A stretch of DNA of 64,000 nt from Anaeromyxobacteraceae bacterium (GCA_047602405.1 JASGHJ010000002.1:1184001-1248000), one strand, 5' to 3'. Positions 1-64,000 are shown, numbered from the stretch's first letter. The notes: generated by a model not told the origin, from the letters alone. Numbers and translations are program-made.

Positions 1-1009
1 AGAGGACGCAGGCCTCGCCGGCGAGCTGGATGAGCGCGGCGGACATGAGGCCGGTGACGATGCGGCCGTCCTTGCCGCGGAACTGCGCCTCGAGGTTCTC
101 CACCCGCCCCGCGGCCCTGAGGCCGTTCACGAGCCGGTCGCGATCGGTCGGGTCGACCCAGACCCCGAGCTCCACCGCGGGGTGGCCCACCACGTCGTCG
201 GCGGTCCAGCCGGTGAGGCGGGTGAAGCCGTCGTTCACGGCGACGTAGACGCCGTCGGCGAGGCGGGTGACGTTCACCGCGTCGGGGCTCGTCATGAAGG
301 CGAGGCGGAACCGCTCCTCGCTCTCGCGCAGGGCCACCTCGGTCTCGCGGTGCTCCTCGATGGCGCGCTCGAGCGCGAGGTTGCGCTGGGCGAGCTCGCG
401 GGTGCGCTCGCGGACCTTGCGGTCGAGCTCGTCGGCGAGGAGCCCGAGCTCCTCGAGGAGCGTGCAGTTGTCGAGCCGCGCGACCACGAGCTCGACGAGG
501 CGGTGGAGGAAGATCTCCGAGCGGCGCAGGCGGGCGGCGCCGCGGTCGTCGGCGAAGAGGAACGCGCCCTCCGGCACGGCGCGCGAGCGGAACGGGATGA
601 GCAGCACCGCCGCCGGCGCGAAGCGGAACGCGGCGCCCAGGCCGGAGTCGGCGCAGGCGGGGCCCTCGAGGAGCCGGCTCGCGACGGCGAGGTGTTCCGG
701 CAGCCGGCCGGAGAGGGTGAGCGACGGGCGCATGGGCGGCGCGTCGGAGAAGCTCGTGAAGTGCTCGAGGATCGTCGCTTCCGTGCCGCCCAGCGAGAGG
801 CACGCGCAGAGCGGGATGTCCTTCAGCATCGAGATGCGCTCGAGTCCGGCGCGCAGGATCGGGCCGCGCTCCTTGAGCGCGTGGATCTGCTCCGCGACGA
901 GGCCGAGCAGGAGGGCGTCCTCGTGCCCCTCGGTCAGGCTCGAGTTCTCCTCCTCGAGGAGCGAGAGCCGGCGCTCGAGGGCGCGAAGCTCCTCGTCGTG
1001 ATGGCTCAC
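1..1009 (-). CDS. PAS-domain sensor protein, probably a histidine kinase (C-terminal part runs off the left edge)
   Basis: Manual translation from GTG at 1009: MSHHDEELRALERRLSLLEEEN...RKVRERTRELAQRN...ALRESEERFRLAFMTSPDAVNVTRLADGVYVAVNDGFTRLTGW...EAQFRGKDG. This gives a GAF-like region, a coiled coil and a PAS domain. Not in the ORF track because it is open at the edge. Confidence 0.8.
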   Translation of the reverse strand, partial: MSHHDEELRALERRLSLLEEENSSLTEGHEDALLLGLVAEQIHALKERGPILRAGLERISMLKDIPLCACLSLGGTEATILEHFTSFSDAPPMRPSLTLSGRLPEHLAVASRLLEGPACADSGLGAAFRFAPAAVLLIPFRSRAVPEGAFLFADDRGAARLRRSEIFLHRLVELVVARLDNCTLLEELGLLADELDRKVRERTRELAQRNLALERAIEEHRETEVALRESEERFRLAFMTSPDAVNVTRLADGVYVAVNDGFTRLTGWTADDVVGHPAVELGVWVDPTDRDRLVNGLRAAGRVENLEAQFRGKDGRIVTGLMSAALIQLAGEACVL

Positions 1010-1105
1010 GCGGCCCGCCCTGTGTATCCCGCCGTCTTCACCCGGGAATCCCCTCGATACCCGTCGATACCACGATGGGGATCGGGGTCCAGTTCCCGGC
1101 TGCCG

Positions 1106-3385
1106 CTACGCGTACCCCCAGCGCCGCCGGAGCAGCCACTCGGCGGTCAGGAGCCCCGCGAGCAGCGCGAGCCAGCCGCCGCGGTCCCAGATCGGCACGC
1201 TCCTGCGGCGGCCGATCTCGACCACCTCGGGGTCGGCGAGCCTGAGGTCGGGCAGGTCGCCGGGCAGCGCCGCGGCGTTCCCGCCGGTGGCCGCCGCGAT
1301 CGCCGAGAGGAGCTCCGGCCGCGGCGCCGCGTCGGCGTCCTCGGGGCCCGCCCCGCGCACGGCCACCGCGGCGGTCGCGACCTCCTGCCCGTCCTCGCTC
1401 CGGGCGTTGACCTTGTAGGCCCCCGGCCCGGGCGGCTGCAGCTCGATCCGCGCGTTGCCGTCGTCGCCCGCCACCGCCTCGCCGCGGGCGACGGACTTGC
1501 CGTCCTCGGACACGAGCTCGGCGGTCACGCGCTTCCCGGCGCGCGGCCCGAAGTCGGGGCCCCGCACGGCGACCGTGAGGCCGACCGGCGCGCCGGGCTC
1601 GACCGCGGGCGCGTCGGGCTCGACCTGCAGCGGCGAGAGGCCGGGGTCGCGCACGAGCCAGCGCAGGGCCGCGTTCCAGAAGCGCAGGTAGGCCCGGTTG
1701 CCCTGGCCGAGCTCGGCGGCCTGGAACCCCCAGCGCCAGGAGGCGTCGGTCGCGACCGCGAGCGAGCGCCCCTGGCCCACCTCGCGGATCGCGACCACCG
1801 GCGCGGGCCGGCCGCCGACGAGCGCCTCGGGGGCCTCGAGCAGCACGGAGGCGCCGGCGCTCGCCGCGAGGGGGCGGGTGAGGTTCACCGCGGTGATGGG
1901 CGGGAGCGCCGCCCAGAGCGCCTCGTTCTGGCCCTCGCTCGCCGCGAGCCGCACGAGCGGGTGACGGCGCCCCTCCGGCGTGAGCCGCGGGCGCGCCTCG
2001 CCCTCGCGCATCGGGAGCCCGTTGACGAGCTCGACCGGCAGCACCTCGGCGAGCGGGGTGTCGCCGTACTGCCCGTCGGCGAACGAGAGCTCGCCGCCCA
2101 CCATCGCGAGCGCGCCGCCCCCCTTCACGTAGTCCCGGATGCCGGGCAGGTAGCGCTCGATGCCCATCGAGCGGTACGGCGCGTAGGCGAAGTTCGCGAA
2201 GATGATCGCGTCGAACGTGCGGAGCTGCTCGCCGAAGATCTCCTGCACCGGGAACGGGATGAGCGACAGGTCCTGCTGCGGGCCAGGGTCGTCCGAGGTG
2301 GAGCGCAGGATGTAGAACGACACGAGGTCGACGTTCGGATCCTGCTTCAGCACCGAGCGCAGGAAGCGCACGTCCCAGCTCGGCCGGCCGGCGACGAGGA
2401 GCACCCGCACCCGGTCCCGGATCACCCGCAGCACGAACGAGCGCTGGTTGTTCTCGACGACCGCCTCCCCGGGGAAGACCGGGGCGGCCACCGTGAACAC
2501 GAAGGTGCCGGTCTGGTCGGGCGCGAAGGGGATCGGCACGGTGTAGCGGTCACGGCCGGGCTCGAGCTTCACGTTCGCGGTCGAGACCACCGCGCCCTCG
2601 CGCCGCAGCACGAGCTTCACGTCCTCGCTCCCGAACCCGCGGGCCCGCAGCGTCACCTCGGCGGTGAGCGAGTTCCGCACGAAGGCGAAGTCGTCCACCG
2701 CGACCCGCTCGACCGCGAGGTCGCGGGGCGCGCTCCGCCCGGTGGACGCGGTGTTCACCGGCACGCCGAGCGCCTCGATGCGGGCCTTCGCGGCGGGGGA
2801 GAGGCCCTCGGCGAGCTCGGCGTTGTCGGCGCCGTCGGAGACGACGAGCACGCCGGCGAGCTTGCGGGACGAGCCGCTCCCGGCCGCGGCGGCCTCGAGC
2901 GCGCCCACGAGGTCGGTCCGGCCGGCCTTCGACGCGAGCGGGCCCTTCGCGAGCTCGGCCGGGTCGAGCGGCGACAGCTCCTGCCCGAACGTCGACCACT
3001 CGACGTCCACCCGATCGGCGAGCCGGCCGAGCGCGGCCCGGCCCCTCGCGAGGGCCTCGGCGGCGGCCTCGGCGCGGCTCGGCCCGCCGGGCTCCACCGG
3101 GAAGTTCATCGAGCGGGAGGCGTCGAGGAGGACGGCGAGGCGGTTGCGCACCCGGGCGGTCTGGAGCAGCTCGACCGCGGGCTCGAGCGCGAGGAACACC
3201 GCCACCGCGGCGGCGACGGCCCGCAGCGCCACGAGCGCGGCCTTCCGGGCGCGGCGGGGCTCGCCGCGCAGGCCGCGCCAGGCGAGGAGGACGGAGGCGA
3301 GGGCGGCGGCGACGACGAGCGCGATCGCCCAGGTCGGCAGCGGGCTCTGCGCGGCGAGGCGCCAGCTGTCGTACGTCCCCTCCAC
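1106..3385 (-). CDS. Membrane-anchored VWA + class I glutamine amidotransferase-like (DUF1355-type) protein
   Basis: N-terminal TM helices, VWA MIDAS-like LLDASRSM and VVSDGADN, RVLLVAGRPSWDVRFLR, GGALAMVGG, C-terminal EWLLRRRWG. Confidence 0.75.
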   Translation of the reverse strand: MEGTYDSWRLAAQSPLPTWAIALVVAAALASVLLAWRGLRGEPRRARKAALVALRAVAAAVAVFLALEPAVELLQTARVRNRLAVLLDASRSMNFPVEPGGPSRAEAAAEALARGRAALGRLADRVDVEWSTFGQELSPLDPAELAKGPLASKAGRTDLVGALEAAAAGSGSSRKLAGVLVVSDGADNAELAEGLSPAAKARIEALGVPVNTASTGRSAPRDLAVERVAVDDFAFVRNSLTAEVTLRARGFGSEDVKLVLRREGAVVSTANVKLEPGRDRYTVPIPFAPDQTGTFVFTVAAPVFPGEAVVENNQRSFVLRVIRDRVRVLLVAGRPSWDVRFLRSVLKQDPNVDLVSFYILRSTSDDPGPQQDLSLIPFPVQEIFGEQLRTFDAIIFANFAYAPYRSMGIERYLPGIRDYVKGGGALAMVGGELSFADGQYGDTPLAEVLPVELVNGLPMREGEARPRLTPEGRRHPLVRLAASEGQNEALWAALPPITAVNLTRPLAASAGASVLLEAPEALVGGRPAPVVAIREVGQGRSLAVATDASWRWGFQAAELGQGNRAYLRFWNAALRWLVRDPGLSPLQVEPDAPAVEPGAPVGLTVAVRGPDFGPRAGKRVTAELVSEDGKSVARGEAVAGDDGNARIELQPPGPGAYKVNARSEDGQEVATAAVAVRGAGPEDADAAPRPELLSAIAAATGGNAAALPGDLPDLRLADPEVVEIGRRRSVPIWDRGGWLALLAGLLTAEWLLRRRWGYA

Positions 3386-3386
3386 C

Positions 3387-4157
3387 TCAGCTCCGGCGCC
3401 TGAGGATGAAGGGGAGGTGGACCGCGTCGTCCTTGTAGTCGGTGCAGAGCGCGTACATCGCGAGGTTCACGCCGGTGCGGATGGCGGTCTCGCGCTGCGC
3501 CTCGCCGCCCGGCGTGCACGGGTACTCCCAGTCGCCGAGCTCGGTGCGGGCCCAGGCGCCGCCGAGGTCGTTCTGCGAGTACGCGACCGCGACGCGCCCG
3601 TCGAGCAGCTGCCCCTCCATCCAGGGCTTCACGAGCACCCGGCCCCCCTGCCGGTCGAGCAGGTAGAAGCTCTTCCAGAGCACGTGCTCGCGGGCGATGG
3701 GCGCGAGCGGCGAGGCGGGGAGCACCTTCGCGAGCTCCCTGCGGACGGACGCGTCGAAGCCGGTGCCGTCGGAGCCGTCGGCGGAGTCGACGAGCAGGAA
3801 CCCGCCGTACTGCAGGAACCGGCGCAGCCCGTTCCGCTCGGCGTCGGTGAGCGCCGGCATGGGCCCCGCGCCCGCGAGGTACAGCCAGGGGGTGCGGTGG
3901 AGGCCCGGGCGGTCGAGGCGGACCTGCGCGACCTCGGTGGCCGACTCGATCGAGGTGCGGCGCCCGAGCTCCCACCCCAGCCGGCGCAGGGCGCTCGGGC
4001 GCGGGTTCCAGGACCCGCCGTGCTGGACCTGCGCGAGGACCACCCGGGACGCGTCCGAGAGGGCGCGGGCGCGGTACGGGAGGAGGAGCGTGCCCGCGGT
4101 GCCCGCGAGCCCGCGCAGCAGGGCGCGGCGGGAGAGCGGGCGAGGGGTTCCGGGCAT
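3387..4157 (-). CDS. DUF4159 domain protein with Tat-like signal peptide
   Basis: SRRALLRG twin-arginine motif; GGFLLVD, SFYLL, NDLGGAW, GVNLAMYALCTDYKDD motifs typical of DUF4159. Confidence 0.8.
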   Translation of the reverse strand: MPGTPRPLSRRALLRGLAGTAGTLLLPYRARALSDASRVVLAQVQHGGSWNPRPSALRRLGWELGRRTSIESATEVAQVRLDRPGLHRTPWLYLAGAGPMPALTDAERNGLRRFLQYGGFLLVDSADGSDGTGFDASVRRELAKVLPASPLAPIAREHVLWKSFYLLDRQGGRVLVKPWMEGQLLDGRVAVAYSQNDLGGAWARTELGDWEYPCTPGGEAQRETAIRTGVNLAMYALCTDYKDDAVHLPFILRRRS

Positions 4158-4227
4158 CGACAGGCACCATGTTAGGGCGGATCCGGCCCGTCCGCACGGC
4201 GTCTTCGATGGTACATTCCGGCCCCGG

Positions 4228-4479
4228 ATGGCTCGAAAGGAACGGGTGAAGGCGGCGGCCGGCGTCGACCGCCTCGAGGGGCTCCTCGCCGCGGGCGACC
4301 ACGCCGGCGCCCGGCGGGAGGCGGCCCGGCTCCAGGCGGACGCGGGGGCCGGCGAAGACGCCCGCGCGCGCGCGGCCGGGGCGCTCGCCTCGCTCGCCCC
4401 GGAGCGCGCGGCGCTCGCGCTGGGCGCGCTCTCGCTCCTGGCGGCCGCCCTGATTTTCGGCTGGCTCCTGACCCGGTGA
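4228..4479 (+). CDS. Small membrane protein (83 aa)
   Basis: ATG 4228, MARKERVKAAAG..., single C-terminal TM helix; TACATT 10 nt upstream. Confidence 0.6.
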   Translation: MARKERVKAAAGVDRLEGLLAAGDHAGARREAARLQADAGAGEDARARAAGALASLAPERAALALGALSLLAAALIFGWLLTR

Positions 4480-4483
4480 CCGC

Positions 4484-5158
4484 GTGATCGACGATCCCTC
4501 CATGGTCGGCGCGCTCGGGTCCCGCGCGCGGGATCTGCTCGCCGGGCTCGGCGCGGCGACCGCGCTCGTCCGGGGCAGCGGCGCGGCGGCGGCCGCCGGC
4601 GTGGCCCTCCTGGGCGTCGTCGCGCTCACCGTCGCGGGGCGCGCCGAGCGGGTCCTCGCCGGCCTGGGCGGGGCCGCCGCGGGCGCGCTCGGGGCGTACG
4701 CGTTCCGGGGCGGGCTCGCGCTCCACCTCGGGTTCTCGGCCTCGACCTCGGCGCTGGCCGGCGCCGCGATGTGCGGGCTCCTCTCCGCCGCCCTCCCGCG
4801 GCTCTTCCCGTTCGTCGCCGCCGCGATCCCCGCCGCGATGCTCGGCCTCGGCGTCCCCATCGCGGGGCGCCCGTGGGCCGGCGCGCTCGCCGGGGCCGCG
4901 GTGGGAGGGCTGCTCGCCGCGGCCTTCGCGCGGAGCGTCTCGATCGTGCTCGCCTCGGTCGGCGGCGGGCTCCTGCTCGCGGTGGGCGGCCTCGCGCTGC
5001 TCGAGCGGTACCCCCTCGCGGCGGCCGCCGCCTCCCGGCCGGTGGTGGTGCTCGGGGTCGCGCTCGTGCTCGCCGTCGCCGGCACCGCGCTGCAGCTCGA
5101 GCGCAGGACGCCGCCGGCGCTCGACGCGCGCCGGCCGGCGGACCGCTCGATCTCCTGA
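4484..5158 (+). CDS. Multi-pass membrane protein (DUF4203-like)
   Basis: Hydrophobic Gly/Ala/Leu-rich helices throughout; follows the small gene directly. Confidence 0.6.
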   Translation: MIDDPSMVGALGSRARDLLAGLGAATALVRGSGAAAAAGVALLGVVALTVAGRAERVLAGLGGAAAGALGAYAFRGGLALHLGFSASTSALAGAAMCGLLSAALPRLFPFVAAAIPAAMLGLGVPIAGRPWAGALAGAAVGGLLAAAFARSVSIVLASVGGGLLLAVGGLALLERYPLAAAAASRPVVVLGVALVLAVAGTALQLERRTPPALDARRPADRSIS

Positions 5159-5168
5159 GCCGGGAAGG

Positions 5169-6206
5169 CTAATCCTCCGGCGGCCCGAGCAGCTCGAAGT
5201 CCGGGATCTGCTCCCGCACGTAGTCGCGCAGCCGCCCGGTGAGCTTGGCCTCGATCTGCCGGGCCCGCTCGCGGGTGAGCTTGAAGTGCGCGCCGATCTC
5301 CTGGAGCGTCAGCGGCGGCTCGCCGTCGGGCGGCATCAGCCGGCGCTCGAAGATGTAGCGCTCCTTCTCGTCGGTGATGGTGCCCGCGAACTCGGCGAGC
5401 TTCTCGCGGAAGAGCTGGCGGAGCTGCTCGTCGCCCATCCGGTCGTCGGCGAGCGCGCCGTCGTGGGCGGGGACGCGGTCCATCCCGGTCTGGCGGGAGT
5501 CGCCGTCGTCGGCGCGGAGCGGGGCGTCGAGCGAGAGGTCGTCGCTCGCCATACGCGCCGACATCTCCTCGACCTCCGACTCCTCGACCTGGAGGTTCTT
5601 CGCGAGGAGGCGCGGCGTCGGCTCGATGCCGCGGGCGAGGAGCTTCTCGCGCTCCTTGGCGAGGTTGAAGAAGAGCTTCCGCTGCGCCTGGGTGGTGCCG
5701 AGCTTCACGAGGCGCCAGTTCTCCATGATGAAGCGGATGATGTAGGCGCGGATCCACCAGGCGGCGTAGGAGGAGAGCTTCACGCCCTTCCACGGGTCGT
5801 ACTTCTTCACGGCCTGCATGAGGCCGAGGTTGCCCTCCTGCACGAGGTCGAGGAGCTGGAAGGCGGTCCGCCGGTACTCGTGGGCGATCTTCACCACGAG
5901 GCGCAGGTTGGAGGCGACGAGCTTGTAGGCCGCGTCCACGTCGCCCGTCTCGCGGTAGTGCACCGCGAGCTCGTGCTCCTCCTCGCGGGTGAGCACCGGG
6001 TGCCGGGAGACCTCCGCGAGGTACGCCCGCAGGGGGTCGTACCGGACGAGCCCCGCGTCGTCGCGCTTGCGGGCGGGCGGGGCGGCCGGGGCTGGCGGCA
6101 GCGGGGCGAGCGCGTCGTCGGCCTCCTCCGCCTCCGGCACGACCTCGGGCTCGGCCTCGGTGTCCTGGGAAGCCTCGATGTCCTTGGGGGATTTCGATCC
6201 GGCCAT
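5169..6206 (-). CDS. rpoH: RNA polymerase sigma factor, sigma-32/RpoH family
   Basis: LVASNLRLVVKIA, DLVQEGNLGLMQAVKKYDP, RpoH box LVKLGTTQAQRKLFFNL, region 4 TLQEIGAHFKLTRERARQIE. Start set at MAGSKS (6206). Confidence 0.9.
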   Translation of the reverse strand: MAGSKSPKDIEASQDTEAEPEVVPEAEEADDALAPLPPAPAAPPARKRDDAGLVRYDPLRAYLAEVSRHPVLTREEEHELAVHYRETGDVDAAYKLVASNLRLVVKIAHEYRRTAFQLLDLVQEGNLGLMQAVKKYDPWKGVKLSSYAAWWIRAYIIRFIMENWRLVKLGTTQAQRKLFFNLAKEREKLLARGIEPTPRLLAKNLQVEESEVEEMSARMASDDLSLDAPLRADDGDSRQTGMDRVPAHDGALADDRMGDEQLRQLFREKLAEFAGTITDEKERYIFERRLMPPDGEPPLTLQEIGAHFKLTRERARQIEAKLTGRLRDYVREQIPDFELLGPPED

Positions 6207-6447
6207 GGGGTGGGATGCGGCCGTTCGTGCGGCCGAACGGGTCTCCTGTGATATAGAGACCCGGCTCCGCGCGCAACGGCGCGGATGCCACACCGGCGCA
6301 TGGCGGGCCTCGCGGAACGGCGCGGGTCCCGGTGCCGGAACCCCGGAATCCACGGGGACACCGAGGCTCACGCGGTATCGAGCGAAGCTCTGCCATGCGC
6401 CATCACAGTCCGCCGCGCCCACGTGCGCGGTGGTGATGGAGAACAGC

Positions 6448-8403
6448 ATGGAGAACGAGCAGCAGGGGCCCGCGGCCGAGCAGGGCCTCGGGCCGGCAGG
6501 CCGCGCGGAGCCTTCGGACGTCGCGGCCGCGGCACCTTCCGACTACATCGCCACGGCGTCCTTCGACGAGCTGGGCATCTCGGAGCCGGTCCGGCGCGCG
6601 ATCGCCGAGCGCGGCTACACGAAGCCCACCCCGGTCCAGGCCGCGACCTTCAAGCCGGTCCGCGCCGGCAAGGACGTCATCGTCCGGTCGAAGACCGGCA
6701 CCGGCAAGACCGCCGCCTTCACGATCCCGATGCTGGAGCGGATCCCCGACGGCCGCCGCAAGCCCTCGGTGCTCGTGATGACGCCCACCCGCGAGCTCGC
6801 CATCCAGGTGGCCGAGGAGATGACCGCGCTCGCGAAGCACCGCGACCTGTCGGTCGTCACCATCTACGGCGGCGCCTCGATGGGCGACCAGCTCGACAAG
6901 CTGCAGAAGGGCGCGGAGCTCGTGGTGGGCACCCCGGGCCGCATCTACGATCACATCCGCCGCCGCACCCTCGACCTCGACGGCTGCATGGCCTGCTGCC
7001 TCGACGAGGCCGACGAGATGCTCAACATGGGCTTCTTCGAGGAGGTGACGCGGATCCTCAGCCACCTCCCCGACGGCTGCCAGCAGCTCCTCTTCTCGGC
7101 CACCGTCCCCGCCGACATCGAGCAGATCATCCGGGAGTACCTCACCGAGCCCGAGACCATCCTTCTCTCCGGCGACGAGTACCGGGTCGACAACATCCAC
7201 AACGTGATGTACCCGGCGGTGGACTCCTACCCGAAGCCCCGCAACCTCCTCTACATGGTCGAGAAGGAGGAGCCGGAGGCGGCGATCGTCTTCTGCAACA
7301 CCCGCAGCGACACCTCGCTCGTCACCGCGGTGCTCAACCGCAACGGCTACGACGCCGAGCTCCTGAACGGCGACCTCCCGCAGAAGGAGCGCGAGCGGGT
7401 GATGGCGAAGGTGAAGCGCGGCGAGGTCCGCTTCATGGTGGCGACCGACATCGCCGCCCGCGGCATCGACATCTCCGACCTCTCGCACGTCATCAACTAC
7501 TCCTTGCCCGAGGACCCGGCGATCTTCCTCCACCGGGTCGGCCGCACCGGCCGCATCGGCAAGAAGGGCACCAGCCTCTCCATCGTCTCGGGCGCCGAGA
7601 TCCACACGCTCACGGCGCTCCAGAAGAAGTTCGGGATCACCTTCGAGGAGCGGACGCTCCCCACGCCCGAGGAGGCGCGCAAGGCCTGGAGCGATCGCCA
7701 CGTCGGCGAGCTCAAGGAGGCGATGAGCGCCTCGATCTTCGAGGCCTTCATCCCGCTCGCCCAGGAGCTCAAGACCCGCCCCGACGGCGACTACCTCATC
7801 GCCTACGCGCTCAAGTACTTCTTCACGCACCACCGCATGGAGCGGGCGCAGGACCGCGAGAAGGCCGAGCACAAGAAGGAGCAGCACGAGACCAAGCTCG
7901 AGCACAAGGAGCACAAGGAGGAGAGGCGCGAGCGCCGCGAGCCGCGCGAGGGGCGCGAGCGCGGTCCCCGGCGTGAGCGGGGCGAGCGCGGTGAGCGGGG
8001 CGAGGGGCGCCGCGAGCGCCGCGACGGCGACGGGCCGCGCCGCGAGCGCAGCCGCCGCGAGGAGCCGAGCACGCCCTCCGTCGAGGTGCCCGCCACGCTG
8101 CAGGGCGGCGAGGCCGCCCCGGCCGAGGGCGCCGCAGACGCGCCGGCGCGCGAGGCCCGCCCGCCGCGGTCCCGGATCTTCGTGGGCGCGGGCGAGCAGG
8201 AGGGCGTCGACGACGCCGGCGTCCGCGCCTTCGTGGAGGCCCACGCGCCCGGCACCGAGCTCGGCGCGGTCGAGCTCCGCCGCTCGCACGTCTTCCTCGA
8301 GGTGAAGCCCGAGGCCGGCGACGCGCTCGTCGCCGCGCTGAACGGCAAGGAGCTCGGCGGCAAGGCCGTGCTCGTCGAGAAGGCCCGCCGCCGCCGGCGG
8401 TAG
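6448..8403 (+). CDS. DEAD-box RNA helicase with C-terminal DbpA-type RNA-binding domain
   Basis: Q motif PTPVQ, KTGTGKT, PTRELA, DEAD, SAT, ARGID, HRVGRTGR; GGAG upstream of ATG 6448. Confidence 0.95.
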   Translation: MENEQQGPAAEQGLGPAGRAEPSDVAAAAPSDYIATASFDELGISEPVRRAIAERGYTKPTPVQAATFKPVRAGKDVIVRSKTGTGKTAAFTIPMLERIPDGRRKPSVLVMTPTRELAIQVAEEMTALAKHRDLSVVTIYGGASMGDQLDKLQKGAELVVGTPGRIYDHIRRRTLDLDGCMACCLDEADEMLNMGFFEEVTRILSHLPDGCQQLLFSATVPADIEQIIREYLTEPETILLSGDEYRVDNIHNVMYPAVDSYPKPRNLLYMVEKEEPEAAIVFCNTRSDTSLVTAVLNRNGYDAELLNGDLPQKERERVMAKVKRGEVRFMVATDIAARGIDISDLSHVINYSLPEDPAIFLHRVGRTGRIGKKGTSLSIVSGAEIHTLTALQKKFGITFEERTLPTPEEARKAWSDRHVGELKEAMSASIFEAFIPLAQELKTRPDGDYLIAYALKYFFTHHRMERAQDREKAEHKKEQHETKLEHKEHKEERRERREPREGRERGPRRERGERGERGEGRRERRDGDGPRRERSRREEPSTPSVEVPATLQGGEAAPAEGAADAPAREARPPRSRIFVGAGEQEGVDDAGVRAFVEAHAPGTELGAVELRRSHVFLEVKPEAGDALVAALNGKELGGKAVLVEKARRRRR

Positions 8404-8586
8404 CGCACCGCGGCGTCCGGTCCAGGACCCCTACGTAAGCGCTAGCGCGCCGCGCTGGAGGTCCGCACGGACCGGCGCGGGCGCACGCCTGCGGGCTCCC
8501 TCGACTCCGGGATTTTCACGGACCGGGTACATGCGCTAGAGGGGGAGTGCGGCGGATCCGCGTTCGCTCGACCGAGCGGGGGATAC

Positions 8587-10005
8587 ATGCACCCACATGC
8601 CAGGTACGCCGCAGCACTCGCGCTCGTCCTCGCCGTCGTCCCGGCGCGGGCCGAGGACCTCGCGGCCGCCTCGCGACGCGCGGCGGACGCGCTCGCGACC
8701 GTGCTCGCGGCGGCCCCGGAGCGGGCGACGGTGAAGGCGATCGCGGTCCCGCCGCTCGGCGTGCAGGGTGGGGTCGGGGCGGATCAGGGCGTGCGCGCGG
8801 CCGAGGCCCTCGGGGCCCGGCTCGCCACCGTCGCCCGGGTGAGCGTGCTCGACGCGCAGACCTTGAAGGGCGTGCTCGGTGAGGCGCGCCTCTCGGCGCT
8901 GAACGGCAACCTCCGCGCCGACGAGCCGGCGCTCACCTCCCGCAACCTCGCGCAGGCGATCGTCACCGGCACCGTGGCCGTGGAGGGCGACCACCTCCGC
9001 CTCACCGCGCGCCTCGTGCTCGTGCCGTCGGGCAAGCTCCTCGCCCAGGCGCAGGGCCAGGCCGACGCCGTCGTGTCCGCCGCGGTCCCGGTGCCGCCCC
9101 CGCCCGCGCCGGTGGGGAGCTCGGCGGCCTCCCGCGCGACGGCCGAGCCGCAGCGCATCGAGGTCGCGATGCGCAGGGTCGCCGACGGCCTCGCGGCCGG
9201 CTTCGCGAGGCTCCCGGGCAACGCCCGCTACCACCGCCTCGCGGTGCTGCCGCTCGGCGAGGTGGGCGACCGCGTGCAGAAGCAGCGCCTCGGCACCGTG
9301 GTGGCCGCCGAGCTCGCGACCGACCTCCGCCGGGATCACGGGCTCCTGCTGGTGGAGCGCGAGCGCCTGGGGCAGGTGCTCGGCGAGCTCAAGCTCCAGC
9401 AGATGACCTCCCCCGACTCCTCCACCACCGCGAAGATCGGCCAGCTCGCCGAGGCGCAGGCGCTCGTGATCGGCTCGGTGGCCGAGGCGGGCGATCGCTA
9501 CCTCGTCACCGCGCGGATCGTCGCCACCGAGACGGGCGAGGCGCTCGCGGCCGAGTCCGCGAGCGTGCCCGCCGCCGGGCTCGTCGCGCTCGCCTCCGAC
9601 GCGGTCGTGCTCCGCACCCGCGGCGACGCGGCGTTCCGCAGCCTCCTCGTGCCCGGCCTCGGCCAGGCCTACAACCGGCAGAAGGCGAAGGCCTGGGCCT
9701 TCGGCGGCGCCGCGCTCGCGCTCGCGGGTGGGGCGGCCGTGTTCCACCTCTCCGGCACCTCGTCGAGGTCCGACTACGACAAGGCCACCTCCTCCGAGGT
9801 CGCCACGAAGGCCTACGACGACGCGCAGACCTCCTTCCGCACCCGCAACTGGCTGCTCGCCGGGCTGGGCGCGGTCTGGGCGGTGAACGTCATCGACGCC
9901 TACGCGTCCGGCGTGGACGGCGAGGCGGCCCTGGGCGGCGGCGTCGCGATCGCGCCGGTGGCCGCGCCCGGCGCGGGCGGCCTGGTCGTCGCGGGCCGGT
10001 TCTAG
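8587..10005 (+). CDS. Exported protein with two CsgG/FlgO-like domains and a C-terminal DUF5683-like membrane segment
   Basis: Signal peptide; LVERERLGQVLGELKLQQ...IGQLAEAQALVIGSV...VTARIVATETGE; AAFRSLLVPGLGQAYN...NVIDAY. Confidence 0.7.
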   Translation: MHPHARYAAALALVLAVVPARAEDLAAASRRAADALATVLAAAPERATVKAIAVPPLGVQGGVGADQGVRAAEALGARLATVARVSVLDAQTLKGVLGEARLSALNGNLRADEPALTSRNLAQAIVTGTVAVEGDHLRLTARLVLVPSGKLLAQAQGQADAVVSAAVPVPPPPAPVGSSAASRATAEPQRIEVAMRRVADGLAAGFARLPGNARYHRLAVLPLGEVGDRVQKQRLGTVVAAELATDLRRDHGLLLVERERLGQVLGELKLQQMTSPDSSTTAKIGQLAEAQALVIGSVAEAGDRYLVTARIVATETGEALAAESASVPAAGLVALASDAVVLRTRGDAAFRSLLVPGLGQAYNRQKAKAWAFGGAALALAGGAAVFHLSGTSSRSDYDKATSSEVATKAYDDAQTSFRTRNWLLAGLGAVWAVNVIDAYASGVDGEAALGGGVAIAPVAAPGAGGLVVAGRF

Positions 10006-12291
10006 GCGGCGGGGACCGTCACCCGCCCGAGCGCCTGGGCGACCTTCGCGAGCAGCTCCTCGCCGGTGAACGGCTTCGCGAGGATCGCCTCGCCCGGCGC
10101 GAACCCGAACGGCTCGCCCGAGCCCGGCAGGGCCGGGTAGCCCGACATGAACAGCACCGGCAGGCCGGGGTGCTCGGCGACGATCCGGTCGCGGAGCTCG
10201 CGCCCCCCGATGCCGGGCATCACCACGTCGGTCAGCAACAGATCGATCCCCTCGTGCCGCCGCGCGAGCGCGAGCGCGCCGGGGCCGTTCTCGGCCTCGA
10301 CGACCGCGTAGCCCGCCGACGAGAGCACCCGGTTCGCGAGCTGCCGCACGAGCGGCTCGTCCTCGACGAGGAGGATGGTGCCGGCCCCGGGGGCGCGCGC
10401 GGGGGCCGCCCCGCCGGGCGCGGCCGCGGCCGCGGGGGCCTCGGGCTCCTCGGCCGCGCCGGGGAGGGTGATGCGGAAGGTGGTGCCGCGGCCCGGCGCG
10501 CTCTCGAGCTCGAATCTCGCCGCCGTGCTGCTTCACGATGCCGTGGCAGGTCGAGAGGCCCAGCCCGGTGCCCTTGCCGATCGGCTTCGTGGTGAAGAAG
10601 GGCTCGAACGCCCGCGCCTGCTGCGCCGCGGTCATCCCCACGCCCGAGTCGTGCACCGACAGCACCGCGGCGCCGTCGGGGCGCGCGGCCGTCGAGAGCT
10701 CGATCACGCCGCCGCCGGGCATGGCGTCCCGGGCGTTCACGGCGAGGTTCATCAGCACCTGCTGGAGCTGCCCCGCGTCCCCGCGCACCCGCAGGAGCCC
10801 GGGCGAGGTGGACACCCGCACCTTCACGTCCTCGCCGATGAGGCGGGGGAGGAGGTCGTGGAAGCCGCGCACGACCGCGTTGAGGTCGATCACCTTCAGC
10901 TCGAGGCGCTGGCGGCGGCTGAAGGCGAGCACCTGCGCGGTGAGGGCGCGGGCGCGCTCGGCGGCGTGGGTGATCGTCTCGAGGTCCTCGTGCGCAGGAT
11001 GGGCCTGGGGGAGGCCGTCCTTCACGAGGCGCGCGCAGACGAGGATCGGGGTGAGGAGGTTGTTGAGGTCGTGGGCGATCCCGCCCGCGAGGCGGCCGAC
11101 GGCCTCGAGCCGCTGGGTCTCCTCGAGCCTGAGGCGCAGCCGCTCGCGCTCCTCAATCTCCCGGCGGAGCGCGCGGCGCGCGAGCACGAGCCGCCGGTTC
11201 ACCGCGAGCAGCACGGCCGCGAAGGCGAGGAGGGCCAGGAACGCCACCGCGGCGGCGGCGACCTCCGTCCGGTGCGCGCTCCAGAGGGTCTCCGGCGCGT
11301 TCACGAGCCCGGTCCCGGCCGGGATCGCGGTGACGTCGAGGCCCGCGCGCGCGGCCGCCGCCACGTCGACGGCCCGGCGGACGCCGGAGCTGCCCTCGAT
11401 GCGAGCCGGGCCGCCGTCGAGCAGCGCGAGGGCGAGCTCGGCGGCCCGCCGGCCCTGCAGCGCGCCGGAGAGCAGGCTGCCGCCGACGATCCCGTGGCCG
11501 AGCTGGAACTCCCACAGGCCGTAGACCGGGGCGCGGCTCACCGCCGAGACGCGCGCGGCCACCTCCTCGTAGGCGTGGACCGCCCCGAGCCGATCGGTCA
11601 CGAAGGACGCGAGGAGGAGCGCGTCGCCCGGCCCGAGGCGGCGGGCGAGGGCCTCGACCTCCGCCATCGAGAGCCCCTGCGCGAACTCCACGGCGAGCCC
11701 CGAGCCGGCGAGGGCGGGGTCGCCCCGCAGCCGCGGACCGATGGCCTGGCTCGTCTCGGTCTGGTCGAGCACCACCACGAGCCGGCGCAGGTCCGGCTGC
11801 AGCGCCCGCGCCAGCGAGAGCGTCCCGGCGACGTCCACGTCCTCGAGCACGCCGGAGACCCGCGCCGCGCCGCTCGCGTGGTCCGCGCCGTTCACGCCGC
11901 AGAACGCGACGGCGACGGCCTCGCCGCCGAGCTCGGCCCGGTGGGTGAGCACGAAGTCGAGGGCGGCGTCGTCGGTCGCGACGATCGCGGCCCAAGGCTC
12001 CGGCGGCCGGTGGGCGGCGAGCAGGCCGAGCACGGCGCGCTCGTGGGCCGGCCCGCGGAAGTGCTTCGAGTCGAGGTAGAAGACCGACGGGACGTACCCG
12101 GGCCAGCGGGCGCGGAGGACCTCGAAGATGCCGTCGTTCTCCTGGTCGGTCCAGGTGAGGCCGCGGTGGTACGAGTGCAGCACGAGGAGCTGCGGCGGCG
12201 CGTCGGCGGCGGGAGGGCCGGACGCCGGCGCGGCGCCGGCGTGTGCGGCGATCGCGAGCGCGAGCAGTCGGGCGGTGGCGCGGACGGTCAC
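10002..12291 (-). CDS. Hybrid sensor histidine kinase (periplasmic ABC-substrate-binding-like sensor, HisKA, HATPase, REC) with an apparent 1-nt insertion at about 10512-10516
   Basis: GRLAGGIAHDLNNLL, QVLMNLAVNARDAM, FEPFFTTK..GKGTGLGL. Removing one base at GAATC (10512-10516) gives GEIELESAPGRGTTFRITLP and fuses to the REC ORF 10002-10349 (LLLTDVVMPG). Confidence 0.88.
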
Positions 12292-12436
12292 GCGGGGTCG
12301 GCCTCGTTCGGGCCGACTCTACCAGAGGGCGCGCCGGCGCCGGCGCGAAGCGATGTCGCGCGGGGCGGGTCGTCAGCGCGCTGACGCACCCCCCGGTGAG
12401 CGCGGCCGGCGGGCGGATCGCGAGCGGATCGGCGGC

Positions 12437-13720
12437 TCAGTTGAGCGCGACGGACTCGCCGCGCAGGCGCGCCTGGAGGGGCGCGATCTTCGCCCTGTAG
12501 TCCTCGAGCTGCGCGGCGGGGATCGGCGCCTCGCGCGGCAGCTGGAGCGTCAGCGGGTTCACCGCGTGTCCGCCCTTCTTCACCATGTAGTGGAGGTGCG
12601 GCCCGGTCGCGAGGCCGGTCTGGCCGGTGTAGCCGATGATCTGCTTCTGGGCGACGCCCTTGCCGGCGGAGACGGCGACGCTCGACAGGTGGCAGTAGAC
12701 GGTCTCGAAGCCGTTCCGGTGACGGAGCGTGACCGCCTTCCCGCAGCCGCCGTTCCAGCCGGCCTGCTCGACGCGGCCGTCGCCCACCGCCCACACCGGC
12801 GTGCCGACCGGCGCGCCGTAGTCGACGCCCTCGTGCATGCGCGTGTAGCCGAGCACCGGGTGCTTGCGGCTGCCGAAGCGGGAGGTGAGGTGCGCGTACT
12901 TGAGCGGCGACTTCAGGAACCCGCGCTGCGCGCTCTGGCCCGCGTCGTCGTAGTAGCCGGGCTTGCCCTCGGCGTCGACGTAGCGGAACAGCCGCCGCGT
13001 GCCGGTGGTCTCCCCGACGTACTCCGCGGCGAGCACGTCGCCGTAGCGCAGCGGCTGCCCGTCGGCGAGCACGCGCTCGACCACCACCCGGAGCACGTCG
13101 CCCTGCTGGACGTCCCGGTAGAAGTCGACGTCCCACGCGAGGACGTCGGAGGCGAGCACCGCGAGGGCCGGGTCCTCGCCCGCGGCGGCCATCGACTCGT
13201 AGAGCGACGAGGCGACCTTCACCTCCACCCGGCGGACCTCGGTCGTCACCTCGACCGGTCGCTTCGAGGCCTCGAGTGCGCCCGCGGCGGTGCGCTGCAC
13301 CGTCCACTCGTCGGCGCGCCCCTGCCGGTAGGTGAAGCGGTGGAGCGAGCCGTCCTCCGCCCGCTCGACGCGGAGCTGGTCGCCCGCCCGGGCCTTGCGG
13401 AACGGCACGTGCGGCTCGAGCGCCTTCAACGCCGCCGTCGCGTCCGCCGCGGCGAGCTCCATCTTGAAGAGCGCCTGGCCAATCGTCTGGTTGTGGGCGA
13501 GCCGGAGGGTGAGCTCCTTGAACCTCGCGGGCGGCGCGATCAGCGCCGCCTGGACCGGCGCGGGCGCGGCCGCCGGCGCCGTGGCCGGGGGCGGCGGGGG
13601 CGCGGACAGCACGATCCCGCGCAGGTAAGCGAAGGAGCCGGCCCCGGCGAGGGCGACGGCGAGGCCAGCGAGCAGCGCGGCCTTCGAGCGGCGCCTGGGG
13701 AGGGGTTCGGTAGAGCTCAC
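12437..13720 (-). CDS. M23 family peptidoglycan DD-metalloendopeptidase (MepM/Csd3-like)
   Basis: N-terminal TM; HEGVDYGAPVGTPV, YCHLS, TGPHLHY. Start probably GTG 13720 (alternative ATG 13732). Confidence 0.9.
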   Translation of the reverse strand: MSSTEPLPRRRSKAALLAGLAVALAGAGSFAYLRGIVLSAPPPPPATAPAAAPAPVQAALIAPPARFKELTLRLAHNQTIGQALFKMELAAADATAALKALEPHVPFRKARAGDQLRVERAEDGSLHRFTYRQGRADEWTVQRTAAGALEASKRPVEVTTEVRRVEVKVASSLYESMAAAGEDPALAVLASDVLAWDVDFYRDVQQGDVLRVVVERVLADGQPLRYGDVLAAEYVGETTGTRRLFRYVDAEGKPGYYDDAGQSAQRGFLKSPLKYAHLTSRFGSRKHPVLGYTRMHEGVDYGAPVGTPVWAVGDGRVEQAGWNGGCGKAVTLRHRNGFETVYCHLSSVAVSAGKGVAQKQIIGYTGQTGLATGPHLHYMVKKGGHAVNPLTLQLPREAPIPAAQLEDYRAKIAPLQARLRGESVALN

Positions 13721-13879
13721 GCGTCGCACCATAGCAGGGGAGGGCGCTTTAACCCACTCCCCGGCCGTAAAGGCGACCCATGCTTCGAGCGCTCGGCCGA
13801 GGTCGGGCCGCGGAACACCCAACGTTGGTTCATCACCAGCACCCAGCAGCGTCGGCCGACCTTGGTCCGCCGCGTCCGA

Positions 13880-14127
13880 GGGCGAAACGCGTCTCCGCAG
13901 CGCCGGCCGGCGGAGGTCGGGCTCTCCACGTCTCCAGTGCCCTAGCGATTGCAGGCCAAGGGATGTGTGCGTGTGACGGCATGGCGCGCGCAGCGCGCTG
14001 TGCCGTCACGCGCAACTCAACCGCAGGCCTGCCGCGGCCTGATCATCGCAGCAGCAACGATTCCGGGCTTCGGCAGACATACACGGACCGACGCAGCCGG
14101 CCGGCGTCGCGGAGGCGCGTTTCGCCC
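13880..14127. repeat. About 248-bp element with 32-bp terminal inverted repeats and a central 22-bp hairpin (MITE/REPIN-like or structured ncRNA)
   Basis: 13880-13911 matches the reverse complement of 14096-14127 at 29/32. Hairpin 13968-13989/13993-14014 is fully paired on the + strand with 3 G-U pairs. Confidence 0.75.
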
Positions 14128-14161
14128 CCACGGAACCCGCCCGCCGACGTCTCGGGGAGAC

Positions 14162-15661
14162 CTACAGCTCCACCCGCCGGTCCGAGTGCTCGCGCCCGTC
14201 GAAGCGGAACATCACGCCCCGCCCTTCGACCTTGGACACGAGGTTCACCGGCCGGCGCCAGAGCGACTGCACGTTCTTGAGCGTGTCCCGCATGTAGTCG
14301 AGCTTGAGGTCGACGCCGTCGTGACGGTGCACGAGGAGGAGCTCGCCGCGGTTGTCGTGGTTCCCGTCCTCGACCGAGATGCTGGGCTGGCCGAAGTTGG
14401 TGAGCATGTGGAGGAGCTTCTCCTTCACCTTGCGGAAGTCGCGCTCCATGATCTCCCAGCGCTGGTGCTTGTCGCTGTACCCGAAGGTGAAGAGCTTCTG
14501 CTCCACACAGAACTCGAGGTTCAGGAACTCGTCGATGAAGGTGACGTCGTTGTAGTGCTTGCGGACCTCGAAGATCTTCTCGCGCCCGAGCCCGAGCCGC
14601 TTGTCCCAGTGCTTGCGCTCCACGTAGGAGTCGCACTCGTCGTACTCCTTGCCGAAGCGCCCCTTGTTCCAGCGGTCCTCGATGTCGCGCCAGAGCTCGA
14701 CGCCGAGCTTGTAGGGGTTGAGCTGCCCGGGCTGGGTGGCGAGCGTGCCGGAGTGGTGGTCGGCGTAGTCGATGATCTCGGAGGCGTCGAGCGCCTTCTG
14801 CGTCATGATCGTGGAGTGCCAGTAGGTGGCCCACCCCTCGTTCATGATCTTGGTCTGGCCCTGGGGCGCGAAGTAGTAGGCCTCCTCGCGGATGATCGAG
14901 AGCACGTCGTGCTCCCAGCGCTCGAGCGGCGCGTGCTCGAGGAGGAACAGCAGCACGTCGCGCTCCGGCCGCTCCGGGAACTTCTTCTTGCGGGTGGCCT
15001 CGTCGTCGAGCTTCTTCTGCTCGGCGGCCAGGAACGCGGGCGGGTTGATGTACTCCCGCATGTACTCGCGGTCGGCCTTGAGCCCCTGGGCCACCTTCCG
15101 CTCGGCCTCGGCCCCCTCCGGCTCCTCGCGGTCGGGGCGCCGCTTCACGTAGGGTGACTGGTAGTCGATGAGGTTCTCGAGCGAGAGGCAGCGGTCGACG
15201 AAGTCCTCGACCGGCTCCACCCCGAGCTTGTCCTGGTAGCGGCGCACGCGCGTGGCGTGGTTCGCCATCTCGTCCATCATCTTCCGGTGGGTGTGCCGGA
15301 ACATGAAGTTGTTCTTGAAGAAGTCGACGTGGCCGAAGACGTGGGCCATCACGAGCTTCTGGTCGACGTCGGCGTTCGACTCGAGGAGGTAGGCGTACGA
15401 GGGGTCGTTGTTGATCACCATCTCGTAGATCTTCGAGAGGCCGTACTCGTAGCCCTTCGAGAGCCGCTCGTACTCCATCCCGAAGCGCCAGTGCGGGTAG
15501 CGGTTCGGGAAGCCGCCGTACGCGGCCACCATGTTGATCTCGTCGAAGGAGAGCACCTCGAAGACCGTGTCGAAGAAGTCGAGGCCGTAGCCGCGGGCGT
15601 AGCCCTCGATCTTCTTGCGGAGGTCGTGCAGGTGCGCCGGGATGTGGGCCTTGCGGTCCAT
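14162..15661 (-). CDS. spoVR: SpoVR/YcgB family protein
   Basis: [53 protein letters not shown]. True start is MDRKAH at 15661. Confidence 0.95.
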
Positions 15662-15666
15662 GCGCG

Positions 15667-16773
15667 CTACTTCCCCGTCCCGAGGAACGTCTTGATGGAG
15701 GCGTAGATCGCGTCCTTGTCGGCGATCTCCGAGAGCGCCACGTTCTCCTTCGCGCCGAGGGCCTCCTTGAGGTCCTTGATGAACTGGCCCGAGCCGTACG
15801 GGCTCTCCACCTGGCCGTAGGAGAAGAGGTTCACCGCCGGCAGGATCCTGTCGCGGAGGAGCTCGACGCAGACCCGGGTGTCGTCGGCGCTCCAGTTGTC
15901 GCCGTCGGAGAAGTGGAACGGGTACACGTTCCAGCTCGTGGGCGCGTAGTCGGTCTCGATCATGTCGAGCGCGAGCTTGTAGGCGGAGCTGATCATCGTG
16001 CCGCCGGACTCGCGGGTGTGGAAGAACGTGTCGCGGTCGACCTCGCGCGCGACGGCGTCGTGGATGATGTAGCGGGTCTCGAGCCCCTTGTAGTGGCGGC
16101 GCAGCCAGGTGTCGATCCAGAAGGACTCGATCCGGACGATCTCCTTCTGCTCGTCGCCCATCGAGCCGGACACGTCCATCATGTAGATGACGACCGCGTT
16201 GGTCTCCGGGAGCGGGACCTGCTTCCAGGTGCGGTAGCGGCGGTCCTCGCGCATCGGCACGATGACCGGCACCTTCCAGTTGTAGCTGCCGCTCGCGATC
16301 TGGCGGCGCAGGGCCTGCTTGTAGGTGCGCTTGAAGTGGCGGAGCGACTCGGGCCCCTGCGGCGCGATGCCGGTGTAGCGGACGCGGCTCGCGACGATGC
16401 GGTCCTTGCCGCGCGGCTGGATCCGGGGGAGGGCGAGCTCCTCGCCGAGGATGTCGGCGAGCTCGTCGAGGGAGACGTCCACCTCGAGCAGGTGCTGGCC
16501 CTCGCCCTGGCCGGCCTGCCCGCTGCCGGGCTCGCCGTCGCCGGGCGAGAGCGGATCGCCGGGATCCCCCTCGCCCTGGCCCACGCCGCCCTGCGACTTC
16601 TCGCCGAACCGGAAGTGCGGGATGTCGATGGTCGGGACGGGGATGGTGACGAAGTCCTTCCCCTTCTTCCCGATCAGCTCCCCCTTCTGCACGTACTTCT
16701 TGAGGTTGCTCTTGATCCGGCCGCGGACGATGTCGCGGAAGCGGGCGTGGTCCTGTTTGATCTTGAGGGACAT
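15667..16773 (-). CDS. yeaH: YeaH/YhbH (DUF444) VWA-like protein
   Basis: [30 protein letters not shown]; located between prkA and spoVR. Confidence 0.93.
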
Positions 16774-16776
16774 TCC

Positions 16777-18846
<2,070 letters not shown>

Positions 18847-19042
18847 CTCATGTCCCTCGGGGCGCGCCAGGCGGCAGGCGCATGGAGGAGCATAAGGTTC
18901 TCCCCGCGGCGGCGCAGAGCGCCAGCGTCCCGCCGGGGTCCCCGAAGGGTGGCTCGAAAACACCACACCTCGCGGCGCGGCGCTCGCTGCCGCCCGGCGC
19001 GGGTGCCCGGACTCCTGGCATCCGGGCCGGTCGAACGGGCCG

Positions 19043-20095
19043 TCAGCGGGTCGGCTTCGCGCGCCTGAAGAACTCGACCTGCCAGGTCCGCACCGCCGCG
19101 GCGTGGCACGCGAGGTCGGGGCAGAACACGTGCGAGCCGTCGTTCCGGGAGACGAAGTACAGGTCCTTGCACGCGATCGGCGCGAGCGCGGCCGTGAGCG
19201 CCGCGGCGCCGGGGCTCGCGATCGGCCCGGGGGGCAACCCCGCGGTCGTGTAGGTGTTGTACGGGTGGGCCGCTGCGAGGTCGGCCTTCGTGATGTTCCT
19301 CGACCAGCGGCCCGTGCGGAGCATCGCCGCGTACATCACCGTGGGGTCGGTCTGCAGCCGCATCCCGAGCCGCAGCCGGTTGTGGAACACGCACGAGATC
19401 CGCGGCCGCTCGTCGGGGCGCCCCGTCTCCTTCTCCACGATGGAGGCGAGCGTCACCGCCTGCCCGAGGTCGAGCTTCACGCCGGGGGCGCGCCCCGCGT
19501 TCGCCTTCTCCCACTCGGCCTTGAAGCGCTCGACCATGCCCTCGGCGATGCCGCGCGCCGACACGCCGCGCGCGAAGGAGTAGGTGTCGGGGAAGAGGAA
19601 GCCCTCGAGCGTGGGGTAGGGGAGGCCGAGCGACCGGGCGAGCGCCGGGTCGCGCGCCGCCGCCAGGAAGTCCCCGGCGGAGGCGAGCCCGCTCCGCTCG
19701 ACGATGGGCGCGATCTCGTCCGCGCGGAGCCCTTCCGGCACGGTGAAGTGGTGGAGCTTCACCTCGCCGCGGTAGAGCCGCTCGAAGACGTCGTCGGGGC
19801 GCAGCGGGCCCGAGAAGGCGTACTCGCCCGCGCGGAAGCCGCGCGGGTCGCGCTTCACGAAGCGCAGGTAGCGCCAGGCGGTCTCCTCGTCGACGAGGAC
19901 GCCGCCCTGGGCGAGGAGGCGCACGGTCGCGCGGCCGCTCGCGCCGGGAGGCACGACCACGACCTTCTCGTCGGGCCCGCCGTACGGCGTCTCGCGGAAC
20001 GCCTCGAGCGTGCGCCACGCGAGGAACGCCGCGGCGCCCGCCGCGAGCGCGGCGAGGAGGGCGAGCACGAACACGATCTTCAGGAAGCGCTTCAA
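19043..20095 (-). CDS. mltG: Endolytic transglycosylase MltG
   Basis: [42 protein letters not shown]. Confidence 0.95.
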
Positions 20096-20535
20096 GGGTC
20101 CTGGCCTCCGTCGCCGGGTTCGCCGGGGCGCGGGCCGGCGTCGAGCCAGCCCTGCAGGATCACCGCCGCGGCCTCGGCGTCCACCCTCTCACGGATCGTG
20201 CGCCCGGGCACGCCCTGCCCGCGCAGGCGCTGCTCGGCCTCGAACGTCGAGAGCCGCTCGTCGAAGAGCACGGCCGCGAGCCCCGCCGCCTCGAGGCGCG
20301 CGGCGAAGGCGCGGGCGTGGCGCGCCGCGGGCCCCTCGGTGCCGTCCATGTTGAGCGGCAGGCCGACGACCGCGCGGGTCACCTCCCATTCGCGCGCGAG
20401 CGCGACGATGCGGGCGACGTCGGCCTCGGCGGAGACGTGGCGCACGGTCTCGAGGGGGCGCGCGGTGCGCAGGACCTCGTCCGCGAGGGCGAGGCCGATG
20501 CGGGCCTTGCCGAGGTCGACACCGAGGGTGCGCAT
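20092..20535 (-). CDS. ruvX: Holliday junction resolvase-like / pre-16S rRNA nuclease RuvX (YqgF)
   Basis: LGVDLGKARIGLA, VVGLPLNMDG, DERLST, VDAEAAAVILQGWLD; overlaps the mltG start. Confidence 0.95.
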   Translation of the reverse strand: MRTLGVDLGKARIGLALADEVLRTARPLETVRHVSAEADVARIVALAREWEVTRAVVGLPLNMDGTEGPAARHARAFAARLEAAGLAAVLFDERLSTFEAEQRLRGQGVPGRTIRERVDAEAAAVILQGWLDAGPRPGEPGDGGQDP

Positions 20536-20664
20536 CGGGGTCGGAATCTAGGCCGCGCCCGGCGGGCGGTCAAACCGGCCGCGCGGCGGACCGTCGGCCG
20601 AGGCGCGGACCTGCGGCCACGCGGGGGCCGCGCGCAAGCGGCCGGGATCACGGGAGGTGCTCGC

Positions 20665-20680
20665 TGGCACGGCGCTCGAA
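20665..20680 (+). promoter_or_regulatory. Possible sigma-54-type promoter (-24 matches, -12 degenerate)
   Basis: TGGCACGGCGCTCGAA versus consensus TGGCACGNNNNTTGCW, 55 nt upstream of ATG 20736. Confidence 0.3.
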
Positions 20681-20735
20681 TTGTGGGCGAGCACGGGCCC
20701 GCGGGCCCGCGACCTCGAGAAAGGACCCCGGCCCC

Positions 20736-21701
20736 ATGAGCACGTCGATCCCCCTCTCCCTCGTCACCCAGACCGCCTCGCCGCCCGGCGCGCTCGCCGC
20801 GGCGGAGACCTGCGGCGGAGTCTCCGCCCACGCCGCCCGGAAGCGGCCGCCGAGGCCGGCGCCGTCGGGTCCCGGGGCGGCGCTCGACGCCTTCGTGAAG
20901 GCGGTCGCGCCGGACCTGTACGCGGCCGGAGGGAGCTTCGTGGCGTCGCAGGCGCGGGCGGCGCTCGGGCCCACCGGGCTCGGCGCCGGGGCCCCGGCGG
21001 TGGCCACCTCGACCACGACGTCCACGACGAGCACGCGCAAGACCACCGCCAGCGGCGCAGCGCTGCCGAGGGAGCTCGCGTTCCTGAACGACCCGAAGCT
21101 CTCGATCCAGGACAAGGTCTTCCGGCTCCTGCTCTGGATCCAGCAGAAGTACGATCGCGACGTCGAGGCGAAGATGAAGGAGCTCGGCGGCGCGTCGAAG
21201 TCGAGCGCCTCGTCCTCCTCGGGCGGCACGAGGCCGGCCGCGAAGCCAAAGAAGAAGGGCCTCCTCTCGAAGGTGACCCGGTTCGCCGAGGCCGCGTTCC
21301 CGATGGTCGGGCTCTCGATGGAGATGCTGCGCAGCCCCCAGGGGCGCAAGGCGCTCGAGCAGATCTCCGGGCCGCTCCTCGGCGCGGCCGCGGTCGCGCT
21401 CGGCGCGCCCCAGCTCGCGCCGGTGGCGGCGAAGCTCGGGCCCTCGCTCGTGGCCGGCCTCGCCGACGCCCAGGACGCGCTGCTCGGGGAGGCGCCGGTG
21501 AAGCGCAGGGCGAGCTCCGGCGGCTCCGGGAGCTCGGGCGGCTCGAGCACGTCGGCGACGACGGGCTCGAAGGACGAGAAGACGCTCGCGATGGAGCTCG
21601 AGTACCTGCTCGAGCGGCAGAAGTTCGCGACCTCGCTCCTCTCGAACTGCATGCGGTCGATGCACGAGACCTCGATGTCGGTGGTCAACAACATCCGCTG
21701 A
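20736..21701 (+). CDS. Hypothetical protein, Ser/Thr/Gly-rich, with a C-terminal helix resembling T3SS needle/translocator-type substrates
   Basis: AAAGGA upstream; typical GC3 codon usage; C-terminus LLERQKFATSLLSNCMRSMHETSMSVVNNIR. Confidence 0.7.
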   Translation: MSTSIPLSLVTQTASPPGALAAAETCGGVSAHAARKRPPRPAPSGPGAALDAFVKAVAPDLYAAGGSFVASQARAALGPTGLGAGAPAVATSTTTSTTSTRKTTASGAALPRELAFLNDPKLSIQDKVFRLLLWIQQKYDRDVEAKMKELGGASKSSASSSSGGTRPAAKPKKKGLLSKVTRFAEAAFPMVGLSMEMLRSPQGRKALEQISGPLLGAAAVALGAPQLAPVAAKLGPSLVAGLADAQDALLGEAPVKRRASSGGSGSSGGSSTSATTGSKDEKTLAMELEYLLERQKFATSLLSNCMRSMHETSMSVVNNIR

Positions 21702-21709
21702 GGCGCGCC

Positions 21710-22153
21710 ATGGACCCGACGAAGCCGACGCGCCCCGAGGCCCTCGCCTACGACCCCACCGTCCACGGCCTGCCGCCCGAGGTGGGCGACGCCATCGCCG
21801 CCCTCGCCGAGGCGGAGCTCGCCGCCGGCCGCCTGGAGACCGCGCGGGCGCTCCTCGAGGGGCTCGTCGTGACGAGCCCGGAGGATCCCGGAGGCTGGGC
21901 GCTCCTCTCCCGCACGCACCGCCGCCTGGGGCAGCCCCTCGCCGCCCGGTTCTGCGCCGAGGTCGCCCTGAAGCTCGACCCGGCGTCCGGCGAGGCCGGG
22001 CTCGCCCGGGCCGAGAGCCTCCTCGCGCTCCCGGACGCGCGCGAGGAGGGGGCCCGCGCGCTCGAGGCGCTCCGGGCGCACCCGACCGCGGGTCCGCGGG
22101 CCTGCGCGCTCCTGGGCGCCCTGAGCGGGGCGGCCGGCGGGCTCGCCGGGTGA
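21710..22153 (+). CDS. Small TPR protein, SycD/LcrH-like chaperone candidate (147 aa)
   Basis: ATG 21710; AGRLETARALLEGLVVTSPEDPGGWALLSRTHRRLG...ALKLDP TPR pattern; 8 nt after the upstream stop. Confidence 0.65.
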   Translation: MDPTKPTRPEALAYDPTVHGLPPEVGDAIAALAEAELAAGRLETARALLEGLVVTSPEDPGGWALLSRTHRRLGQPLAARFCAEVALKLDPASGEAGLARAESLLALPDAREEGARALEALRAHPTAGPRACALLGALSGAAGGLAG

Positions 22154-22344
22154 GGTTTTCAGGCTTCTAGAATTGGCGTCTGAGCCGGAATCCCCAGCGA
22201 CAGACGGCGCTTGACGGTTTCAGCCTCGTTCGGGGATAGTTCGCGCCCAGGCCGCGTCCCAGAAGGCACGGCCGGGCGGACCGGCGGTCGGTGCGCCCTA
22301 CTGCATCACGCTCGACAGAGCTCGACAGCAAGGACTCGAAGCGT

Positions 22345-22545
22345 ATGGCGACCGGCACCGTGAAGTGGTTCAACGACGCGAAGGGCTACGGCTTCATCTC
22401 CCAGGAGGGTGGCGAGGACGTGTTCGTCCACCACACCGCCATCCAGATGGACGGCTTCCGCACGCTCAAGGAGGGCGAGCGGGTCGAGTTCGAGGTCACC
22501 CAGGGCCCGAAGGGGCTCCAGGCGGCCAACGTCCGCAAGCCGTAG
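22345..22545 (+). CDS. Cold-shock protein (CspA family)
   Basis: [18 protein letters not shown]...DVFVHHTAI...[10 protein letters not shown]. Confidence 0.97.
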
Positions 22546-22563
22546 CGGCAGGCGTCGATGACG

Positions 22564-22594
22564 GCGGCCCCGGGAGACCGGGGCCGCTTCGTTT
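22564..22594 (+). terminator. Intrinsic terminator after the csp gene
   Basis: GCGGCCCCGG-GAGA-CCGGGGCCGC stem-loop followed by TTCGTTT. Confidence 0.75.
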
Positions 22595-22621
22595 CAGGAG
22601 CACGTTCGTTTCAGGAGCACG
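22588..22621. repeat. Perfect 17-bp tandem duplication
   Basis: TTCGTTTCAGGAGCACG at 22588-22604 and 22605-22621. Confidence 0.9.
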
Positions 22622-22652
22622 TGACGCGGTCCCACGAGAGAGGAGCGGCGGC

Positions 22653-23771
22653 CTGAGCACGTCCCCCACCGCCGCACCCCGGAAGCTGTGGCTCGACTGG
22701 CAGCGCGGCCTCGCCGTGCTGTTCATGATCCAGTGGCACGTCCTCGACTGGTGGCGCGCGCCGGGCTCGGAGCAGGGCGCCTGGCTCCCCACGTTCGAGG
22801 CGCTCCGCTACGTCGGCGGCTTCGCCGCGCCCGGCTTCATGTACATGGCCGGCCTCTCCCAGGCGCTCGCCGACGCCGCCCTCGAGCGCAAGGGCGTCGC
22901 GCCCGCCGAGCGCCGCCGCCGCGCGCTCGGCCGTGCGCTGTGGGTGCTCGGGGTCTCCTACGGCATCCGGTTCGTCCTGTTCGTGCTCTCCTGGTGGAAG
23001 GACGGCGCGTTCGACGAGCTCTTCAAGGTCGACGTCCTCGACGTCATCGCCGTGGGCCTCGCCGCCTCGGCGGTGCTCTCGGTCGGCCGCGGCCGCCTCG
23101 CCGGCCCGCTCCTCGCCGCGGCCGGCGCCGCCGTGGTGGTCTTCACCACCCCGCTCGTCGCCGGGGCGCTCTCCCACCTCGACGCCGCCGGCGGCCCCTG
23201 GCGTGCGCCGAACAAGCTCGTCGACGTCCTGCTCGCGTTCGCGTGGGGGAAGCCCCCGCGCTCGATCTTCTGCTCCTTCAACTGGATCGCCTTCGTCCTC
23301 GCCGGCGCCGCCGTCGGGCCGCTCGCCCGCGGCCCGCGCCGCCCGCTCGCGTGGCTCGCGCTCGCCGCGGCCGCCTACGGCCTGGGCTCCTGGTCGAACC
23401 AGTGGCCGCCCGTCTACGCGTTCCAGAACTTCTGGCGCGCGTCGCCCTCCTGGTTCCTCATGCGCCTCGGCTACGCGCTCGCGATCTCCGGCGCGCTCCA
23501 GCTCCTCCCCGACCTCCTCGACCGCCCGACCCGCTGGCTCACGCTCCTCGGGCGCCAGTCGCTCGTCGCCTACGTCGCCTCGGTCCAGCTCACCTACGGC
23601 GCGGTCGCGAACGTCGTGAAGCGATCGCTCTCGTTCCCGGCGACGCTCGCCGGCGTCGTGGCGATGACGGCGCTCACCTGGGCGATCTGCATGGGCTGGG
23701 AGCGCCTGCAGGCGTGGCGGAAGGGCAGGCCGCGCCCGTCCGCGCCGCCGTCCGCCGCGACCGCGGCGTGA
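22653..23771 (+). CDS. DUF1624 / heparan-alpha-glucosaminide N-acetyltransferase-like membrane acyltransferase (start uncertain)
   Basis: RKLWLDWQRGLAVLFMIQWH, AAPGFMYMAGLS, VDVLDVIA, LGRQSLVAYV; multiple TM helices. Confidence 0.8.
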   Translation: MSTSPTAAPRKLWLDWQRGLAVLFMIQWHVLDWWRAPGSEQGAWLPTFEALRYVGGFAAPGFMYMAGLSQALADAALERKGVAPAERRRRALGRALWVLGVSYGIRFVLFVLSWWKDGAFDELFKVDVLDVIAVGLAASAVLSVGRGRLAGPLLAAAGAAVVVFTTPLVAGALSHLDAAGGPWRAPNKLVDVLLAFAWGKPPRSIFCSFNWIAFVLAGAAVGPLARGPRRPLAWLALAAAAYGLGSWSNQWPPVYAFQNFWRASPSWFLMRLGYALAISGALQLLPDLLDRPTRWLTLLGRQSLVAYVASVQLTYGAVANVVKRSLSFPATLAGVVAMTALTWAICMGWERLQAWRKGRPRPSAPPSAATAA

Positions 23772-23800
23772 TCACCGAACGGGTTCCGAGGACGGCCGGC

Positions 23801-24429
23801 TCGCCGGGCCTCTCCGCACCGCTTGGCCTTGGGCAAAGGCCCGCCGCGTCGGGGATCCTGGGGGCGGAGGAGAGCCGCTGGTGACCCGCGGCGCGTCCAC
23901 GCATGCCAGGCGAGCGACCGTGGCCGTGAGGGATCGGGTTCAGCGGTTCGCCTGGCATGCTCCGCGCAGATCGCGGCGCCGTCTTTGGGCGGGCCTGCCG
24001 AAAGCCGGCGGTGCGGAGAGGCCCGGCGATCCGGCCGCCTGCGATCGAGGCCGAACGGCGAAGGGCCGTTTCGGCGAGAGGGACGGGACTGGACCGGACG
24101 GACCGGACCCGCTCGTCTCGCGAGCTCCGCGAGTACAGCTCGCCTCACCCCATCTCCACGCCACGAGGACGCATCGCGGGGTCTCTCCGCACCGCCGGCT
24201 TTCGGCAGGCCCGCCCAGAATCGCAGCCGCGATCTGCACCAAGCGTGCAAGCCGAGGCGGCCAGCACCGCATCGCCTTCGTCGCCGCCCCGCGGCCATCC
24301 GCGACGCCCCTTCCGCCTCGGCTGGCACGCGTGGTGGTGCCGCGGCCCTCCCATCCGAGGCACCGCCCCCAGGATCCCCGACGCGGCGGGCCTTTGCCCA
24401 AGGCCAAGCGGTGCGGAGAGACCCCGCGA
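23801..24429. repeat. Two inverted copies of a TIR-bounded element (unit A 23801-24029, unit B 24174-24429) forming a large foldback between convergent genes
   Basis: Perfect 58-bp IR 23810-23867/24363-24420; perfect 35-bp IR 23986-24020/24183-24217; each unit has its own perfect 22-bp TIR. Confidence 0.9.
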
Positions 24430-24529
24430 GGCGTCCGCACGGACCCGCCACGAGACGCAAGACGGAAGACGCACGGAAGACGCAAGACGGACCCGCCGCA
24501 AGAAGCCGGCCCGTCGGCACCGCCACCCG

Positions 24530-26419
24530 CTACGGTCCCGACGCCGCCGGCTCGACCACCGGGGCCGGCGCGGGCGCCGCCACGAACGCGAGCGGCTCCG
24601 CGAGCGCCGCGATGAGCCCTTCGTCGCCGATGACCCCGTGCTGGGCCATGTGGAGCAGGATCTCCCCGACGCGCTGCTCGAGGTACGGCGTCGGCGCGCC
24701 CTGGGCGCGCACGGCGTCGGCGCGGACCGGGTTCGGGATCACCGCCGCGAGGAACGCCGCCTCCTTCACGGTGAGCGCGCGGGCGTCCTTCCCGAACCAG
24801 TGCCGCGCCGCCGGGCCGATGCCGAACACGCCCGGGCCCCACTCGGCGAGGTTCAGGTAGATCTCGAGGATCCGCGCCTTCGGCAGCGTGGCCTCGAGGG
24901 CGATCGCGCCGAGCGCCTCCCGGACCTTCCGCGCGAGGACCTTGTCGCGCGTGAGCCAGAGGTTCTTCGCGACCTGCTGGGTGATGGTGGAGCCGCCGCG
25001 CACGACCCGGCCCTGCTCGAGGCCGGCCTGGAGCGCGTTCGTGAGCTCGTCGAAGTCGAAGCCGGCGTGGCCGAAGAAGCCGGCGTCCTCGCTCGTCGTG
25101 ACCGCGCGGACGACGTGCTCGGGCAGCTCCGCGATGGGGACGTAGTCCGGGTTCTCCGGGCCGATCGTGAACGGCGCGCCGCCGTCCGGCGCGTACCGGA
25201 ACGGTGCCTTCAGCGCGACCGGCGGGGCCTTCCGCGCCGCGGCCCGCATGCGGGCGAGGTCGAGCCCCGCCTCCACGCGCCAGGTGCTTGGCTCCCGGAG
25301 CGCGCCCGAGAGCGCGAGCTCGGCGTCGAGGTCGCCGGGCGGGCGGGGCGCCTCGTCCGGCGGGCCGAGGCCGGGCGGCAGCGAGGCGGCGAACGCGGCG
25401 AACGCGACGTGGCGCGCGTCGAGCGCGAGCTCGAAGGGGAGGGCGCCTTCGAGCCGGACCTGCCCGGACAGCGCCGCCGCGAGCGCCGACCCGAGGGCGA
25501 GCTGCCCGCCGCGCCAGGAGAGCGTGCGGCTCGCGCGGTCCCAGGCGAGCTCGCCGGACGCGGCGAGGCGGAAGGGGCCGACCGGCGCGGGGTCGATCCG
25601 CGCCGCCTGCACGACGAGCCCGTCGACGCCCGCCGTCACGCTCCCGCTCGCGCGCGAGAGGTCGCGCGGGGCCGAGGCGTCGAGCACGATGGCGGCGGCG
25701 CCCGCGCGGACGTCGGCCGGGAGGTGGGCGCGCAGCGCCTCGCCGAGCGCGCCGGCGCGGAGCCCCTCCGCCCGGAGCGCGACGCGGAGCTCCCCGGCGG
25801 GCGCGCCGCCCGGGAGGCGGACCACGAGGGCGATCCGCCCCGCGTCCGGCAGGCGCGCCTCGGCCCGCACGAGGTCGGGCTCCGGCCAGGCGTCGAGGTC
25901 GAAGGGCCCGAGGTCGGCCGCGGCGCCGCCGAGCGGCACCGCGACGACGAGCCCGCGCACGTGCACGCGCGGCCAGGCGCGAGGCCGCGGGGCGGCCCCG
26001 GGCCGCGAGGGCGAGGCGGCGCGGCGGTCCGCGAGGGCGCGCAGCGCGGCGGGTCGGGTGGCGTCCACCCGGACGCCGTGCAGGCGCAGGGACGCGATCT
26101 CGAGGCGCCCGGCGAGGAGCGCGAGCGGGGCGGCGCGCAGGCGGAGCCGCTCGACCGTGACCGCCGGCGCCTCCGGGGTCCCGCCGAGCGCGAGCGGACC
26201 GGCGACGACGCGGAACAGCGGGTCGACCGCGACCGGCCCCAGCGCGACCTCGCCGACCCGGGCCCGGAGCGCGCGCTCGGCGCGGTCGCGCAGCGCCTCG
26301 CGCACGCCCGGCAGCCACGCTGCAACCTGCAGCGCGGCGTACACCCCGGCGAGCACCGCGAGCGCGAGGAGCGCCCTCCGGAGGCGCGCGGCGCGGGGTT
26401 TCGGGGGGCGGATCGCCAT
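24530..26419 (-). CDS. Peptidoglycan transglycosylase (GT51, MtgA-like C-terminal domain) with a long N-terminal AsmA-like extension
   Basis: SEDAGFFGHAGFD, RGGSTITQQVAKNL, RKVRE, KARILEIYLNLAEWGPGVFGI; no transpeptidase domain seen. Confidence 0.88.
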   Translation of the reverse strand: MAIRPPKPRAARLRRALLALAVLAGVYAALQVAAWLPGVREALRDRAERALRARVGEVALGPVAVDPLFRVVAGPLALGGTPEAPAVTVERLRLRAAPLALLAGRLEIASLRLHGVRVDATRPAALRALADRRAASPSRPGAAPRPRAWPRVHVRGLVVAVPLGGAAADLGPFDLDAWPEPDLVRAEARLPDAGRIALVVRLPGGAPAGELRVALRAEGLRAGALGEALRAHLPADVRAGAAAIVLDASAPRDLSRASGSVTAGVDGLVVQAARIDPAPVGPFRLAASGELAWDRASRTLSWRGGQLALGSALAAALSGQVRLEGALPFELALDARHVAFAAFAASLPPGLGPPDEAPRPPGDLDAELALSGALREPSTWRVEAGLDLARMRAAARKAPPVALKAPFRYAPDGGAPFTIGPENPDYVPIAELPEHVVRAVTTSEDAGFFGHAGFDFDELTNALQAGLEQGRVVRGGSTITQQVAKNLWLTRDKVLARKVREALGAIALEATLPKARILEIYLNLAEWGPGVFGIGPAARHWFGKDARALTVKEAAFLAAVIPNPVRADAVRAQGAPTPYLEQRVGEILLHMAQHGVIGDEGLIAALAEPLAFVAAPAPAPVVEPAASGP

Positions 26420-26535
26420 GAGAGCGGGCCTGTTTACAGCCGCTTGGACGCTCGATCAACCGGGCGGGTGGGACCCGTGTGACGGCGTATGCGTGAAGGA
26501 AGAGATCCCCGGGCAACCGGTTATATTCCCGGAGG

Positions 26536-27669
26536 ATGGACAGGACCGCGACGCCGATTCCCAGGCCCCGGCGCCGCCGCGATCACGTCGCGGCGCGCGT
26601 CGCGCTCGCGCTCCTCGTCTCGCTCCTCGCGAACGGCCTGCTCCTGTGGATCGCGGTCGTCACCGGCGCCTTCGACGTCGGCAAGCCCGTGAAGGTCTCG
26701 CAGGTCTCGCTCTCGCAGCTCTCCGCCTCCGACTGGGCGAAGAACCGGGGCGCCGCGGCGCCGCCGCCGGCCCCTCCGCCGCGGCTCGTGCCGGTCCCCG
26801 AGCCCACCCAGGACGGCGGCACGGTCGTGAAGCTCCCGCCCGGCGCCGACGGGAAGCCGCCGAAGGAGGCCCGCTTCCTCGCCGAGCGCGACCAGTCCGT
26901 CGAGCGGGAGACCGTCTCGCGCTACGCGACCGGCCACGACGGCCCCGTGCTCCCCGCGCCCCAGCTCGCCGGCAAGCCCGCCCCCCAGCCTCCGCCGAAG
27001 GGCGAGCAGCAGCCGGAGCGGAAGCCCGAGGACGCGAAGCCCCGGAAGGACGGCGCCAGGCCGCAACGCGAGCAGCTCGCGATGCTCGACCCCTCGCGCG
27101 AGGGGCTCGTGCCGCCGCCCGCCGAGGCGCGCCGACGCCAGGCCGGTGAGGCCGCTGGCGATCCGCGCAAGGCCTCCCCCGCGACGGAGCCCGACCTGAC
27201 CCCGCGCGCGCCCGGCCTCGGCAGCCTCGCGACCGGCGCGCCCAACGAGGACGGGATGGGGCAGGGGCTCGAGGAGGGCGACGTCACCGCCCTCAACACC
27301 CGCAAGTCCGAGGTCGCGAAGTACCTCAACTCGTTCGGCGACCGCATCGCGAGCTGGTGGCGCGGCCGCACCCGCGCCGCCATCGGCGAGCGCGATCCCG
27401 AGGCGCGGATCTTCTTCTACAAGGACCGCACGGCGGTGTTCCTGGTGCGGATCGAGTCGAGCGGGCAGCTCGCCGAGGTCCGGCTGCTGCAGTCGTCGAA
27501 CGTGGACTTCTTCGACCAGATCGCGCTCTCGGCCATCCGGCAGGCCGCGCCGTTCCCGCCGCCGCCCGCGAGCGTGCTCGACCGCACCGGCGAGTTCCGC
27601 TTCACGCAGGGTTTCACCGCGCAGGGCCCGCAGGCGCCGCGCGGCTGGGACTGGCGCCCGGGCCAGTAG
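26536..27669 (+). CDS. TonB/TolA-like energy transducer family protein
   Basis: N-terminal TM, Pro-rich linker, C-terminal VRIESSGQLAEVRLLQSSNVDFFDQIALSAIRQAAPFPPPP. Confidence 0.85.
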   Translation: MDRTATPIPRPRRRRDHVAARVALALLVSLLANGLLLWIAVVTGAFDVGKPVKVSQVSLSQLSASDWAKNRGAAAPPPAPPPRLVPVPEPTQDGGTVVKLPPGADGKPPKEARFLAERDQSVERETVSRYATGHDGPVLPAPQLAGKPAPQPPPKGEQQPERKPEDAKPRKDGARPQREQLAMLDPSREGLVPPPAEARRRQAGEAAGDPRKASPATEPDLTPRAPGLGSLATGAPNEDGMGQGLEEGDVTALNTRKSEVAKYLNSFGDRIASWWRGRTRAAIGERDPEARIFFYKDRTAVFLVRIESSGQLAEVRLLQSSNVDFFDQIALSAIRQAAPFPPPPASVLDRTGEFRFTQGFTAQGPQAPRGWDWRPGQ

Positions 27670-27781
27670 CCGGTCCCCCCCCCCCGCCGCTCGCGCACCG
27701 GCCGTGCGGCCCGCACCGCGGGTCGCCGGATCGCGCGCCGTCACCCCGCCGTGACACGGCGCGACTAGGATGCGCGGCATG

Positions 27782-29711
27782 GTGCGTCGTGGAAGCTGCA
27801 CCGATCCAGCCGGTGAGAGTCCGGTCCGGGTAATCGCCGGAGAGCCCGGAAGCAGGCACCAGCTTGTCCGGGAGACCGGGCATGCCGAGCGGTGCGTCGA
27901 AAGCCTCACGTACGGAGGAAGCGAAGCGGCGGGCCGCAACAAGGTGAACGCTTCAGCCTCGACAGATCCTCAGCCGAAAGGTGTTCGGGAGCGCCGAGCC
28001 GGTCATGCCACGGCGAAGGCGATGCACAGCGTCCTTGGTCCGGAACGGACGCTGGGGCTCCCCGGGGTAGGGGCGGCGGCACGTCGCGAAGGATCGGTGT
28101 GGAACACGAGAGACCCTCGCCGGCAGCCCGCGTCGGGCAGAGACCGAGCGCATAAGACGGGAGTCGAAAGCGCGAGGAGCCGGAAGGGAGTCCGAGGGGC
28201 CCGTAGTACCGGTGAGGCGCGGGATAACCGCGCGGAGGGAAGGGGCCCTGCTTTGGTCGCGTCGGCACTGGGGGTAAGCGCGAGGGCATGGCCGTGAGGC
28301 CCAACACCCCCATCGACAAAGTGCGAGAACTCCAGCGCCGGCTTTACGTGGCCGCCAAGCGGAGCAGCACGCGGCGCTTTCACGCATTGTACGACCGGAT
28401 CTGCAGGGGTGACGTCCTGCGGGAAGCGTGGAAGCGGGTGCGCAGCAACGGAGGCGCGGCAGGGGTGGACGGCGAGTCCATCCGGGCCATCGAGGAGAGC
28501 GGAGTCGAGGCGTTCCTCGAAGGGATCCAGGCCGATCTCCTGGCAGGCGAATACCGCCCCCTCCCGGTGAGGCGGCGGTACATCCCGAAGGCAGACGGAA
28601 AGCAGCGGCCGCTCGGGATCCCGACGGTGCGGGATCGCGTGGCGCAGATGGCTGCGAAGTTGGTGCTCGAGCCGATCTTCGAGGCCGACTTCCTGTCGTC
28701 GAGCTACGGGTTCCGGCCGAAGCGGAGCGCGACGCAGGCGCTGGAGGCCATCCGCGAGGCTGGCAACCAGGGTCACAACTTCGTGCTCGACGCCGACATC
28801 AAGGCGTACTTCGACAGCATCGACCAGCAGAAGCTGATGGCGATGGTGGCGGAGCGGATCTCGGACCGCAGGGTGCTGAAGCTCCTGCGGAAGTGGCTGG
28901 AGGCCGGGGTGATGGAGGAGGGCACGGTGAGAAACCCCGTGGCGGGAACGCCACAGGGTGGAGTGATCTCGCCGCTGCTCGCCAACGTCTACCTGCACGA
29001 GCTCGACCGGATCTGGGCGCAGAGGTGCAAGCACCTCGGCGTCCTGGTGCGGTACGCCGACGACTTCGTCGTGATGTGCGGGACGGAGTCGAAGGTGAAC
29101 GAGGCGAGGCGGCGCGTCGAGCTCATCATGGCGCGCCTCGGCCTGACGCTGCACCCGGAGAAGACGCGGATCGTCGATCTGAGGCGAGGAAAGGAAGGCT
29201 TCACCTTCCTCGGGTGCGTGAACCGGAAGCGGCGCAGCATCCAGCGGCGCCCCGACCGGCACTACATGCACCGCTGGCCCTCACCGAAGGCGATGACCCG
29301 CGTCCGCGAGCGCGTCCACGAGCTGACGGACGTGCGCAGGAGCGGGGCGAAGGACGTGAAGGAGGTCATCGCGTCCGTGAACCCCGTCATCCGGGGCTGG
29401 GCCAACTACTTCCGGACCGGAACAGCGGATTGGGAGTTCAACCGCGTCGACTGGTACGTGCACGAACGGATCACGCGCTGGCTCCATCGGCGCGGTGGTC
29501 AGCGGACTCGCTATCAGTACGAGGCTTGGCCCTTCGAACGTCTCTTCGAGCTTGGCCTGCACCGCTGCATGGGCCGCGTCCGCTACCCCGCGCAAGCTGC
29601 CGCGCGAAGACCATCGTTAAGCCGTGTGCGGGAAACCCGCACGCACGGTTTGAAAGGAGGCCCTGGAACCAGGCTGGCCTAACGGCCGGTACTGCGCCAG
29701 GATCGACCAAT
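27782..29711 (+). mobile_element. Group II intron (IIB-like, bacterial class E/F-like IEP) inserted at the mgsA start codon
   Basis: 5' GTGCG at 27782; GGTGAGAGTCC domain I motif; DIII-like GGAGTCCGAGGGG..GTAGTACC..GGAGGGAAGGGG; domain V AAGCCGTGTGCGGGAAACCCGCACGCACGGTTTG (about 29619-29652) with AGC triad; DVI ending ACCAAT at 29711. Boundaries are uncertain by 1 nt. Confidence 0.93.
28288..29682 (+). CDS. ltrA: Group II intron reverse transcriptase/maturase (no En domain)
   Basis: [58 protein letters not shown], domain [12 protein letters not shown]. Confidence 0.97.
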
Positions 29712-30210
29712 GCCGAACCGCCGCGTCCCGATGAAGCCCGTGAAGAACGTCGTCCTCATCGCCCACGACTCGAGGAAGCAGGATCTCCTGGAGTGGGTGA
29801 AGTACAACCAGCCCGTCCTCCGCGAGCACCGCCTCTTCGCCACCGGCACGACCGGAGGCCTCGTGCAGACCGCGACCGGCCTGCCGGTGACCCGCTTCAA
29901 GAGCGGCCCGCTCGGCGGCGACCAGCAGGTCGGCGCCAAGATCGCCGAGGGCGACCTCGACGTGCTCGTGTTCTTCTGGGATCCGCTCGAGCCGCAGCCC
30001 CACGATCCGGACGTGAAGGCGCTGCTCCGCATCGCGGTGCTCTACAACGTGCCGACCGCCTGCAACCGCGCCACCGCCGACTTCCTCGTGGCGTCGTCGC
30101 TCTTCCACGGCGCCTACGAGCGCCTCGTGGAGGACCACGAGGCGGCTCGCGAGGCGTGGCTGAAGGCGCAGGCGGCGGCGATCGCCGGGCCCGCGCCGGC
30201 CCGGCGCTAG
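29710..30210 (+). CDS. mgsA: Methylglyoxal synthase
   Basis: LIAHDSRK, ATGTTG, SGPLGGDQQVG, FFWDPLEPQPHDPDVKALLR, ACNRATAD. Confidence 0.97.
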   Translation: MPNRRVPMKPVKNVVLIAHDSRKQDLLEWVKYNQPVLREHRLFATGTTGGLVQTATGLPVTRFKSGPLGGDQQVGAKIAEGDLDVLVFFWDPLEPQPHDPDVKALLRIAVLYNVPTACNRATADFLVASSLFHGAYERLVEDHEAAREAWLKAQAAAIAGPAPARR

Positions 30211-30215
30211 CGCCT

Positions 30216-30268
30216 CCGCTCGTCCCCGAGCCCTTCGACGGGCTCAGGGGGAACGGAGTCGAAGGACG
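30216..30268. repeat. REP-like palindrome / bidirectional terminator between convergent mgsA and gcvPB
   Basis: CCGCTCGTCCCCGAGCCC-TTCGAC-GGGCTCAGGGGGAACGG hairpin followed by GTCGAAGGACG; resembles the widespread CCCTTCGACAGGCTCAGG-type repeat (recalled, not searched). Confidence 0.55.
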
Positions 30269-30269
30269 A

Positions 30270-31835
30270 CTACTTCACGTCCATCCCAGGCTTCCAGCGC
30301 AGGACGGGCTTCCGCGCCGCGCGGGTCTCGTCGAGGCGCTGGCGCACCGGCTTCTGCGGGGAGGCCTTGAGGGCCGCCGCGTCGGTCTTCGCCTCCTCGG
30401 CGATGGCGCGCATCGCGGCGACGAAGCCGTCGATGGCCTCCTTCGACTCGGTCTCGGTGGGCTCGATCATGAGCGCGCCGTGCACCACCAGCGGGAAGTA
30501 GATGGTGGGCGGGTGGAAGCCGTGGTCGATGAGCCGCTTCGCGACGTCCATCGTCGTGACGTCGTGGGCCCCCTGCGCGGCGTCGTCGAAGACCACCTCG
30601 TGGAGCGAGTCGGTCTCGTAGGGCAGGTGGAACACGTCGCGCAGCTTCGCCCGGACGTAGTTCGCGTTCAGCACGGCGAGGCGGCCGGTGAGGGCCACGC
30701 CCTCCGGGCCGTACTCGCGGATGAGCGCCCAGGCCCGGACGAACATGCCGAAGTTGCCCCACCACTCGCGGATCTTGCCGACCGTCTGCGGGCGCTCCTT
30801 CGGATCCGTGACGAGGCGGTACTGCTCGCCCTCCTTCACGACGACCGGGAGCGGCTGGTAGGGCGCGAGCGACGCCTTCATCGCGACCGGGCCGGAGCCC
30901 GGCCCGCCGCCGCCGTGCGGCGTCGCGAAGGTCTTGTGGAGGTTGTACTGGATGACGTCGAACCCCATGTCGCCGGGGCGCGCCACGCCGAGCAGCGCGT
31001 TCATGTTCGCGCCGTCGCCGTACACGAGCCCGCCCTTCGCGTGCACGATCTCGGCGATCTCCCCGATGTGGCTCTCGAAGATCCCGAGCGTGTTCGGGTT
31101 CGTGATCATGATGCAGGCGACGTCCTCGTCCATCGCCGCCCGCACCGCGTCGGGGTGGAGCTTGCCGTCCTCGCCGGAGGCGACCGGGACGACGTCGTAA
31201 CCGTTGAGCGCCGAGGAGGCCGGGTTCGTGCCGTGCGCGGTGTCCGGGATCAGCACCTTCTTGCGCGGGTTGCCGCGCGCCTCGTGGTAGGCGCGGATCA
31301 GCATGAGCCCGGTGAGCTCGCCCTGCGCGCCCGCGGCCGGCGAGAGCGCGGTGCAGTCCATGCCGGCGATCTCGGAGAGCGCGCGCTCGAGGCCGTACAT
31401 GAGCTCGAGCGAGCCCTGCACGAGCGCGGGCGCGGCGAGCGGGTGCGCGTTCGCGAAGGCGGGCAGGCGCGCGAGCGCCTCGCTCGACTTCGGGTTGTAC
31501 TTCATGGTGCAGGAGCCGAGCGGGTAGAACCCGGTGTCGATGCCGTGGTTCCACGCCGAGAGGCGGGTGAAGTGGCGGACCACCTCGAGCTCGGAGAGCT
31601 CGGGCAGCCCGGCCACCTCGGCGCGCAGCAGCGCCGCGGGCAGCTCGGAGGCGGGCTCGGCCTTGCCGCCCGGGGGCGGCAAGGAGACGCCGGAGCGCCC
31701 GGGCGAGCCCTGCTCGAAGACGAGCTTCTCCTCGTAGGCGATGCCGCGGGTGGCTCCGCCGACGCCGACGTCGTCGCGGGCACCGCCGCCCGCGCCCTCG
31801 TTCATGGTGGGCTTCCAGCCGGTCGCGTTGGCCAT
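30270..31835 (-). CDS. gcvPB: Glycine dehydrogenase (decarboxylating) subunit 2
   Basis: YPLGSCTMKYNP, AGAQGE, AHGTNPAS, NLHKTFATPHGGGGPG, LMIEPTETESKE. Start MANATG at 31835. Confidence 0.97.
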   Translation of the reverse strand: MANATGWKPTMNEGAGGGARDDVGVGGATRGIAYEEKLVFEQGSPGRSGVSLPPPGGKAEPASELPAALLRAEVAGLPELSELEVVRHFTRLSAWNHGIDTGFYPLGSCTMKYNPKSSEALARLPAFANAHPLAAPALVQGSLELMYGLERALSEIAGMDCTALSPAAGAQGELTGLMLIRAYHEARGNPRKKVLIPDTAHGTNPASSALNGYDVVPVASGEDGKLHPDAVRAAMDEDVACIMITNPNTLGIFESHIGEIAEIVHAKGGLVYGDGANMNALLGVARPGDMGFDVIQYNLHKTFATPHGGGGPGSGPVAMKASLAPYQPLPVVVKEGEQYRLVTDPKERPQTVGKIREWWGNFGMFVRAWALIREYGPEGVALTGRLAVLNANYVRAKLRDVFHLPYETDSLHEVVFDDAAQGAHDVTTMDVAKRLIDHGFHPPTIYFPLVVHGALMIEPTETESKEAIDGFVAAMRAIAEEAKTDAAALKASPQKPVRQRLDETRAARKPVLRWKPGMDVK

Positions 31836-31837
31836 GG

Positions 31838-33175
31838 CTAACCCTTCACCTCGCGCGCGAACAGCTCGATGAGCTCCGGCGTGTGGACCTCGGTGGCGAC
31901 GCACAGGAGCGCGCCCTTGGACCAGGGCCGCCCGGGGTACCAGCGCCCGAGCGGCGCGCCGGCCACGATCCCCTTCTTCGCGAGCCGGGCGACCACCGCC
32001 TCGGCGTCGCCCACGTCGAACGCGATCTCGTTGAACCCGGGCGCCGAGAAGATCGGCTTCACGCCGACCTTCGCCATCGCGTCCTTCAGCAGGCGCGCCC
32101 GCGCGAAGTTGACCTTCGCGAGCTGGGCGAGCCCCTGCTTGCCGAGGAGCGACAGGTGGATCGTCGCGGCGAGCGCGCAGAGGCCCGCGTTCGTGCAGAC
32201 GTTCGAGGTCGCCTTCTCGCGGCGGATGTGCTGCTCGCGCGTCGAGAGGGTCAGGACGAAGCCGCGCCGGCCCAGCTTGTCGACGGTGGCGCCGGCGACG
32301 CGGCCGGGCAGCTGGCGGAGGTGCTCCTCGCGCGCGGCGAAGAAGCCGGGCGCGGGGCCGCCGAACTGGACCGGGTTGCCGAAGCTCTGGAACGTGCCGA
32401 CGGCCACGTCGGCGCCGAGGGCGCCCGGGGCCTGGAGCGCGCCGAGCGCGACGGCCTCGCTGGTGACCGAGACGGTGAGCGCGCCGGCCTTCTTCGCGAT
32501 GGCGGCGGCCTCGGGGAGCGCGTCGACGACGCCGGTGAAGGCCGGGTAGCCGACGATCACCGCGGCGGTGTCCGCGTCGACCGCCTTCTCGAGCGCGGCG
32601 AGGTCGGTGCGCCCGTCGGCGCCGAAGGGCACCTCGACGATGGTGGTGTGGCCCGCGCGCAGGTAGGTCGCGAGGACCTTCACGTACTCGGGGTGGACCG
32701 CGGCGGAGACGACGATCTTCTTCCGGCCGGTGAGGCGGCGCGCCATGAGCGCGGCCTCGGCCATCGCGGACGCGCCGTCGTAGAGCGACGCGTTCGAGAC
32801 GTCCATCCCGGTGAGCAGGCAGACGTAGGTCTGCCACTCGAAGAGCGCCTGCAGCGTGCCCTGCGAGATCTCCGGCTGGTACGGCGTGTAGGCCGTGAAG
32901 AACTCGCCGCGGAGCAGGAGCTGGTCCACCACCGGCGGCACGTGGTGCGGGTAGGCCCCGGCGCCGGCGAAGGGCGGGTGGGCCGCCACGTTCTTCGCCG
33001 CGAGCCGCTGGAACTCGGCGAAGAGGGAGACCTCGTCGAGGGCGGGCGGGAGGTCGAGCGGCCGGTTCAGCCGCAGGCGCTCGGGGATCGAGCGGAACAG
33101 GTCGTCGAGGCTCGTCGCCCCGGTGGCGTCGAGCATCGCCCGGATGTCCTCGGGCGTGTGGGGATGGTAGCGCAA
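31838..33175 (-). CDS. gcvPA: Glycine dehydrogenase (decarboxylating) subunit 1
   Basis: [48 protein letters not shown]. Confidence 0.97.
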
Positions 33176-33179
33176 GGAC

Positions 33180-33566
33180 TTACTCCTGCTCCTCGACGAA
33201 CTCGCGGTAGGTCTTCGCGTCCATGAGGGCGTCGGCCTCGGACGCGTCGGTCGGCTCGATGACGATCATCCAGCCCTCCTCGTACGGGTCCGAGTTGATG
33301 GTCTCGGGCGCGTCGGTGAGGGGGTCGTTGACCTCGACGACCTTGCCGCTGACGGGGGCGAACAGCTCGGAGACGGCCTTCGTCGACTCGACGACGCCGA
33401 ACGACTCACCCTTCTTCACGGCGTCGCCCACGGCGGGCAGCTCGACGAACACCACGTCGCCCAGGGAGTCCTGCGCGAAGTCGGTGATGCCGACGACGAG
33501 GTTCGAGCCCTTCTTCCTCGTCCACTCGTGCTCGCGCGTGTAACGGAGGTCCTCGGGGAAGTCCAT
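33180..33566 (-). CDS. gcvH: Glycine cleavage system H protein
   Basis: [27 protein letters not shown], lipoyl [15 protein letters not shown]. Confidence 0.97.
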
Positions 33567-33642
33567 GTTCGTCTCCAGGCGGTTCGTTGAGAGGCGGGCG
33601 TCCGGATGCAGCGCCCCCGTTGATCGAAGCTCGGTGATCGGA

Positions 33643-34725
<1,083 letters not shown>

Positions 34726-34806
34726 GGCGGCAGTTGCCTCGGGGCCTGCGTGCAGCGTCGGGGGGCCGGGCTGCGGTTGGGTGCGGCTGGGTCGGAAGGC
34801 GGGCGG

Positions 34807-34834
34807 ATTCTACTTCTGCGGACCCCCCGGTCAA
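34807..34834 (-). promoter_or_regulatory. Sigma-70-type promoter of the gcv operon
   Basis: Minus strand TTGACC-N16-TAGAAT about 80 nt upstream of gcvT. Confidence 0.6.
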
Positions 34835-34954
34835 GGTGTGCCGGCGGGCCAGGCTGGCCCTCCCGTTACAGGCGAGAGCCCCCGGATTCAAGCGATAAAA
34901 CGGGCGCTTCAGCCGTGTGCCGTGATCACGGTGCGTCCCGGGCCGCCGGATCGC

Positions 34955-36118
34955 TCAGGGGGCGGCGCAGGTGGACGGTTCGCAGCGCCCCGGCCCGGCC
35001 GCCGCGCAGCAGTACAGGGGCTCCCCGCGCTCCGACTCGAACCGGTAGCGCCACCCCGCGGGCGATGCCTCGAGCACGCCGTACCCCCAGTGAACCGTCC
35101 CGAACAGCCGCCGGGTCCCGGCCGGCGCCGGATCCCCGAACCGCTCGAGCGTGCGGCCGCGTGCGCCGGCGCCGGAGACGAAGACGTCCAGCCCGGACGG
35201 GGCGCGCAGGTGCTGGAGGTCGTGGTCGTGACCGCCGAGCCACGCTCGGATCCGCCCCTGCCCGGCAGCGAGGAGCGCCGCCACGCGCTCCTGGTAGCGC
35301 GCGCCCGCGGCCTCGCCCGCGTGGCTGCCCGCCGTGGCGGCCGGGTGGTGGCCGAGGAGGAAGCACCACGGCTTCGCGCACCCGCCCGGCTCCGCCTCGC
35401 ACGCGTCGGCCCGGCAGCCGGGCGCCTCGGCGGCGACGAACGCCACCTCGTCCTCGAACCGGAAGCCTCCGTAGTCGGTCTCGAGGAGATTCGTGTCCAC
35501 GAAGAGGAACCGCGCCGAGCCGTGGCCGGCGGCGTGGTGGCGGCCGGGCAGGTTCCAGACCGCGGTCCGGCGCGCGACGGCGAGGCAGGCCTTCGTGCGC
35601 GCCTCGGCGCGGCGATCGGCGGTCCTGCCGCACCCGCCGGAGGTCGCGACGTCGTGGTTGCCGAGCCCGAGGAGGAAGGTGGCCGGAGAGGGCGCCCGCG
35701 CGAGCGGGGCGAGCGGCGCCTCGAGGCGGGCGAACGCCGGGTCGTCGGGCGGCGCGTAGCCCGGGGCGACGGTGGCGTCGTCGGGGGCGAAGGCGCACGC
35801 CGCGGCGCCGGGGAGGGTGGCGTCCGGGCCGCAGTCGTACACGAGGTCGCCCGGGACGAGCGCCACGTCGAACGGGGCGCGGGCGTGGGCGGCGGCGACG
35901 CCCTCCGCCGTGGCGTCCTGCTGGCAGCCGGTCTTCCCGAAGTCGGCGAGGTGGAGCGCCCGCACGTCCGGGGCGCCGAGCGGCGGCGCCTCGCCGGGGT
36001 GGAGCGCCTCGCCGCTGCGGACCGTGAACTCCGGGGAGGCGCAGCAGGCGGCGAGCCCCGCCAGCGCCGCGGCCACCGCGAGCGCGGCGGGCCCGCCGGC
36101 GCCGGCGGCCAGCCTCAC
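34955..36118 (-). CDS. Calcineurin-like metallophosphoesterase (TRAP/purple acid phosphatase-like), probable lipoprotein
   Basis: GTG start overlapping the folD stop; lipobox-like LAAC; ADFG, GDLVY, GNHD, GHHP, GHDH motifs. Confidence 0.85.
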
Positions 36119-36960
36119 GCGGCGCCCTTCGCCGCGAGGTCGAGCGTGTTCACGAGGAGCATGGCGCGGGTCATGAGGCCGACGCCGCCCGGCACGGGCG
36201 AGATGGCGGCGGCCCGCTTCGAGGCCTCGGCGAACTCGACGTCGCCGACGAGCTTCCCGTCGGCGCGCTTGTTCATGCCGACGTCGATGACGACGGCGCC
36301 CGGCTTGATCCAGGCGCCCTTCACGAGCTCGGCCTTGCCGATCGCGGCCACGACGATGTCGGCGCGGCCGACCTCGCCCGGGAGGTCCTCGGTGCGGGAG
36401 TGGGCGATCGTCACCGTGGCGTGGCGCTCGAGGAGCATCGCCGCCATGGGCTTCCCGACGATGTTCGAGCGGCCGATCACGATGGCGCGCTTGCCCTTCG
36501 GATCGACCTTCGCCTCCTCCAGCATCCGCATCACGCCCGCCGGCGTGCAGGGGCGGGGGACGCCGGGGATGCCGATGGAGAGCGCCCCGACGTTGAAGGG
36601 GTGGAAGCCGTCGGCGTCCTTCGCGGGCGAGATGGCGTCGAGCACCGCGCGCTCGTCGAGCCCCTTCGGCAGCGGGAGCTGGACGAGGATGCCGTGAACG
36701 GAGGGATCGGCGTTCAGCCGGTGGACGAGCGAGAGGAGCTCCGCCTGCGTGGTCGTGGCCGCGAGGTGGTGCTCCACCGAGTGGATCCCGACCTCCTCGC
36801 AGTCCCGCCGCTTGCCGCGGACGTAGACCTCGGACGCCGGGTCGTCGCCCACGCGCACCACCGTGAGGCCGGGCGAGATGCCGCGGGCCTTCATCGCCTT
36901 CACCCGCTCCGCGACCTCGGCGCGCACCTTCGCCGCGATGATCTTGCCGTCGATGATCAT
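36115..36960 (-). CDS. folD: Bifunctional methylenetetrahydrofolate dehydrogenase/cyclohydrolase
   Basis: [44 protein letters not shown]. Confidence 0.97.
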
Positions 36961-37056
36961 GAGGCGGTGGAGTATACCGGCGGCGCGGCGCGGCGGGACC
37001 GGCTAACATCGGTGGCGTTCCTCGAGCAGTCCGACCCGCGCCCGGAGGAGACCCCG

Positions 37057-37527
37057 ATGGACCACACCTGCCCGAACCCGCGCGGCGACCGTCCCTGCGG
37101 CACGCCCCTCGACGAGGCCGGCGCCTGCGTCACCTGCGCCGCCGAGGGCGAGGGGCTGAAGCTCCTGCGCCGCGAGCAGTTCTCCCGAATCCGCGAGCTC
37201 CACACGCTCCTCGAGGAGCGCGGCCTCGCGCCCGAGATGGAGCGCGTGCCGGCCGCGACGCCGGAGCAGCGCGCGCAGCCGCTCTGGAACCTCTACGTGC
37301 CGGCCGGTGAGGTCGAGGCCGCCGCCGAGGCGCTCGGGAGCGACTGGGTGAACCTGCTCGGCGACCCGGAGGCGGTGGAGGCCGCCGCCCGCGGCGAGGC
37401 CGGCATCGCCCTCGACGCCGAGGCGGACGTGACCTGCCCGGCCTGCGGGCACGTCTTCCGGCTCGCGCCGGGCGCCACCGACTGCCCGGACTGCGGCCTC
37501 TCCCTCGGCGTCCCCGAAGCCCCGTAA
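37057..37527 (+). CDS. Hypothetical protein with Cys clusters at both ends (zinc-ribbon-like)
   Basis: GGAGGAG RBS; C-x8-C...CVTC at the N-terminus; CPAC-x11-CPDC at the C-terminus. Confidence 0.75.
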   Translation: MDHTCPNPRGDRPCGTPLDEAGACVTCAAEGEGLKLLRREQFSRIRELHTLLEERGLAPEMERVPAATPEQRAQPLWNLYVPAGEVEAAAEALGSDWVNLLGDPEAVEAAARGEAGIALDAEADVTCPACGHVFRLAPGATDCPDCGLSLGVPEAP

Positions 37528-37541
37528 GCGAGGGAGAACCC

Positions 37542-38546
37542 TTGGCCCGCGAGCTCAGCGACCTCCACATCCACGTCGGCGGCGCCGTGGCGCCCCATGT
37601 GCTCTGGTCCATCGCCCACGACCAGGGCTTCAAGCTGCCGGTCGCCGACTACTGGGAGTTCAAGGAGCTCATCTCGGCCCGGCCCGGCAAGGTCGGCTCG
37701 CTCGACGAGTACCTCGCGGTCCTGCACCAGTGGACGGAGCGCATCCAGTCCTCGCCGCAGGCGATGGAGCGGAGCGTCTACGAGGTCATCGGGAAGGAGT
37801 ACCGCTCCTCCCGCGTCTCGCTCATCGAGCTGCGCTTCAACCCGATGAAGCGCAACGTCGGCGGCGAGCGCGACCTCGACCACATCATCCACGCCGCCCT
37901 GCGCGGCATGGACCGCGCCGTGCTCGAGTACGGCGTGCGCGCGGGCCTGCTCTTCTGCCTCGCCCGCGAGTTCGACGTGAAGCTCAACGAGATCATCGTC
38001 GAGAAGGCCATCAAGTACCGCCGCCGCGGCGTCGTCGGCATCGACCTCGCGGGCACCGAGAAGAACGCGCTCGAGACGCAGCCGAAGGAGCTCGCCCGCT
38101 ACCGCGCGCTCTTCGAGCGCGCCCGCGCCGCGGGGCTCAAGACCACCGTCCACACCGGCGAGACCGCCGGCACCGGCCCCGAGGGCGTGCGCGCCGTCGT
38201 GGAGGTGCTCGAGCCGAACCGCATCGGCCACGGCATCGCCGCCGCGCAGGACGAGCGGGTGATGGACCTGCTGCGCGAGCGCGGCATCGTGCTCGAGATC
38301 TGCCCGAGCTCGAACCTCGCCACCCGCGCCGTCGCCTCGCTCGAGGAGCTCGGCGGCATCCTGACGAAGTTCTGGGACCGCGGCGTCCGCTTCACGCTCA
38401 ACACCGACGGCCCGTACCTCCTCGACACGAGCATGCGCAGCGAGGTCCGCATGATCCGCGAGGCCGGCGTGCTCGCCGACGAGCAGGTCGACCAGGCCAT
38501 CGCCTGGGCCCGCGAGGCGACGTTCGTGCCGGACGGGGGATACTGA
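37542..38546 (+). CDS. Adenosine/adenine deaminase family protein
   Basis: DLHIHVGG, IELRFNP, GIDLAG, HTGE, RIGHG, EICPSSN, NTDGP. Confidence 0.92.
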   Translation: MARELSDLHIHVGGAVAPHVLWSIAHDQGFKLPVADYWEFKELISARPGKVGSLDEYLAVLHQWTERIQSSPQAMERSVYEVIGKEYRSSRVSLIELRFNPMKRNVGGERDLDHIIHAALRGMDRAVLEYGVRAGLLFCLAREFDVKLNEIIVEKAIKYRRRGVVGIDLAGTEKNALETQPKELARYRALFERARAAGLKTTVHTGETAGTGPEGVRAVVEVLEPNRIGHGIAAAQDERVMDLLRERGIVLEICPSSNLATRAVASLEELGGILTKFWDRGVRFTLNTDGPYLLDTSMRSEVRMIREAGVLADEQVDQAIAWAREATFVPDGGY

Positions 38547-38967
38547 GTTGCCAGGGAGCTCGGCGCGCTCCACCCCGGCGGCGACCCCGACCCGTGCGCC
38601 CCGAGCGTAGGGCCGCGCAGCGGCCCGGAGACGAGGGGCGGGGCTCGGCGGGTTGACGAAACGTGAACAGCGCTGCGGTGCTGTTCGGGACGAACCGTGA
38701 AACCGAGGAACGACGAGGGGGTGGCCGCCGATATGCGGTTTCCCTGCCAGCAGGGAGACATGCCCCGACCGAAGCCCCTCCTTGGAGTTTGGTTCAGCCG
38801 GCTGAACTGGCGAATTTCGCCGCGCAAGCTCCTGCCAGGCCTCGGGATTGTCCCCCCCCCGCGTTCGGGAGCCGCGGGCGAACGCCGCCCGTCGCTTCGG
38901 CCGCCGCGCTGAGCGTCGGCCTCCACTTTCCGTAAGATTCCCGGCGTCCCCGCCGCCAGGAGCGTCC

Positions 38968-39105
38968 GTGATCCGCGACCCCGCGAAGGAAACGGCCGAG
39001 ATGCTCGCCGTCGCGCTCGCCTTCGAGCGCAGCTGGGGCTGGGTGCGCCTCGCGGTGATCGCGGTCGGCTTGACGGGCTGGCTTTGGTGGCTCGCGGCGC
39101 GCTGA
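38968..39105 (+). CDS. Small membrane protein (45 aa)
   Basis: AGGAG RBS before GTG; MIRDPAKETAEMLAVALAFERSWGWVRLAVIAVGLTGWLWWLAAR. Confidence 0.5.
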   Translation: MIRDPAKETAEMLAVALAFERSWGWVRLAVIAVGLTGWLWWLAAR

Positions 39106-39227
39106 CCCTCCCGCCCGCGTCCCTCCCGTAGCACCCGGGTCCTCGCCGGGCAGTCGCCAGGGCAGCCGGGCGTACGAACCATCGGTGTGCAGGCGCCCAC
39201 CCGGTGACCCGCGCGCCGAGGTACCGC

Positions 39228-40725
39228 ATGTCGAGCCCCGCCCAGGATCCGCGCACCCTCACGCCGGCCCTCCCGCCGCCGCGGCTCGTGCTCGCGGGCG
39301 AGCTCGTCGAGCCCGCCGACGGCGGCCTCCTCCCGGTCGTGAACCCCGCGACGGGCGCGCACCTGTGCGACGCGCCCGCGGCGGGCTCGCGCGACGTGGA
39401 CGCGGCGGTGCGCGCGGCGCGGCGCGCGTTCGAGGCGGGCCCGTGGCGCACCATGGGTCCCCGCGCGCGCGGCGCGCTCCTGCGCAAGCTCGCGGAGGCG
39501 CTGCAGGCCCGGCGGGAGGCCTTCGCGCTCGTCGAGTCGCTCGAGAACGGGAAGACCTTCGGCGAGGCGATCCGCGGGGACGTGGCCCCGGGGGCGGCGA
39601 CGCTGGCGTGGTGGTCGGAGGTGCCCGGGCGCATCCTCGGCGAGGTGCTGCCGGTCGAGGGGCCGTTCCAGGCGCTCTCGCTGCGGGAGCCGCTCGGCGT
39701 GGTCGCCGCGATCGTGCCCTGGAACTACCCGACCTGCCTCGCCTGCTGGAAGCTCGGCCCGGCGCTCGCGGCGGGGAACACCGTGGTCCTCAAGCCGTCG
39801 GAGCTGACGCCGCTCACCGCGCTCATGCTCGGCGCGCTCGCGCTCGAGGTCGGCTTCCCGCCCGGCGTCCTGAACGTGCTGCCCGGGCTCGGCGAGGTGG
39901 CCGGCGAGGCGCTGGCGCGCCACCCCGACGTGGACAAGGTCGCGTTCACCGGGTCGATCCGGACCGCGCGGCGGCTCCTCGCGGCGTCGGGCGAGACCAA
40001 CCTCAAGAAGCTCTCGCTCGAGCTCGGCGGGAAGAGCCCGCAGCTCGTCTTCGCCGACGCGGACCTCGAGGCCGCGGCCGAGGCGTGCACCTGGGGCGTG
40101 TTCGGCAACAAGGGCGAGATCTGCAACGCCGGCTCGCGCGTGCTCGTGGAGGCACCGGCCTACGACGCCTTCGTCGAGGCGCTCGCCGCGCGGGCCCGGC
40201 GGCTCGTGGTCGGCAATCCCCTCGAATCCCGCCACCGAGGTGGGCGCGCTCGTGTCGGCCCGCCAGCGCGAGGCGGTGCTGGGCTGGGTGGCGCGCGGCC
40301 GCGAGGAGGGCGCCCGGCTCGTCGAGGGCGGGGGCCGCGTCGTCGACGGCGCGCTCGCCCGCGGCAACTTCGTGCGCCCGGCCGTGTTCGCGGACGTCGC
40401 GCCCGGCGCGGCCATCGCGCAGGAGGAGATCTTCGGCCCGGTGGTGGCCTGCCTCCGCTTCGAGCGGGAGGACGAGGCGGTCGCGCTCGCCAACGGCACC
40501 CGCTACGGGCTCGCGGCCGCGCTCTGGACGGCCGACGTCGCCCGCGCCCAATCCCTCGCGCGGCGCCTGCAGGCCGGGGTGGTCTGGATCAACTGCTTCA
40601 ACGCGTTCGACGACGCCGCGCCGTTCGGCGGCGTGAAGCAGTCGGGCTGGGGCCGCGACCTCTCGCACCACGCGCTCGAGGGTTACCTCTCGCACAAGGC
40701 CGTGTGGACCCGGCTCCCGGAGTGA
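39228..40725 (+). CDS. Aldehyde dehydrogenase (PuuC-like) with an apparent 1-nt insertion at about 40224-40228
   Basis: IVPWNYP, VVLKPSELTP, FTGS, LELGGKSP, catalytic GEICNAGSR; continues in ORF 40240-40725 (EEIFGPV, PFGGVKQSG). Confidence 0.9.
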
Positions 40726-40727
40726 CC

Positions 40728-42152
40728 ATGCCCCCGCCCGTCGAACAGGCCATCTCCGATCGCGCCGGCGCCCCGCCGGCGGCCGACCCCGCGCCCGCGT
40801 CCGAGGCCACGCGCCTCGAGGCCTGGCTCGCCGAGCGGGGCATCGCCCACGCGAAGCTCGGCGCCTTCGACGTGGACGGCGTGTGGCGCGGCAAGTACGT
40901 CTCGATCGAGAAGCTCCTGTCGTCCGTGAAGGGCGGGCTCGGCTTCTGCGACGTGGTCTTCGGCTGGGACCTCTCGGACCAGCTCTACGACAACGCGCGG
41001 CTCACCGGGTGGCACACGGGCTACCCCGACGCGCAGGCCGTGGTGGACACCTCGACGGCGCGGGTCATCCCCTGGGAGCCCGACACCGCGGCGTTCGTCC
41101 TCGACTTCGTGCGGCCCGACGGCGAGCCGCTCGAGGCCTCCCCGCGCCAGCTGCTGCGGCGCGTGGGACGTCGGGCGCGGGCGCTCGGGTTCCTCCCGCG
41201 GGTGGGCGCGGAGTTCGAGTACTTCGTCTTCCGGGAGACGCCCGCCACGCTGCGGCAGAAGGGCTTCCGGGAGCTCGAGCCCTTGTCGCCCGGGATGTTC
41301 GGCTACTCCTGGCTGCGCACCTCCGCGAACGCCGACCTCGTGCACGCCATCGTGGACGGGTGCAACGCGTTCGGCGTGCCGGTCGAGGGCATGCACACCG
41401 AGACCGGCCCCGGCGTGTACGAGACCGCCATCCGCTACGGCGACCTCGAGCTCGCGGCGGACCGGGCCGCGCTCTTCAAGACCGCCGTGAAGGAGCTCTG
41501 CGCCCGCCGCCAGCTCACCGCCTGCTTCATGGCGAAGTGGAGCCCGTCCTTGCCCGGCTGCTCCGGGCACCTCCACGTCTCGCTCTGGAGCCTCGACGGG
41601 GCGCGGAACGCGTTCTTCGACCCCGCCGCCCCGCGGGAGGCGAGCGAGACCCTCCGCCACTTCGTCGGCGGGCAGCTCACGCTCATGCCGGAGCTGACCG
41701 CGCTCTCGTGGCCGACGGTCAACAGCTACAAGCGCAGCGTCGAGCACACCTGGGCCCCGACCACCGCGACGTGGGGCTTCGAGAACCGCACCTGCGCGCT
41801 CCGCGTGATCGGCGGCGGCGCGAAGGGCACGCGCGTGGAGGTCCGCCAGCCCGGCGCCGACGCGAACCCCTACCTCTCGATGGCCGCCGCCCTCGCGGCC
41901 GGGCTGTGGGGCGTCGAGCACCGGGTCGAGCCGCCGGCGCCCTGCGCGGGCAACGGGTACGCGGAGGCGGCCGCGCCGCTCCCCCGGAACCTGCGCGACG
42001 CCACCGCGCTGCTCGCCGGCTCGGCGCGCGCCCGCGAGCTCCTCGGCGAGGCCTTCGTGGACCACTTCGTCCGGACCCGCGAGTGGGAGGTCCGGCAGCA
42101 CGAGCGCGCGGTGACGAGCTGGGAGCTCGAGCGGTACCTCGAGCTCGTCTGA
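40728..42152 (+). CDS. Glutamine synthetase-like gamma-glutamyl-amine ligase (PuuA/GlnA4-like)
   Basis: DVDGVWRGK, TGYPD, GAEFEYF, HTETGPGVYE, FMAKW, GCSGHLHVSL, TWGFENRT, EVRQPGADANPY. Confidence 0.9.
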   Translation: MPPPVEQAISDRAGAPPAADPAPASEATRLEAWLAERGIAHAKLGAFDVDGVWRGKYVSIEKLLSSVKGGLGFCDVVFGWDLSDQLYDNARLTGWHTGYPDAQAVVDTSTARVIPWEPDTAAFVLDFVRPDGEPLEASPRQLLRRVGRRARALGFLPRVGAEFEYFVFRETPATLRQKGFRELEPLSPGMFGYSWLRTSANADLVHAIVDGCNAFGVPVEGMHTETGPGVYETAIRYGDLELAADRAALFKTAVKELCARRQLTACFMAKWSPSLPGCSGHLHVSLWSLDGARNAFFDPAAPREASETLRHFVGGQLTLMPELTALSWPTVNSYKRSVEHTWAPTTATWGFENRTCALRVIGGGAKGTRVEVRQPGADANPYLSMAAALAAGLWGVEHRVEPPAPCAGNGYAEAAAPLPRNLRDATALLAGSARARELLGEAFVDHFVRTREWEVRQHERAVTSWELERYLELV

Positions 42153-42162
42153 GGAGGCGGCG

Positions 42163-43348
42163 ATGGAGCACTTCGACCTGCCCGCGGCGCCGGGCGTGAC
42201 CGAGCTCTCGTGGCCGACGCGGGTGACCCTCGGGCCGGGGGCCCTCGCGCGCCTGCCGGCCGTGCTCGCCCGCGCCGGGATCCGCCGGCCGCTCGTGGTC
42301 TGCGACCCCGGGGTCGCGCGCGCCGGCCTCGCGGGGCGCGTGCACCGGCTCCTCGAGGAGGCGGACCTGCGCGCCGCCCGGTTCGAGGAGGTGTCGGCGA
42401 ACCCGACCGACCGCGACGCCGACGCCGGCCTCGAGGCCTACCGGCGCGGGGCGTGCGACGGGATCGTCGCGCTCGGCGGCGGCAGCGCCATCGACGCCGG
42501 CAAGCTCGTGCAGCTCCTCGTGCACCACCCGCCGCCGCTCTCCCGCTACGACGACGCCGCCGGGGGCGATCGCCTGATCACCGACGCGCTCCCGCCGCTC
42601 GTCGCGATCCCGACGACCGCGGGCACCGGCTCCGAGGTGGGCCGCTCGGCCGTGGTGACGCTCCCCGAGACCGGCCGGAAGACCGTCGTCTTCAGCCCGC
42701 ACCTCCTGCCGCGCGCGGCCGTCTGCGACCCCGAGCTCACGGTCGGCCTCCCGCCCCACGTCACCGCCGCGACGGGCATGGACGCGCTCACCCACTGCCT
42801 CGAGGCGTACGTCGCGAGGGGGTTCCACCCGCTCGCGGACGCCGTGGCGCTCGACGGCTTGCGCCGGGTCGCGCGCTCGCTCCCGATCGCCTTCCGCGCG
42901 CCCGCGGAGCTCGCCGCGCGCACCGACATGATGGTCGCCGCGATGGAGGGCGCGATGGCCTTCCAGAAGGGGCTCGGGGCCGCGCACGCGCTCGCCCACG
43001 CGCTCACGCCGGTCGCCGGGCTCCACCACGGCCTCGCGAACGCGATCGTGTTGCCCGCGGTGATGGCGTTCAACGCCGGGGCGGCGACCGCGCGGCTCGC
43101 GCGCGTCGCGATCGTCCTCGGCGAGCCCGAGGGAGGGGCGCCCGCGGCGCTCGCGGAGGCGGCGATCGACCGGGTGCGCCGGCTCGCCGCCGTGCTCGGC
43201 CTGCCCGCCCGGCTGCGCGACGCGGGCGTGCGCGAGGAGCAGCTGCCGGAGAATCGCGCACAAGGCGTTCGCGGACGCCTCGCACCTCGGGAACCCGCGC
43301 CCGTGCACCGAGGCCGACCTGCTCGGCCTCGCGCGCGACGCGTTCTGA
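42163..43348 (+). CDS. Iron-containing alcohol dehydrogenase with an apparent 1-nt insertion at about 43251-43255
   Basis: GGGSAIDAGK, IPTTAGTGSEV, GMDALTHCLE, HALAH, HHGLANA; corrected C-terminus EIAHKAFADASHLGNPRPCTEADLLGLARDAF* ending at 43348. Confidence 0.9.
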
Positions 43349-43373
43349 GGCGAGGCCCGCGGCGGGCGACGCG

Positions 43374-44714
43374 CTACGGCGCGGCTGCGACCTTCCGCTC
43401 CGCCTCGTCGAGCGCGGCCGCGGCGCGGGCGAGCTCGTCGGGGGTGCGGAAGGGGCGGGGCTCGAACGCGGCGGACATCGGCGTGCCCCACTCCTCGCGC
43501 GGCGCCTCGAGGCCCGGGAAGTAGCGGGGCCGCTTCGGCTTCAGCGCCGCCACGGCCTCGGCGAGGGGCGAGCCGAGCACCTCCGCGGCGCCCTCGACGG
43601 CGAGGATCCGCTCGGCACGCCAGCGGAGCTCGAGGAGGCGTCCGAAGCCCTCCTGGAAGATCCGCTTCAGCGGGACCTCGGCGAGCGCGGCGGCGGCGAC
43701 CGCGACGACGCCCGCGGCGGAGCCGCTCCCGGCCCGGGCGCGCAGGTCGAGCCCGAGCTCGACGAGCCCGCGGGCCTCCGACAGCGCCTCGCGCACGCGC
43801 TCGGGGTCGCCGGGGTCCACCCGGTTCGCGACGAGCACGGCGTTCGCGGCGGTGACGAGCTCCGCGTGGACGGCGTCCTTCGGGTCGGGCTCGAGCGCGG
43901 CGACGGCGCGGTCGAGGAGCGTGCCGCGATCGAGCTCGGCGAGGAGGAAGCCGCCCGGCCGCGCCGGGGCGCCGGAGGGGGCGGGCTCCGACGCGGCGCG
44001 CGGCGGGCGCGCGAACCACGAGAGCGCCTCCTCGAGCGGCGGGTAGCCGAGGTCGGCGAGGCGGCCGGCGCGCCAGCGGAGCGCGGTCTCCTCGAGCTCG
44101 CTCGGGAGCTCGAAGCGGAGGGACGACATGAGCCGCGAGGCCGCGAACGGATCCTCGGCGTAGAGGTCGTCCACGATCCCGCGCACGGCGGAGTACTCGG
44201 CGCCCTCGACGAGGAACTCGACGACGAACTTGTTCTCGGGCGTCCGCATGAAGTGCGTCGACTCGAGCTCGGGGTCCTCGTCCTGCTCGAGGTCGTGGAC
44301 CCGCAGGGTCTCCTTGAGCGTGAGGTAGAGCACCTCGCGATCGATCCCGGTGAGCTTCGCGGCCCACCGCGACGCGGCCTTCGGGTCGGTGAGCGACCCG
44401 GCCCGCGCGGCGCGCAGCCAGGGCAGGGCCTTCGCGGGCTCGAAGTGCTCGCCCGTCCAGGCGTCGAGATCGAGGAGCGTCTTGAACTGGCCCGTCGAGG
44501 CGAGCGGGACGAGCCCCGCCGCGTCCTGGAAGCCGACGTCCCGGATGACGAGGTACAGCTCGTCCGCCGGCAGCGCGCGCACGAGCGCCTGCGGATCCCG
44601 CGCCTCGAGGATGAGGTCGAGCCGCTGCCGCCCGCGCGCCGCCGAGAGGGCGATGCGCGCGTCCCGCAGCTCGGCGGGCGCGAGGCGCCGGTCCGGTCGC
44701 TCCGGGCGGGTCAT
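43374..44714 (-). CDS. Conserved delta-proteobacterial protein (DUF6178-like)
   Basis: ALVRALPADELYLVIRDVG, LLDLDAW, ELEETALRWRAGRLADLGYP motifs recalled from this family. Confidence 0.7.
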   Translation of the reverse strand: MTRPERPDRRLAPAELRDARIALSAARGRQRLDLILEARDPQALVRALPADELYLVIRDVGFQDAAGLVPLASTGQFKTLLDLDAWTGEHFEPAKALPWLRAARAGSLTDPKAASRWAAKLTGIDREVLYLTLKETLRVHDLEQDEDPELESTHFMRTPENKFVVEFLVEGAEYSAVRGIVDDLYAEDPFAASRLMSSLRFELPSELEETALRWRAGRLADLGYPPLEEALSWFARPPRAASEPAPSGAPARPGGFLLAELDRGTLLDRAVAALEPDPKDAVHAELVTAANAVLVANRVDPGDPERVREALSEARGLVELGLDLRARAGSGSAAGVVAVAAAALAEVPLKRIFQEGFGRLLELRWRAERILAVEGAAEVLGSPLAEAVAALKPKRPRYFPGLEAPREEWGTPMSAAFEPRPFRTPDELARAAAALDEAERKVAAAP

Positions 44715-44768
44715 GGCGGGGGCCGCGGCGGCGGGCGAGGGCTGGCGGGCCCGCGCCGCGACGGGGTG

Positions 44769-44993
44769 CTACGCGTGCGCGCCGGCGGCGCGGTTCATCC
44801 CGCGGCCGGCCTTCAGCACCTTGCCGGCCTTGAGGCAGCGGGAGCAGACGCGGGCGTGCCGGATCTCGCCCTTGTCCTGGATGCGGACCGAGCGGAGGTT
44901 CGGCAGGGAGCGCGTCTTGTTCTTGTTGTTCGCGTGGGAGACGGTGTTCCCGACGAGCGGGCCCTTCCCACAAACTTCGCAGCGGCGTGCCAT
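44769..44993 (-). CDS. rpmB: 50S ribosomal protein L28 (Zn-binding form)
   Basis: [33 protein letters not shown]...[11 protein letters not shown]. Confidence 0.97.
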
Positions 44994-45100
44994 GGCGAGG
45001 TGCTCCAAGATGCAGGGGTTCCGGCGCGCGACTTCGCTCCGAATCCCGAAAAGGGTCGGCATCTTACGCAAAACGCTCCACAAAGCAAGGGGGACCGGGC

Positions 45101-46654
45101 CTACCGGCCCCCGTCCTTCGCCCCCAGCATCGCCGCGACGTGCCCGGCGGCCTGGATGCCCGCGTAGAACTCGCCCTCGACGCCCAGCCCCGGGACCACC
45201 TCCCGGCCCGCGAACACGAGGTTCTTCCAGGGGCTGCGCACCGGGAGGCCGCCGATCCCGAGCCGGTCGTCGGCGTCGCACAGGTACAGCGGGTGCGCCT
45301 GGGCCATGTGGGCCCGCTCCGGGTCGGCGAGCAGCGGGGCGGACTCCACGACGAGGTGGCGCTCGAAGAACGGGATGGCGTCGGCGACCGCCTCCCGGAT
45401 CCTCGCGGCGGCGTCGGCGAGCCCCTGGGGCCGCATCCCGGCGGGCACGTAGGCCGCGGCGCAGACCACGCGCTCGTCGGCGATCACCTCGCCCTGGGTG
45501 CCCTTGTCGGAGGCGCCCTTGCGCGCCTCGTGGTGCGCGGGCAGGACCTGCATGAACACCGCGTTCTCGATGCCCTCGCCGCCGGCCGCGTCGCGCAGCG
45601 CGAGGACGTTCTCGCCGAGGGCGGGCGGGAGCGCGCGCTCCTTCACGACGAGGTTGAGCGTGAGGAGCTGCCGGGCGGAGTGGACCTTCGTGAGGCCCGC
45701 CGCCTGGCGGGACGCGCGCACGTCCGCGGGGAGGAGCGCGAGGAAGCGCTCCGCGTCGGTGGCCGCCACGAACGCGCGCGCGACGTGGGCGTCCGGCGAG
45801 TCGGCGAGGCGCACCGCGCTCACCCGGCCGTGATCGAGCTCGAGCCCGGTGGCGAGCGCGGGCTCGCCCGGCTTGCCGCGCAGCTCGCCGCGCGACTCCT
45901 GGATCCGCCGCCGCACCATCTCGCGCAGCGTGCCGAGGCCGCCCGGCAGCCGGTGCGTGCCGCGGAACGCGCCGCCGAGGAGCCGCACGAGCGACATCGG
46001 CGAGGGCGGGCCGTCGCGGTAGGTGAGGAACCGGTGCGCGACGAGGAGGCTCCTCACGAGCTCCTCGTCCTGGAGCTTCTCGAACGGGCGGGCCTCGTCG
46101 ACGGCCCTCGGCGGGGCCCCCGGGGCCGAGGCCGCGAGCTTCACGGCCTTGCGCACGGTCCAGCGCTCGCCGAAGCCGTCCGGCGGCAGGGGCGGCGCGG
46201 CGCGCAGGAAGAAGCCGGCGAAGTCGAAGTACGTCCCGAGCTCCGCGAACCCCGCCTCGAGCGCCTCGGCGGCGGCGGGCCACTCGCGCTTCAGCTCGCC
46301 GCGCAGCACGGCCGGGTCCCGGGCGAGATCGACCCGGTGGCGCGGCAGGAGGAGCTGCAGGTCGGTGTGGCTCGCCACGAGCGCGCGGCCGACGTCGGTC
46401 GCGAGCCCGAGCTCGCCGAGCACCGCCTCGGCGCTCGGCAGGTGGCGCGGGGAGGGGACCACCGCGGGCCCGAACGGCAGCACGTAGCCGTGGTCGACGT
46501 AGTGGAACCCGGGGTCGTCGTGCGCGACGTGCAGGACGCGGAAGCCGCGCCGGGCGAGCAGGGCGCCGGCGACCACGCCGCCGAGCTGCGAGCCGAGGAT
46601 GCACACGTCGTAGACGCGCTGGGTGGCGGGCGGTCGGAAGGTCTGGGTGGCCAC
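45101..46654 (-). CDS. Phytoene-desaturase/GDI-superfamily flavoprotein-fold protein
   Basis: [27 protein letters not shown]ossmann start; C-terminal [18 protein letters not shown]. Confidence 0.7.
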
Positions 46655-46666
46655 GGGCGGTAGAGA

Positions 46667-47341
46667 TTATCCGAGGTCCGGGTTCCGCAGGGCGCCGACC
46701 TCACGAGGGCCCGCTCCCTCGACCCGCACCCGGCGCCCGGCCACCGAGAGCCGCCCGGCGGCGTACCAGCCGATCGCCGCCGGGTAGAGCCGGTGCTCCT
46801 CGACGAGGACCCGGGCGGCGAGCGCCTCCTCCGTGTCGTCGGGCAGGACCGGCACCGCCGCCTGCGCGATCACCGGCCCGGTGTCGGTGCCCTCGTCGAC
46901 GAAGTGCACGGTGCAACCGGAGACCCGCGCGCCGTACGCGAGGGCCTGCCGGTGCGCGTGCAGGCCGGGGAAGCTCGGCAGGAGCGCCGGGTGGATGTTC
47001 ATGACCCGCGGGCAGCCGCGGCTCGCCGCGCTCGGGCCGAACGCCGCGAGGAACCCGGGCGTCACGAGCCGCATCCACCCGCACAGGCAGACGAGGTCCA
47101 CGCCGCGCGCCTGGAGCGCGGCCGCGAGCTCGCGATCGTAGGCGGCGCGGTCGGCGACGCCCTTCGACGGTACGAGCAGCGCCTCGACGCCGGCCCTCCG
47201 CGCCCGCTCGAGCGCGCCCGCGCCCGGGACGTTCACGGCCACGACCGCGACCGTGGCGTCGATCCGGCCCGCGGCGCAGGCGTCGAGGATGGCCTGCAGG
47301 TTGGTGCCGCCGCCGGAGGCGAGGACGCCGAGCCTCGTCAA
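46667..47341 (-). CDS. purN: Phosphoribosylglycinamide formyltransferase
   Basis: TTG start overlapping the purM stop; [42 protein letters not shown]. Confidence 0.96.
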
Positions 47342-48369
47342 CGCACGACCTCGCAGGTCGCCTCGCCCTCGCCCTTCACGATCTCGCCGACGGTCCAGCT
47401 CGCGAGGCCGCGGGCGGAGAGCGCCGCGTGCGCCGCCCGCTCGTCGCCGGGCGCCACGAAGGCGACGAGGCCGAGCCCCATGTTGAAGGTCCGGTACATG
47501 TCGTCCCAGGGCACGTCGAGCTCGCGCTGGACGACGTCGAAGATCGGCGGGCGGTCCCACCGCTTCTCCTCGAGCACCGCCTTGAACCCGTCGGGCAGGT
47601 TGCGCGGCGCGTTCCCGGGGAGGCCACCGCCGGTGATGTGGGCGAACGACCTCACCGGCACGGCGGCGAGCAGCGCCGCGACGTCCTTCGCGTAGATGCG
47701 GGTCGGCTCGAGGAAGGCCTCGGCGAGCGAGCGCCCGTCGAGGACGTCGAGCCGCTCGTCGAGCTTGCGGCGCTCGAGGACCTTCCGCGCGAGCGAGTAG
47801 CCGTTCGAGTGGAGGCCGGTCGAGGCGATGCCGATCGCGAGATTGCCCACCGCGACCCGCTTGCCGTCCACGATCCGGGAGCGCTCCACCACGCCCACCG
47901 AGAAGCCGGCGAGGTCGTACTCGCCCGGCGCGTAGAAGCCGGGGAGCTCCGCGGTCTCCCCGCCGATGAGGGCGCAGCCCGCCTGGCGGCAGCCCTCGGC
48001 GATGCCCTTCACCACCTGCGCGGCCTGCTCGGCCGAGAGCTTCCCGGTCGCGAAGTAGTCGAGGAAGAAGAGCGGCTCCGCGCCCACGACCGCGACGTCG
48101 TTCACGCACATCGCCACGAGGTCGATCCCGACCGTGTCGTGCCGGTTCGCGTCGAAGGCGACCTTGAGCTTCGTGCCCACGCCGTCGGTGCCCGAGACGA
48201 GCACCGGCTCCCGGTACTTCTTCGTGTCGAGCGCGAAGAGGCCGCCGAAGCCGCCGATGCCGGCGAGGACCTCGGGCCGCATCGTGGGGCGGGCGAGGGG
48301 CTTGATGAGATCGACGAGGCGGTCGCCCTCGTCGATGTCGACGCCAGCGTCCCGGTAGGTGAGGGCCAT
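47338..48369 (-). CDS. purM: Phosphoribosylformylglycinamidine cyclo-ligase
   Basis: YRDAGVDID, DGVGTK, IGGETAE, GLHSNGYSL, HITGGG, RTFNMG. Confidence 0.97.
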   Translation of the reverse strand: MALTYRDAGVDIDEGDRLVDLIKPLARPTMRPEVLAGIGGFGGLFALDTKKYREPVLVSGTDGVGTKLKVAFDANRHDTVGIDLVAMCVNDVAVVGAEPLFFLDYFATGKLSAEQAAQVVKGIAEGCRQAGCALIGGETAELPGFYAPGEYDLAGFSVGVVERSRIVDGKRVAVGNLAIGIASTGLHSNGYSLARKVLERRKLDERLDVLDGRSLAEAFLEPTRIYAKDVAALLAAVPVRSFAHITGGGLPGNAPRNLPDGFKAVLEEKRWDRPPIFDVVQRELDVPWDDMYRTFNMGLGLVAFVAPGDERAAHAALSARGLASWTVGEIVKGEGEATCEVVR

Positions 48370-48648
48370 GGCCCGGCCCTTACCGGAACCCGGGCGGCAG
48401 GGCAAGGCTCTGCTGATGGCCGGCTCCCGCCCTGCGGCGGGAGCGCGCCGCCGCCACGGCCGCCGCGCGGCGGCTCACATCGCGACGGCGAGGAGGAGGA
48501 AGGCGGCGAGGAGGACGACGGTCGTTCGCATCGGCGTTCCGGGGGAAGCGCAGCATACCAAACGTGAGATTGACCGCCAGCCCGTGACCGCGCTTCAGGC
48601 GGGGGCCCCGGCGGCCGGCCGGAAACCTGCTACCATCCCCGGCGCCCT

Positions 48649-50983
48649 ATGGCCGGACTCCGACGCCTGCTGCGCCTCGACGCGTTCCGGCTGGCGCTGT
48701 ACGTCGGGCTCCTCTTTCCCCTGCTGCACTTCGTCAACCTCGTGCGGGGGGTCGACCTGCCGGTCATCTCCCGGGTCGAGCACGCGGCCCAGGACTACGC
48801 CCTCACCCGGCTCCGCGGCCCCCGCCCGACCTCCGGACGGGTCGTCATCGTCGCCATCGACAACAAGTCGGTCCGCGAGGAGGGGCGCTGGCCCTGGCCT
48901 CGCGAGAAGATGGCGAAGCTCGTCGAGCAGATGGGCAAGGGCGGGGTCGCCTCGGTCGGCTTCGATATCGTGTGGGACGCCGACGACGAGGTGGGGCGCC
49001 GCCTCGCCCGCGTGGCGTCGGTGGTGAAGACCGCGAAGGGGGAGGCCCGGCCCGGCGGGCCGCTCGAGGACGCCTGGGCCGCCGCCCAGAACCCCGACCC
49101 CACGGTCGCGGTCGACCGGGATCCCACCGAGCTCCTCGCCGACGCCATCGAGGACGCCAAGAACGTCACGCTCGGCTTCACCTTCCTCACCCCGGATCAG
49201 GTGGCGGGCCTGGGCGCGGACGTCGACGACGACCTCCAGAAGGTCTCCTTCTTCCGGATCGACCCCGTCCACGTCATCGAGGGCGGCCGGCTCGTGCCGG
49301 TCGAGCCGGCGCCGCAGCTGCCGCAGCACTGGGCGGGCGTGGTCCGGCCGCTCGACGTGCTCCTCTCGGTCGCCTCGTCCGGCGGCTACTTCACCTCCTC
49401 GACCGACGACGACGGCGTCATCCGCAGGTACGTGACGGTCGGGGCGGTGGGCCCCTCGAACTTCGCCTCCCTGGGCATCGCCACGCTCGCGCGCACGCTC
49501 GGGCCGGAGGGTCAGGTGGCGCGGGTGACACCCATCGCGAAGGTGCGCGGGTCGCGCTTCCTCGCGGCGGTGCGGCTCGGCGACGTCACGGTCGACGTCG
49601 ACGACGCCGGCTTCGCGTACCTCAACTACTACGGGCAGTACCGGGACTTCCCCACCTGGTCGGCGACCGACGTGCTGCACGGCAAGATCCCGCCCGACCA
49701 GATGCGCGGGAAGGTGGCGGTCGTCGGGACCACCGCGGTGGCCACCTGGGATCAGCGGGTCACGCCCTTCGACGCGTTCGCGCCCGGGGTGATCACCCAC
49801 GCCACGTTCATGGAGAACGTGCTCCGGGGCGAGCTCCTGGTGCGCACGCAGACGGTGGTCGTCGCCGAGGTGGTGGTGCTGGTCCTCACCGCCTTCGGGC
49901 TGGCGCTCCTCTTCTCGCGGGTGTCGTCGCTGCTCTCCGCGCCGGCGCTCGTCGTCGCGGCGGGCGTCACCGCGGGCACGGGGGTCGTCGCGCTGCAGCG
50001 CTTCAACCTGCTCCTCGCGGTGGCGCTGCCGATCATGCAGCAGTTCGCCATCTTCCTCGCCGCGACCTCCTACCGGTTCTTCAACGAGGAGCGCGAGCGG
50101 CGCAAGGCGCGCGAGACCTTCAGCCGCTTCCTCGCGCCGGCCATCGTGGAGCAGGTGCTCGAGCGCGAGGGGTCGCTGAAGCTCGGCGGCGAGAAGCGCG
50201 AGCTCACCTGCCTCTTCGCCGACATCCGCGGGTTCACGACGCTCTCGGAGAAGCTCGACCCCCACGTGCTCCTCGAGGTGCTGAACGAGTACCTCACGCC
50301 GATGACCGACATCATCGTGCAGGAGCACCAGGGCACGCTCGACAAGTACATCGGCGACGCGATCATGGCGTTCTGGGGTGCGCCCTCGCCGCAGGACGAC
50401 CACGCCCTGCGCGCCTGCCGCGCCGCGCTCGGGATGATCCGCAAGCTCTCGGAGCTCCGGGTCGGCTGGCGGGAGCGCAACCTCCCGGACATCGACATCG
50501 GGGTGGGGCTCAACACCGGCCCGATGTCGGTCGGGTTCCTCGGCAGCCAGGACCGCTTCTACAACTACACGGTGCTGGGCGACGCGGTGAACCTCTCCTC
50601 GCGCCTCGAGGGCGCGAACCGGCAGTACGGTACGCACATCCTCATCGGCCCCATCACCTGCGAGCGGGTGAAGGACCACATGGTGCTGCGCGAGGTCGAC
50701 CGTGTCCGCGTGAAGGGCAAGCGCGAGCCGGTGCGGATCTTCGAGCTCCTCGGCGAGGCGCCCGCGTCGCCCGGGCAGGCGGCCTTCCTCGAGGCGTTCT
50801 CCTGGGGCATCTCCGCGTACCAGGCGCAGCGCTGGGACGAGGCGATCGGCCGGTTCCGCGAGGCCGCCCGCCTCGCCGGCGGCGACGAGACGAGTGAGAT
50901 TCTACGTGGCCCGGTGCGAGGCGATGCGTCGCGAGCCACCCGGACCCCAGTGGGACGGGGTCTACGAGATGCACAGCAAGTGA
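48649..50983 (+). CDS. CHASE2-domain class III adenylate/guanylate cyclase with an apparent 1-nt insertion at about 50898-50902
   Basis: CHASE2 VVIVAID..GRWPWPR, DDDGVIRR; 3 TM; LFADIRGFT, DKYIGDAIM, YTVLGDAVNLSSRLEG; corrected C-terminus EIYVARCEAMRREPPGPQWDGVYEMHSK* ending at 50983. Confidence 0.92.
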
Positions 50984-51058
50984 CGCGCCGGGCAGGACCG
51001 GTTGTTTGACACTCCCTCCCGGGATCGGCTACCCACCAGAGGAATCAACCAGCGAGCC

Positions 51059-51706
51059 ATGGCCGAGGACCCTCTCTTCCAGCGCTTCGGACGCGAGTTC
51101 CAGAAGGGCACCGTCCTCTTCCGCGAGGGCGAGGCCGGCAAGGAGATGTACGTCGTCCACCAGGGCCGGGTGACCATCGCGAAGAAGGTCGGCGGGGTGG
51201 AGAAGATCCTCGCCTCGCTCGGGCCCGGCGAGTTCCTGGGCGAGATGTCGATCCTCAACAACAAGCCGCGGTCCGCGACCGCGACCTGCGCCGAGGACTC
51301 GAAGCTCCTCGTCATCGACGCGAAGACCTACGAGGCGATGATCCGCGGCAACGCCGAGATCGCGGTCCGCCTGATCAAGAAGCTCGCGGAGCGCCTGCAG
51401 GAGGCCGACGAGCACATCGAGAACCTGCTCCTCGCCGACGCCTCGAGCCGGGTGGTGCACTACCTCGCCCGCGCCGCGCAGAAGGTGCAGAAGGGCCCCT
51501 CCGGCGCGAAGGTCGAGGTGGCGCCGAAGGAGCTGCCCGCCCGGGTGGGCGTGAAGGCCGAGCAGGCCGACGAGGTGCTCATGAAGCTCCTCAAGGCCAA
51601 CATCATCAGCGTCCACCCGGACGGCTTCCTCGTGCCGGACGTCGACAAGCTGCTCCACTTCCTGGAGTTCCTCCAGATGAAGGCGCAGTTCGGGGACGTC
51701 GCGTGA
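51059..51706 (+). CDS. Crp/Fnr family cyclic-nucleotide-binding protein
   Basis: LFREGE, GPGEFLGEMSIL..PRSATA cNMP-binding motif; C-terminal HTH-like region. Confidence 0.9.
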   Translation: MAEDPLFQRFGREFQKGTVLFREGEAGKEMYVVHQGRVTIAKKVGGVEKILASLGPGEFLGEMSILNNKPRSATATCAEDSKLLVIDAKTYEAMIRGNAEIAVRLIKKLAERLQEADEHIENLLLADASSRVVHYLARAAQKVQKGPSGAKVEVAPKELPARVGVKAEQADEVLMKLLKANIISVHPDGFLVPDVDKLLHFLEFLQMKAQFGDVA

Positions 51707-52467
51707 GGTTGACCGTCCTGGGCTGCTCCGGGGGCGAGCTCCCCCGCCACCGCACCACGTGCTTCCTCGTGGACGGCCGGCTCGCGGTCGACGCGGGCGC
51801 GCTGACCCAGGGGCTCGAGCTCGACGAGCTCCTCAAGGTCGACGACATCCTCCTCACGCACAGCCACTTCGATCACGTGAAGGACGTGCCGCTGCTCGCC
51901 GACCTCCTCGTCGGCCGGCGGAAGGCGCCGGTCCGCGTCTGGGCCTCGCCCGAGTGCGCGACCGCGCTGCGCGAGGACGTCTTCAACGACCGGCTCTGGC
52001 CCGACTTCACGCGCATCCCCACCGGCGAGCAGCCGGTGATCGAGATCCGCGCGTTCGACCCCGCGAGGCCGTTCCGGATCGGGAAGTACCGGGTCTCGCC
52101 GGTGCCGGTGGTCCACCCGGTGGAGTCGATGGGCTACGTGGTCTCCGACGGGAAGGCCTCCTTCGCGATCTCCGGCGACACCGGCCCGACCGACGCGTTC
52201 TGGGCCCGGGTGAACCGGGAGAAGAAGCTCGGGGCCGTCCTCGTGGAGCTCTCGTTCCCGGACGCCCTGCAGTGGCTCGCCGACGTCTCGGGCCACCTCA
52301 CGCCGAGGACCCTGCAGGGCGAGCTCGCGAAGCTCGAGCGCAACGGGTTCCCCGTGCTCCTCTATCACCTGAAGCCCGCCTACGCCGCCGAGCTCAGGAA
52401 GGCGATCGCGAAGGCCCGGCTGCCGGGCGTGCGCGTGCTCAGGGTCGGCGACGACTTCGTCCTGTAG
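51703..52467 (+). CDS. 3',5'-cyclic-nucleotide phosphodiesterase, class II (MBL fold)
   Basis: VLGCSGG, VDAG, LTHSHFDHV, FNDRLWPDF, SGDTGPT, ELSFP, GHLTP, YHLKP. Confidence 0.88.
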   Translation: MRLTVLGCSGGELPRHRTTCFLVDGRLAVDAGALTQGLELDELLKVDDILLTHSHFDHVKDVPLLADLLVGRRKAPVRVWASPECATALREDVFNDRLWPDFTRIPTGEQPVIEIRAFDPARPFRIGKYRVSPVPVVHPVESMGYVVSDGKASFAISGDTGPTDAFWARVNREKKLGAVLVELSFPDALQWLADVSGHLTPRTLQGELAKLERNGFPVLLYHLKPAYAAELRKAIAKARLPGVRVLRVGDDFVL

Positions 52468-52487
52468 GCGGCACCCCGGGGAGAAAC

Positions 52488-53339
52488 ATGGCCTGGTTCT
52501 CGAAGCAGAAGAAGATGAAGGCGAGGGACGTTCCGTCCGGGCCGGTGCCGGCCGCGAAGGGCGAGAACGTCTGGCACCGCTGCGACGCGTGCGGCGAGGT
52601 CGTGCCGACCCTCGACTTCGAGAAGAGCTGGAACGTCTGCGCGGCGTGCGGCCAGCACGAGGCGCTCCCGGTGCGCCGGCGCTTCGAGCTCGTCTGCGAC
52701 CCGGGCACCTTCCAGGAGCTCGACGGCGAGCTCACCCCGCAGGACCCGCTCGGCTTCGTCGACTCGAAGAAGTACCGGGACCGGCTCCGGGGGACCTACA
52801 AGAACACCGGCCTGCGCGACGCGTTCGTCTCCGGCGTCGGGGCGATCCAGAAGCAGCCGGTGTCGCTGGGCTGCTTCGCCTTCGAGTTCATGGGCGGCTC
52901 GATGGGCTCGGTGGTGGGCGAGAAGGTCGCCCGCGTGTTCGACCGCGCCTGGGAGCGGCGCATCCCCGCCATCGTGTTCAGCTCGTCGGGCGGCGCGCGC
53001 ATGCAGGAGGGCATCTTCTCGCTCATGCAGATGGCGAAGACCTCCGCGGCCATCAACCGCTTCCGGTCGATCCGCAAGCCTTACGTCTCGGTGATGCTCC
53101 ACCCGACCACCGGCGGCGTGGCTGCGAGCTTCGCCTGGCTCGGCGACGTCATCGTGGCCGAGCCGAAGGCCCTCATCGGCTTCGCCGGCCCGCGCGTCAT
53201 CGAGCAGACCATCCGCGAGAAGCTCCCGCCGGGCTTCCAGCGCTCCGAGTTCCTCATCGAGCACGGCATGATCGACGCGATCGTGCACCGCCACGAGCTG
53301 CGCGAGCGGCTCGGGCAGCTGCTCTCGCTGATGGGCTAG
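52488..53339 (+). CDS. accD: Acetyl-CoA carboxylase carboxyltransferase beta subunit
   Basis: C4 Zn finger, FMGGSMGSVVGEK, SGGARMQEG, PTTGGV, GFAGPRVIEQT. Confidence 0.97.
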   Translation: MAWFSKQKKMKARDVPSGPVPAAKGENVWHRCDACGEVVPTLDFEKSWNVCAACGQHEALPVRRRFELVCDPGTFQELDGELTPQDPLGFVDSKKYRDRLRGTYKNTGLRDAFVSGVGAIQKQPVSLGCFAFEFMGGSMGSVVGEKVARVFDRAWERRIPAIVFSSSGGARMQEGIFSLMQMAKTSAAINRFRSIRKPYVSVMLHPTTGGVAASFAWLGDVIVAEPKALIGFAGPRVIEQTIREKLPPGFQRSEFLIEHGMIDAIVHRHELRERLGQLLSLMG

Positions 53340-53361
53340 GCCGAGGCCGGGGCCCCGCCCC

Positions 53362-54567
53362 ATGGATCCGCACCGCTACCTCGAAGCCCTCGAGCCGCTC
53401 TCCATGCGGTTCGGGCTCGACCGCATGGAGCGGGCGCTCGCCGCGCTCGGGCGGCCGGACCGCGCCTACCCGATCCTCCACGTCGCCGGCACGAACGGGA
53501 AGGGCTCGACCTGCGCGATGTCCGCCGCCGCGCTCGCCGCGGCCGGGCACCGGGTGGGTCTCTACACCTCGCCCCACCTCGTCGCCTTCGAGGAGCGCAT
53601 CCAGGTCGACGGCGCGCCGGTGGGGGAGGGGGACCTCGCCGCGCTCGTCGACGCGGTGCGGGCCGCCTGCCCCTGGCACGACGCCGGCGGACCGGGCGAG
53701 CGGCTCACCTACTTCGAGTTCGCGACGCTGCTCGGGCTCCTCCACTTCGCGCGGGCGCGCTGCGGCGCCGCGGTGGTGGAGGTGGGGCTCGGCGGCCGGC
53801 TCGACGCGACGAACGTCGTCGAGCCCCGCGTGACCGCCATCGCCCGCATCGGCCTCGACCACCAGGCGCTCCTCGGCGGCACCTTCGAGGCCATCGCCGC
53901 CGAGAAGGCCGGGATCATGAAGCCGGGGGTGCCGGTGGTGGTGCACGCCGACCAGCCGCCGGGCGCGCTGGCGGTGCTGCGCGCCGAGGCCGCGCGGCGC
54001 GCGGCGCCGCTCGAGGTCGCGCCGGCCGACGTCGCGGGCGCGGTCGCGCTCCCCGGCCCGCACCAGCGGGCGAACGCGGGCCTCGCCGCCGCGGCGGTGC
54101 GCGCGCTCGCCCGGGCCGGCGTGCCCGTCGACGAGGCCGCCCTGGCCCGGGGCCTCGCCACCGCGCGCTGGCCGGGGCGGATCGAGACCGTGGGCGGCGT
54201 GCTCCTCGACGGCGCGCACAACCCGCAGGGCGCGGCCGCGCTCGCCGCGGCGCTCCCGGTGCTCCACCCGGGCCGGCCGGTCGAGCTCGTGCTCGGCGTG
54301 CTCGCCGACAAGGACCTCGCCGGCATGATCGACGCGCTCGCGCCCGCGGTGCGCCGCGTCCACGCGGTCGCGCCGCCGTCGCCCCGGGCCCGCGCGGCCG
54401 CGGAGATCGCCGCCGCGGCCCGCGCGCGCGGGCTCCTCGCGGAGGAGCATCCGGCGCTCGGGCCCGCGCTGGCGAGGGCTCGGTCGCTCGCCGGGCCGGG
54501 TGGTCAGGTGTGCGTGGCCGGCTCCCTGTATCTCGTGGGCGAGGCGCGCGCGCTGCTCGCGCCCTAG
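53362..54567 (+). CDS. folC: Folylpolyglutamate synthase/dihydrofolate synthase
   Basis: HVAGTNGKGST, YTSPHL, EVGLGGRLDATN, WPGR, LDGAHN, AGSLYLVG; follows accD. Confidence 0.96.
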   Translation: MDPHRYLEALEPLSMRFGLDRMERALAALGRPDRAYPILHVAGTNGKGSTCAMSAAALAAAGHRVGLYTSPHLVAFEERIQVDGAPVGEGDLAALVDAVRAACPWHDAGGPGERLTYFEFATLLGLLHFARARCGAAVVEVGLGGRLDATNVVEPRVTAIARIGLDHQALLGGTFEAIAAEKAGIMKPGVPVVVHADQPPGALAVLRAEAARRAAPLEVAPADVAGAVALPGPHQRANAGLAAAAVRALARAGVPVDEAALARGLATARWPGRIETVGGVLLDGAHNPQGAAALAAALPVLHPGRPVELVLGVLADKDLAGMIDALAPAVRRVHAVAPPSPRARAAAEIAAAARARGLLAEEHPALGPALARARSLAGPGGQVCVAGSLYLVGEARALLAP

Positions 54568-54659
54568 CGCCAGATATCGGGTCGCCCCGCTTTTTGGGCG
54601 GCGGGCTTTGCGGTGCTACGCTCCCTCGGCCGGAAGCCTCTCATCCGGGGAGCCTGCCC

Positions 54660-56219
54660 ATGTCCGCACGCCGCGTCCTCTCCCTCGCCGCCCTGCTCGC
54701 GCTCGCCGCGCCGGGCACCGCGCGCCCGCAGCAGCTCAACGTGATCACCGCCGTCGAGCTGAAGGACGAGGGCGCGTCGACCGTGCTCTCGGTGAAGGGC
54801 TCCCGCCCGCCGAACTTCACGACCTTCTCGATGGCGGACCCGCCGCGCTTCGTCATCGACCTCTCCGAGTCGCGCTTCGAGGGCGTGCCGGAGGACCTCG
54901 TCGTGCAGGACGGGCTCGTCAACATCGTGAAGAACCTCTCCTACGGCTCGGACGCCACCTCGATCGCCCGCGTCATGATCGCCTTCCAGGTCGACGTCGA
55001 GCCGCCGGAGGTGACCACCGCCGGCAACACGCTCGTGGTGCGCGTGCTGAAGCCGGCCGCGGGCGGGGTCGCCGCCGCGCCCGCGCAGGCCGCGCCGCCC
55101 TCGCAGCCCGCGCAGCCGGATCCCGCCGCCGCGGAGGCCGCGCGCGTCGAGGCCGAGCGCCAGGCCGCAGCGCAGGCCGAGGCCGAGCGGCTCGCCGCGG
55201 CCCAGGCCGCCGCGCAGCGCCAGGCGGAGTCCGAGCAGCGCCAGCGCGAGGAGGAGCAGGCGAAGGCCGCCGCCGCCGCGGTCCCCGACGCGCAGGCCCA
55301 GGCCCAGGAGCCGCCGCCCCCGCCCCCCGTCGTGGAGCAGGCGGGGCAGGACGCGGGCGCCCAGGCCGCGGCGCAGGCCGAGGCCGCCGCCCAGGCGCAG
55401 GCCCAGGCCGACGCGAAGGTCGCCGCCGCGGCCGCCGCGAAGGCCGAGAAGCAAGCGAAGGCCGAGGCCGCCGCGCAGGCGAAGGCCGACGCGCTCGCGA
55501 AGAAGCAGGCCGAGGCCGAGGCGAAGCGGCAGGCGAAGGAGGACGCGAAGCGGGCCGCGGCGGAGGCGAAGCAGGCCGCCGCCGACGCGAAGCGCCTCGC
55601 GGCGGAGGAGAAGAAGGCCGCCGCCGAGGCGAAGAAGCGCGCCCGCCAGGAGGAGCTCGCCGCGGCGAGGGCCGCGCAGTCCGTCGAGGCGGAGCCGGCC
55701 ATGCCGGGCAGCTCCGAGCGCCTCGACGCCGGCGCGCCGAGGGCGACGCTGCGCCAGGTCGGCTTCAAGGAGCTCCCCGGCGCCTCGCGCGTGTTCGTCC
55801 GCACGAGCGTGACCCCGAAGTTCACCATCGCCGAGGCCGGCGAGAACACCATCCGCGTCGAGCTCGAGAACACGAAGCCGACCCGCAGGAACGACACGCG
55901 CTTCATGGACACGTCGTTCTTCCCGGGCGCCGTCGCGCTCGTCTCGCCGTCGCGCCACGGCTCGACCTACGTCGTCGAGATCAAGCTGAAGCAGCGGGTC
56001 CCGTACCAGCAGAAGATCGAGGGCGACATGCTCGCGCTCGACTTCGAGCGCCCCGCCGGCAGCGCGCCGGCGCCCGCGCCCGGCCCGGACGGCGCCGCCG
56101 CCGAGCCGCCCGCGGCGGCCGCCGCCGACGGCGCCGTCGACCTCTCGAACGGCGATCCCAACCCGCCCGCCGATCCCGCGCCGGCCCCGGCCGACGCGCC
56201 GGCCCAGGCCCCGAAGTAG
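54660..56219 (+). CDS. Exported AMIN-domain protein with Ala/Glu/Lys-rich (TolA-like) linker
   Basis: Signal peptide; FSMADPPRFVIDL AMIN motif; second beta domain SRVFVRTS...NDTRFMDTSFF. Confidence 0.78.
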   Translation: MSARRVLSLAALLALAAPGTARPQQLNVITAVELKDEGASTVLSVKGSRPPNFTTFSMADPPRFVIDLSESRFEGVPEDLVVQDGLVNIVKNLSYGSDATSIARVMIAFQVDVEPPEVTTAGNTLVVRVLKPAAGGVAAAPAQAAPPSQPAQPDPAAAEAARVEAERQAAAQAEAERLAAAQAAAQRQAESEQRQREEEQAKAAAAAVPDAQAQAQEPPPPPPVVEQAGQDAGAQAAAQAEAAAQAQAQADAKVAAAAAAKAEKQAKAEAAAQAKADALAKKQAEAEAKRQAKEDAKRAAAEAKQAAADAKRLAAEEKKAAAEAKKRARQEELAAARAAQSVEAEPAMPGSSERLDAGAPRATLRQVGFKELPGASRVFVRTSVTPKFTIAEAGENTIRVELENTKPTRRNDTRFMDTSFFPGAVALVSPSRHGSTYVVEIKLKQRVPYQQKIEGDMLALDFERPAGSAPAPAPGPDGAAAEPPAAAAADGAVDLSNGDPNPPADPAPAPADAPAQAPK

Positions 56220-56234
56220 CCGGCCTCCCGCGAA

Positions 56235-58538
56235 GTGTCCCCCGCCGCGCTCGCCCTGGCGGCGCTCGCCGCCGCCGGCCCCGCCGCGTCCGTCCCCCTC
56301 GGCGACCTCGACGTCGAGGGAGCGCGCGTCGTCTACGACGCCGCCCGCGAGCGTTACCGGCTCGAGGGCGCCGCCCGGGTCCGTCGCGGCGCGATCGTGC
56401 TCAGGGCCGACCGCGCCGAGGTGGACGCGCGCACCGGCGAGGCCGAGGCCTCCGGCCACGTGCTCCTCACCGACTCCGCGCGCGTCATCGCCGCCGACGC
56501 GATCCGCGCCGAGCTCGGCGGCGGCTTCGTCGCCGAGGGCGTGGTCGCGTTCCTGAAGGCCCGCCCGCTCGACCTCACGGGGGTCTCGACGCTCGACGAG
56601 GCGCACCTCGCCGGCACGAACCGGCTCTCGTTCTCCGCCCGGAGGGTGACCGGCGGGGCCGCCCGGGGCGGGGCGCTCGCGGTCGAGGACGCGCGGCTCA
56701 CGCTCTGCGACTGCGGGCCCGGCAAGGAGCCGACCTGGGCGCTCCGGGCGCGGTCCGCCGACGTCATCCCCGGCGACCGGGCGATCCTCACCTGGCCGGT
56801 GCTCTACGTGCACGCGGTGCCCGTGCTGCCGCTCCCGTGGCTCTACGTGCCGCTCGGCGAGCGCCAGACCGGGCTCCTCTTCCCGGAGATCGCGTCGACG
56901 TCGGCGACCGGCTTCGCCTTCTCGCAGCCGCTCTACGTGACGCTCGGCGAGCACGCCGACCTCACGCTGTCGCCGGGGTGGGCGTTCGGGCCGTCGAGGA
57001 AGCCGGGCGACACCTCGCCGGCGGTCTCGGGCCCCACCGGGCGGCTCGAGCTCCGCTGGGCGCCCGCCGAGGGCGCCGAGGGGAGGGGAGAGCTCACCTG
57101 GGTCGACGACCGCGTCGGCGAGCCGGGGGGCGCGGACGGCCACCGCTTCGGGCTCGCGCTCCGGCACCACCAGGGCACGCTCGAATCCCTCGCCCTCGAG
57201 GCGGAGCTCGCGCTCGACGAGGACGGCGTGCTCCACCGCGATCTCACCTCGAGCCGCCTCTCCCGCGCCGCCACCTACCAGCGCTCGGCGCTCCTCGCCT
57301 CGCGCCGGGTCGGGCCGGCGCTCCTCGAGGCGGGCTCGGCGTACCTGCAGCCGCTCCAGCCCGCGGGCGCGGCCGGCGCGTACGGCCTCGCCGGCGCGGA
57401 CGTGCGGCTGTCCGATCCGCTCGGCTGGGCCTCGGCCACCGTGCCCGCGGCCGCGCTCGGACCGGTCCTGGCCTCCGGCCGGGCCGGCGTCACGTACCGC
57501 TCGCCGCTCCACGGCGGGACCGACCTCGGCCTCCGCCCGGAGACCGCGCGGCTCGACGGCCGCCTCGAGCTCGAGCTGCCGCTCGTCGTCGGTGAGGCGG
57601 TGGCGCTCTCGCCCTTCGTCCGCGGCGCCGCGCTCACCTACTCGGGCGCCCAGGGCGGCCAGGTCGCCTGGGGTGTGGTGGGCGCCGCGGCCTCGACGGA
57701 GGTGGCGCGGCGTTTCGGCGAGCTCCGCCACGCCGTGGGCGCGCGGGCCGAGTGGCGCCTCGGGAGCGCGACCGTGGGCGACGCGCCCGCGTTCCCGGCC
57801 TTCGACGCGTTCGACCGGGTGCAGACGCCGGACGCGGCCCCGGCGGACTGCGCGTTCCTCGCGCGGCAGGGCTGCAGCACGCTCACGGCCGCCCCGCCCG
57901 GCCGCTTCCAGCAGCTCCGCCTCGCCGTCGACACGCGCCTCTCCCTCGGCGGGGTGACGCTCGCGAAGCTCACCGTGGGCCGGGACTTCGACCTCGAGGC
58001 GGGCAGGGCGGCCGAGGCCTTCGCGTCGGGCGCCGTCGGCGTGGGCCCCGTGCACGCGGAGGTGACCACCCGCTTCCCATCGCTCGACCGCCCGGCCGAG
58101 CTCGGCGCGCGCCTCGACCTCGGAGACCGGAAGGGCAACCTGCTCCACGCGGAGTACCACCTCGTCCGCGGCTCGGGCGGCGGCCTGCAGACGGCCGGCC
58201 TGGACGTGCTCTTCGACCCGCGCCCGCGGCTCCTCGAGGACGCGGCGGGCGCGGTCCTGGGGGGCCAGCTCGCGCTCGGCCCGGCGCTCCTCGGCTACGA
58301 GGCCCGCTTCCCGGGGCGCTCCGGGCTCACGCAGGCGAGGTGCGGGGCGAACCCCACCCGCAACCTCGGCGCGACCGAGCTCTACGAGCAGGTGGGCCGC
58401 CTCGGCTGGGAGTCGCCCTGCCACTGCTTCCGCGCCGCGGTCCAGGTCGAGGTGGACGCCTGCGGAAACTTCGCCGGCGTGAAGGGGAAGATCGAGATCG
58501 CCCGGACCGGCGAGCAGGCGAGCGGCGCGGCACGCTGA
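56235..58538 (+). CDS. lptD: LPS-assembly protein LptD-like outer-membrane protein
   Basis: OstA-like N-terminus (LRADRAEVD..TGEAEASGHV), LTLCDC..PTW, VPVLPLPWLYVPL..RQTGLLFP, C-terminal WESPCHC. Confidence 0.78.
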   Translation: MSPAALALAALAAAGPAASVPLGDLDVEGARVVYDAARERYRLEGAARVRRGAIVLRADRAEVDARTGEAEASGHVLLTDSARVIAADAIRAELGGGFVAEGVVAFLKARPLDLTGVSTLDEAHLAGTNRLSFSARRVTGGAARGGALAVEDARLTLCDCGPGKEPTWALRARSADVIPGDRAILTWPVLYVHAVPVLPLPWLYVPLGERQTGLLFPEIASTSATGFAFSQPLYVTLGEHADLTLSPGWAFGPSRKPGDTSPAVSGPTGRLELRWAPAEGAEGRGELTWVDDRVGEPGGADGHRFGLALRHHQGTLESLALEAELALDEDGVLHRDLTSSRLSRAATYQRSALLASRRVGPALLEAGSAYLQPLQPAGAAGAYGLAGADVRLSDPLGWASATVPAAALGPVLASGRAGVTYRSPLHGGTDLGLRPETARLDGRLELELPLVVGEAVALSPFVRGAALTYSGAQGGQVAWGVVGAAASTEVARRFGELRHAVGARAEWRLGSATVGDAPAFPAFDAFDRVQTPDAAPADCAFLARQGCSTLTAAPPGRFQQLRLAVDTRLSLGGVTLAKLTVGRDFDLEAGRAAEAFASGAVGVGPVHAEVTTRFPSLDRPAELGARLDLGDRKGNLLHAEYHLVRGSGGGLQTAGLDVLFDPRPRLLEDAAGAVLGGQLALGPALLGYEARFPGRSGLTQARCGANPTRNLGATELYEQVGRLGWESPCHCFRAAVQVEVDACGNFAGVKGKIEIARTGEQASGAAR

Positions 58539-58626
58539 CCGGGCACGCTGACTGATGGTGTCAGCCCCGCTGGGGATCGCGCGCTTTCCCCTGGTAACGG
58601 CTGAGCTTACCCCCGACAATCCGCGG

Positions 58627-59286
58627 GTGACCCGCCCCCGGGCGCCGCGTGCGCCCCGCACCGAGAATCCGACCAGCACCGAACCCGCGGCGACCGAGCC
58701 CGAGAAGCGCCGGGCGATCCTGCACGCCGCGGTCCGCGTCTTCGCGGAGAAGGGCTACCACGGCTGCCGGATCGCCGACGTCGCGAAGGCCGCGGGCGTC
58801 GCCTACGGGCTCGTCTACCACTACTTCCAGTCGAAGGAGGAGCTCCTCGAGAGCGTCTCCGCGGAGCAGTGGGAGATCCTCGTGAACGCGCTCCGCGAGG
58901 TCGAGCAGGGGCAGGGCTCCGCGCCGGAGAAGCTCGCCGGCATGCTCGCGTTCGTGTTCGACGTCTTCAAGACCGCGCCCGCCGCGGTCCGGGTGCTGCT
59001 CCTCGAGGTGACGCGCACGCCGCACGCGCTCCGCGCGGGCTCGACCCGCGAGGCGTTCGAGGTGGCGGTCCGGCTGATCTCCGAGGTCATCCGGCGCGGC
59101 CAGGAGCGCGGCGAGCTCCGCGGCGACATCGACCCGCTCACCTCGGCCGCCAGCGTGCTCGGCGCGCTCGAGCTCGCGGTGACCGCGATGGTCATCGGCA
59201 TCGTGCCGGCGCCGGACGAGGCGGGCATCGACCGCGCCCGCGACCAGGTGACCGCGCTCGTGCTCGGGGGCCTCAGGCCCCGTTGA
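58627..59286 (+). CDS. TetR/AcrR family transcriptional regulator
   Basis: AILHAAVRVFAEKGYHGCRIADVAKAAGVAYGLVYHYFQSKEEL; start uncertain (58555 or 58627). Confidence 0.92.
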   Translation: MTRPRAPRAPRTENPTSTEPAATEPEKRRAILHAAVRVFAEKGYHGCRIADVAKAAGVAYGLVYHYFQSKEELLESVSAEQWEILVNALREVEQGQGSAPEKLAGMLAFVFDVFKTAPAAVRVLLLEVTRTPHALRAGSTREAFEVAVRLISEVIRRGQERGELRGDIDPLTSAASVLGALELAVTAMVIGIVPAPDEAGIDRARDQVTALVLGGLRPR

Positions 59287-59435
59287 GGCACCCTTTCTTG
59301 GGCTGCGCAGCGCGTCATCGCGTAGCACAATGGGTGCCTTCGACCGTGGCGGCCGGCTCCGGCCGCCCAGCTTCGTGGCCCCCCGGGGCCCGGAACCCCC
59401 AAGGCCCGCAGGGGCCCAGAAAAGAGGACGTGATC

Positions 59436-61022
59436 ATGGCGGCGCGCGTGCTGGTCTCGGACGACCTCTCGCCGGAGGCGGTGCGGATCCTCCAGGCGGC
59501 CGGGCTCGAGGTGGACGTCAAGGTGGGCCTGAAGCCCGAGGCGCTCGAGGAGCTCATCGGCGGCTACGACGGCCTCGCGGTGCGCAGCGCGACCAAGGTG
59601 AACGCGAGGCTGCTCGCCAGGGCCGAGCGGCTCAAGGTGATCGGCCGCGCCGGCGTGGGCGTCGACAACGTCGACCTCGACGCCGCGACGCGGAAGGGCG
59701 TCGTGGTGATGAACACGCCCGGCGGCTCGTCGGTCACCGTCGCGGAGCTGGCGCTCGCGCACATGCTCGCGCTCTCCCGCCACGTGGCCGCGGCGACCGC
59801 GAGCGTGAAGGCGGGCAGGTGGGAGAAGAAGAAGTTCCAGGGGCACGAGCTCGCCGGGAAGACCCTCGGCGTCGTGGGCATCGGCGCCATCGGCTCGGCG
59901 CTCGTGGAGCGCGCCCGCGGGATGCACATGCGGATCGTCGCCTACGACCCGTTCATCTCGGCCGAGGCGGCCGCGAAGCTCGGGGCGGAGCTCCTGACGC
60001 TCGAGCAGCTCTGGGGGCGCGCCGACGTGATCTCGCTGCACGTCCCGCTCACCGAGCAGACGCGGAACCTCGTGAACGCCTCGACGCTCGCCCAGATGAA
60101 GAAGGGCGCGCTCCTCGTGAACTGCGCCCGGGGCGGCATCGTGGACGAGAAGGCGCTCGCCGACGCGCTCGCCTCCGGCCACCTCGGCGGCGCGGCCCTC
60201 GACGTGTTCGACAAGGAGCCGCCGGCGCCCGACCACCCGCTCTTCGCGCTCGACACCTTCGTCTGCACGCCCCACCTCGGCGCCTCGACCGAGGAGGCCC
60301 AGTCGGCGGTCGCGATCGCCATCGCCGAGCAGCTCGCGGCGTACCTCGTGCGCGGCGAGGTGAAGAACGCGGTCAACGTGCAGGGCCTGCCGAAGGAGGT
60401 CCTCGCGCAGCTCTCGCCCTACCTCCCGCTCGCCGAGCGCCTCGGCTCGCTCGCCGCCCAGCTCGCCCCGCCGGGCGCCCAGGAGGTCACCGTGGAGGTG
60501 TCCGGCGAGCTCGCGGCGGTGCCGATGAAGCCGCTCGCGAACCGGGCGCTCACCGGCATCCTGCGCCACTTCCTCGACACCCCCGTGAACGAGGTCTCCG
60601 CGCCGGCGATGGCGAAGGACCGCGGCATCGCGGTGCGCGAGGTGCGCTCCGCCGAGGCGCACGACTACGCGAGCCTCGTCGCGGTGAAGCTGAAGGGGCC
60701 CGCGGGCGAGGTCGAGGTGGCGGGCACGGTCTACGGCAAGCGCGACGTGCGGGTCGTCCGGGTGAACGCGTTCCGCGTCGAGGCGGTGCCCGAGGGGCAC
60801 GTCATCCTCTGCGAGAACGACGACGCGCCCGGCGTGGTCGGCAACCTCGGCCAGGCCCTCGGCGGCGCCGGCGTCAACATCGCCCGGATCTCGCTCTCGC
60901 GCCTCGAGGACCGCTCCCGCGCGTTCGCCTACCTGAACGTCGACTCGCCCCCCGCGCCCGAGGTGCTCGAGCGCGTCCGGGCGCTGCCGCACGTGCGCTC
61001 GGTCAAGGTCATCAAGCTTTAG
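59436..61022 (+). CDS. serA: D-3-phosphoglycerate dehydrogenase (with ASB and ACT domains)
   Basis: GRAGVGVDNVD, GIGAIG, NCARGG, TPHLGASTEEAQ, ACT NDDAPGVVG; GAGGA RBS. Confidence 0.96.
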   Translation: MAARVLVSDDLSPEAVRILQAAGLEVDVKVGLKPEALEELIGGYDGLAVRSATKVNARLLARAERLKVIGRAGVGVDNVDLDAATRKGVVVMNTPGGSSVTVAELALAHMLALSRHVAAATASVKAGRWEKKKFQGHELAGKTLGVVGIGAIGSALVERARGMHMRIVAYDPFISAEAAAKLGAELLTLEQLWGRADVISLHVPLTEQTRNLVNASTLAQMKKGALLVNCARGGIVDEKALADALASGHLGGAALDVFDKEPPAPDHPLFALDTFVCTPHLGASTEEAQSAVAIAIAEQLAAYLVRGEVKNAVNVQGLPKEVLAQLSPYLPLAERLGSLAAQLAPPGAQEVTVEVSGELAAVPMKPLANRALTGILRHFLDTPVNEVSAPAMAKDRGIAVREVRSAEAHDYASLVAVKLKGPAGEVEVAGTVYGKRDVRVVRVNAFRVEAVPEGHVILCENDDAPGVVGNLGQALGGAGVNIARISLSRLEDRSRAFAYLNVDSPPAPEVLERVRALPHVRSVKVIKL

Positions 61023-61056
61023 GAGGAGGGCCCGCCGGGGTAGAGTCCGTGCCCTG

Positions 61057-62091
61057 ATGCTCGACCTCTCGCTGCCCACGGGGATCCGCGACCTCCTGCC
61101 CGACCACTCCGCCCACCTGGCGGAGCTCTCCGGCCGGCTCCAGGAGGTCTTCGCGAAGTTCGGCTACCGCCGCCTCTTCCTGCCGACGCTCGAGCGGATG
61201 GAGGTCGTCGCGCTGGGCCTCTCGCCGGGCGCGCTCGCCGACGTCGTGAAGTTCGTCGAGCCGGGCTCGGGCGAGGTGGTCGCCATCCGGCCCGACATCA
61301 CGCCGCAGATCGCGCGGCTCTACGCCGCCCGCGCGGACGCGCTGCCCGCGCCGGCGCGCCTCTGCTACGACGGCCCGGTGCTGCGCGCCCGCGAGGCCCG
61401 CGCCGGCCGTCCGCGCGAGGTCTACCAGGCCGGCGTCGAGCTCCTCGGCCTCCACGGCCCGGACGCCGACGCCGAGGCGCTCGTCGTGCTCGCGCGCTCG
61501 CTCGAGCGGGTGGGGCTCGTGACCGCCATCGTCGAGGTCGGCCACGCCCGCTACGCGCAGGCGATGATCACCGCCGCCGGCCTCGGGCCGAAGGCGCGCG
61601 ACGAGGCGTTCCTGGCGCTCTCGCGCAAGGACGAGGGGACCCTCGCGGCGCTCGCCGCGAAGGCGCGGGGCGATCGCAAGGCTCGCGACGCCATGCCGCA
61701 CCTCGCGCACCTCTACGGCGACGGCGCGCTCGGGCGCGGCCGGAACCTCGCCCGCGGCATCCCCGACGCCGAGTCGGCGCTCGCCGAGGTGGAGGCCGCC
61801 CTGAAGCTCGCGCGGCGGCGCGGCGTGAAGGAGACCGCGGTCGACCTCGGCGAGGGGCGGGGGCTCGGGTACTACACCGGCATCACCTTCGCCGGCCACG
61901 CGCCCGGCGCCGGCAGCGCGGTCGCCGCGGGGGGTCGCTACGACGGCCTGCTGGCGCGGTTCGGCCGCCCGGACCCGGCGATCGGGTTCGCGGTCGACCT
62001 CGAGTTCGCCACCCAGGCGCTCGAGCGCGCGAACGGGGGCCCGCGCGCGCGCGCGACGCAGGGCAAACCGTCCAGAAAGACGCGCAGGTAG
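61057..62091 (+). CDS. hisZ: ATP phosphoribosyltransferase regulatory subunit
   Basis: PTGIRDLLP, IRPDITPQIAR, YQAGVELLG, YYTGITF, GGRYDGL; hisZ-purA adjacency. Confidence 0.92.
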   Translation: MLDLSLPTGIRDLLPDHSAHLAELSGRLQEVFAKFGYRRLFLPTLERMEVVALGLSPGALADVVKFVEPGSGEVVAIRPDITPQIARLYAARADALPAPARLCYDGPVLRAREARAGRPREVYQAGVELLGLHGPDADAEALVVLARSLERVGLVTAIVEVGHARYAQAMITAAGLGPKARDEAFLALSRKDEGTLAALAAKARGDRKARDAMPHLAHLYGDGALGRGRNLARGIPDAESALAEVEAALKLARRRGVKETAVDLGEGRGLGYYTGITFAGHAPGAGSAVAAGGRYDGLLARFGRPDPAIGFAVDLEFATQALERANGGPRARATQGKPSRKTRR

Positions 62092-62193
62092 CGGGCTTCG
62101 CGGTCCCCTGGTATCGTCCCGCCGATCTGGCGCCGACCCGGCGCCGGAGACCCTTTCTTGGGCGCCCCCGCGGGCGCCTCCGGAGCTGAAGAG

Positions 62194-63492
<1,299 letters not shown>

Positions 63493-63530
63493 CCCGCTGA
63501 CCTGACCCCAACGAAGCCGGAGGAGTCGCC

Positions 63531-64000
63531 ATGAACGCTCGCACCGCCCTGGGGATCGTCGCGCTCCTCGCCGGCGCGGGCGTCGCGCGGGGCCAGGCCC
63601 CCGCGCCCGCGGCGGCTGCACCGGCCCCTGCGGCGTCCGCCGTGGCGCCGACCACCGCGGTGCTCGAGAAGCTCGCGGCGGGCGACCGCGCGGTGGCCGC
63701 CGGGGACCTGAAGAACGCGCTCTTCGCCTATCAGGACGCGGCCTACGCGCAGCCCGAGTACCTGACCTCCCGCGTGAAGATGGGGAGGACGTACCTCGCG
63801 ATGCGCTACCCCGACTTCGCGATGGCGCAGGCGGAGATCGTCCTGAAGGGCGACCCGTCGAACCCCGAGGCGCTCGCGCTCCTCGACGATGCCCGCCGCG
63901 CGCCGCCGCGCTCGGCGGCGCCGTCCGCGCCGGCCACCGCCGAGGCCCCGCGGCCCGGCCCCCGCACGTTCAAGATCGTCCCGGAGCAGCCGCCCGCCGC
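63531..64000 (+). CDS. Exported TPR-containing protein (partial, runs off the right edge)
   Basis: GGAGGAG RBS, ATG 63531, signal peptide MNARTALGIVALLAGAGVARGQ, TPR-like GDLKNALFAYQDAAYAQPEYLTSRVKMGRTYLAM. Confidence 0.75.
   Translation, partial: MNARTALGIVALLAGAGVARGQAPAPAAAAPAPAASAVAPTTAVLEKLAAGDRAVAAGDLKNALFAYQDAAYAQPEYLTSRVKMGRTYLAMRYPDFAMAQAEIVLKGDPSNPEALALLDDARRAPPRSAAPSAPATAEAPRPGPRTFKIVPEQPPA

Follow-up and report, generated by a model that had tools for sequence, protein, structure and literature searches.

A group II intron between the first two codons of mgsA, from a lineage that likely homes to start codons of leaderless genes

Introduction

What does a mobile intron recognize when it settles between the first and second codons of a gene, and how are its own enzyme and the interrupted gene then expressed? 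The question is raised by the methylglyoxal synthase gene mgsA of an Anaeromyxobacteraceae bacterium, within a stretch of 64,000 nt (the window, from whose first letter all positions are counted; all features described lie on the plus strand). Group II introns usually end in AY, and those of class C (IIC), including GsI-IIC, B.h.I1, and O.i.I1, insert after intrinsic terminators or into attC. In the excerpt consulted of a 2015 review, only three specificities are listed, comprising (i) homing sites, (ii) terminators, and (iii) attC (PMC4424553). The analysis of the window points, with a probability that we put at about 75%, to a mobile group II intron whose RNA pairs with the end of a −10 box, the start codon, and the base that follows it, its likely homing targets being the start codons of leaderless genes.

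The intron, its borders, and its empty sites

Positions 27782–29712 form a group II intron of 1931 nt, GUGCG…CCAAUG, located between codons 1 and 2 of mgsA. Its borders are defined by the exact block shared by eight copies, by empty sites in the closest relative genome (G010), and by the partners of IBS1/EBS1 and IBS3/EBS3, which adjoin at the junction. The 5′ end GUGCG (27782–27786) fits the group II GUGYG; some members of the lineage start with UUGCG, UCGCG, or GCGCG, and one whole subclade starts with U, not G. At the 3′ end, …CCAAUG departs from the AY of most group II introns, with EBS3 covariation setting the junction after G. The ribozyme is recognized by a domain I segment (27807–27944; Rfam group-II-D1D4-4, RF02003, 85.9 bits, gathering 49, E 1.8e-18) that begins 25 nt after the intron 5′ end, within the 506 nt that precede the open reading frame (ORF), and by a domain V hairpin with the AGC triad (29619–29651), deduced from the RF00029 alignment, RNA folding, and conservation in relatives. 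The RF00029 match to domains V/VI (29617–29683) scores 39.8 bits, 0.2 under the gathering value of 40, with a full-length alignment.

The genome carries eight near-identical copies, 8/8 directly behind a start codon, with 2–6 substitutions and, in one of them, a 240-nt deletion; all end in …CCAATG and each is followed in frame by an ORF of 148–501 aa. Three orthologous sites in G010 are intron-less and, together with the eight copies, mark the element as mobile: (i) mgsA, TAGGATgcgccgcATG/CCGAAC (TAGGAT-N7-ATG/CCGAAC), …cgactaggatgcgccgcATGCCGAACCGC; (ii) galT, TAGGCTctcgccATG/CCGGAG; and (iii) the gene at locus L006, TAGGATcccggcGTG/CCGCCT. In the last of these the target codon is GTG and the empty site is also GTG, yet the intron ends in ATG, so that the target codon remains 5′ of the intron and the 3′ ATG is the intron's own. 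The alternative register, with the triplet at the intron 5′ end, is excluded by this GTG empty site, and likewise because the 5′ codon follows EBS1 (GTG in 72/74 introns with CAC).

The 3′ exon (29713–30210) runs from codon 2 to the stop of mgsA, its first base, C29713, being IBS3. The gene matches NF003559, methylglyoxal synthase (211.4 bits, cut-off 84), and Pfam MGS, and has orthologues in 10 relative genomes. The intron-less orthologue of G010 has its start ATG directly before CCGAAC, and mgsA of relatives starts 6–8 codons before the Met that corresponds to 29731, in three cases with AGGAGG 5–8 nt upstream. A first-pass annotation of the window had placed TAGGAT at 27766–27771, then gcgcggc, ATG at 27779–27781, and GTGCG from 27782, and had proposed that removal of the element restores an intact mgsA and that the terminal ATG starts the mgsA frame; the positions are exact, and the G010 sites show the restored gene and assign the terminal ATG to the intron.

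Target sites and their leaderless context

The comparison of target sites comprises 66 sites from many phyla, including the 8 own copies, the one copy of G010, and 57 related introns, i.e., those with usable junctions among 80 loci related by the intron-encoded protein (IEP), the other 23 being contig ends or terminator-type introns. The start codon is ATG in 53, GTG in 11, TTG in 1, and ATT in 1 of the 66 and, with 8/8 own copies behind a start codon, the earlier claim of homing to initiation codons is supported. The context is more restrictive: TANNNT lies 6–8 nt before the start codon at 64/66 sites vs 111 of 10,144 control RTG sites (1.1%), with spacers of 6 nt in 44, 7 nt in 15, and 8 nt in 5 sites, and it recurs in 68/74 introns of an independent metagenome set. 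In mgsA this element is the hexamer TAGGAT (27766–27771), a putative −10 box 7 nt before the start codon, and the target hexamers in this genome are TAGGAT or TAGGCT in 7/8 cases. A role of TAGGAT as the Shine–Dalgarno of the host gene is excluded because the hexamers at the sites read TACAAT, TATAAT, TAGAAT, etc.

These observations bear on the reading of the first-pass annotation, in which any initiation codon may serve as a homing target and the intron stays harmless unspliced since an AGGA Shine–Dalgarno at 7 nt starts mgsA. We regard it as possible but rather unlikely, given that the targets are only start codons 6–8 nt behind TANNNT and that a −10-type hexamer occupies the Shine–Dalgarno position in the upstream flank of the sites; the AGGA itself is considered with the intron 3′ end.

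Downstream of the insertion, an in-frame ORF of at least 100 codons occurs at 40/47 sites, vs 8 and 20 in the other frames. The arrangement TANNNT-N6-RTG is also over-represented in this genome, with 338 sites, 70% of which are followed by an ORF of at least 150 codons, compared with only 34–51% for spacers of 2–5 and 11–15. Hexamers resembling a −35 box are not enriched at the sites (2/44 vs 31/416 controls), the extended −10 TGn is mildly enriched (10/64 sites vs 24/422 controls), and within 27600–27850 neither a promoter, by a scan with the E. coli consensus, nor a terminator-like site was found. By the spacing of hexamer and start codon, the target sites look like leaderless genes. Four aligned metatranscriptome contigs stem from relatives about 92% identical, including a 1927-nt contig that covers 27793–29712; they are uninformative on start, splicing, and excision, because assemblies of a multi-copy element break off at its borders in any case.

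RNA pairings with the target

Three segments of the intron RNA face the target. IBS1 (27778–27781), the last four bases of the 5′ exon, consists of C and the host start codon ATG (27779–27781) and pairs with EBS1 proper, CAUG at 28004–28007, in the hairpin GCCG-GUCAUGCCA-CGGC (27998–28014) defined by an alignment of 59 introns. Exon position −4 pairs with the column of 28007 in 93% of these 59 introns by five pair types, which denotes covariation, and the pairing is repeated in 67/74 metagenome introns. In introns behind GTG codons (G010, L097, L098) the CAU of EBS1 changes to CAC; conversely, the start codon is GTG in 72/74 introns of the metagenome set, which was chosen for a CAC EBS1. The first-pass annotation had named this very loop, GCCG-GTCATGCCA-CGGC, with CATGCC (28004–28009) complementary to GGCATG (27776–27781). 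Both the loop and the complementarity stand, with CAUG backed by covariation and positions −5 and −6 not; insertion at sites unrelated to ATG, an EBS1 in another loop, or, in relatives, a start of mgsA at the counterpart of 29731 behind unrelated sequence was not encountered.

EBS3 is G28070, identified by covariation (column 398) as the partner of C29713. Among 50 introns, 90% have in this column the Watson–Crick complement of the base that follows the terminal ATG, all four pair types being represented, and the same holds for 23/26 metagenome introns, a value that 0/2000 shuffles reach (shuffle mean 8.3); this and the shuffling tests below disregard the relatedness of the introns, although every site is a separate insertion. 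The same pairing weighs on the position of the splice sites, which could lie inside the start codon (AU/G), leaving an intron G…AU like the groEL stop-codon introns that split UA/G. All members, including those with UUGCG or UCGCG, would then have G first and AU last, and the duplicated triplet leaves registers 0 to 2 indistinguishable in DNA. Nevertheless, EBS3 covaries with the base after the terminal ATG, and exon −4 together with RUG pairs with EBS1; since both binding sites thus abut after G, as at canonical splice junctions, the junction is placed after G and the split start codon is rejected as very unlikely.

The third segment, the so-called EBS2-like element GAUC (27965–27968; columns 280–283), covaries with the 3′ end of the hexamer. 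Its invariant A27966 (column 281) lies opposite the hexamer's last T, likewise invariant, in 59/59 introns, and pairs are formed at column 282 in 54/59, column 280 in 46/59, and column 283 in 39/59, each value being reached by 0/2000 shuffles; in metagenome introns the pairing is repeated in 58/68, 47/68, and 68/68. The IBS2-like partner is the 3′ part of TAGGAT (27769–27771), extending to 27767–27771 in this copy, where AUCCU (27966–27970) can pair with AGGAU. The earlier description of TAGGAT as mgsA's own −10 box is therefore kept as to its −10-like character and widened, because the hexamer is also part of the target and its 3′ end pairs with the EBS2-like element. The AGGAU of domain VI was considered as a mimic of IBS2 and rejected, this stretch being unchanged, by eye and uncounted, in introns with a different EBS2-like element.

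Pairing of the intron RNA with the −10 box end, the start codon, and the next base suggests that leaderless genes, at their start codons, are the likely homing targets of the lineage. On the other hand, insertion might take place at any N-RTG-N that fits the short pairings, with only those behind leaderless promoters persisting, where the RT is made and the host gene spared. Consistent with such survivorship, of 3,788 positions in the genome that satisfy the RNA-specified part of the target only 35 (0.9%) have TA as hexamer bases 1–2, vs 7/8 insertions, the T-A has no RNA partner, and the open frame from the host AUG would make expression dependent on position. However, in 59/59 and 68/68 introns the unvarying A of the EBS2-like element stands opposite the unvarying last T of the hexamer, which argues that the RNA itself is built for the −10 box; a retroelement landing inside genes in ~99% of cases would be very costly; and among the 66 and 74 sites no non-start insertion occurs, except behind the 3′ end of another intron in the metagenome set. 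We therefore consider survivorship unlikely, and homing by RNA pairing is preferred. Pairing of the intron with the invariant T-A of the hexamer is excluded, the facing columns being mostly A and C; because this T-A lacks a pairing partner, recognition or selection must be assumed for it, and it is probably read by the IEP or kept up by selection on promoter function.

The intron-encoded protein and the frame of the host start codon

The IEP (28288–29682) comprises 464 aa with RT and maturase domains, including the YADD motif, and has no endonuclease domain. It matches Pfam RVT_1 (1.9e-37) and GIIM (4.3e-15) and TIGR04416 (431.6 bits, cut-off 300), thus displaying the RT and maturase (X) ORF of domain IV of a mobile group II intron. 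Upstream of it, the frame of the host start codon stays open through domains I–III for 172 codons (27779–28297), which may be translated, and its stop TGA (28295–28297) overlaps the IEP start at ATG 28288 (ATGGCCGTGA). The host frame is open for at least 350 nt in 53/62 members of the lineage, vs 0/62 for each of the other two frames; it is fused to the IEP frame in 29/62 and closed early in 9/62. The intron would thus probably borrow the host promoter and start codon to make its own enzyme.

Domain VI and the terminal ATG

Domain VI (29656–29708) is a long hairpin closed by G29656–C29708 and G29657–C29707 and including G29659–C29704; the RNAalifold consensus of 43 introns shows compensatory changes in 8/12 pairs. 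The A of C-N-A-C-C is invariant and unpaired, and here corresponds to A29706, bulged between flanking G–C pairs as the seventh base from the 3′ end, which makes it the candidate branch point. A reading with a B.c.I4-like 3′ extension behind domain VI and the bulged A at 29691 came from a single-sequence fold and was dropped because in the 43-sequence consensus the long domain VI ends at 29708 with A29706 bulged. The IEP stop TAA (29680–29682) lies in the apical loop of domain VI.

The last three intron bases are the ATG at 29710–29712, in frame with mgsA, as established by the copies and the empty sites of G010. ATG is terminal in all 8 copies, and CTACCA-ATG ends 47/50 CAU-type members; the terminal triplet tracks EBS1, CAU going with AUG and CAC with GUG in half the cases. 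Before this ATG, at 6 nt, stands CAGGAT (29698–29703), part of the 3′ strand of domain VI, containing the AGGA (29699–29702) from which a Shine–Dalgarno function had been proposed. The layout of AGGA, 7 nt, and ATG, with the IEP stop 27 nt before the ATG, is correct in every position, and a terminal ATG is found lineage-wide. A Shine–Dalgarno-like motif (GGAG, GAGG, AGGA, or AAGG) 5–17 nt before the terminal ATG is present in 20/56 members and missing in 36/56, including the entire CCCCUGACUACCAAUG subclade, and in the domain VI consensus A29699 and G29700 pair with U29664 and C29663; the AGGA is accordingly not retained as a feature of the lineage.

Many relatives read TAGGAT-CTACCA-ATG at the 3′ end, i.e., a −10-like box at leaderless spacing in the same layout as the target sites. 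CAGGAT-N6-ATG could, by this resemblance, act as an outward −10 box that yields a leaderless host mRNA from inside the intron, independently of splicing; here CAGGAT keeps the spacing, 7/8 target hexamers are TAGGAT or TAGGCT, and outward promoters have been described for IIC-attC introns, as far as the consulted part of that report goes (PMC3001079). We hold this to be unlikely: in this copy the hexamer starts with C in place of T, the box is missing from the Actinomycetota-type subclade, membership in a domain VI strand puts a further constraint on the bases, and a promoter scan of 29600–29800 finds nothing.

Kinship and comparison with known systems

The best solved relatives of the IEP are IIC RTs (7uim, 211.8 bits; 6ar1, 206.3 bits), followed by T.el4h (182.9 bits), and the nearest non-clade genomic relatives (49–54% identity) are terminator-type introns behind terminator hairpins. 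A FastTree tree of the IEPs places the start-codon clades and the terminator-type clade in one open fork, with many long branches from wrongly picked ORFs. Judged by the solved and genomic relatives, the nearest kin of the IEP appear to be class C introns, and the likeness to class E/F drawn in the first-pass annotation is not supported. As in class C, the RT/maturase lacks an endonuclease domain, IBS1 is very short (4 nt), and what is targeted is a general signal of the genome and not a single gene, which leads to many dispersed copies. Unlike class C, the target is a −10 box with a start codon and no hairpin, so that neither insertion at a terminator hairpin or attC nor the absence of EBS2–IBS2 applies; two data sets support the EBS2-like 4-nt pairing by covariation, AUG takes the place of AY at the intron end, and the RT frame is tied to the start codon of the host.

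A specialized IIB1 clade with a CL1-type RT, including Avi.groEL and EcKTE56.groEL, is located at initiation and termination codons (Michel et al. 2007, via Gomes et al. 2025, PMC12584367); in the consulted part of the latter, its members carry an insertion of 300–700 nt at the base of domain I, measure ~3.2 kb, and interrupt proteobacterial housekeeping genes. The common ground with what is described there consists of insertion within or next to start or stop codons and the re-creation of a working codon, UAA becoming UAG in the IIB1 clade and AUG being supplied here (PMC12584367). The present intron differs in that it has no 5′ insertion of 300–700 nt, the domain I match starting at 27807 within the 506 nt before the ORF, and, compared by description, in its IIC-like RT and in hosts that span many phyla; the part of PMC12584367 consulted makes no mention of a leaderless context or of −10 pairing for the IIB1 clade.

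Certain IIC-attC introns contain internal, outward-oriented promoters (Leon et al. 2010, PMC3001079). The likeness, on the excerpt consulted, is that the intron itself would supply the expression signal of the downstream gene; in those introns the promoter is internal and drives integron cassettes, whereas here the 3′ end would offer a start codon, joined at best by a weak −10-like box or Shine–Dalgarno-like motif. Class E/F introns, according to the part consulted of Nagy et al. (2013, PMC3753933), are compact ribozymes in which EBS1–IBS1 defines the 5′ splice site and EBS2–IBS2 is not needed for splicing and is believed to act in retrohoming. An EBS2 partner upstream of the transcript start would fit such a retrohoming-only role as that excerpt describes it; the nearest IEP relatives appear to be of IIC type, the E/F members being compared by description only. 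Our literature searches retrieved no paper that describes, at leaderless start codons, a lineage lacking the endonuclease or resembling IIC, and Michel et al. 2007 may bear on the point.

A model for expression and homing

For the preferred reading we infer leaderless transcription, splicing, and translation from the sequence. Transcription of the targeted genes would be driven by the −10 box and begin at the A of the start codon, in which case the pre-mRNA would consist of AUG followed directly by the intron. Ribosomes would start on the 5′-terminal AUG and translate domains I–III, 172 codons in this copy; they would then enter the RT gene through a fused frame or, as here, through the stop/start overlap, which is how the intron would come to borrow the promoter and start codon of its host. 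The RT/maturase would help excision, with branching at A29706, and the lariat would reverse-splice into the single-stranded DNA of new TANNNT-N6-8-RTG sites, with priming that does without an endonuclease. Finally, if the intron stayed unspliced, the interrupted gene would still have a start codon in the terminal AUG; in mgsA, AGGA may assist, or ribosomes may re-initiate there 27 nt downstream of the RT stop.

Transcripts starting at the A of AUG would have a 5′ exon of 3 nt, which counts against this model. We know of no demonstration of a group II intron completing both splicing steps with a 3-nt 5′ exon. Further points that weigh against it are the UG end of the intron, the U start of one subclade, the RF00029 score just below gathering, the lack of a partner for the hexamer T-A, the host frame closed early in 9/62 members, the paucity of −35-like hexamers at the sites with TGn only mildly enriched, and the negative promoter scan of 27600–27850. 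A wider interpretation, to which we give somewhat better than even odds, is that the lineage represents a fourth target choice of bacterial group II introns, the promoter with a leaderless start codon, in which domains I–III would serve as a coding leader to the RT and the terminal triplet as a spare start codon that tracks EBS1 and may dock there as a stand-in for the 3-nt 5′ exon.

Implications

If true, a new target-site strategy would be added to the three listed, i.e., specific homing sites, terminators, and attC, in the form of a retroelement that finds a gene-expression signal through RNA pairing and afterwards exploits it for its own ends. The intron would also be a natural case of a ribozyme sequence kept open as a reading frame, and it raises the mechanistic question whether splicing proceeds with a 3-nt 5′ exon or the host gene is left to the terminal AUG. 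For work with gene-targeting introns, a target this short and rule-like (N-N-T-N, gap, N-R-U-G-N) may be of interest, and the insertion sites would provide a sequence-only marker of leaderless genes across many phyla.

Intron Layout, Copies and Empty Sites

The group II intron at 27782-29712 (+) lies between codons 1 and 2 of mgsA, and the layout described in the first-pass annotation is confirmed: TAGGAT (27766-27771), seven bases, ATG (27779-27781) and GTGCG from 27782. The element comprises (i) a domain I segment at 27807-27944 (Rfam RF02003, 85.9 bits; gathering 49), (ii) domain V/VI at 29617-29683 (RF00029, 39.8 bits, just below the gathering value of 40), and (iii) a 464-aa ORF at 28288-29682 for the intron-encoded protein (IEP), the reverse transcriptase (RT)/maturase, with RVT_1 and GIIM domains (TIGR04416, 431.6 bits) and no endonuclease domain in the domain search. 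The methylglyoxal synthase ORF (mgsA; NF003559, 211.4 bits, cut-off 84) runs from 29710. The 27670-27760 stretch separating the mgsA box from a TonB-like gene (26536-27669) contains 11 consecutive C (about 27675-27685) and, at about 27739-27760, the imperfect inverted repeat CCGTCAC...GTGACACGG; no site resembling a terminator was called within it.

The genome (6.16 Mb, 74.1% G+C) harbors eight copies, seven of them full length at 2-6 substitutions from the window copy (one of the seven with an extra one-base insertion) and the eighth with a 240-nt deletion within the RT gene. All eight have in common exactly the block GTGCG...CCAATG (1931 nt at full length), always preceded by a start codon (ATG in seven, GTG in one), and in each the terminal ATG leads in frame into a downstream ORF of 148-501 aa. 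In three of the host ORFs (mgsA, galT and a LysR regulator gene), family data support an N-terminus at the insertion point. Empty sites occur in G010, the most closely related genome, for mgsA (TAGGATgcgccgcATG/CCGAAC), galT (TAGGCTctcgccATG/CCGGAG) and the gene downstream of the GTG copy (TAGGATcccggcGTG/CCGCCT). Comparison of the latter with the GTG copy shows that the target's own codon remains 5' and that the 3' ATG moves with the intron, so that the unspliced arrangement turns GTG into ATG in this host gene. The deleted galT copy (L008/L009, G000:C1:1300399-1302089; 1691 vs 1931 nt) preserves both ends and is non-autonomous; it could depend on the protein of the other copies. At intron positions 1298/1650 the window copy is the odd one out, with C/T against T/C in all seven others. 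Relatives of the intron are present in RNA libraries, as contigs that cannot show excision; a 1927-nt contig from a sediment metatranscriptome (run X1), ~92% identical, matches 27793-29712 and ends 4 nt beyond the intron 3' end.

The proposal that mgsA begins upstream of the Met at 29731 is borne out by all 10 relative genomes having the gene: the frame begins 6-8 codons upstream of the equivalent Met, AGGAGG stands 5-8 nt before that start in three, and the internal Met is missing in one, which identifies the upstream ATG as the real start. In more distant congeners (L014-L016, L259-L262), mgsA and galT have a leader with a Shine-Dalgarno (AGGAGG, 5-8 nt ahead of ATG), whereas in the window genome and G010 both genes show a -10-type hexamer 6-7 nt before ATG; the genus thus alternates between leadered and leaderless versions of the same gene.

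Target Sites Across the Lineage

With the IEP as query, 80 loci were retrieved, spread over many phyla and 49-74% identical. Intron ends were located by nhmmer and motif rules, placing the 5' junction in 57 of the 80, the other 23 being contig ends or introns of a different kind; the eight own copies and the single G010 copy (94% identical) complete a set of 66 sites. The codon at the junction is ATG in 53, GTG in 11, TTG in one and ATT in one, and TANNNT precedes it in 64 of the 66, at a spacer of 6 nt in 44, 7 in 15 and 8 in five, the two exceptions reading GACAAT and GAGGAT. In the DNA flanking these loci, only 111 of 10,144 ATG or GTG triplets (1.1%) have such a box. An ORF of at least 100 codons follows the terminal ATG in 40 of 47 sites; the two other frames yield 8 and 20. 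The idea that the lineage homes to start codons is supported.

With a spacer of 6, transcription from a sigma-70-type promoter would usually begin at the A of the codon, a leaderless layout. The window genome over-represents TANNNT-N6-RTG (R, A or G; 338 sites), with 70% opening an ORF of at least 150 codons, against 34-51% for spacers of 2-5 and 11-15. TANNNT at 6-10 nt before ATG/GTG is there two to four times commoner than at other spacings, about 65-70% of these opening such an ORF, which suggests several hundred leaderless-type gene starts. Against reading the box as a promoter, a scan for the E. coli consensus was negative at the mgsA site, -35-like hexamers are not enriched (2/44 sites vs 31/416 controls) and the extended -10 TGn is only mildly so (10/64 vs 24/422).

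Tandem introns in metagenome loci (3' ends of L135, L173 and L189; 5' flank of L204) read ...CTACCA(A/G)TG joined directly to the GTGCG or GTGTG with which a further copy begins; the end of an intron can hence itself act as a target site. The intron of genome contig locus L100 is 2789 nt long, about 800 nt above other members, with a second internal match to the 5' region (nhmmer hits at 1116 and 1455), and is possibly a nested insertion.

RNA-Target Pairings

Intron columns were tested for pairing with flank positions in an alignment of 59 introns, each over its first 520 nt. Pairing between exon position -4 and the 28007 column holds in 93% of the 59, with five pair types, and the EBS1 loop (28004-28007) is generally C-A-U-N, with C-A-C in three introns, every one behind GTG. 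The loop originally proposed to carry EBS1 thus holds for CAUG, and the rest of CATGCC drops out, positions -5/-6 giving no signal. The column of 28070 (EBS3) is Watson-Crick complementary to the nucleotide just past the terminal ATG in 90% of 50 introns, and all four pair types are represented. Together, these covariations imply that IBS1 and IBS3 abut after G, fixing the splice junctions at 27781/27782 and 29712/29713 and arguing against a splice site inside the codon (AU/G).

With sites aligned on the hexamer, an invariant A in the column of 27966, within an EBS2-like segment (27965-27968), stands opposite the invariant last T of the hexamer in 59/59; neighboring columns pair with the fifth hexamer base in 54/59, the base after the hexamer in 46/59 and the fourth base in 39/59, each value reached by 0/2000 shuffles, in tests that ignore intron kinship, yet each site is a separate insertion. 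No pairing was found for the initial T-A of the hexamer, which faces A and C in the 59-intron alignment. A second data set, metagenome contigs scanned for the EBS1 hairpin with CAC, provided 74 non-identical introns, in which (i) the 5' codon is GTG in 72/74, (ii) TANNNT occurs at spacer 5-9 in 68/74, (iii) position -4 is paired in 67/74, (iv) the EBS2-like columns are paired in 58/68, 47/68 and 68/68, and (v) EBS3 is paired in 23/26. In the window genome, 3,788 sites match the loose RNA-specified target, only 35 of which (0.9%) have TA at hexamer positions 1-2, against 7/8 actual insertions; something besides pairing thus picks real boxes, either protein recognition or survival.

Domain VI and the Terminal Triplet

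The consensus fold of 43 introns displays a long domain VI (29656-29708), closed at its base by G29656-C29708, G29657-C29707 and G29659-C29704. Its A29706 is invariant and unpaired; as the seventh base from the intron end, it occupies the usual place of the branch point, for which it is a candidate. The tail after domain VI is only AAUG and there is therefore no extension; in the lineage, AUG has replaced the usual terminal AY. AGGA (29699-29702), annotated earlier as a Shine-Dalgarno, does not stand as a lineage feature: here it is part of the domain VI 3' strand, where A29699 and G29700 are paired, and an SD-like motif is present in only 20/56 members and in none of the CCCCUGACUACCAAUG subclade. 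Many proteobacterial-type members end in TAGGAT-CTACCA-ATG, a -10-like box at leaderless spacing, and the window copy in CAGGAT-CGACCA-ATG, where CAGGAT may be a Shine-Dalgarno, a weak outward promoter or a mere helix strand.

The terminal triplet is ATG in 47, GTG in two and ACG in one of the introns with EBS1 CAU, and ATG in 20, GTG in 19 and CTG in one of those with CAC; its first base tracks EBS1 (Fisher p = 1.2e-6, kinship ignored), both states occurring in both main subclades. It is independent of the 5' codon, CAU introns behind GTG retaining ATG (7/7, by eye). On one reading, the triplet would dock in EBS1, standing in for a very short 5' exon; on another, GTG-specialised lineages would fare better by restoring GTG.

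Expression and Relationship to Known Introns

The frame from the host start codon is open for at least 350 nt in 53/62 introns and in 29/62 meets no stop before the RT gene ends, compared with 0/62 open to 350 nt in each of the other two frames (median first stops 49 and 8 nt). In the window copy it runs from 27779 to TGA 28295-28297, 172 codons, overlapping the RT start at 28288. The RT would accordingly be made by ribosomes starting on the host's AUG, and for an RNA with its 5' end at that AUG, initiation would be leaderless. Between the RT stop and the terminal AUG there are 27 nt here and 100-122 nt in most members; coupling to the host gene is thus not general.

Among solved structures, the IEP matches IIC reverse transcriptases best (7uim, 211.8 bits; 6ar1, 206.3), followed by T.el4h (182.9) and LtrA (153.8). 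Two defining features of class C, a hairpin target and the absence of EBS2, are not found here. The nearest loci outside the clade lie behind terminator hairpins and end in CUCUAC/G; a quick IEP tree, which contains many bad rows and does not resolve the fork, recovers the introns at start codons as two supported clades, of 12 and 36 rows, next to a 10-row clade of the terminator type. Three target specificities are outlined for group II introns in a 2015 review (PMC4424553). The only start-codon-associated introns found in the literature searched are a IIB1 clade (Michel et al. 2007), as summarised by Gomes et al. 2025 (PMC12584367), with a 300-700-nt insertion in domain I that the window intron lacks; no description of the present lineage was found in the same search. 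With its expression and splicing steps put forward as proposals, the finding is richer than the first reading.
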